From the human T2T-CHM13v2.0 reference genome, Homo sapiens: a DNA stretch of 64,000 bases. The notes under the pieces were generated by a model. The model was not told the origin of the DNA and searched no databases. It saw only the letters and a program-made list of their open reading frames with translations. The position numbers and the translations under genes are program-made. The DNA is taken from assembly GCF_009914755.1 (NCBI RefSeq), contig NC_060929.1, one strand, 5' to 3'. Below are positions 1 to 64,000 of the stretch, piece after piece; positions within the stretch are counted from its first letter, which is position 1; each line of letters opens with the position of its first letter.

Positions 1-13530: not shown

Positions 13531-14986
13531 GCTGAATAGTCGTCCCCATGTTCTAGTCTTTGTGTTAGGATAATAATGGAGATTGATTGCTAAACAGAAC
13601 AGAAAGAAAAGAAATGTGCATTTTTGCTTGCTGTAGATATAGAAAAGAGAAAGAAGTTAATATAAGAATTAGTGTTTGAAAGATAAGCCCATTTCCATGC
13701 TGATTTCCAGGACTCTAGCTGGGTTGATCCGAGCAAGCTTGGAAGTGGAAGTCTTACAGAGTTATGCCTAAAAGAGAATAACTCCAGTGGTTCCAGATAT
13801 AAGATAAAAGCGGGCAGTAAAATAGGTTAAAGCAAATGTGATAATAACATGGAGAACAGATATGTTTATAGACTTAGGAACTCATCAAATGACACAGCTT
13901 GTTTGCTTGACTCACACTGTAAGAGATCCAGTCGTTTGTTACTTTTGCAACAATGAGTATTAAGGAGTTGGCTATTTAATTCGTAATGAAATAAAATATA
14001 TTTATGGGCAAGATGGCAAGATATATTTACACACAAGATGACAGAGCATTGAGACTATTCTATTTCTAGGACTCAAACATAAGTAATTAACTAGAAATGT
14101 AGACAAAGTTTTCCATGTAAATGAGGTAATAACAATACATTGAGGTCCTTGAAGATGGGGTCTATGTCTCATTAATGTTGGATTTTTCATTACCCATATG
14201 GAAATAGGCACACATTAGGCAAACAGTGTAAGTTTGTTTTGTCTATGGAAACTTCTGTATATGAGGTTTTCACACCCTCTATTTATGGGTGACAATCTTG
14301 TTCCTCAAGAGAGAGATATAGTCAGCTTAGATGGTAAAATAGCTGATAGTGTATTTCCAAGATGAATCAAGAATGTATAGGGATTAACAATATCTCCTTT
14401 AGCTGTACATGATATTTTTATTCTCAGATACCAAGGAAAGGTACTTTCCAATGTTATATTTAGCAAGAAATCAAACTGCCATTTCACATAATGCCACAAA
14501 ATGCCATCAGATTACTCTGGAAGCACATTTCATACTTTAAATGATTTTTCTTGTTTTTAAGTGCTGTTAATTAAATAATAAAAGTGAAAGATCCTACTCA
14601 TAATTTAAAAAGTTACTTCTCTTTCAACTTCTACCTAAGGCTCTGAGTTAGTTACATGTCTATGTTTGATAATTAGCTTGAGAACTGCCAAATCCCCAGT
14701 CATAGATCAAGAAAGACAAGTTTTAAAATAAAACTAAATTCCAAAAATTTACAGTTTTCCATTACATCACGAAAGCTATAAGCTAGTAGAATAATTATGA
14801 GGCCCATGCCTTTGATTCTTGAGCTAAGAAAAGAGAAATAATACTCTTTACTTACCTGCCAATTGTGAAAAGTCGTAAGTTCTTTTTGTAAGATATAAGT
14901 TCGTTTACATCCATTGATAAAAATTTCTATTAAATTTTAAAAGGAATCATAGAATTATAGGTAGTATGGCATTTAGAGGCTCTCAC

Positions 14987-15097
14987 CTGAGTAAAGAAGG
15001 GTAGAAATGTGATATGCAAGAAACCCAATATAATGGTTGCTTAAAAAATGATTTTAAGGAATCTGAAGCAGACTCATCCAGGCCATGCTGAAAAGTC
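14987..15097 (-). CDS. KIAA0825: KIAA0825 coding exon, 111 nt, phase 2-2 ([36 protein letters not shown])
   Basis: Acceptor tatttccctAG, donor CAG|GTGAGA, open frame. Confidence 0.9.
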
Positions 15098-15168
15098 CTA
15101 GGGAAATACAAATAATTAGTTTAGAATATACAGGAAGCATTAACTATGACCATTGAAATAACTTTTGA

Positions 15169-15627
<459 letters not shown>

Positions 15628-16639
15628 TAGCCATGAAAAACCACAAGTTGAGATTTAGAATTTTTACGAACCTCTATAAAACAATCTTTACACTTGGGGA
15701 AGGTGTAACAATACTATTATCATTTAATTTTTAAAAATCTCATGTTATATAATTTGTCATGACAAAACGATGAAGAATAGTACAATGAATATTACTTATG
15801 CTTCCCATGAGTAGTATTTTTATGTCCCATTGTTATTTTCTTCAACCTGGATCCAATAAATGCCAGTATTTGCTTCATTAATGTAAAAATTTTAGCATGA
15901 TGGTACCTCTTTTTAATCTTTAAAGTGATTTATAAATATTAAATAATTAATTAGAATTTATAATTAATTTTTTATGCTCCTAAGGATCTAGAGAGGGCTT
16001 ATAAAGAAGAATTTAGTTGTAAAATACATAATTATACTTTCAAAATTAAAACAATGTAACCCGAATATCTGATCTACGGCTATCAACAGTTACTGTAACA
16101 TTTTTCTAGATTGGCTCAAATTCAACTCTAAATCTTGACACAATATAAAAGGATTTGTTACATAAAATCTTTAGCAGATAACTTGGCTAGTAACAAATGT
16201 ATAACAACAGGAGATTATATTTTCCTACACAGAGTTAAGAGTAATGACTGGGAATACTTTAGAAATGGAATTTTTGAGGTAGTACCATCTCTCTTTATAT
16301 ACAGTACAGGAGCAATAGTGTCTTTTGATATCCAGAACAGATTTCCATTTTGAAAATCCACCTTTATCTTTTCACTCCACATCTTGCTTCTTGTATCCTC
16401 ATGCTTTTTCAAATCTGACCCTTCTCTCCCCCTGGTTGTCTTGCTAAATAGAACATCTTCTAATTAAATAGACTTGGACATTTTTTAGACTTTAATATAT
16501 CATCTCTTCTTTAAAAGGCTTTTTTTCTCACTAAATCTCAGATCAAAACAGAAATTCCTTAAATAGGCTTCAAAGTCAGGCTGTAATATTTCCATCCCAT
16601 GTATTCCACTATGTGAGCTAGAGAAGTAGGCAGAAGCCA

Positions 16640-17520
16640 GACCAGGTACCAGGATATGTTTTTCTAAGGAGTTTGGACTTAGTACTGGCAGTAAAGAATC
16701 ACTGAAGAGTGTATAGCATGGGATTAACACTAGCAGTTTTACATTCTAGAAAAATAACTTTAGCAGTAGTGAGGAGAGCAGGTTGGAAAGAGTCAGGCAG
16801 GAGAGAGGGAGATAATGAAGGCAATATTGCAGTAGACAGGTCAGAGAGGATAAGACACTGAACCAAGGTAAGAGACAGGAGATAGTAAGTAGTAGACAAA
16901 TATAAAACATGTTAAATTCACAGAACGAACAATATTCATCTCCTAATGACATGGAGTTGGTGATGGCATGAATGGGAAGATAGAAGGAGAAAATTAAGGG
17001 AAACGAAGAAGCTTAGGATACATTGCAAGTATTTTTCTTAGTTTTAGGTATGTTAAGGGGGCTGCGGACATCCGAAGTACATCCAAGGCATCCAATAGTA
17101 ATTTGGATTTACTGATACAGCACATACAAGAGCTGTCTGGTTTGAAGATATCAGTGTGGAAGTCATCAACATAATGGTATAGCCATAGCAATGGGTGAAT
17201 TCACACTACCCCCCAACCCCCCGCCAAAAAAAAGGAACGTAAGATGTAAAGATCGTCAAAGATAAAACTCTGGAACATACCCACACTTAAAGAAACATTC
17301 AAGCAAAACCAAGAAGGAATAATCAGAGAAGTAGGCCAAGACACAGGAGAAAGTGGTGTTAGAGAAGCCAAAAGAAGAGAAAATGACTGAATCCACTGAG
17401 TTAGCAATCAGGTATGTATGGAGGACCCTGCCCATGTTGTTAGCTTAGCATGCTGAGGGTAGAAGTCCAGTTGCAGTGCACTGAGTGAGTGGTAGGTATA
17501 AAAGTAGACAATGAATGAAA
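16640..17520 (-). mobile_element. L2 LINE fragment, degraded
   Basis: L2-type blocks such as aaggagtttggactt...gaatcactgaagagt and gtcatcaacataatggtatagccatagcaatgggtga. Confidence 0.55.
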
Positions 17521-18554
17521 ACTGTTTTGAGAGGGAAACATAATAGTAACGGAGGAACATTTTTTAATATAGGAGATGTTTGGGGGAAGGAGCCACAAGA
17601 CAAGATAGAAAGGATGTTTAAAAGGCCATTAGTAGGAGGTAAATGCAATCAAGAGATCAGGTAAAAAGATTTACTTTAATTGGGAAAAGAGACATATTGA
17701 TCAGAGAGTAATCAAAGGATGTAGAGGTGAGTGGAGAGAAGAATAATTATTAAAAACAGAAATGAGAAGTTAAAGTGCATTCATGATGGTGTGGATTTTC
17801 TTAGAAGTACAGGGACAAGGCCATCTGCTAACAAACAGATGGGGCAAGATCAGGGGCTTGATCCAAGTGGGGAAGGATGAAAAAAGGAGTTACCCAAGGT
17901 TGGACAAAGAGTGGAATTGCCAAAAGGTATAAAAGGAGAGGTGGGTGATATTCTCTAAAAGTGTACCAGAGTCTGGATACAGCCCAAGAAAGTGAGGGTA
18001 TGAGGAGGACCATGCCACTGCAAGAGAGCTAGGAAAGGGAGGGTGCTGGTACAATGTGACAAGAGATACAGCAAGTGGCCTGGAGAGAAAGGCAGTCTCA
18101 AAGGAAGAGAAAGACTCAGAGAAAATGACGGGACAAGACATGGAAGTCTTGATGAGAGATCAGGAGGGACTGGAGAATGCGGACATACATATCTTTGTAG
18201 CCTTTCTCATAGCCTCTGCCTACTTTCCCTCACACTTCTTTGATCTCTTTGCATAAAATCCCTATTTGTCTAGTTATCTGAGGGCCACTTCATTCCTCTA
18301 AGAATGAATACCTTACCTAGATGACTTCTCTGTCATGTTCAAGTAGCTCCATAGATTGCTCTACCTCTGAAGCTTCTCTGCTAAGTCTTCTCTGACTACC
18401 CTTTCTAAAATATATCCCCTTTCACAACCTCATCCCCCCTCTATGCCCTAATTTTGGTTTGTTTTTATAGGATTTAACTCTACCTCCAATCCCTTTCCAT
18501 TTACTTTTTTATCTGCTCCATACCACAAGGGTAAGGTCATCAAAGGTTATATAG

Positions 18555-18800
18555 AGGTAGTGTATGGGCACATGCAGGAACCGGAGCCAGAGAGCCTGGG
18601 CTTATATCCTTAACATGCTTTTATTAACAGGCAATGCTGGTGGCAGTATATTTAGCCTTCGTTTTCTCATTTGTAAAATGGGAATTAAAATAGTAAATCA
18701 CCTCACAGAGTCAGTATGAAGATTAAGTGTAATAATGTATTTAAAGGATTTAGCAAAGTGCCTTGTACACAATAAGTGCTCAATATAAATAAGATATCAT
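18555..18800 (+). mobile_element. MIR SINE
   Basis: gttttctcatttgtaaaatgggaattaaaatagtaaatcacctcacag...gtgccttgtacacaataagtgctcaata. Confidence 0.8.
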
Positions 18801-20839
18801 TATGAGATAACAACAGTTAGAAATCGTCCTTAAAAAAGTCTATGGCCATTTCAAAACTAACATGAAATTCCTGATAGTCTAAATGGTTGCCTAGCTACAG
18901 TTTTATTCTCATGACTAGATAAAATAATGGAGGGTCTAAAAATAATGGCATGGTTATTTAGTACACAAATTTCTTAGATGACAAACCATTGGCAATATGG
19001 TATTTACCTGAGCATTTCTGCCAGTACCTAAACTGTTTTACTCCACTGACAGTTTCTCAGTCATACTGGTTATAGTAAGGTTATTTGGCTATAAGAGATA
19101 TTATGGCAGATGTTTATGGTCTCAAAGGGAGTGAGATCTGTATGAGCATTTAATTCCACAGCAAGATCCCAAATTAGTTTCATTATTCTAGAGAGTATAA
19201 CAGGGTGAAAATTGGCTCACAAGCCTCAATGGGAGAATGAAATTATGAGCTAGCTATTAGACAACCTCTAATGATGTTTTGGTATACAGTTAAAAGAGAG
19301 GATGCTCTAAATAATTCATAGTGGAGAGTAAAATACAATTGTATGAGCCATAGGATTATATTTTCCACAAGACATAAAAGAATTTTGATACAGCAAATTT
19401 AAATACTTTCTTAAAAATAAATGTCTATAAGTTTGAAGCAGGTACATTTCTTCACATTCCCAAATGAACACACTGTAAAGATGACTTTGCTTAAGGGGAA
19501 AAGAGTGCATTTGGGAAAATTCCTTGCCTTTGTCCTTCCTCCAGCCTCAACTAGCTATGCCCCTTCCTTGCGTTAGCATCGTAGGGCCTCTGTGCCGACC
19601 ACGCCAGCACTCTGTCCTAGATTCACTCTCTCTGGGTTCTCTGATCTACACCTATGTTGCCGGCATTCCTTTTTCCTTTAACAAAACTGATCAGCTCTTT
19701 GGGCTTATGTAGCCAGATGCTGAAAGGAGATAAAAACCAATGCACATCAAAAGTGAGAACAACTGATGAGCTAAAAAGAGTTAGCTGGGTTTTATGCTTC
19801 TCTTGTGTCGTGTTGCTTTCGGCTGCCCTCCCCAGGAGAAACGGGTCTCATAATACGATGTTAATGGAATAAACCTCCATGACTAAATTAAGGTAGCCCA
19901 AGGATGTAAGCTCTATGTGAATGGAGGGTCAGGTTAGACTTCTTGAGTCATCTGTGCCTGCCATGGTGCCTGGGCCATTGGAGGTGTTCAGTAAATAATA
20001 CCAAGAGAAGACCACAACCTTAGAAAAGGCAGAATTAGTGTGAAACTGAATGACTAAGATAGCCCTGAAAAGCTTGAGATAAGTGAGGACATGTGAACCT
20101 TTCTGATGGCCCTAGAATCACAGACAACTACCTATGAATACCAAATTCAAGATTTTAAACAGAATTCTAAGTAGCTACTTCACTTTCAAAAACCGGCATT
20201 ATACCTGAGACTACAAGTTGTTGCCTAAATGTCATTAAGTAACTTTTAAGTGCCTTGAATTTCTCATGATGAAAATAACTCTTTGAGGTTAGCAAATGAT
20301 AATTTGAGGTTAGAGAATAACTGGCCCATAGTAGATTCATGGTAAATACATGGTAAAACAAAGAAAGGATGAATAAAAGGTATTACCAGACCTTGCTTAG
20401 TTAAAAGGAGGATGAGTTTTAAGGGCCATCTGTGAAGAGCAATTGTGGGTGGTAGACAGCCAAAGGGCAGGTTGAGAACAGGACACTAGGTGGAGAGAGA
20501 GAAAGACTGGACCTTGGGGTACACCAGGAACCAGCCAGTCGAATATTCTGGGAGCAGCCCTCTTTAAATTCAATGACTGGCTCTTTTGGGGTATTTTAAC
20601 CTTATTAGGATGATATATAAAGCTGTTTAATTTTGCGTTTTTTAAAAAATGAGATTTCCCTTTAAAAATAATGTTTACAGGAAGGTGGAAAAAGGGAGTC
20701 ATTGAACCTAAACAAAATGGCTAAGGCAAGAAACTTCACTTTCTGGAAAATTTTGCATTCTGCCAGATACCTTTTTTTTAAAAAAAAAAAATCATTTTAA
20801 ATGTGTTTAAATTTCCATTCAGTCTATATTCATTTTCAC

Positions 20840-21460
20840 AACTTTATTGAGATGTATAATTCATATACCACAAGATTTACCCACTTAAAGTATACAATTA
20901 GATGGTTTATACTATATTTATGGAGCTGCATAACCTCCTAAGTATCTAATTTTAGAATATTTTATTCCCAAACGAAACCCTGTATTCATTAGCTGTCACT
21001 CCCCATTCCCTCCTCCCCTCAGCTTCTGGTAACCACTGATCTACTCTCTGTCTCTATGGATTTGCCTATTCCGGACATTTCTAATAAATAGAATCAAACA
21101 ATGTGTGGGCTCTTGTGTCTGGTTTTTTTCACTTAGCATGTTTTTGAGGTTCATCTCTGTGGCAGCACATATCAGCACTTTATTCCCCTTTATTACTGAA
21201 TAATATTCCACTGTATGGATATGCCACATTTTATGTATCCATTCACTAGTTGATGGGCATTTGGCTGCTTTCTCATTGTGTTATTTTGAAAAATGCTGCT
21301 ACACAAATTTTTGTATGGACATAACATTTTGAACACTCCCACACAAATTTTTGTGTGGACATAGTATTTTCATTGCTGGGCCATATGACCATATGCTCAA
21401 CATTTCATATAAGCATATTCTACGCTTAACATTTTGGGGACCTGCCTATTTTCCAAGGTG
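20840..21460 (-). mobile_element. L1M (L1MB-like) 3' end
   Basis: caactttattgagat...tttgcctattccggacatttc...; ORF 21041..21229 MWHIHTVEYYSVIK is the L1 ORF2 C-terminus. Confidence 0.88.
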
Positions 21461-24413
21461 TGCCAGTCACTCCTGAGGTAGGAAAAGCAAAGGCCTATTT
21501 TATTTTCTGAAAGACAGTGAAATAGTTTCTTTTTAAACAAAGGGTAAGGCCATAACCTCGAAAGGCCTAACATTAGTTTGAAACAGAACTATAAACAGAG
21601 CATTGGAATTTGGTGACTAAAAAGCCTTATGAGTGACAACAAATGGACCCCAAGATGAGGCTGCTATTCCTTGGCTTAGTGATCTACCTTCGGGTATATT
21701 TCTGATGACCCTATCCTCTGCATGGCTTGTTGGAAGTTGTATTGAAATCCCACACTTCCATCTTATTAAATGTTGAAATAGCCAGCTTTCAAAAAGTTTC
21801 TACTATTAGGAGTTTTGATATAAAACATCAAAACATTCGGGTAAATATAGATATAGACATTAGATATACATATGAAATTTATTATCTAATTCTACTTTTT
21901 ATTATAGATTTAGGTAGGGCAATATTATTTTAATTTAAAATAAAAAATATCATCAGCTTTTCTTAAATTACTTGTGGCAGATATTACATCTTGCTCATTG
22001 TTGTATCCCTTTTCTTTAATCAGAGGGGCTAGAGAGGCAGCAACATTTGTTGAATTGAAACTGAATTGCATTTACCCAAAATTCTAGTAATTAATTTTTA
22101 ACCTGCTACACATGAACTAAAACTAAAGTCTACTCATCCAAAATGCAACATATGAAACCACTGTGTGGGGATGTGTATGAACATGTATGTGAATATGCTT
22201 CTGAACCTGCAGTTTAACTGCCTTTATGAAAGAAATATAAGTGATAAGCACTTTGGAAAATACATGGTGAATATTTTCTGTTTCAGCATGTTCCTTTCCC
22301 TGGAGAACAAAGTTGAAGTACTCCTTTTACAACATTCTAACAGAAATCTATAAAGGCGAGCTAAAAAAGAACACATATTTTTGCAAACAGGTTTCATTCT
22401 TCCTGAAAAGACTTTAAAATCATGTATTCCTGTCCAGGGATTTCGTGGTCCTACGCTAAGTTCAGAAAGGAAAACACGTTCAGTTTATCCGTCAGAACTA
22501 CTTGAAATAAAGGCAGTCACCTTCTAAAAGGGCATATCACATAGAGTGACAAATGTCAGATACAGTTTATAAAAATTCAATATTATTAACATCTGATTGC
22601 TACTTTTCACCAATTCCTCAAAGAATGTGGTTTAATTTTTTAATGTGAGATTCACAATTTTTTTAATATGCTAATAGTATGACAGATTCATATCTTGGAT
22701 GTGTAAAAAAGCTCAATAAGTCAGTAGAGTTCTTGCAACACACAAATATATTTTTCCCTAATTGGCAAAGAACATGTTGCCCTGTATATTTCATTTGTCA
22801 ATACAAAGCAAAGTATATTTCAAAGATTAGATGTATAGTCTAGGAAAATAATCATGACATTTAAGTAAACATAAATGGATAAAACTTTTGAAATTTTCTG
22901 AACTGAGAAATATTTTAAAAGAATTAAAGTATATCTAGATTTTTGTTCATGCTTCAAAGCAATATAGTTATCTATGTTTTACATTAAGAAAAACCAGAGG
23001 CAGTGCTTAGCGTAAAATGTTCTGTAATCCTGATTGAAATTAGCAATTTAAATTTGCTGAATGAGGTTACAGTGCAATATCTAATGCACAAATCATAGAG
23101 ATTTCAGTACTTGCATAGTTGTTAAAAATGTATCAAAAAGCCATAGGTTAACAATAATGAATGTATGTTACATTATTATTAAAATATGCAATCTTTGATA
23201 ATAATTTATTTGTTTTACAAATGCATTGGGGGGCTAAAATTTTTCAATTCATCTGTGACAAAGCATGAAATTCAATATTGCTCACCATGACCAATCCATG
23301 AAATTTGTCAACTTTGTTCCCGATTTTCACAGGGCCTTCCTCTTAGATGAAATGACCCATTGAACTGAGAGCACAGCAATTTTTTCATCTATGGTAAATC
23401 AGTTTAGTTTCCTAGGATTTATTATGGGCTTCAGACTTGAGCTTTTTACGATTATGAACGATTATGTACATAGTATCAACCGTATGGTGATTTATCTTAC
23501 AGTTTCTTCCCCTTTCTGAAAGAATGCTCCATTTCTAAAAGTAGCTCTCAACTTGGGTTGCTAGAAGGAACATTCTGTAAACAATGGGTTTATTGAAAGT
23601 GAGAGTAGGTGAAGCTGAAATAAAGGCTGTTAATTCTCTTAGAATATCTAATACAAATGTGTCAAAATGTATTAAAAATTAAGATTTGTATGTCGCTTTT
23701 ACCAGAATGTTATGCAAAGAAACACTTGACCTAATTTATCCTTAGAAATAGACATATGTGAAATTTTTACTACCCATGAAGATACAATTATTTAGTTAAA
23801 AAATAAAAGTGACAATTTTGGAGGAGGATATAAACAAAATGGTATTAATATTTTATTATAAGACGTATTCTAACCTCCTCTATAGCATTACAGATTTGAA
23901 TTGAATTAACCAGAAATCAAAAGTAATTCCACATTTCTAGATTTTTCTAAATCTTATTTGTTGAGCTAAGTAAAATATTTCCACATTTTAAAAATGTAAT
24001 TATTATTTCTATTTCCATTTGCCATTGCTAGTTGAGGTATATCTCAAATATAGTTTTCTTTTTCACAGAGTATCAAAAAATCACTGCGATAACCAGGCCA
24101 TCAATATAATTTGATCATTTAAACAACCCAAATAGTGAAACTAAAAATGTTCCTGATTGTATTAGAACTTTATCAGCTGAATGGGATTGACCAATAGAAA
24201 CATAACACATTTTCGGGCACTGAATTGCATCGAGAATTATGAAACTCTGTTGGTTGGTGTTAGTTTTATAAAATGGCCTAGTTCACAGTATCAAAAATGC
24301 ACTTCAGAAGATTTCTACTTGTAACTTCACATAATTCCATAAGTGTTATGAAAATAACTTTGTTAATCACGTTATATCATAATAGCTAAAAGGAAAATAC
24401 ATTTGATACTTAC

Positions 24414-24596
24414 TTATATAATTCTGTTAATGGTGAAGTCAAAATGACTAATGTTGTAAACAGATTATTACAATGAGTGTGAATTTTAAAAATTTTATCA
24501 TCTGTATGCTGATGAGGATTCAAAAGTTTCTGTACAGATGTACAAACTGACCATAACATGTTCTCAGTGCATATCAAAATTGTTGTGACATCAAGT
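24414..24596 (-). CDS. KIAA0825: KIAA0825 coding exon, 183 nt, phase 2-2 ([18 protein letters not shown]...LTSPLTELY)
   Basis: Strong acceptor ttttctttctttccaaacAG, donor AA|GTAAGT, open frame. Confidence 0.92.
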
Positions 24597-26894
24597 CTGT
24601 TGGAAAGAAAGAAAAGAAAATCATGTTAAACAAAATAATGTCTCTGCTTGGTAGGCACTTTCATTCATATCTCTTGTACTAAGCATATGTAAGAATAGAA
24701 GAATTCAGTTAGATACCAGAACTTCAGAGATCTAAACCAAAAAGAAAGTATCAAAGACACTCTTTGAGTTTCTAGGTGTTAGATGACCCACAATACCATT
24801 ATCTTTAGGGATGGTGAGCTCTGTAATAGAGTTTTAGGAGTGCTTTTAAAAACTGTTTCTTTTACATTATTAGGATTCTGTTCAAGAAACTCAAGAGATC
24901 ATCCCGGAAATTATACCGAGCAAAACAGAAACTAGATGAGAAGAAAAATTTGCTATTATCCATGTATATGTATGATAGGTTAAAATTTCATGGCACAACA
25001 ATTCTCCTCACTCATATGTAAGCTGTCAAAAAAAGTTACAAGATTGGTAGCATGTTCTCCCAGCAAGTGGGAGATAAGAAGAAATGACAAACGAAGCTCA
25101 AATCGAGAAGCCTATAGTTTCAGAAATGTTTAATATTAAATAAATTTGTGGAAAATATGCATATTATTTATCTTATTCATAGACTTATTTCTTTGTTTCC
25201 ATCTTTCTCAAGTTTTAATAGGGACCCGAAGATTTCTTTAATTATTATTTTGGCATCTAACTAAATTGAACAGACCTCAGTTAGTTTCTTCTTTTATTTG
25301 TCTTTTACATTCAGGGTTGAAGAAATAGAAAATGAAAATTTTGAAGTGATAAGAAAAATACAACTTTGAGGATCTTTTAAAATGACATTTTGGTCTCAAA
25401 TTTATTATATAATAAATATTATATATTAATAATATATGACACATATATAAACCATATATATGGCTTAGTTATGTGACATTTGGAGGCTACTGGAATACTA
25501 AAAGAATCAATAATAGCCTTTATAAACGTTTAATTTTAGTTTGTACATGCTTTTCCTAATTGCTAGATAAACAATTTCTAATCCAATATATATGGAGAGA
25601 CACACATACACAATCTGATTTCCATAATAATGGTGGTTTAGGATTAACCAGTCAAATAAAAATATTTATATATTTTACTTATAAAAACTAGAAGCAATAA
25701 TTCTAGCATTGCATGGCATTTTTATGCAACCACCCAGAAAATAAAAACCAAAAGTCTCTATTGTACAGTTAATTCATTAAATATACTACCCATTTCTACT
25801 TATTTCATGAGGTAACAGTAAAGCTGATTTCACAAATATCTCATAATGACTTGCCATTTCATAATCAAAAGTGATTTATGCTACATAAGGAAAAGAATGA
25901 AGGTATTCTTTGCTTTCAAAAGGAATTTTCCGTCTATTCTTCAGAGTTCAGTTTTTTAAAAGAGTCTGGTCAGTAATTCAAAACAGCCTGTGCAAAATAC
26001 CATATTTATGAAACACTGCAGCAGGACCTAAATGCCCTTCAAATTACAGCATGCTTTACAAGAACATGATCAGGAAATGATTCCTCCTGCCAAAAAAAAA
26101 AAAAAAAAAAAGAAAGCCTCCCGTGTCTGTAGGTTCCTCCTAAAATATATCTGAAAAAAGATTATTCTACCTAAAAGGTCTGAATCACATTATACAGAAT
26201 ATTTACAAAACAAAAGGCTTTTCTTCATATACATACAAGACCACTGTAGTCATGTAAGCACAATTCATATATTCATTGCCTAGATAACTCATAGAATTGT
26301 ACTAGAATTCAGTCTTATTTAATACTCAGTGACTGCTGCTCCTCATTTTCTGTGATTTCACATTTTGTTGAACTGGCTGTTAGTAACAAATAGTGAAAAT
26401 AAAAGGAAAAAATAATTAGAATATATTAGGAAGAAAATAATTAGGTTTTCTTAATGAAGATAAGCTTCTATATTTAAAGCCTTAACAAAAAACAACTCAA
26501 ATCCCCTGGTTGCCTAGAAGCTCAAATCAAATGTGTCAAATTGACTGCTCCATCATGGCATGGATGCTTTGGTATCAATTTCAGGGACTTAATTTTCTAT
26601 TTTTATCTTATTAACATTTGTGTATCTATATCCTAGATTATAGGACACCTTGAATCATTTTTTAGCAACAAGTGGGTTCTATAGACGATTTTAAGGAATA
26701 AAAAGAACAAACGTATTTTGAATCAGGTTTCATATTTCCACTTAAATAACTCAGGAGAATAGAATATGATTTCTTTTCAGATGTTAGAAACATGTTAAAT
26801 ATATAAGGAGTATGTCATGAGATTCAGAATTCTGCTTTATACCAACTAATGAAAAGTTTTCTTGAAAAGCAATGTTTTTCAGAACTTCAATTAC

Positions 26895-27085
26895 CTTAAC
26901 TGTGGAGTTCTTTTACGGCTGGGGTGGGCCCGAGCGTATCTGGAGGCCAGTAGACTCAAAGATTTCTCCAGCACTTCCACTAGAATCTCCTGGGCTAACT
27001 TAGGAGGCAGAATGGTCCAGAGATCGTAATGAAGAGACCAGCAGAAATAATGCCACATCTGGATCGAGAAGGAACATCTTTCCCC
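26895..27085 (-). CDS. KIAA0825: KIAA0825 coding exon, 191 nt, phase 0-2 ([16 protein letters not shown]...RKRTPQL)
   Basis: Lies within ORF 26891..27103. Acceptor ctttgccAG, donor AAG|GTAATT. Confidence 0.92.
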
Positions 27086-28481
27086 CTGGCAAAGCCAGCA
27101 CACGTTAAACCATAGAGTTACATCTTCTAAAATGTCGATTTGCTTCCTATGAACGTAATTAGTTCAGGCTGAAAGGAAATAGCTAAAGAGTTTGACACAC
27201 TAGAAGACCAACAAAGATTTTTGACAAGATGTAAAACATCCTTATTGACAAAGGAACAGATGTTTTATTTCGAGACTAGATATTCTAGTGCAAATCCAGA
27301 TCACAAACATTTAACCTAGCATAGCCTTGATTTACCTACGCCTAGCCTAGGGTTTAAAATCTATTTTTAAACAACTAGCTTTGTAGTTGCTGAAAAAGCC
27401 ATGCTAGCTTGTTTAAGATAGTGGACTGATTCTTCTAAAATTAAAATCTATTTAAATAATTTCAGTAGGTATATTTTTCTGAGCCTATTAGCATCATTAA
27501 GGTAATTTTATAAATGTTTCAGATTTCGCATTATAATGAAGTAACAGGAGTAAAAATAAACTTGCATACTGCATTCTTAGGAACATTCTTGAAACTAAGG
27601 GGGATGGGTAACTATCGAATATTATTACATTAGGCTATTTTGCCTATGGCATTTAAATAACAATACTAGAAACAGATACCACAATAGTCTGAGTTTACAA
27701 GATTTTCTAAAGCCTAGGCACATATTATCATCATTTCTTAGTATTTTTATGACACTTCATACTTTTAAAGAGTTATATTTTCATTCCTTTCCACCCCTGT
27801 ACAGATCTCTTCTGTGTGCCAAATTTTCCGACTGCAGAGGAAGAATTAACAATGGCCAAGGCCAAGGGGAACAGGCAGAAAGAAGAGTGTGGCCTCAAAT
27901 GATTTACAAGCATTAATCAGGTAACACGTACTCTCAGGGAGGTATGCTAGTAGTTTCACCTTATTTTCTTCAAATCAGATCAAATGATTATTTGAAATAG
28001 GAAGATTAGAATGCATTCCTCAAGCATTATCTTGATTATGTTAATATATCAAAAGTTAAACCAGTAAAATTTCCCATTATATTCCAAGTGATTATCTTTT
28101 ACTTAAAATTTCTGCTTTGTCCACTATCTGTATTTGTCAGGCAAATGTCATGTAAAAAAAAAAAATCTGCTGTTCTCTTATACCAAAAGTTGATCATTTC
28201 TTATGTAGACACTCCCATTAGTATTTTCTTTATGTATTACTCTTCTGGTAGTTTATTTGATTACTAATATCTTCTGCAGCCAATGAAACGATAATAATTT
28301 ATAGTTATTATCTACCGACTTTCAAATGACATTTATAAACCAGTAGAATTTGTATTCCTTGGGTAAGAAACTTGGGCATCAAAATGTCAGAGTCGAGTTC
28401 AAATGGGAGGGGACTTTGGCCACTGACTTCTGATTTCCTAATTAGATGTGCATCTAAACTCTTTAAGAAAAAAGAAATTAC

Positions 28482-28827
<346 letters not shown>

Positions 28828-31186
28828 TTATAGTTTCTTATGCTTTCTTTGTCATGTGTTTTGATGAATACTTTTTAAACCAAGAAAGGAGTTTTAACGC
28901 TTGGTTCTCTCATACCCTTTGTGTTGCATATAAATTTAAGCAAAACTGACCCCAGTTGATAGTGACTAGCATGAATGATTTACACTAACTTTCCCTATGG
29001 CAATGGGTCAGTTCTTATTATAACGTGATCAAAATGATTTCTCATATTCTTCAAAATGTTAAAAACCAATTTCCTTAACAGCTACCATTTAGTGATAAAT
29101 GAGAAAATAAAAGTAACTTTGGGCACACAGATTTCTTCCCTTAAAAGTAAAAAATACTCATTTTAAGACTTTTTAAAATATAAACTTCATGTTTACTTTA
29201 AAATATTTCAAACAGGTCTTTGTTCTAACAATTCTTTTTAAATTCATACAACTTCAATGTATGCAAGGGTTTTCATTAAACTAAATGTGGTTCATTTATT
29301 TTTCTGACCTGTTTCCTTATTTGTTGTCATTTCAAAAGTATTCTGCTAGTAAACATCTGTTATTTTTGCAAACCCACTATGATGTAAACAGATGTGAGCT
29401 TTTATTTAGATTATATATCAGGAAACAAGCAGCTGGGCTTTATTATAGAAGCCACTCAATATTATCTTTGAACAGACAATTCTTTATTCTTTGACTATTG
29501 GAAAACACAAGTTCCTAAAACTGAGCAGATGTCAACCATCCTAAAAGCTTAATTTTAAACATGTAATCTGAACACCCACTGTGCCATCGTGACCAGCACC
29601 TCATCAGAGAGATACAGAACTCTGACTCTCTCAAGCTGACAGTTTAGAAAATGGAAATAATGTATCTAGATCTCACTTGCTATCACAAAACATGAGCAAA
29701 CATTGCTGCATATCTTGTAAATTATTTTACTATTTCTTTACTATGCTCTGCGCATGGCGATAGGTTCCCTTGAGATCTCTATCCTACCCTTCACCTCCAG
29801 TCAGGCAGATATCATCTTTTTCCCTCTCAAAGCAGGCCTGCCAAAAACATACTAGTCCTGTTTCACAAAGCAGTTGGAATAATGGGGAGAGCAGAAGAAA
29901 GGGGTGCAGTAAGCAAGATAAAACCATGTCAGGTACTCCAGTTGTCAAAACAGTTTAAAATCAGTGCTATTTTTAGAAGGTTCTTATTTTTGATACACAA
30001 AAAAAGTATCACTTTATTTTTCTGAGAATAAATAACAACCACTAACTCTGCAATTAAATTGTAACTACTGACCATGTAAGTATATGGAAGCTACAGTACC
30101 ATGTAATCACAGGGTAACTATCTGGTTATTTCCGTCTTTGAAGCTAAAGCCTTGTCATAAGATCTAAGAGCTGCATGTTACATGGTAATTTGTTGGTTTT
30201 TAAAATACTTGGTAACTTCAATAACAGGTTCTCAATGCATCCACTTATTTACACTGTACAACTCTTCTAGCTCCCAATTTGCATAAGAGGAAACATAATA
30301 CCCCTATGTTGAACATATAGTGAGATGATACCTGTTCTTCACGGAAAACATCATATAAAATTGCTCATTAGTAGTACACTGACATACTGAAATAGTTTGA
30401 AACATGAGATGGATTCATTTTCAACCACTCTGTTTACTTCAAGGCAAATAAGGAAAATATGATGCTGCCAGGAGAGGGGAAGACCAATACTTTAATTCTT
30501 ATCTCAGGCTACCAGCTGCACCATACCACTTTCTCCTTCTCATTCTGTTTGCTGCTTCCATGACTGTTTGAAGTATGTCAGGTTTGGAAAACTCTATATG
30601 GATGCTCTTGCAAAAAGAAAAACTCTCTGGGAAGGGCCTCTAAAGGAGAGATGAAATGGCCTTAGAAAAAGTGGAAAGTCCTTTAAGAGAGCTTCTTATT
30701 AGCTGCTCCTCTCTGTTGTAGCAACATTTATTATGATAATAACTCGGGCATAAATCAAACCACAGGAACCTTCAGTGCCTGCGAGGTGACAGGAGCGATT
30801 CTGATGAATAAAACTCCACTCTGTTTTTCTCAATACTCTATAGTGATTAGGACAATCAAGAAAATGAAAATCATAAACTTCAATCTAGAGGAAAGGGTAA
30901 AACGGAAAAGTTAATGAAACTAGGCATGGCTGTTGAATTTTTTTAAAAATCCTGATTACCTTTTATTAAGATATTATAAATGTTTCACCCTGCCCTGGAA
31001 TCAACTTCAAGGAATTTCAAATATTGTGGTCTGCACATAATCAATGAGATTTAGGTGAAGGGAAACTAATGAAGCTTGATGATGAATAATTTTAATTGAT
31101 CCTGGGTCTGGCTGCACTGGGAATCATCAGGCTTCAATTTGGGATTTCAAAACATGGCTAAATGAAAATAGGTAAACTATAACTGA

Positions 31187-31498
<312 letters not shown>

Positions 31499-31987
31499 TC
31501 AAATGGGTCTTAAAGCATACTCATAAGAACATATGATGAGAAGGAAAAAAATAAGTATAAAGAATAAAGCTGCTTAATAAAAGGTATTTATCAAACACAT
31601 ATGGAAATGTATAACAAGAAAAAATGCAAGGATATCCATAACTAATTGGTCTCTTTGGAAAAAATGCAAGGTTGTAGCATTTTGGCATTGTTATCTCTTT
31701 GAGTTTTCATTGTATCCCATTATATTCCAACTATGCTGCACTACAACCTTGCAGCTCAAATTAAGTTATTTTTACTTTTAAGCAGAAGGAGAGTTCTGAT
31801 GTCTAATTTATTTCAGGTTTTTAAAAACACTGTTTTTCCTAAGTATGAATTCAATATTTTAAAAATATTATCCTAACAGCCTTCGGGTATTAGTAATGCC
31901 AAGCTCATGTTTCTAATTAGCCAGAAAGCAGGTACGCAGTAAAACATATTTGTGTAAAAAGGAGGGATAGTAAACTTAACTTCACAC

Positions 31988-32138
31988 CTCATAAAAAGCT
32001 TTGTAGTCATCCCAGTGGTGGCTCTCAGCATCCTGTAAAATGCTTGTAGCACAAACTCTGACGCAGTAGTTCGTAACCTGAAACTGTAGAGTGTTGATGA
32101 ATTCCTGATATCGTTGGACAAGCACCAGGAATATGGGT
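31988..32138 (-). CDS. KIAA0825: KIAA0825 coding exon, 151 nt, phase 2-0 ([50 protein letters not shown])
   Basis: Acceptor ctctctgaacAG, donor GAG|GTGTGA, open frame. Confidence 0.9.
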
Positions 32139-33493
32139 CTGTTCAGAGAGAATGATCAAAGAGACAGAGATTTAAGGCCTGTGCAGTAGGAGATAACAAT
32201 CTCCAGTACTACAAATGGTTTTGATTATTAGATATCAATCATTCATTTCCTCTTAATGCTGAAGTCTGCATCCACATTCACTTTCCAAAAAGGAAAAAAA
32301 AAAATAAAAAAGCTGGTCTTTGTTTTGCAAGCCCTTTGAAAACGTACATCTGCTGTTCTACAAATACGCACTTCAACTTGAGACAAACTGTATTGTCAAT
32401 ACATCATTCAAAAATGAAAGTATTCTTTGTAAGCCTGTTATTAGAGATCAGTGCATTATTTAGGCATTAGGTTATTGTTATTACTAGAGAACAACATGCA
32501 CTTGTCAGAACCAACTTTTATAAAGCTATCAAATGTCCCACAAACACATTCTTTATTTTTAAAAATTGTAATTTTGTAGATATCAATTATCTCATAAACT
32601 GTTTTTTAAAATTCTACAGAAATATTAAATAAAATGATTTCTGGCACATTTTGTTTATAAATTCAAGCATGAATCACAACATCTGACTACTTATGAGAAT
32701 TAAAGAAATATCACAGTTATACCCTACATCAAGCCAAATTTATTCTACTTTTATCTTTAGCTATGAATATCACACTGCTTTCTTTCATAACTAACGGACT
32801 GCAAAGGCTGGATAAAGAATATAGAATAGATTCTCGGGGTCACACAGGACTGCTAAGTCTACGTGTTTCTTTTGCAAGAAGCCATGTTATATCTAGACAG
32901 TGTAAGGGCAACAAGAAAGACCATATGATAATTAATGCCTGTGGTCATTTTTATCTCTACACAGAAAACATACTGCAGTTTTAGACTACAGATACATGAA
33001 AATTAGACTGCCAGATGCTTCCTCTTCAAATATTATACTTTACTACTAAATGGCTGTCCTGAAATATGTTTACCTTGATCATTAGAAGAGATTACAATGC
33101 ATTTATTTTCTAAGTCCGCTCCACGAGACAACAAGTTTATTTTTCCTTTTCAGTGTGGTCAGTATAATGCACCTTACAAAACGAAAGGGTGTGTTTATTC
33201 ATGTAATAACAACATGCGGAAAATAGTTGCGCTGGGTTAGGGTGCAGAAAATGCGTGGGTTTTTGAGTGTGCCTTTAGAGATAGTACCTTTCTTACTATC
33301 TATGTATCTAGTTTAATATATCCCATGCTCCACCTTTTTGATATTTCCTAGTTAAGACAAATGAAAATAATTCACCTTGTTAATTATTATTTTCTCTTTC
33401 TCAAATCTTATTACCAAAATTTCATTCCTGTGATATCCAAAGATTACACGTTTCTTTAAGCGTGGCCATCATCTTAATTTAAACAACACTCAC

Positions 33494-33759
33494 TTTTTAG
33501 TCATTTCCTTCATCAAATTATCATATCGCTTGAAATGCTGGAAGACATACACCGCTGTGGAGAGGTATGTGTGCAAGTTTTTCAGGGGTGCTTTGGAAGG
33601 AACCTCCTTGGCTCTCTCTTGCAGTCTCTGCAGGACAGCTGTTGCCACTTTACAACAGGCCTCCACCAAGTTTGCTCTAATTTCCTGAAAAGAATCATCT
33701 CTGCATGCCAGAGCCAGTGGAAGCATTGTGTCAAGTTTTTCCATGATGTCAGAACAAAA
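33494..33759 (-). CDS. KIAA0825: KIAA0825 coding exon, 266 nt, phase 0-2 ([19 protein letters not shown]...LMKEMTK)
   Basis: Overlaps ORF 33490..33744. Acceptor tttctccctAG, donor AA|GTGAGT. Confidence 0.92.
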
Positions 33760-34491
33760 CTAGGGAGAAATAAATGTGGCACTGAGTTATTTGTATTCTG
33801 ACAGCACCAAGTAATTTATGGACAGTGGAGCCAAATTCCTAAATAATGAATTTGGCATCAAACATAAATATAATGACGCAGCTTTGTAATAATCGATTTC
33901 TCAGTTGTAGAAAGTTAAATGTTTTATGTCAAATAAGGAAATACCAAAACAATGCTTCTCTCTATATAACTTTCAAACCTTATGCTTACCAGACAGACAT
34001 TAGGAAAAACTCATGAACCAGCTATACATGACAATACCTTTATCTGTAGTTAGTAGGACTCAGAAAATATATCCTTGATATTGTATAATATCAAGAAAAT
34101 GTATCCTTCATATTAACGTTTGCATTATTTTTTAAACTTATTCTAATTTTCTTTTGCTAAATTGCCATAAAGGGTTTTTAAAAATTAAATGCCACATATA
34201 AATGTCAGTGCAATTTAAATAATTTAGAAGAATCAGAAACAGTCTCATGTAGCATCTTCTTATTGGTAGGGTGTCAGCAACTTTTAGAAGTGATGAGTCT
34301 AGCCTTTCCCAATTTATTATGTATCTTCTCTTCCTTAATGGCAGAAGGGAGGTGTGATGAATGGAAAAGTAAAGCCTATCTCCACATTGGATCAGTCAAC
34401 ACAGTTACCTAGGGAATGTTCTGGAGACTTAGAGTGACTGTGGCAGAATAAGGAGGTCATCGTCAAAAATTCTTTTAAGAATATCCCAATC

Positions 34492-34795
<304 letters not shown>

Positions 34796-35319
34796 AAGAA
34801 TATCCCAATCATAGGTTGCTGAAATCATTCTGGATTTAATGCCAAGTGACTGTATTTACCTCCTATTTTCTCAGTATGTTCTGTGACTTTCAAAGCACAT
34901 ATGGAGATGTAAGACTGATACTAATGAGATGAAAAGCTCATTAAGGTGAATGAAGATTTTTTTAAGTGCCCAAAGCTAGAAAAGACAGCACTTCCTTCAA
35001 CCTCCTAAATTTTCCTGGAGTCATTCAAACGTATAATCAAAACAGGTGGTTTTCCCAGGGTTTCCCAGCTCCCCATGAAGTCACAGAGGCCCCTTTTTGG
35101 TTGCCTCAGATTCATGGAGCAACAAGTTAGCACCAGGTATAAGTCCTTTCGGGCAGCAGTGGCCCATGGATACCACTGAAGAAAACTGGTACTGGGTCAA
35201 GTACCAAGTACTTGCCAAGGGACTCCACCATTTGATCTACAGGTCCTTTTTGCAATGCCTTATACTAAAATAAATCCCATCATGCCAGTCAGCAGTTTGA
35301 AAGGATTTCATATACTTGC

Positions 35320-35547
35320 TTTTCCAATTTTCTTTGGTTGTTCCTCCTCAGGAAACATATGGCTGTCTTGCCAAACTTGCTGGACATTTACAAGGTTCAT
35401 AGCATAGCTCACAGCTGAAGACCTTTCATTCTGTTCCTGTTGGAGAATTTTTGTGGAAAAACCTTCAATTGCAGTTACTACGCAGTGCGCCATGGGAAGA
35501 GACACTTCTTTAAATGCACTTCTCCAGCCAAAATCTAGTAAGGTAGC
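35320..35547 (-). CDS. KIAA0825: KIAA0825 coding exon, 228 nt, phase 0-0 ([15 protein letters not shown]...[10 protein letters not shown]); GC donor
   Basis: Lies within ORF 35308..35574. Acceptor atttcAG|GCT. The in-frame donor is AAA|GCAAGT, and the next exon starts in phase 0. Confidence 0.88.
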
Positions 35548-36849
35548 CTGAAATATCAATGTATATGAAGTCATGTTAATCTTAACTCAGCAACAAATGT
35601 TTCTATTGTTATAGATATAAAATTATTACTTTCATTCAACATGTTGAATATATTCTTTGATATACTGTAAAAGCCATTCTTACAACCTAAAAAATATTAC
35701 CTAGTGAATAAAGCAATATACAAAAACATGTGCATTCTTTACACACAGTAATATACTGACATTTCATTTTAATTCATCAGTAGATTTAATAAAAAACTTT
35801 TTAAAAAATTTAATCTCTTAAATATAGTTCAATAAAGCCATCTTTACAAGAACAGAAAGCTACAGTTACTATTTATCACATAAAACAACCTTTAAATTCA
35901 ACATATTTAATAAAGTCTAAATTAGATTTTTATAGTCTTTTTTATAGTTTATTGTTAACAAGTATTGCAACATAAGGCAGCATTTAATATTCAACTTTCA
36001 TTTCTTTTTCACTCACAGAACTCCAGACAAGCCAAAAAATAGCAATAAGAAATAAATTTCTCAGAGAAAACATACCACTGCACTTCCTAGATTTTTACTT
36101 GCTTAGAATTTTAGTCTCTCCAGCTGCAAAGTCATAAGCAGCACTACTTTTGTTCCAAGAATGAAGAATTAAAAGAATCTGCACTGTTCTATTGTGGTGG
36201 TTGGGGGGGTACTTGGAAGGGAGTAGAAGGGGTTGAGCTACAGTTGAGGGGCTGATGTTTTCTTTTTTCCTTTGGTCTATGGCTCATAAGGCAATATATT
36301 TATGAATGTATATTTTCTCCAGGTCTCCTAACATTCTCTAAAGTTCAAAAGCATTATGGGTAGCAGGCTGAACCTATGCTTAGGATTCAACTTTCCCTGT
36401 TTTAATGTAACTTTGTTTACAGTAACGTGCCACCTACCCCAACTTCAGAAAACCCTGAGCTCCATGTCCCTGACTGAATCACTTATTTTTCTTGATCTCA
36501 GGGGTTTTTTTGCTAGAAAAACAACAGAGTTGAATTGTATGATTTCTATGGTCCCTTTTATTTTAAAATTACTGAAATTATGATCATAAGCCTAATTTTC
36601 TTATATGTACAACTCATTCAGCAATAATTTATTTTTTCACATATACTGTACAAAGTAATAAAGGTGATTCATTTTTTAGAGCTAAAATTATATGATTCCA
36701 TGACTCTATAATCAGAAACATGGCTCTTGCTCTCATTACGCTCATAACTAAATTTTAACGGAACTTTCTGAAGATTATTTGGATCTCAAGCATCAGAGGG
36801 CCTAAAACACATCTCTCTTATCTTATATTTGCATAAAATTCATCAAAAA

Positions 36850-37214
<365 letters not shown>

Positions 37215-37486
37215 CTATGACAGTAATTCCTTGGGACACATTTATGAAAAAAATGTAAAAATAAAACTACCTCCATGAAAATTCAAACAAAAAAATTCTG
37301 ATTTTTGTTTTCCCTATCAGGGCATGTCTATTTACTAAAGTCATTCATTTATTCCTTCAAGCAAATATGTCCTAGTGGAAAATGTCATTAATTGCCATGG
37401 CTGTATTGAATTTTTAAAAATTTTTTGGGCAGTGAAAGTTACCTTTGCCCATGATAATATACATGTAATTATAATATGTTGGCCTA

Positions 37487-37877
<391 letters not shown>

Positions 37878-38215
37878 TTACTTATTCAAACCTCCAATAG
37901 TTTATTTGTTCTTATGAAATATAGTTTGCTTACTTCTACTCTTCTCATCTAATATTTGGCATCATACATATTCCATTTAGACTAGAGAACACTTACTAGT
38001 TGTTCCAAGAAAAAACAGAATCACATGGTTTTCTCTTCTATGCACGAAGTAGATAATCTGTTGAATCTCTATTTCTATTATTTAGTGCTCATTTCTTAGT
38101 ACTGATTTTGATTTTTGGTTAAAGCATAATATATAACTTAGGATTTTCCCGATTATTAAAGGCGAAAACTCTGTTAAAACTATGTGTTGTTTTGTCTCTT
38201 TAAATATTTACCTAG

Positions 38216-38740
38216 TGTATCAGTCAGGGTCCATTCAAAAAGCAGAAACCACTCAAGATTTTTCAAAAGGAAGAATTTTAATGTAGGGTTTTGGTTACCT
38301 GCATGATGGAAGATTTGAGAAGTCAAACATGGACTGTGAAGCAGGCCAGATATTAATGGAGCAGGAGGCCGCAACCACCCCTAGGGCTGGAGGAATTTAG
38401 AAAAGGGACTAAGTTATGGAAGAGTAGCTCCTGGGGCTACCAGTCGAAGCTAAAGCCCAAGCAGACCTGCCAGGTAGAACTGAAGTCATGCAGGGAAGGC
38501 TGCATGGTGGGAACAGGGCTCAGGGTGGAGATAAAGGTGTCACAGCCATTATCAGAGATGTTCCTTAAGACAGAGAGAGGAGAAGAAAGGCTCTGATTTC
38601 TCTGCAACTCCTATGCTCCATCAATGCCTTCCATGAGGTCTTCCATCAATGCCTTTAATTGGCTAAACCGTCCCAGAATCCGAAAGCAAGGGGGCCTGGA
38701 AAGTGTAATTCTCTACAATCTAGAGCAGAGCAGAGTGGTA
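38216..38740 (-). mobile_element. Probable old LTR (MaLR/ERVL class)
   Basis: Begins tgtatcagtcagggtcc...cagaaaccactcaag, typical of reversed MLT-type LTR ends; GC is higher than the flanks. Confidence 0.45.
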
Positions 38741-39138
38741 ACAGGTTTTGGGACCAAACAATCACAGGATGGGGATCAAAAATATGAGGCCAGTTGAGAT
38801 GATTGTTTCCTTTTCCTTTTTAATCTCCATTTTCTCGCTATTCGACAATTATCTATAGCCCACATCCTCTAAGTGCAGGCCCTGAGTCAGGATAATAACA
38901 AAGATCTCTTGAGTTCCATCTCTCTATTCCTCCCATGGAATAGATTTTATATGAAGACAGCATCCCCACTAAAGTGAATTCTCATCAAAAACTTATAAGC
39001 CAATTTTCAATCCAAAATTGAAAAATTATTTTTTTGTAGCAAAGGGTAAAACTCAAGACATCTTGATTCATAATGGATTCACAGGCATATGATGATATTA
39101 TATGTGAATTATAAAACACTTCTTTTTCCTTCACTTAC

Positions 39139-39233
39139 CTCTTTTCCTGGTAGTGATTGCTCGGAAGGAATATTGGTTTCGTTTGCTCTAGGTTTTTCCA
39201 TTACAACCTCTCTATCGGATTTCTCCAAAATTC
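39139..39233 (-). CDS. KIAA0825: KIAA0825 coding exon, 95 nt, phase 1-0 (GILEKSDREVVMEKPRANETNIPSEQSLPGKE)
   Basis: Acceptor ttctattgcttAG, donor GAG|GTAAGT, open frame. Confidence 0.9.
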
Positions 39234-40478
39234 CTAAGCAATAGAAAAGAAAACAAACACACTAATATATATTGTTTAAAAAGCATACTAGATGTGATTT
39301 ATAAATTCAGGTAAATATTAACTACGTAGAAAAGTTCTATCCACAGTACATACATACATATACACATCCACAAATAACAATATATAGAGAATATAGTCAA
39401 AAAGATGGAGGCTGATGTCACCATTACAATAATGACAGAATCAAGATAGATAGAGTCCTTTTTCACATAAAACTTGATGAAATCTACATCCCAATTACAT
39501 TCATTTTTGATGTACATAAACGTATAATCTTCAAAATAAAGATTTTTGTCATTAGTTTATTTTCAGGTTGATAATGTAAGAGGACAAAATAAATATTATT
39601 TCCTTGTTCATTTAAAAAGTTAATTCTAAAGTACTATATTTTAAAAATGGTGGTATTTCCTAGCATGTTAACTTCAAACAAAGAAGAAAAATACATAAAC
39701 ATCAGCATAACGAGAAAAATTATACCCTTAAGCATATCAACGATTCATTTAAAAAACACAAACTCTGAGACAGGCATAAAATAATCCCTAGTTCCGAAAA
39801 TGGAAATATTTCCACAACTTTTGTTTTTTACAATTAAGAAACTCTTTTCCATGGGAAAAAAAATTTGATCTATAAAAATGTAATAAATAACTACTCCAAA
39901 ATAAATCTTTCTACTTTTCCATTAAGATTAGATTAATGATAATTTGATTCAGTATGAATAATTTAAGGTTTACTTTTTTTGGCTTAGACATGGTGTATGA
40001 TGATGAATTCTATGTTATGATCTAACTTTTCTTTTTTCCCCATGATTTACCAAGAATCAATTTCTTTATGCCTGGGCAAAGCAAATTTCAAAATCTAACT
40101 GTCTTTATCAGTAGGGATTCTGACCAATAGAGTCATCCAGTAGATGCGTGTTTTCTTTTCCTAAATCTGGCTCTATGAACTTAATTGTGAATGATTTCTA
40201 AGGAATACAGTTGATGAAATAGAAGTGTTTTGTTCTGATGTTAATTTCAACCATCTTGTGCATAAAGTGCGTTAAAGGTAAAAATTCCATTTGGTTGGCA
40301 ATAACATCACTATTTTGGGAAATTTTATCAGAGTTTACATATTCTGAGGAAAAGTTTTCATCAACTCTAGTATTTCTTAATCATCTTTGGATTTGTGAAC
40401 ACTCTAAGAACATGATTAAAGTGACAGAACACTGCAAACAAAAATGCATAACATGACTGTATGGCAGGCACATGTGCA

Positions 40479-40479
<1 letters not shown>

Positions 40480-40511
<32 letters not shown>
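40480..40511 (+). repeat. (CA)n microsatellite
   Basis: About 16 CA units. Confidence 0.95.
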
Positions 40512-40513
<2 letters not shown>

Positions 40514-40964
40514 TTGGGGATTTCCAGGCCCTCTTGTAAATCTCATTAACTAATCCAATGGACTGCAGTTTAAGAATCCTATTCCATTTCTCAAGACACA
40601 TCACAACACAGAGAGGGTTTTAGACTCAAACAGTGTTAGACCATTTAACTTAAAATGATTTTTTATGGCTTGTATTTTATGATGTATTTTCAAGAAGATA
40701 GTGTTACAAATAAGGATCACTTCTAATTGAAATAAAATCCAGATTAGTCAAAGATTTTTAAATAAAGAAAAATGCAACTATAAGCTCATTAAAAGAAAAT
40801 ATGGAAATTTTTTTAAAAGATCCACATAGAGAAGACTTTTCAGGACATGAAATGCAGAAACCATAAAGTAAGTCTGCACAACAAAAATACCATCAACTGT
40901 CAAAGTAGATATGAGAAGCTGACTTGCCAATCTTTCTCAAAATGTCCACTTTCTGAAAATTAAT

Positions 40965-42075
40965 AGTTTATTTTTTAGCAAAGTTTCCAGTTTACAAAAA
41001 AATTGAGCAGAAAGTACAGAAAGTTCACATATACTTCCTCCCTGCCCTTAGTTTCCTCTACTGTTAACATCTTGCAATATATGGTATATTTGTTACAGCT
41101 GGTAAACAAATATAAAAATATTATTATTAACTAAGTCTACAGTTTACATTAGGGTTCACTCTTTGTGTTGTGCAATTCTATGGGTTTTGCCAAATGTATA
41201 ATGTCATGTACCCCCCATTACTCTGTCACACAGAATAGTGTCCATGCTTTAAAAATTCACTTTGCACCACTTACACATCCCTCCTCCCCATAACCCCACC
41301 CTGGTACCCACTAATCTATTTGCTGTCTTTATAGTTTTGCCTTTTTCATAATGTCATATAGTTGGAATCATATAGTATGTAGCCTTTTCACATTGGCTTC
41401 TTTCGCTTAGTGATATGCATTTAAGGTTCCTCCATGTCTCTTAATGGCTTGACATCTCATTTCTTTTTATCGATGAATAATATTCCATTGTATTGATGTA
41501 CCAAAATTTGTTTATACATTCACCTACTGAAGAACATTTTAGCTGCTTCCAAGTTTTGGCAGTTATGAATAACGCTGCTATAAACATTCCTGTGCAGGTT
41601 TTTGTACGGATGTAAGTTTTCAACTCATTTGGATAAATACCTACGAGTGCAATTGCTGGATTGTATGGTAAAACTATGTTTAGCTTTGTAAGATACTGCC
41701 AAACTGTCTTCCAAAGAGCCTGTACCATTTTGCATTCCTAACAGCAATGAATGAGAGTTGTTCCACATCCTTGCCAGAATTTGGTGTTGTATCTGTTTTG
41801 GATTTTAGCCATTCTAATAGGTGTGTAGTGTCATCTTGTTTTAGTTTGCATTTTCCTAATGACATGATGTTGAGCATCTTTTCATATGCTTATTTGCCAT
41901 CTGTGTATCCTCTTTGGTGAGGTGTCTGTTCAGATCTTTTATGAATTTTTAAATTGGGTTGTTTGTTTTCTTGTTGAATTTTAAGAGTTCTTTGTATATT
42001 TTGGATACAAGTTCTTTATCATATATGTGTTTTGCAAATAGTTTTTTCTTAGTTTGTGGCTTATCTTTTCATCCT
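40965..42075 (-). mobile_element. L1M (L1MC-like) 3' end with ORF2 C-terminal remnant
   Basis: ORF 41441..41728 LWKTVWQYLTKLNIVLPYNPAIALVGIYPNELKTY...WYINTMEYYSSIKRNE is the L1 ORF2 C-terminus; L1M 3'UTR motifs follow. Confidence 0.93.
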
Positions 42076-43459
42076 CTTTCTGATCATGCCTGTTTATTTA
42101 GCAATTCTACTTTTGAAATTTACCATCCAGATATAGTCGTGTACATATAAGAAATAATTAAGGAAATTTGCCATATAATGTTTTGTGGTAGCAAATGAAG
42201 AGAGAAAAAAATCCTAACTGTCCATCAATGAATAACTGGTTAAATTATGATACATGCACCAATGGAAAACTATTCCTCTAGTAGAAATAACAAGGTGTTT
42301 CTACATTTTCTAAATTGTTATAAAAGAGAATTTCTACATAGTATGACAAGGTTTTGAGTTATTTTTAACATGGAGGTATGTATGAAGTAGTTACTCTTTC
42401 ACCCTATTTAAAAGTTTTCAGTTTTTTAGAACAGAAAAAATAATAAAGATCAAGTTGTTAATGACAAGAAGGGACAAAGTTGGATTCTGAATGTCACTTT
42501 ACTTTTCTATAGATAGCTCATTTAGAAGGTATTTACTTTGGAAAAATAATACTAGATTGAAGTATAAGCTTTGCAGATCTGTTTCTGGAAGTAACTGTCT
42601 GCTATTGTGTAGCTATAGTTTAAGACTTACGGAAAAAGTTAATTATCTTGTATTTATCATTTCACTCCCAAATACATTATGTTTATTCACTCAAAGTAAT
42701 GTGCTCAGATGTTTATACAAACCATCTGCCTATATTCAAGATGACTAAGGAAAAAAAGAAGCTTTCCAAGATTCCTCTTGCTGGTGAGCAATTCTACAGT
42801 AAGATATAGAAAATGAATTATGAAGCAATTATGATAGCCTTTAAAATATAATCCCTCTCCCCCAAATTAAAATGGTTTAAAAAAACTTAATTCTGTACAG
42901 GGAAGCAAAAGTTATCATCTTTAGATAGGATTACTAACATGGGATCTACACTAATGTGATATATTCTGGATTTAACAAATTGTGGCATTTTTACATTTGT
43001 CTGGAATTCAAAATGGTCAATGTTGAAATTTGGCAATGTAAAACTCTATGAACTCTAAACATTTGATGAATTATTTCATATATTTTAAAAATGTATTTAA
43101 AATCTATACACTTATTATCATTGTCTAGAGAAGGTAGCCCACTTTCGGCTCATCACTGTAAAATATAGTTATTTGCATGCAGTCAATACTGGTTTCTTTA
43201 AAAGCATGCCTAGATTAAGAACCTCAGAAGAGTGCAGAGGGTCACAAGAATGCCAGCTGCTCAACAGCTTCCCCTACAGAGTTCTTTGTGGTTCATTTTA
43301 TACTTCTGGTTAGTTTCTACACTGCCGCTTTCTTTCATAGAGAGTAGAGGTTGGCAGTACTTCCCTGTGACATCCACTTTCACACCCAAATTGGTGTTCA
43401 TAGGTTCCCATTGTATGCACTACAAAGCAACTTGCCTTGTTGGCAGCTCTAAGTGGGAA

Positions 43460-44009
43460 CTACAAGTCTTTCTTTTCTTCACTGTTCTTTTTCTGGCTCA
43501 CAAGCAACCTCCCACCAAAAGCTGAATCTGTAGAAGAGACTACATCCAAGAGATAATACCATGAAAAAGTATGAAGAGAAACCCAGGTGGCCACCTTGCA
43601 AATTTCCAATGTGGAAGCCTTCGACCTCTCTGCCCAAGAAACAGCTAAAGTCCTAGTGTAATGAGCTTTACAAACCCTAGGAGCCTCTTTACCTTAACTA
43701 CATACGCCTCCCTAATACAATCCCTTAACCATCTAGCTAAGGAACTCTTAGAAGCCATTTGACCCCTCTTAAGACCCCCTAAGAGTACAAACAATCTTTC
43801 AGAAGATCTGAAATCTTTGATTCTTCTGAGACAAACCCTAAGTGTTCTTCTTACATCCAATTGAAGCAGCCATTGCTCTTTGTCATTGCTGGGGCTAAAG
43901 AAAAATGAGGGCCAAGAAGCCTCCTGGTTTAGATAAATCTCAGATGCCACCTTTGGAAAAATTGAGGAATTGCCCAAAGAACAACTTTATTCCAAAGAAG
44001 CATTAGAAA
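43460..44009 (-). mobile_element. Fossil DIRS1-like retrotransposon tyrosine recombinase (YR) fragment with two frameshifts
   Basis: Reconstructed peptide: FLMLLWNKVVLWAIPQF/PKVASEIYLNQEASWPSFF...LDVRRTLRVCLRRIKDFRSSERLFVLLGGLKRGQMASKSSLARWLRDCIREAYVVK/GKEAPRVCKAHYTRTLAVSWAERSKASTLEICKVATWVSLHTFSWYYLLDVVSSTDSAFGGRLL...stop. It follows the vertebrate DIRS1 YR pattern as I recall it (DKVVLR..FLPKVVS.FHLNQ...LDVRRAL..YL.RT..FR.S..LFV...RW....AY...AHSTR...SWA...EICRAATW...TF.RHY.LD...FG..VL). Confidence 0.85.
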
Positions 44010-46796
44010 TGCCCCATAAATCAAATCCACGGCCACTCCATAAGATATCATCACCTAATACAGTAAGGCACCACAACAGTCAAATAATGTCCTATCATTT
44101 TTTGAAGTGACAAAAATAGAAAACCATCGAATCATGACCAAACAAAAGCAAATAATGACAAAATATCTTTTCTTTCTCAGAAAATATTTATTGTATCTCT
44201 ACAAAATCTCTTGTCTACAATCAAATTACTGAGAGAACGGCCAATTTGGCTAAGTCTACAATATAATAGTAAACATCAAAGTAAAAAGTAAAATATTTGG
44301 TTAATCATTTTTATATTTTCTCTATGTGATGTTAAGTGTCTGGACATTTTTAAAAAATCTGCACAATGCAAAAAAAGTCCTCATTTTTCATCTGTTCATA
44401 TGTTTGGGTTACATAGACATCGTAGGCAACTCTTTCCAAGATCTTTATTAGCAAAATATGCTCCAATCAAAATAAACACGCAGGAAACCAAATGACTTCC
44501 TCTCTATTTTCCCCGCTATTCTCTTCCTCACCAGATTTCTAAGCAAAACATTAACTATCAGGAATACCCAATAGTTAAGATATAGTTGGCTTCCTTAATC
44601 ATCCATTTCAAGGAGTCTTTTCCTTCCTGATTTAAGAAACCAATGCTTTTGATAAGAATTGATTAACTTGGATACACTGAATAAAACATTTAAGATTTTT
44701 CTTGACAATTTCCCTCAAGATCATTCTTCTCAGGAATCTATTTACATAAAGCTGCGTCACATTAAATCAATCTTGGCTTTGTGACCAAAAAAATATGAAT
44801 TTCAACAAAGAAGACTACATATATCACAAGGAGACGTTCTAGTACTGAGACACTTCTTATACTTGCCCCTTGAAATTCCTTCTACATCCTGTGTTTGATA
44901 ATCCACAAATGTGTTCATATAGTTCACTATTATTAACATGATATTGAAGTTGCTTTTATCTGCCTTACTGCTTATAAGATGACACATTTGCAACAGTATA
45001 TTGTGGCAAATTATGTATTTGCTCTGTTGACTTTCATTCACAAATGGTAACCATTGCTCTCAAATATCCAGCATTTGCAAGTCTCCACATTGCCTCATCT
45101 TAATCTAATGGAATTGAATCACCTTTTTCAAAATTGTTATTTTCTCTAAAGTCAGCATGCCAAATCTATGCTTCAATTCTTGGCCATTTCAGTGTAACAT
45201 CTTTATAATACCTCCTAATGCAATTCTAATTTTGAATTTATGCTGACTTTAAGAAGAATAAAGTTCACAAAACTGACTTAATTCCCAAGAGTCTAGCCTA
45301 GGACTAATACAAGATGATTCAAAATGGGTAGAAGCCTAGATGTTTTGAAGTTCATTCTGTTTCTTGATGCATACCTCAGAAAAGGTCTGTTAGAGATGTA
45401 GATGAGAGATGACAAATCTTAGCCAGGCACGGTGGATGAGTACCAACTCCAATGTCAACTGTTCCAGGAACCAATATGTCAGTCAATAATTAGGATATCA
45501 TACTTCTCTATTCAGACCTCTGTTTGACCTCACAGTCAAACTCTATCTAAAAGACGTTTTAAGGGTCCCATTCTCTCCTAATTAAATCTTTGGCTTTTTT
45601 TTGGTTTTTTTGGGGGGGTTTTTTTTGGGGTTGGCTTCAGAAATCTATAGTCCATCTTTATTTTTTCTTCAAATTCTCTCCAAATTTGAAAAAGTAATCT
45701 ATGTTATTTATTTTATAATATAACAGTGTTACCTAAATTTCACCTGAAACAAAGAAGGCCAGTAAACTATGTTTAATGTAAAACAAAATCCAACCCTATA
45801 ACTTTTGTGACATTACTTACGTGGGCAAAGTAAGTAAAGGAATACAAGAGTAAACATAATAAGTGAAAATAATTTTACCAAGAGATCGGTTTTGGGGATT
45901 AAATTTTTCAGACTAATTGTTAATCACTTGCTTCCTTCACTTTTTTTTGCAGATGCAGCAAATATATATATATATATTTACACTCCTTAGAATGGCATAT
46001 GGTATCACGTAAAGGAGAACTTTGTATATTTCATTCTGAGGAAAATGAAAATTTTTATAAATATAGATATGATAACAGAGAACATACCTCAACCATTATA
46101 CCTTTGAATTTTACCTTTAATGTTGGAAATATTATTCAGTACACACAGCATGGCTTTTTTCAAAGGGGTTTTGTTAAGACTAAACTAAAAACAACATATT
46201 CCATAATTATAATTACTATTTTAACAACTCACATTTATTGATCGTTTATGATATACTAGACATTTTCTTAGGTATTTTATTTTCACTGTCATTTAATTCT
46301 CACAACCCTATATAACATTATAACATATCGAAATCTGAAGCATCTAATCCTGAAAGAAAACAAAGAGAAAATTAATGTAGTCCTACATCATTATTTTGAA
46401 GGTGAGAAAATTCAGGTCTAAGGAGACTATATGTTCTGCTCAAGATCATCTGGGTGCTAGGAGCAAAAGAAAAGATACTAGACCACCCAGTCTGCTTATT
46501 CTTTCCATAGGCTAGTTGTGTTTCTTTGAAAAGAAAAATTGACCTAATTTTAGCTAAAAATCATCCAGAATTGATGTATGATGCTTTGTCAATTAGAATT
46601 AAGGAACTTGCCAAGCATGAAGGATAAAAATGTGTGCATTTTTATATATAATGCATGGTGTGCATTATACCAAATGCTTATTTAAAGAATTCTTTCATGT
46701 GTGTTTTTTTCAAGTAATCGTTTTCATTCAAAGCAGCAGGAAGCAAAAACACAGAGAAATTATAGATTTACAAATTTAAACAAAAGAGGATATTAC

Positions 46797-46958
46797 CTGA
46801 AGTATCCCTGGTTATCTTGAGTGATAAAAGTATTTCGTCAAACAATTCTTGAACACCTTTTTCCAGTTTCATAAAGGATTTTATGAGCTGCGATAAGAAT
46901 TCGACTTTGTCTAAAGGGAGAGAGAAGTTTCTTCCTTTCTGTGGGCATTCAGTAGTAA
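46797..46958 (-). CDS. KIAA0825: KIAA0825 coding exon, 162 nt, phase 1-1 (VTTECPQKGRNFSLPLDKVEFLSQLIKSFMKLEKGVQELFDEILLSLKITRDTS)
   Basis: Acceptor ttttcttttcacAG, donor CAG|GTAATA, open frame, phase matches the next exon. Confidence 0.9.
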
Positions 46959-47269
46959 CTGTGAAAAGAAAAGATCAATACTGTCATACATTTTATTTAC
47001 CTTCTTAGTAAATATTAGAATGATCTGTGTGATTCCATAAACCATATAAAAACTAACAAGTTCCTCCATAATTAAACCAAATTAGTTCATTAAGAAATAC
47101 ATATAAAATCTCCTAGGAGTATCTTTTCTTCTGGGAAGCTGGAGATGAATATTCTGTTTCAGGCAAATATAGCAATTAAATAATTAGATCGATTCTCAGA
47201 GTTATAAATAGAAATTTGATTTCTTGTAAAATCACATCTTACGCAATTCTGCTTTTTTTTTTCGGTCTG

Positions 47270-47790
47270 GCATAACTTAAATCTAATGACAAGGAAATAT
47301 TACACAAACCCAAATTGAGGGACAGTCTACAAAATAACTAGTCTGTACTTTGTGAGGAAGTACAAAGGCCAGGAAATGACCTAGTCTAAAGGAGTCTAAA
47401 TAGACATTAAGTAAAACTGAAATTAATACATAATCAGCATTTGATTTTCATATAAAAGACATACTTGGGATAATTTGGTGAAATCTGACTGAAGTCTACT
47501 ATGCAATGCTATTACTGTATGACTTAATTTCCCGATTTATATAGCTGTATTGTGGTTAAGCAAGAGAATGTCTTTGTCTTTAGGAAATACACACTGAAAT
47601 ACATAAGAGTGTCTGCGGACTATTTTCAGTTCAAGAAAAAATAAAATTTTGCAAAGAAAGAGAGAGAGAGAGAAAGCAAAAGTGGAAATGTGGTCAGATA
47701 TTAACATTTGGGAAATTTGAATGTAAAGGAATTATTTGTATTATCCTGGCAACCTTTTTGTAAGTCTGAAATTAAAATAAACATTTTACA
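47270..47790 (+). mobile_element. L1MC/ME 3' UTR fragment
   Basis: aaacccaaattgagggacagtctacaaaataact...gaatgtctttgtctttaggaaatacacactgaaat...gcaacctttttgtaagtctgaaatt. Confidence 0.7.
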
Positions 47791-49762
47791 AAACACTATA
47801 TTAAAGATACACTCTTTAAGACCTTATAAGTGTTGTTCCTATCATTAAAAAAAGCAAATTAAGGTAGCTATTGAATCTAGGCTACATAATTCATGAAGTC
47901 ATGTTTAAAAATAACTTGTCTAAATAATTGTGATATCTATTATTTGCGTAAGAACAATACAACTTAAAGGTTGTTTTTTTGCCCTCTTATGATTACGCTA
48001 CTAGTAAAGTCACACTATCATTTTAATATGATAATAAAATCCCTTTATACTCTTTAAGAGTATGGAGAATAATTCACTTATTTCATGTTCTTAACTCCAA
48101 TTTGTTGCTTTCATTTTAGATTACATCACTAAATGGTCTTTTTGACCAAGTTTTAAAGGATTTAAAAGAATCCTATCTTTATTAATGCCTTTTATTAAAA
48201 CATATTTAAGAGATAGCTTGAAGCTTAATCATAAATTGGAAAATTTGTAAACTCCTACAAACTTAGCACAAAATGCCTTTGGAGACAAAATACAAGTGCT
48301 ATTCAAAAACTGTATAGGGTCTGACAATTCCATGGGACAAAAGATTACCTTCATCACATGGATGGTAGAAGGAAGATTCCAGAAATCTAACAATTTTATG
48401 GCTATTCCACTTCACTTCAGTGAAACTTTAAAATGTTAGCATCAAACTTGTAGTCCTATAATAGTCTTTCACTGAGGACCAAAAATGTCATGATCTCTTT
48501 GCAGGTACTATGAGAAAGAGCTGTCTACCAACTTAGACTGTAAAATTTAGTACTGTTCTGAAACAGTAAAAAGGTTTTAAAAAATCTGCAAGTAAATACA
48601 AAAACTCTGTTTCATCTCTAAGTTGACGTTAGCCCAATATACATGAAAATCTAACTCACATCTACTGTTCTTCTATGGGCATGTTAGAGAACACAAGTAT
48701 GTATAGGCAGCATATACAACTAAGGCTTTGCCAGAAATATTATGCCCCAAAATGAAAAGAGAACACACATATTATGTTTTATTTAGTTGGTACTTGATTC
48801 CCATTTGGTCTATTTGACTTATCTTAAGCTTTGCTTATGTAGATGAGTGGCTATTTTAACCTTCTAAACCTTAAATTTCCTTTTGGACCTAAAATGTTTA
48901 TAAACCAAATTTTCAAAGGCTTTAAGAATCCCTCCTAATTCTTTACTAGGAAAGGCCGCTCAATAGTTTCACTAGAAATTAAGCATGTTTAAGAAGTCTT
49001 TATCTGGCTCAATTCCAAATTGGAAGTCTTGTGAATGTTTATAAAGTAAGCAAAGAAACACCGCATGAAGAATCTTTAAGAGTCAAAATTATATAAGAGT
49101 GCTTGCTACTTGCTGACAATTATGCGAGGTCTGAGGATTCTAGATGAAAAGGTCTTACTTTCATGACCTGGATTTAGAAGAATCTTGTATTCCAGGAATA
49201 CAACAATCGTGAAAGGTAAATCTTCTTTTAATTCAGTGAATCTTTATAACTAAATAATGTAAGAGGACAGAATGAAATATATGACCTAAATCTAATCATT
49301 TTTTTGTCCCAACCAACCAATGATTATGGGAGCTGCCCATTAATTAGCAGTCCTTATTTCCTATTACTATCAGCTCAGTGTTCTCCCAAGGGGTATTGTA
49401 CAGGTTCTCAATTTATGGGGAAAATAATTCTGTGATAAATTCATTTTGTGAAAGGCCAATTAAAGCGAAATTAAGCACAAAGGATGAAGTAGCATTTCCC
49501 AAACTTATTTGACTTATTTTACCTCACAGTATCTCATAGGACTAGTGTCCTAATCATCACACCTTCACTCATGATTTCTATCTGCCTAAGCGTATGTTTC
49601 TCTGTCCCTTAAACTCTTATTGTTAACAAAATTAGGAAAGAGTTTCTCCCAGCAGAAATTCCTTTGACCATCTCCTTGGCTAAATTAATCTCCTTTCCGC
49701 ATTTTTCAGTATTATTTGTTTTCTCCTCCCCTCTAAGTTACCTCTCCAGAAAACATTATCTG

Positions 49763-50008
49763 CCAGTCTGGGCAACATGGCAAACCCCATCTCTACAAAA
49801 AAAATACCAAAACAAACAAACAAACAAACAAATTAGCTGGGCGTAGTGGCGTGAGCCTGTAGTTCCAGCTACTCAGGAGGCTGAGGTGGGAGGATCACCT
49901 GAGCCCGGAAAGTGGAGCTGCAGTGAGCCAAGATTGTGCCACTGCACTCCAACCTGGGCCACAGAGTGGGACCCTGTCTCAAAAACAAAACAAAACAAAA
50001 CAAAAAAA
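49763..50008 (+). mobile_element. AluJ-like, 5'-truncated
   Basis: ccagtctgggcaacatggcaaaccccatctctac...gaggtgggaggatcacctgagccc...gaccctgtctc(A)n. Confidence 0.9.
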
Positions 50009-50011
50009 TGG

Positions 50012-50219
50012 CTCCATCTCGGCTCACTGCAACTTCTACCTCCTGGGTTAAAACGATTCTCCTGCCTCAGCCTCCTGAGTAGCTGGGATTACAGGCATCC
50101 GCCACCAAACCCGGCTAATTTTTGTGTTTTTAGTAGAGACGGTATTTCTCCATGTTGCCCAGGCTGGCCCTCCTCGGCCTCCCAGAGTGCTGCGATTACA
50201 GGCGTGAGCCACAGCGCCC
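50012..50219 (-). mobile_element. Alu fragment, internally deleted, tail-to-tail with the preceding Alu
   Basis: atctcggctcactgcaac...ctcctgcctcagcctcc...gattacaggcgtgagccac. Confidence 0.9.
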
Positions 50220-51324
50220 TTCTGAAAACTTTTTGGATACAATCAATCCAGGAGTTCTTCTTCCCCCACTAAGACAACCTGGCCTTTATTTATTTATTTA
50301 AATCACTATGGGACTGTTGTGCTTCAAAGTTTTGGACATACATGTTTACACACAGGCAACTCTGTCTGGCCTTCTGCTAACCATTGCTGTAAAATATCTG
50401 ACATAATAACTATTATTTGGCTATGATGAGCTCTATGATTCTTAGGAAATACACAGTTCTCCTAAATCACCAAAATATTATAAAGATAAAATTAAATTTT
50501 CATTTTAGAGAAAGTATTTAATTTACCATCAACTAGATGAGTAAGCCCACGTAAATAATGAGGAGATAGTTGAGGGTTTTTTCTTTATATATAATTTTAA
50601 TAAGAATTTTTCTAATATGCAATATAAAATATTCTGCTTTATTATTTAGTGTATTTAAAACAATGTAAATTTTTCTTCATGATAGAGTTATAATGAAAGT
50701 TATTTATTTCTATGCCACACTCAGGGACTAATGTTTGTCCCTCTGTTAAAGGGCATTTCTCAAATTGCTTTCATTTTAGATTATACGAAAAGGGTTCTAC
50801 GACCAAATAAGCTTGGGAAATACTACATACTGAATTCTTCTTAAAGTAATTCACAAGGCTAATTAGTATATTAAAGTCTCTATTTCCTGCCATAATAAAG
50901 TAATAACTTTCTAAACTTAGTGTTTCTCAAACGTTTTCGAGCAATGAACACCAGTTTATCAACACAGATCTACTCACTTCTGAGATATTCTCAAAAACAG
51001 CTGTGTGGGGGACACTGCTCTGGATTCCTCTACAACTTGAGTATTTATATCTGCCTTATAGATTTTCCTTTCATTGTTAGACCTTTTGCTGCAGGTTCTT
51101 GTTGTTGGTTGTATGGATGACTTTACCAGTACCCTCTTCCACTTGTAAACCACTGCTTCTAACATTATCATAGTATTTTTGCAGACCCCTTTAAGAAACT
51201 AAGGAAAGTCTTCTAAAGCCTCCTAGACCTTCTCATTGAATTCAGTTCACGTAGTCACAGTGTGAAGGCTAAACAGAACCACCCGAAGTCCATCTTTGGC
51301 TCTCACAGGGCAGTATGGTTCAGG

Positions 51325-51468
51325 ATCTTCTGTAGCATTAAAAATGCAAATTTCTGGATCTTCTCCAGAATTAATGAATCAGCGTCTCTACGGGACGAAG
51401 CCCAGAAATATTACTTTTCAGCAAGTGTCCCAAGTGAGTCTTTTGTGTGCTAGAGTTTGAGACTCCTG
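51325..51468 (+). mobile_element. MER5-like MITE fragment
   Basis: aaaaatgcaaatttctgg...aatgaatcagcgtctct...cccaagtgagtctttt...agtttgagactcctg. Confidence 0.55.
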
Positions 51469-51631
51469 TCTGAGGGGTTCATGAGCTTTAGATAAAAACC
51501 CTTGTGGGTTAAAAATCACTCTCTAAGCATCAAAAAAACTAGATTTGGGTCTCAGAAGTCAACCAAAAAGTTGCTATTGCATAAAACACCAGTGACTTAA
51601 AAAAAAAAAAAAAAACAAACTCCACTTTTTT

Positions 51632-51940
51632 GGCTAGACATGGTGGCTCACACCTGTAATCCCAGCACTTTGGGAGGCTGAGGTGGGTGGATCACCTGAG
51701 GTCAGGAGTTCGAGATCAGCCTGGCCAACATGGCGAAACCCTGTCTCTACTAATAATACAAAAATTAGCCAGGCGTGGTGGTGTGCACCTGTAGTCTCAG
51801 CTACTTAGGAGGCTGAGGCATGAGAATCACTTGAAACCGGGAGGCAGAGGTTGCAGTGAGCCGAGATCATGCCATTGCACTCCAGCCTGAGTGACACAGA
51901 GAGAGACTCTGTCTCAAAAAAAAAAAAAAAAAAAGAAAGA
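51632..51940 (+). mobile_element. AluS, full length
   Basis: ggctagacatggtggctcacacctgtaatcccagc...ctgtctc(A)n. Confidence 0.97.
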
Positions 51941-54224
51941 AAAGGAAGTCTAACTAGTAGCTAGAAAATCATGGAGGACCTGCAGGCATTGTTTTTATCC
52001 ACTTTTTCCATGTCAAGAAATTTATGACTTTTTTACTTTTAGAAGAAGTATGGAACATCTGTAGGACATTTCTAAGAATATAGCCTACATATTTGCCCTG
52101 GGCAAAAGAGGAACTGCTGTTAGGAAAAAAACCTAAAGAATAGTTGAAGTTCCTTAGACACAGTCAACACAAGTGTAAAATGATTTCCATGAGGCCAAAG
52201 ACTATATCCAGCTTATTTGCCATAGTATCGCAGAACTCAGCATAATCTCATACAAAGTAGGTACTCAAAACACTGATTAAAAAAACAAAGTGAATGAAAT
52301 CCCATCGATCCTAGAAATAGTTAGGTTCAGGCCAGAACAAAGTAAGATTTTATACCAAAACCTAAAATGTATTCTTTAAAACAATAAATAATTACAGATG
52401 TTTTTAAGTTCATAAATAAATATTTACAATATTCTATAAACATTCCTTATAGTATTCTGTTTGACAAAATAAATTTGAAGATTACTTCCAAAATAGAAAG
52501 CATGTGCAAAAGGCTATAAAAAGAATGATGGGCTGGGAACTTGATAGAGTATATTGATAATATTTTTTCTAAAATATGACTTTTGTGTGTTAAAAAAATA
52601 AAATATACTTTAGGAAAAAGAAATTTCACCATAAAAGGTGCGCACAGATATTTACAAAACTGTTACCCTACATTTTTAAAAAAGTCTTCTTCTCTGTCTA
52701 TATATATTTGTAAATATATATATAGGTATTATAGATATGTGTCTAGATATATACACATACACATATCTATAGGCATATCACACGTAAAGAATATAGACTA
52801 CAGATTATACACTTAAAGGTGTTAAATGTTAGTTATACGTAGTTCAAGTATTAACCCCATTCTCTTCTAGCAAAATTTAGGACATTGAAAATAAATCTAG
52901 AGGGACATTAGGTCTCCTCACATTTGATCTGCAACAAAGCAGCATTTGAAATAAATATCAAAGTCCAGCTAAATCAGACAAACCATAAAAATACAGGTAG
53001 TGGCTGCAAGCACACATATTATTTTCCAAAGCTATTAGCAACAGAATTCTTATTAATAATAGTGGTAAGATACAAGAGAAAATGAGAAGCTACACAATCA
53101 GATAATCTGGAGCTGGAGGATCAGTATAATAGGATAAAAGGTGCGCATTTCAGTTTTCCCAAGAAAAACGAACATTAGCCACCCTATTATTGACTGTAAA
53201 TGGATCCATTTTCAGTGAAGAGGTATTCTCAGTGCCACCAGACAAGCGACGTAAAAAGAGGTGACACACAAAAGCTACTGAAAGTCTTATTATTCCAGGT
53301 GAAATTTATGACATAATACAAATGGAAGATCTTCGCTCCAGTAAAGAAAACTTTTAAAGAATATTATAATATGAAGTCAGCAGGGACCATGTAGGAACAA
53401 ACAATAAGCAGTACTTCTCCCAGGACCCAAGTCACTTCCTGAGAGGAAGTGGGACTCCAGAGCCCACTAAATGGATAGCAGTGGTCTGAAGAAGCACTGG
53501 GCCTCCTCAAATGCTCGGTTCCATGGAGCCACAGCAGGGGAAAGAACAGAACGCAAACACCATGATCCTGAGTTTGTAAAGGGCCTTCTGTGTCACTAGT
53601 AGCTAGAAAATCATGGAGGACCTGCAAGCATTGTTTTTGTCATGAACGCTAAGATGAAATTGAAACTGTTTTTCCCCTTTTCTTGAGGCATTATTGTTAT
53701 AACTTTTACTTATTTTGAGAATTTATATGACTAGAAAAGAATTTGGGGTAAAAGTACGACAAGGAATATTTACACCTTAGTTTGCAGAACTGAATTTCTT
53801 ACTTCTCATCTCTTTTGAGGAGGCTTCCGTATGTACCACCCAATATACACAAGGTAAAACTTTGAAATAAATTGAGTGAATAAATGAGTAAATAAATGAT
53901 TAAAAGAATGAAATGAATATCTATGAAGTTAAGTGAAAATGTAACCCAACACAAGCTGAATATGTGAAAATTCAGATAACCCACAGATAAGTGTCAGGAA
54001 CCCTCTTCTGAATGGTGAGAGAATGGAGAAGGAACTATTAAGGAAACTGAGCCTCATGAATGTAAATGAATCTGATTTTGAATTTAGAAAACATTTAACT
54101 CTTAGAAGCTAAAAGTTGGACTCCTCCTCCTCTCTCTGTCTTTCCCCACTTCTGGTGTCGCCATCCCACCACCAATTGTATCATATGTTTATTTATACCA
54201 TTGTTACCTGAAGCACAGAGGTGG

Positions 54225-54330
54225 CATAGCGGAGGGGCTAACACACAGAAGCTGTAGCCAGATGGCTTGGCTTCAAATCTGGGCACTGTCCCTACTACCA
54301 GTATGACTTTGGACAAATTACTTAGTCTCT
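54225..54330 (+). mobile_element. MIR 5' fragment
   Basis: gcttcaaatctgggcactgtccctactaccagtatgactttggacaaattacttagtctct. Confidence 0.6.
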
Positions 54331-55520
54331 TTATGTCTCAATGGTATACGAGTTAACACAGAACTGTTCTTGGGAGGTAGTACTTGCTATACAAATGTTA
54401 GATTTTAGTCTCATCTCCTCTGAGAAACCTGCCCTCAGACCCCAAGCCAGGTCAGGGTTTTGTTCTCCATGCTCCTTCCTATTTTGCCTTGCACAACCCT
54501 TCATTTTAGCATTTACCATGTCACATTACAATGGTTAGTTTGAAAGTTGTCTCTTAAACTTTAAACTCCTTATAGGCAGAGATCTTTTTCCCCCATGACT
54601 GCATTCCCATTATCCATCACAGTGCCTATATGAATGAATGGCTTCAAAATGGTACATTTGGGGTATCACTAGTGAGTGTGAGAGACAAAATCAACTGCTT
54701 TTAACTTATTTTAATTGGCTTTCTCCCCCTCCATTGTAAACATGCTTCTTTTAGTAAAATACTAAATGAGTTTCACATTAATTACTGTATGACAATTTTA
54801 ACAGGAAATATTTTGGAGAGAAATAATGATAAACACCATATCAGAGACCTATTTCACTATAAACTACTTTAAATATTAACTGTTATTTAATTGACTCCAT
54901 CTCTAAGGTTAACATTCATGAAGTTGAATGGCAGCCCCACTCCAAGACCTTCCATTGCATCTTTACGGCGTCAGTTCTTCAAAACACTGGTTTTGTTTGT
55001 GTATGTGCATGTGATCATCATCTTTTAGAATCTAATATAAGCTATGCATCTATGTTCATAGAAGGATGTTTTGCATATAATTCCAAGAGGTTCTCAGGCC
55101 TTAGAGTTCTCCTGATCATCTGGCTGAGGCCCTCTGCCTTGATCTGGTCTGACTTTATCAGAAATAGACCCTATAAATCTCCCTCTCATTCAAGAGACCT
55201 GTAGTTTCTAGAAGTTTCTACTTCCCTTTGCAAGAATAAGTGCTTTCCAGCTTCCACCTCAGAAATTCATCACTCTTCCCATTTCATAAAATTAAATATC
55301 TTAACACATTTACACAGATAATTCTCTTAGCCTATTACAATATAGGCCTTGGGTAAGGTGATGTGATATACTGAAAAATAACTAATGGTGTCACCCTTTC
55401 AGGAATTTAGACAAATACACTGATTAGCACAAAGTAGCAACTGCTTCCATAGAGGTACATGACAACCAAAATATGTATTAGAGAGGCTGAATTGCTAGTA
55501 CATACAATATCTGCATTTTT

Positions 55521-55815
55521 TGTTGTTGTTGTTGAGACGGAGTCTTCCTCTGTCTCCCAGGCTGGAGTGCAGTGGCGCAATCTCAGCTCACTGCAAGCTC
55601 CACCCCGCCGGGTTCACGCCATTCTCCTGCCTCAGCCTCCCTAGTGTCTGGGACTACAGGCATCTGCCACCACGCCCGGCTAATTTTTTGTATTTTTAGT
55701 AGAGACGGGGTTTCACCATGTTAGCCAGGATGGTCTCAATCTCCTGACCTTGGGATCTGCCCGCCTCGGCCTCCCAAAGTGCTGGGATTACAGGGGTGAG
55801 TCACCGCGCCTGGCC
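55521..55815 (-). mobile_element. AluY-like, full length
   Basis: ctgcaagctcc, gggttcacgccattctc, ttagccaggatggtctc; TSD aatatctgcattttt (55506-55520 and 55816-55830). Confidence 0.96.
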
Positions 55816-58141
55816 AATATCTGCATTTTTTATACCTTCTTTCTCTGATCTAGTTGTTGCACTAAAATTTGCACCCATTGATAGGAGTAGTAATCATGAT
55901 CTAAAGAGAGGTAGATGTATAGACAGAGAGAACCCCTGGGTTTGAAATATTTCCTCCCAACCCACTGAAAGGCCCCACGTGACAGGGAGGTTTTCTATTT
56001 CCTTTGGAGGGGTCCAGACAGTAAATATCCTCTTGTTTCACATACCAAGAGAAACCTAAGTGGCTAAAAAGGGTGAAGATAGAGTCACCCTGAAGCTATT
56101 CTTCTGGGTCAATGAGAAAAACTGAAAAGACACTGCTTCTATTCTTACCCTTTTATGATTCCCAGGCCAATGCTGGCTCCACTGGATGTTACCTAAACTT
56201 ACTGCTCAATGATAACAAAATTCTCCCACACTCCATTCCCTCTTCTCTGGCAAAACCTGTCAGTATTACATTAGCAAGAAATCTGACTTCTTGCTCATTT
56301 CCCAAGGGTATAATACTCTTGTCCCTCTCCTATATTCAATCCTTTTTTTTTTTTTTTTTTTTTTTTGACTGAGAACATGAGAGAGAATATCTAACTACTG
56401 ATGTGGCCAGTTTAGGCCACTGTTAGTTGAAGATGCTAATCAAAGAATGGCTTACATTTGAATTCAGCCAAAACTGAGAACTGTATTCAGGGCAAATTTC
56501 TGAATATTTTTCAGCTGACTTTTGTTTTATGCTGGTTTAACTCCCAGTTGTAAATACTTAGATATGCTTAGATATGCTGACACTTTGAGGGAACATCCTA
56601 ATAAAAAGACATCTCTAGTGTGATAAAATGGGTTTTAAATTTTAAGTACTATATGCTAATGGTACATTATTAATGAAAATATCTTCCTAGTATCCCTTTC
56701 TTGGTCTCAAATTTTGCAAGAGTTCAGTTAATTATATCTCTTATCATATGTGTTACTTTCTCGCATCATGACCAAAAATTAACCTGTAGAAAAAACTTAA
56801 AACTCAGTTAACAATTCATTTTTACTATAGCCTAAGATTGAACCTGAGAATTTATATTTCATTTTTTAAAGGAATATGCCGTGACAGAGAAGTTACATTA
56901 TCAGCTCTCAATATAACATGTTAAAAATTATTTTTAAAAATTTAGCACTCAAATAAAATTAATGCCATCATCAAAAAGATGGATTTCAGTTAAGACATCT
57001 GCTGAGTGTGCTTCCTAATACACTTTCCAACCGAATCACAGCCTTTTAAAAGAAGTGGCACGTTTTTCCTCCTCTATAATGAAAAATAAAGAAAACATTC
57101 TCTTCACACTTTTTTATCAGGTAGGAAAATTATAATGCCCATGAATGTATGTTAAAATGAATATGAAAAGAGATAGCCATGGTGAAAATAGCAATCCCTA
57201 GTGCCCACCTGAAAAGCTGTACTCATGAGCTTATTATTCTAAAAGAGTAGGGCAGGCCTGAGAGGTAGAGAAGACGTGTCTCAGGTGTGATGGCACTTTG
57301 TAAATTTTATAGTTAATCTTACCTTTTTAGCTGCCTTCCTCTCCTAAACAATAGTTATTCAGCCATAAAGGTAAGATCCTATTGCCTTCAAACTCCAAAT
57401 ACGACTTTGCAGCCCCTTGGTGGCAGACATTATCTTTTTCCTCCAAAGGCCTATGATCTACAAAAAGCATCTTTAAGTGGGTTTCACTTTTTAATTCAAT
57501 AAAGATTTACTTTGTGCCTGTCATGCACAAGGCACCATGTGACATGCATCACCTGCAGTGACAGGAGACAGGTACAGAGTCAGATCTGAAAGCAGAGTGG
57601 GGTGACTAAGGAGGGCCATACCTCACCAGTCACCATCAGCTCCTGTGGCCATCCGAGGCTCATGAGAATAAATTTACTTCTCTTTAACTATTTTAGTTCA
57701 GGCAAAAAGAAAGACATTACACTCGATACATAAGAAAAACTCAGTGTTGAAAAAAGTCTGGATAAGAAACTAATTGCAGAAAATATCTGGAGTTGACTGT
57801 CATCCTATTTTGATATAACTGGTTAATACTGGGCTCACTTATGGTTTGTTTCATGGGAATTCTTTAATTGAAAAACACAATAGAAAATACATGTGAAAAT
57901 AAGCAACTTAGTTTTTATTTGAGTATATAGACAAATCTTAGACTTATTTGATTTTTATATTGTAATAACACATGAAGCTTTGTTTAATAAACACAAATAT
58001 TTAAAAATTCACTTAGATTGCATTTTAGATCCAGTGTTATTGGTGGCTGGGTTGTGATGAAGAAGGGAAGACAAGAGTAGGTGGGAAGGGATAAAAAGGG
58101 AAAGGTGGTGAGAGGCTAGGGGAGAGGCAGTCCCCTCAAAG

Positions 58142-58462
58142 AGAGGTTGGCACGTGACAGCTCACGGGGCAAATCTGGCCCAGAGCCTATTTTGGTGCAG
58201 TTGGCAAGCTAAACATGGCTTTTCTCTTTGTAAACGGATGGAGAAAAAAATCAAAAGGAGAATACTTCATGACATGTGAAAATTACATAAAATTCAAGTT
58301 ACAGTGTCCACAAAGTATCACTGAAACACCACCCCACTGATCTATGGCTACTCTGCGCTACAATGGCAAAGTGAAGTGGCTGAAACAGGGACCTACCTTA
58401 TGGGCTGCAAAGCCTAAAATATTTACTATTTATCCTTTAAGGAAAAAGTTTGTCAACCCCTG
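58142..58462 (+). mobile_element. MER58B-like hAT-Charlie MITE
   Basis: gaggttggca...ggcaaatctggccc...gcaaagcctaaaatatttactatt...aaaaagtttgtcaacccctg. Confidence 0.8.
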
Positions 58463-58589
58463 CCCTCAGCAAATAGAAAGAATGCAAAACAGAGAACAGT
58501 TATAGATTACTGACACACAAAGGCAGAAACTGGTTAAAAAGCAGGGGGTGGGATGACAGAGATAAGAGTAATGGTAGGGTAGATGTACC

Positions 58590-59064
58590 TGATAGCAATA
58601 ATGTACCCATATCCTTCGAATGCACCCGTGTGGCAGATGAACCTAAATGTGTGTTCTGAGCTAGGTGGAATGTCTGCCACCAAGGGGCTGCAAAGTCATA
58701 TTTGGAGTTTGAAGGCCAAGCCAAAGATTTATTCTTTATCTATGATGAACATCTGAGTCTCCAGCCTGTCCCGTGGAACATGGGCCAGACTGTACAGGGG
58801 ATTGAGGCCCTGAATTTTGGGTTAAATGGAGGTTGCCAGGTGGAGGTTGTTAGCAGGGAGGGTATTAAATGAAAATGCTACATAAATAGCATGGTGTTTG
58901 CAAGCCGCTGCGGTTTTCCTGTCCAGCCCACTGTCACCGGACTCTCTCCCCTATATGTGAGCCCCTGATAAAATCCCATGTCTCATTTGCTGGCTCTGAG
59001 TCTCTTCTTCGGCCTCTTGAACGTGGCGCCTTCCCTATTGGGATTAATAGGATTTGCCACGGCA
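58590..59064 (+). mobile_element. ERVL solo LTR (LTR47-like) containing a foreign 48-bp insert
   Basis: TG...CA ends; ggttttcctgtccagcccac...ccatgtctcatttgctggctctgagtctcttcttcggcctcttgaac matches LTR47 as I recall it. Confidence 0.7.
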
Positions 59065-59668
59065 TTAATTAACAGTTACCATTTACTGAACACATACTAT
59101 ATGGTAAGAACTTTATATATGTTGTTTCCAATCTTAATTAAAACCAAAATGAGGAAACTGAAGGTCAGAAAAAGTAAGTTACTCACTAGTGAGTGACAAA
59201 GTAAATCCACTCTGAGAAAACTAGCAATGACATCAAATGAAGAACAAAGTATGGGGGTCAGGAGGTGATTTATATGAACAGTTTCAATCTGTGAGATTCA
59301 TTTTGGAATAATATGGACAATTTTTGGTCACCAATGAGAGCCAATGCACACTTCAGCCAGAATCATCTTTCATTTGCGTATTGCCCTCAAACACCAAGTT
59401 CTATCAATGTTAATGACAGAAAATAATTATATAATGCTTACTATAGCATTATGTAATTTATATTAGAGAATTATATTAGAGAATTAGCATAAATAGGTGG
59501 AAAGCACGAATACTACAATTTACCTCTAAGACACAAAAAAGTTAAATAAATTGCTCAAGGTCACAAAACTCATAAGTCACAGAGCCCCAAAGTAAAACAA
59601 ACAAACAAAAAATATAAAAAACAAGTCACAGAGCCAGGACTTGAATGGCTCTATAATCCATACTTTCA

Positions 59669-59713
59669 ACTTTTAATGGCAAAAACCACAATTACTTTTG
59701 GACACCCACCTAA
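59669..59713. mobile_element. MADE1 (Hsmar1-derived MITE), half element
   Basis: acttttaatggcaaaaaccacaattacttttgg...cacctaa. Confidence 0.8.
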
Positions 59714-59732
59714 TCAGTTGAAAGTACACTAT

Positions 59733-59912
59733 GTTGGTATCAAACTTTAGCATGTATCAGAATCACCTGGTGAGCTTGTTAACACACAGATTGCCAGGCC
59801 CACTCCCACTGTTTATGATTCAGTGAGTTAGCGGAGGAACCTGAGAGTTCACATTTCTAGCTTATTCCGGGTGATGCTGCTGTGGATTTAGAAACCACAC
59901 TCTGAGCAATTG
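59733..59912 (-). mobile_element. MER5A MITE
   Basis: tcaaactttagcatgtatcagaatcacctggtgagcttgttaacacacagattgc...ggtgatgctgctg...accacactctgag. Confidence 0.85.
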
Positions 59913-61789
59913 CTCTGTTGCTTCCCTGTTAATGCTTTGTATTCCCACCTAGCCATCCTGTTCTCAATGTTTATGGCTTCACCTCAGCATAAACTCGCAT
60001 TAAAATTCACACTAGAATTTCCAGGCAGTGGGGTGGGGGAAATATTCTTCTAGGTGGTTTCTTTATATCCTTCTCCCCATTCAGGTAATCTTACACATAA
60101 CTGGACAAGTTCTATTTCTTAAACACTTCTATCAAGTTATTTTCTGCTCAAAAGACTTTAACAGCTACCAGGTGTAATTTAAACATCAAAGACTGGTTTT
60201 CAAGACTCTTGTAATCTGTTCTTAGGCTAGGTATCATATCATATCATTCATTCAGTTGTCCACTTTTTATTTGACTTAGTTTTTGTATGCCCAGCACTTC
60301 TTTTGCTCTTCTAATAACAAGCTTATCCCTGGGCCAATCAGAAGCCTTCCCTGAGACTCTCTAAACTGAGGTACCAGGAAGCTGTTAGGATATGAGCAAA
60401 AAACTGCCAGGAGCCATGTACCCACTGAGTGGAGAAACTGGTCAGAGTGAAGTCATCACATAGGGAGAAACCAAAACAATTGATGATTAAAATACAGTTG
60501 AAGGCTAAGATCCTGTTGCTCAGGTCTCCAGAATCCTCTGGTGCCCATTCTTCCAGAGGTTTAATTGTTGTTTAATTATTTAGCTCTTTCTTCTATTGTG
60601 TAATCTACAACATTCTTCTTTTAATTAACACCCTTCCCTTTTCTGCATAAGAAGCAGAGATGAGAAATGGAAGAACAAAGATGTCACTTCTAAGTTCAGA
60701 GTCCTGGCTAATGGCTTCATTAATTATTTATAGGATAGCTCCTATGCGCCAGTCACAGTTTTCTCCACTATCTCCAATAAGTCAGTGTAATCTCTACTGC
60801 TGGTACTGTCTGGACTGCAAGGGAAGCTCTTTCATTTTACTTCTGCTTATGCAAGGTCTACTCACAGCCAAACTCGAGTCCAAATCTTCATGAAGTTTTT
60901 CTAGCTTGCCCTTCTTTACACTAAAATCTCCCTTCCCTGAATTCCTAATGTGTTTAAAGTCTTACAATAATCACTTGGTAATTAATTTAAAACGGTCTTA
61001 TAAGGTTTTTCTCCCCATATTGCTTTGTGGGTTCATCTTTTTCTTTTACCTCCTAGATTTGAAGGCACTTGAAGACACCACATAAAATCAGGCTTTAAAC
61101 TGATTTCAAACTTTAGAAAAAATTGCTCGTGGCAAAGCAGTTTCCTCAAAAGAAATATGATTAGTTGCTCCAGGGTGGAGCTGGGATGGAGAGTGGGACT
61201 GAGCTACAGAATCAGACATCATATGGAACTCTCAGGGTTGAGTGACAGGATGAAAGAAGCCAGAAGACCTGAGAAACAAGGCCCAGGTTCTTTCTGTTTT
61301 GTGCCTTCCAAGTAAACTCTCCATGCTGTGAACATCCCTCATGTTGAAATTCTATTTCTGAGCCAGCATTCCCCCCTGCATTGTGGGAAAACAGCAGAAA
61401 GTGAATACTGTTTTGTTCATCAATTCTTGTTTTCTGCTTCTTCAGCTCCTGCCCACCCTGCAACCAACACGGTTCCATTTCATCTTGATCATCCTGGGCA
61501 TAAGTTAGAAGGAACCCCTACTTCCTGGAATCGCTTTCTTCTCAGAACTCTGCAACTGCTTGTCTGTGTAACTTCAGCAATTTTTCATATATTCATATTT
61601 TATTTCCCAATCTGGGGGGGGGGGGGGACCAAGGGTCTTACACTTTCTGGAATCCCCATTAATCTTAGCATAATATTTTTTAAATAGTTGAGTTTCAATT
61701 AATAAGTCGTTTGGCTGGCTAGTACCAATACAGATTATTAAACTTCCAGATAGTGATTTATTTTAAGAAAATGGTTCAGTTAAGAAGAT

Positions 61790-62750
61790 ACTCATTGAAC
61801 TCCTGTCATATATTAGGCAGTGAATTAGGTGCTGAAGAAAATAAATAATTCTTGTCCTTAAGGTGCTTAGAGTCCATATGGGGAGACAGATCCCTAATTA
61901 GATATGTTGATAGAATATGCTAAGCTTTGAGAAAGGCATATGGAGATGCTGTAGGAGCGTGGATTAGGGGCTGTAGCTCAGAGAAAGCTTCTTAGAAGAA
62001 ATGACACATGAGCTGTCATAAAGGATCAAAAGGAATTAGGCAAGGAAGGGAATGAAGAGAGTAAGAGGTGGCACACGCGACATCATGAGCAGAGCTTTCT
62101 GTCAGTTCAGTGTTACTGGAGAGTGAAAAATATGAGGTGGGGAGAGGCATGAGATGAGACTAGAGAATGCAGGTGCTAGGTCAAGGAAGGCTTGCTTTCC
62201 AAAACCTAGCCTCTGAAGCTTTATGATGACAGTGATGAGGAGCCACTGAAGAGCTTTAAATAGGGGAGTAAAGTGTACTTGGCAGATGTCTTAGAGGAAA
62301 GCAAGAATAAGGGTAGAGAAACCAATGAAAAGACAAGACAAAAGTATTTTAACATTAAGTCCAAATGAGAGATGATAAAGCACTAAATTAGGCCTTGATG
62401 GCAGAAATGGAGAAGAGGAGATAGACTTGGAAATATTTAGGTGGTCAGGCAAAATGTAAAATCTTGGTGATTCTTTTGACGGTGAGGAGCAGGGCAGAAG
62501 GGGAGAATGAATCATAGTTTCTGGGTGAGTGATTATTAGCAGCATTAACTTAGACTGGGGAAGAGAAGCGGGGATCCAGGGAATGGTGAGGAGTTCTGGT
62601 TTATCCATGCGGTGTTTGGAGTGCCTGTGGAATAGCCAAGGGACCAAACAAACAGGCATTTAGCTGTAGAAGTATGAATCTCCAGGGCGAGATCAGTCCT
62701 GGAGCTGGATCTGGCAATCATTCACACACAGTGACTGTTGGAATCATCAT
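61790..62750 (-). mobile_element. L2 LINE fragment
   Basis: cttgtccttaaggtgcttagagtcc...gagccactgaagagctttaaatagggg...gagttctggtttatccatgcggtgtttggagtgcctgtgg. Confidence 0.7.
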
Positions 62751-62816
62751 GATAAACAAAAGAGATCTCCGGATACTTTATTATTTTAATTTCATCTTAT
62801 TTCATTACTATTATTA

Positions 62817-63082
<266 letters not shown>

Positions 63083-63774
63083 TCTTTCACTACTATTATT
63101 TTAAATGGAAAAAAATTAATGTAGCACTTTCAGAGAATATTATATGAGGCACATTAAAGATAAAACAAAGTGTTCATTGTGCATTGATTTAAAAATAAAA
63201 AAATATGCAGCCATTTGCTATATATTGATGTTTGGGAACACCACATTAACATATGACAGCAAGTCACCTCGTCAGTACAATACTATAAATGTATACATAT
63301 GTCTGTATATATGTATATGTTTTAAATAAAGATAATAACAAAGCAATTGGTTTGCACCAGATACTATGTGTAATAGCCATATTAATACTTAGATGCTATG
63401 AGGAAGGTTTTATTTTTATCATCTCCATTCCAGATTAAATGTCTAGGCACTCCTAGAAGAAAAACAACCTATCCAAGGTTACATAACTGCCAAGTGGCAA
63501 AGCTGGAATACAAAGACAAGTCTGACTCCAAAGCTCCTAATAGCTACAGGACATTGAGCACTACGTGGCCATCCCTCACTCCCATGCCTTTTGTCCAGGC
63601 TTCTTTTTGCAGCAATGAGAGGATGATGCAAGAGGGGTCAGGTGAGCACAGGGATTTCAACCCATTTAAAAAATCATAATTAATGACTTGATGAATCTAT
63701 CTAGATATTCATGCTCAATGAATGTATCTAGATATTCATGCTTCTGAATATTGGTAGTTAAAGGTATATTTGTT

Positions 63775-64000
63775 TTGGAGGGCAATTTGAGTATATGTAT
63801 CAAAATTTTAATTAGCTTACTCTCTGGTCCGGGAATATCACTTCAAGGAATAAGACTTTCAAAGATACACAAGTATACAAAGAAAAGAAACTAGAAAAAT
63901 CCTAATGTCTATAAATGTGAGATGGTTAATTAAATGACTGAATAATGATATAATCATATAATACATATGTCATAGTTTGCAGCCTGTAAAAAGAATAATG
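63775..64000 (+). mobile_element. Old L1ME-like fragment running off the window
   Basis: ttttggagggcaatttgagtatatgtatcaaaattt...cctaatgtctataaatgtgagatggttaattaaatga. Confidence 0.55.

What the first reader, a model, noticed from the sequence alone, without database searches (positions are those of the whole stretch)
43460..44009. DIRS1-type tyrosine-recombinase retrotransposon fossil in a human intron
SEEN: on the minus strand, three reading segments join across two 1-nt frameshifts (the T-run at ~43957-43961 and AAG/GT at ~43692) into ~180 codons with no internal stop, ending at TAG 43460-43462. Retained are H-x-x-R (HYTR, 43652-43663), the Trp of ATW (43583-43585) and the putative nucleophilic Tyr (43553-43555, in TFSWYYLLD). 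The N-terminal box I Arg is not recognisable. KNOWLEDGE: R..HxxR..H/W..Y is the tyrosine recombinase catalytic set. The surrounding blocks (KVVL..P.F.PKV.S...LNQ; LDVRR.L...L.R...FR.S.RLFV; S...LARW...CI..AY; SWAER..AS..EIC..ATW.S.HTF; LD......AFG) match my recollection of DIRS1 YRs from fish, amphibians and reptiles rather than phage integrases or Cryptons. DIRS retrotransposons are generally regarded as absent from mammals and birds, apart from possible rare relics. Two Trp codons (TGG) sit where Arg is expected, consistent with CpG decay (CGG>TGG) in a methylating host. INFERENCE: this is a genuine DIRS insertion, probably missed by nucleotide-level repeat annotation. I cannot confirm it is unreported.
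Basis: partly seen in the sequence, partly recalled or inferred. Interest (0 to 1): 0.92.

Follow-up and report, generated by a model that had tools for sequence, protein, structure and literature searches.

The report
Conserved DIRS recombinase fossil in KIAA0825
A KIAA0825 intron holds the decayed tail end of a tyrosine-recombinase gene from an ancient DIRS-type retrotransposon; the relic is real and unusually well kept, but relics of this kind in the human genome are already in print.

Summary
On the minus strand, frames B (43648-43986) and C (43463-43693) carry the C-terminal catalytic half of a retrotransposon tyrosine recombinase (YR).

- **Homology.** Piece C alone found 270 proteins at E<=1e-3 among 1.84 billion. 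Piece B, not used in that search, aligns collinearly just upstream in the same proteins. My profile gave E 4.8e-31 (B) and 2.2e-25 (C); the next best of 4618 window pieces scored 5.7.
- **Family.** Relatives carry RVT_1, RT_RNaseH, Phage_integrase and LAP2alpha (DIRS1 gag) domains, so the source was DIRS-type.
- **Residues.** Box I and all RT/RNase H are gone.
- **Weak point.** The third piece (A) adds about 10 codons and is not significant alone.
- **Copy number.** The locus is single-copy in this genome.
- **Other genomes.** Twelve unnamed orthologous ORFs carry different frame breaks, so it is not coding.
- **Conservation.** The DIRS part differs from human several-fold less than its flanks (significant in 3 of 5 ORFs). 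This suggests DNA-level constraint, about 0.6.
- **Novelty.** Low. Yao & Frith 2021 reported DIRS at 20 human sites and Frith 2022 reported more. I could not check whether this locus is listed.

The parts
43959..43988 (-). Piece A: 10 codons (KVVLWAIPQF) that abut the start of piece B in the recombinase profile.
   Evidence: Aligns at profile positions 201-210 with -2.8 bits. Ranks 409 of 1121 pieces of like length. Positional support only.
43957..43961 (-). First frame break, in a T run between pieces A and B.
   Evidence: Sequence. Frames A and B overlap at profile positions 208-210.
43681..43968 (-). Piece B: 96 codons of the recombinase catalytic domain upstream of box II.
   Evidence: Profile E 4.8e-31, positions 208-303. 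Collinear tblastn matches in proteins retrieved with piece C only. Keeps 22 of 27 family-conserved columns.
43692..43693 (-). Second frame break, between pieces B and C. It is shared by the closer orthologous ORFs and absent in P0159 and P0002.
   Evidence: Sequence. Frame changes found by frameshift-aware alignment. Protein sequences.
43493..43693 (-). Piece C: 67 codons holding box II (H-x-x-R), the Trp and the nucleophile Tyr.
   Evidence: 270 proteins at E<=1e-3. Profile E 2.2e-25, positions 300-366. Keeps 21 of 23 conserved columns.
43652..43663 (-). HYTR, the box II His-x-x-Arg.
   Evidence: H and R are invariant in the alignment of 72 relatives. Coordinates.
43583..43585 (-). Trp at the third His/Trp position.
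   Evidence: The family has W in 96 of 97 rows at this column.
43553..43555 (-). Tyr at the nucleophile position.
   Evidence: Profile position 346. Nearly invariant Y in relatives.
43460..43492 (-). Tail of frame C and its TAG stop (43460-43462), beyond the family homology.
   Evidence: ORF list. The same tail closes the 175-aa ORF P0159.
43330..43960 (.). Block that differs least between human and the unnamed orthologous ORFs: the DIRS part plus about 130 nt past the stop. The limits were set after seeing the data.
   Evidence: Identity by zone. BLASTP comparisons. Fisher tests.
43170..44100 (.). G+C-richer island (0.37-0.47, against 0.23-0.34 on both sides) that encloses the fossil. It may mark the extent of what is left of the element.
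   Evidence: Composition in 100-nt windows.

Best explanation
**Origin.** A DIRS-type, tyrosine-recombinase-encoding retrotransposon once inserted in what is now a KIAA0825 intron, in the same orientation as the gene.

**What remains.** About 167 codons of the C-terminal catalytic half of its recombinase ORF are recognisable, followed by some 3' sequence. In the living element this domain cut and rejoined DNA through the Tyr, helped by His-x-x-Arg and Trp, to integrate the cDNA. That mechanism is established knowledge of the family and was not tested here.

**Present state.** The copy cannot make a recombinase:
- the N-terminal half with box I is gone;
- two frame breaks split the reading;
- no RT or RNase H is nearby.

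**Inferred step (my odds about 0.6).** The piece is this legible because the DNA itself is under purifying selection as a non-coding element, most likely cis-regulatory. The rest of the element decayed beyond recognition.

I put the DIRS-YR origin alone at about 0.95.
For: **Shown: homology.**
- E-values and the independent collinear match of piece B.
- 43 of 50 family-conserved columns are kept, against a family median of 94%. 15 of 95 members keep no more than the human copy.
- Catalytic H, R, W and Y are present.

**Shown: relatives are DIRS-type.**
- Pfam tally of 72 hits: Phage_integrase 24, RT_RNaseH 8, RVT_1 7, LAP2alpha 3.
- One relative is above Pfam's cut-off: P0034, 29.4 bits against 27.1.

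**Shown: copy number.**
- Searching the genome with the window's own DNA and pieces found this place only.
- An intact relative's YR (P0052) finds this locus at E 4.9e-12 and 1.1e-10. Only one other match appeared, at E 0.46.

**Shown: not coding.**
- Frame changes relative to the human reading lie at different places in different orthologous ORFs: 43650, 43566, 43979, 43492 and 43695.
- Human-P0002 differences spread evenly over conserved and variable columns: 35/42, 24/32 and 41/55 identical.

**For constraint: identity to human, DIRS part against outside.**

| ORF | DIRS part | Outside | p |
|---|---|---|---|
| P0154 | 109/114 | 16/26 | 1.5e-5 |
| P0001 | 83/86 | 104/131 | 2.2e-4 |
| P0137 | 82/86 | 77/94 | 5e-3 |

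- BLASTP agrees: P0154 has 109/113 identical in piece B and 16/24 just upstream.
- At the common ancestor of human, P0159 and P0002, only 4 of 50 conserved columns were already lost.
- Frith 2022 describes such fossils as strongly conserved and exapted, often in large introns (passages).
Against: - Pfam does not match the three pieces directly, even at E<=10. PDB sequence searches gave nothing significant. A profile of relatives reaches Cre/Tre recombinases only at E 0.4-1.
- No RT, RNase H, gag or terminal repeat is left at the locus, so DIRS membership rests on the relatives.
- Two of the 5 orthologous ORFs with flank coverage show no significant contrast: P0160 p 0.77, P0152 p 0.16.
- The orthologues are related to each other, so they are not independent tests.
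- Their species are unknown, so neutral distance cannot be calibrated.
- Comparisons are at the amino-acid level in arbitrary frames.
- The block limits 43330-43960 were chosen after seeing the data.
- No RefSeq functional element is listed at this place in the hub table.
Confidence: 0.62

Rival explanations
1. Same DIRS recombinase fossil, but a neutral relic with no constraint. On this reading it is legible because it inserted late, in stem mammals or early placentals, and has simply not decayed far.
For: - No stop in about 167 homologous codons, only two frame breaks, and no net in-frame indel against the profile.
- 86% of conserved columns are kept.
- The eutherian-only ZNF451 LAP2alpha exon suggests DIRS1-like elements persisted into early mammals (PMC4495291, passages).
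- Two of 5 flank tests are not significant.
Against: - In the same contig-derived ORFs the flanks on both sides differ from human several-fold more than the DIRS part. A uniform neutral rate does not predict that.
- The YR homology stops exactly where the fast-evolving flank starts, at about 43960-43990.
Confidence: 0.3
2. A domesticated protein-coding remnant. The C-terminal recombinase domain was, or in some mammals still is, translated as part of a host protein, and it became a pseudogene in the human lineage.
For: - P0159 is an open 175-codon frame across the whole fossil, ending at the same tail as human frame C. P0002 is open over 130 codons.
- The fossil lies in the same orientation as KIAA0825, 160-180 nt beyond the end of an alternative terminal exon (hub table).
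- There is precedent in the DIRS gag exons of TMPO and ZNF451.
Against: - The open frames were selected for: only ORFs enter the protein library.
- Changes do not avoid the family-conserved columns.
- At least five different frame breaks occur among the orthologues.
- No annotated exon of the 35 transcripts covers it (hub table).
- Box I is missing, so no recombinase activity is possible.
Confidence: 0.05
3. A fragment of a Crypton DNA transposon or of a Crypton-derived (DUF3504) gene, not of a retrotransposon.
For: The language-model look-up put a DUF3504 cluster first, with score 0.95 and 147 of 256 shared features. Other eukaryotic YR families followed: NDC10_II and DUF3435. This is a lead only.
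Against: - No DUF3504 match for the pieces at E<=10.
- DUF3504 is not among the families matched by two or more of the 72 relatives, whereas RT, RNase H and LAP2alpha are.
- 147 shared features is under the 170 that the tool gives as typical of same-family hits.
Confidence: 0.03

Closest known systems
DIRS1-like retrotransposon tyrosine recombinases of fish, amphibians and reptiles (Piednoel et al. 2011, PMC3266345; passages read)
   Same: - About 41% median and up to 48% identity over 167 columns to the unnamed relatives.
- Same conserved H-x-x-R, Trp and Tyr.
- The relatives have the recombinase catalytic domain at the C-terminal end after RT/RNase H, and some carry the LAP2alpha-like ORF1.
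   Different: - Only the C-terminal half of one ORF is left.
- No RT/RNase H, methyltransferase-like domain, gag, inverted terminal repeats or internal complementary region can be seen.
- It is single-copy and frame-broken.
Human DIRS and Ngaro protein fossils of Yao & Frith 2021 (bioRxiv 10.1101/2021.01.25.428050) and Frith 2022 (PMC9004415); passages read
   Same: - Same kind of object: a DNA-to-protein-detectable relic of a YR retrotransposon in human.
- Those relics are often in large introns and described as strongly conserved or exapted.
   Different: - None of the five DIRS rows I could read in the tables is on chromosome 5.
- The full lists are on GitHub, Zenodo and in supplements that I could not open, so I cannot say whether this locus is one of them.
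LAP2alpha exons of TMPO and ZNF451 (Abascal et al. 2015, PMC4495291; passages read)
   Same: DIRS1-like sequence kept in mammals inside a host gene, in the same orientation as the gene.
   Different: - Those derive from ORF1 (gag), are translated, and are under protein-level purifying selection.
- This one derives from the recombinase ORF and is not coding in human.
Crypton-derived DUF3504 genes (Kojima & Jurka 2011, PMC3212892; search listing only)
   Same: A eukaryotic tyrosine-recombinase fold retained in vertebrate genomes.
   Different: - Those come from DNA transposons and are intact genes.
- No DUF3504 match was found here.
Cre recombinase of phage P1 (mechanistic reference)
   Same: The profile of relatives aligns its AHSTR...W stretch to Cre/Tre GHSAR...W.
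   Different: The match is not significant (E 0.4-1). It is a distant superfamily relation only.

Membership tests
Tyrosine recombinase superfamily (Pfam Phage_integrase PF00589) | Direct significant match of the fossil to the Pfam model | tested here: not met
   No Phage_integrase or DUF3504 match for pieces A, B or C at E<=10, nor for P0001 at E<=1.
Tyrosine recombinase superfamily (Pfam Phage_integrase PF00589) | Significant homology to proteins that match the model over the same residues | tested here: met
   - 24 of 72 top relatives match PF00589 at E<=0.01.
- 12 of 21 near relatives match it at their C-terminal end, and P0034 is above the cut-off.
- The fossil matches the relatives' profile at E 4.8e-31 and 2.2e-25.
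Tyrosine recombinase superfamily (Pfam Phage_integrase PF00589) | Box II His-x-x-Arg, third His/Trp, and nucleophile Tyr | tested here: met
   H 43661-43663, R 43652-43654, W 43583-43585 and Y 43553-43555, at columns that are invariant or nearly invariant in relatives.
Tyrosine recombinase superfamily (Pfam Phage_integrase PF00589) | Box I Arg and the N-terminal half of the catalytic domain | tested here: not met
   No piece upstream of about 43990 scores above noise against profile positions 1-200. The object is therefore a relic of a YR gene, not a YR.
DIRS order (YR retrotransposons) | Recombinase linked to RT and RNase H in one element | tested here: not met
   **At the locus.**
- No RT/RNase H family in 22 minus-strand ORF pieces from 42708 to 49243.
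- No tblastn match outside the 43200-43999 bins in the whole window.

**In relatives.** RVT_1 in 7 and RT_RNaseH in 8 of 72. The origin is inferred from these.
DIRS order (YR retrotransposons) | Nearest homologues are retrotransposon recombinases, not Crypton, phage or host recombinases | tested here: met
   - Domain tally and single-protein tables.
- In the tree, the human and P0002 rows nest inside the family, with P0003, P0035, P0038 and P0056 nearest (SH-aLRT 88, quick search).
DIRS1-like superfamily (as against Ngaro and PAT) | Methyltransferase-like domain, domain order, LAP2alpha-like ORF1 | tested here: inconclusive
   - LAP2alpha was found in 3 of 72 relatives, one of them P0057. That domain derives from DIRS1-like ORF1.
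- P0057 sits in another sub-clade than the human row.
- The methyltransferase-like domain was not detectable with Pfam.
DIRS1-like superfamily (as against Ngaro and PAT) | Inverted terminal repeats and internal complementary region | not testable with these tools
   The copy is a single truncated one, and no labelled nucleotide reference was available.
Crypton / DUF3504 | Match to DUF3504 (PF12012) and no linked RT | tested here: not met
   No match at E<=10. The only pointer is the Atlas lead, 0.95 with 147 shared features.
Exapted conserved non-coding element | Divergence markedly below that of the flanks | tested here: inconclusive
   Significant in 3 of 5 orthologous ORFs with flank coverage; not significant in P0160 and P0152. 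The species are unknown and the rows are not independent.
Exapted conserved non-coding element | Deep phylogenetic retention and regulatory activity | not testable with these tools
   No other vertebrate genomes, conservation tracks or chromatin data were on hand.

The most novel reading that the evidence does not exclude
The recombinase fragment was taken over as a protein-coding piece in early mammals. It is still an open 175-codon frame in at least one other, unnamed species (P0159), and it was lost as a coding sequence only on the lineage to humans. That would be a second kind of DIRS domestication beside the LAP2alpha gag exons.
Probability: 0.05. Interest if true: 0.7.

Novelty: already known. 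Interest (0 to 1): 0.3.

Why it matters
The locus shows that a reader without tools can recognise a real, deeply diverged protein fossil.

It also appears to be the clearest recombinase-derived DIRS relic in this genome. One intact relative's YR, used as a query, found only this locus below E 0.1.

If the slow divergence holds up, it is one more case of a transposon coding sequence kept as non-coding functional DNA inside a large intron. That would fit the published picture that mammals lost active DIRS elements but kept exapted pieces.

It does not change the picture. DIRS relics in human are already in print.

Tried and rejected
- **Direct family searches.** Pfam on the three pieces and PDB sequence searches gave only noise. 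So did the weak THAP match of P0002, which is below the cut-off.
- **Rest of the element.** No RT, RNase H, gag or box I was found by Pfam on 22 ORF pieces, by tblastn with 150 relatives at E<=10, or with the profile. A by-eye alignment of frame 43990-44079 to the box I region got no profile support and was dropped.
- **Other DIRS relics in the genome.** A search with the full pol-YR protein P0049 was swamped by 27-31% identical RT matches, probably endogenous retroviruses. It says nothing about DIRS.
- **Alignment query on the own genome.** Not accepted, so a single protein was used instead.
- **Crypton reading.** The Atlas DUF3504 lead was considered and set aside.
- **Young-insertion reading.** My first estimate, from the lack of stops and the kept columns, lost ground once the flanks proved far more diverged than the block.
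- **Structured RNA.** No Rfam family in 42000-46500. Folding z-scores were 0.60 and -0.43.
- **Paper searches.** KIAA0825 with DIRS returned 0 papers. A 2023 review of human repeats mentions DIRS only in general terms.

Full report
**1. What is in the sequence**

On the minus strand there are three stop-free frames:
- A: 43929-44054, 41 aa.
- B: 43645-43986, 113 aa.
- C: 43460-43693, 77 aa, closed by TAG 43460-43462.

They overlap at a T run (43957-43961) and at 43692/43693.

**2. Is it more than chance?**

Direct family searches failed. Pfam found no recombinase family in any piece at E<=10. PDB sequence searches gave noise.

A full HMMER scan of 1.84 billion representative proteins with piece C alone found 270 proteins at E<=1e-3, 8 of them at E<=1e-10. 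The best hit that is not a copy of the locus is P0003 (972 aa, E 1.5e-13, 57% identity), matched at its C-terminal end.

I then ran tblastn of the 150 listed hits against the whole window. It gave 272 HSPs at E<=1e-3, all on the minus strand in the 43200-43999 bins.

Piece B played no part in retrieving these proteins. It aligns to the residues immediately before the C match in the same proteins. For P0003, residues 792-880 go to 43959-43693 and residues 882-942 go to 43690-43508, with summed E 2.7e-32. This is an independent confirmation of the break at 43692/43693.

I built a profile from hits that had at least 300 residues upstream of the match. That was 97 of 147 hits with a C-end match; the near-copies P0001, P0002 and P0137 were left out. 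The profile scored B at E 4.8e-31 (positions 208-303) and C at E 2.2e-25 (300-366). The next best of 4618 six-frame pieces of the window had E 5.7.

Piece A aligns only as ten residues at positions 201-210. It scores -2.8 bits and ranks 409 of 1121 pieces of like length. It fits by position but proves nothing by itself.

Nothing upstream of about 43990 matches profile positions 1-200, so box I is not recognisable.

**3. What family**

Among 72 top hits, Pfam at E<=0.01 gave:

| Family | Members |
|---|---|
| Phage_integrase | 24 |
| RT_RNaseH | 8 |
| RVT_1 | 7 |
| RT_RNaseH_2 | 6 |
| Integrase SAM-like domains | 5 and 4 |
| LAP2alpha | 3 |

Single members also carry unrelated host domains (KRAB zinc fingers, PI31 and others). 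I take those to be gene models that swallowed a transposon piece.

In single-protein tables the recombinase match lies at the C-terminal end after RT and RNase H:
- P0049 has RVT_1 at 173-333 and Phage_integrase at 841-1021.
- P0031 has RNase H at 354-470 and integrase at 832-928.

Twelve of 21 near relatives match Phage_integrase, and P0034 is above the curated cut-off.

The LAP2alpha domain derives from ORF1 of DIRS1-like elements (PMC4495291, passages). RT, RNase H and a tyrosine recombinase together define YR retrotransposons (PMC3266345, passages).

The fossil therefore descends from a DIRS-type element. DIRS1-like against Ngaro is only partly settled, because no labelled references were on hand.

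A quick maximum-likelihood tree (97 rows, 167 columns; two gappy family rows dropped) nests the human row and P0002 inside the family. The pair has SH-aLRT 100. The nearest rows are P0003, P0035, P0038 and P0056 (SH-aLRT 88).

**4. State of preservation**

Of 50 columns that are at least 80% conserved in the family, the human copy keeps 43: B 22 of 27 and C 21 of 23. Intact family members keep a median of 94%, and 15 of 95 keep no more than the human copy.

The catalytic residues are in place: His 43661-43663, Arg 43652-43654, Trp 43583-43585 and Tyr 43553-43555.

Trp codons at 43974-43976 and 43559-43561 sit where the family has mostly Arg or Lys.

The block has 2 CpG in 528 nt, observed/expected 0.09.

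**5. Copy number and surroundings**

The window's own DNA and protein pieces find only this place in the 3.1-Gb assembly.

An intact relative's recombinase (P0052) finds this locus at E 4.9e-12 and 1.1e-10. Only one other place matched, at E 0.46 on contig 16. The tool scores only the best candidates, so these are lower bounds.

No RT, RNase H or gag remains in the window.

The fossil lies in a G+C-richer island, about 43170-44100, with G+C 0.37-0.47 against 0.23-0.34 outside.

It has the orientation of KIAA0825. It starts 160-180 nt beyond the 3' end (44168) of an alternative terminal exon, whose AATAAA is at 44187-44192 (hub table).

**6. Orthologous copies and rate of change**

The protein libraries hold twelve unnamed ORFs that are copies of this locus from other sources: P0001, P0002, P0137 and P0152-P0160. 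Identity to human in the DIRS part runs from 126/128 down to 130/162 and 106/127. The segment is therefore not an assembly artefact.

Relative to the human reading, frame changes lie at different places in different ORFs: 43650, 43566, 43979, 43492 and 43695. No reading frame is being kept.

The two most diverged ORFs, P0159 (175 aa) and P0002 (130 aa), read B and C in one frame. The break at 43692/43693 therefore arose on the lineage to human. These open frames are selected for, because only ORFs enter the library.

Human-P0002 differences are spread evenly over conserved and variable columns: 35/42, 24/32 and 41/55 identical. Only 4 of 50 conserved columns are lost in all of human, P0159 and P0002.

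The unexpected result is that the DIRS part is far more alike between human and these ORFs than the sequence on either side, within the same ORFs:

| ORF | DIRS part | Outside | Fisher p |
|---|---|---|---|
| P0154 | 109/114 | 16/26 (upstream) | 1.5e-5 |
| P0001 | 83/86 | 104/131 (downstream) | 2.2e-4 |
| P0137 | 82/86 | 77/94 | 5e-3 |
| P0160 | 80/87 | 54/60 | 0.77 |
| P0152 | 29/32 | 51/66 | 0.16 |

BLASTP confirms the pattern:
- P0154 has 109/113 identical in piece B, with three of the four differences in the first nine residues, and 16/24 just upstream.
- P0001 has 23/32 identical in 43172-43273.

High identity continues to about 43330, some 130 nt past the stop. The block limits are post hoc.

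The rows are related to one another, their species are unknown, and the comparison is at the amino-acid level in arbitrary frames. I therefore rate DNA-level constraint at about 0.6, not as shown.

It would explain two things:
- why the fossil has no stop and so few breaks;
- why the recombinase homology ends abruptly where the fast-evolving flank begins.

No Rfam family and no folding signal (z 0.60 and -0.43) point to a structured RNA. A cis-regulatory role is the default guess and is untested.

**7. What is known**

Older surveys found no DIRS in 37 mammals (PMC3266345). Kojima 2018 allowed only the LAP2alpha-type exons of TMPO and ZNF451 (PMC5753468).

Later work changed this:
- Frith 2022 lists five tetrapod-age DIRS fossils (near ERC2, NFIB, MLLT3, RSU1 and WWOX) and 37 further pre-amniote ones. 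None of those 37 had been annotated by RepeatMasker. The paper describes such fossils as strongly conserved, exapted and often in large introns (PMC9004415, passages).
- Its tables also list a tetrapod-age CR1 fossil in an MCTP1 intron on chromosome 5.

None of the rows I could read is this locus. A full-text search for KIAA0825 with DIRS found no paper.

This locus matches DIRS proteins at E near 1e-30. A genome-wide DNA-to-protein scan against RepeatMasker's transposon proteins should therefore have caught it. I treat the finding as already known in kind and probably in instance.

**8. Verdict**

The copy is dead as a gene.

It is probably kept as conserved non-coding DNA (about 0.6). The rival is a neutral, late relic (about 0.3).

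Novelty is low and interest is modest.

Noticed in passing
window 44168-44192, minus strand: AATAAA at 44187-44192 lies about 19 nt before the annotated 3' end (44168) of the alternative terminal exon 44168-46349 of KIAA0825. The DIRS fossil starts 160-180 nt further on, on the same strand.
   Followed up: partly
window 43170-44100: An island of higher G+C (0.37-0.47, against 0.23-0.34 on both sides) is wider than the recognisable recombinase part. It may outline what is left of the element.
   Followed up: partly
L006 = G000:C16:59890898-59894257 (match 59892398-59892757, +): This was the only other place in the genome matched by the intact relative's recombinase P0052. The match is marginal: E 0.46, 26% identity, 3 TGA inside. 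It could be another far-decayed YR relic or chance.
   Followed up: no
P0159 (unnamed source): An orthologous copy reads as one open frame of 175 codons across the whole fossil, ending with the same tail as human frame C. The cluster has 42 member sequences.
   Followed up: partly
P0013, P0019, P0059, P0077 (unnamed relatives): Some library proteins join the DIRS recombinase stretch to host domains: PI31/F-box, KRAB zinc fingers, SH3 and zona pellucida. They look like gene models that absorbed transposon pieces.
   Followed up: no
hg38 chr5:94,809,895 (outside the window; from PMC9004415): Frith 2022 lists a tetrapod-age CR1 protein fossil in an MCTP1 intron on chromosome 5. I did not work out how far it lies from this window.
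   Followed up: no
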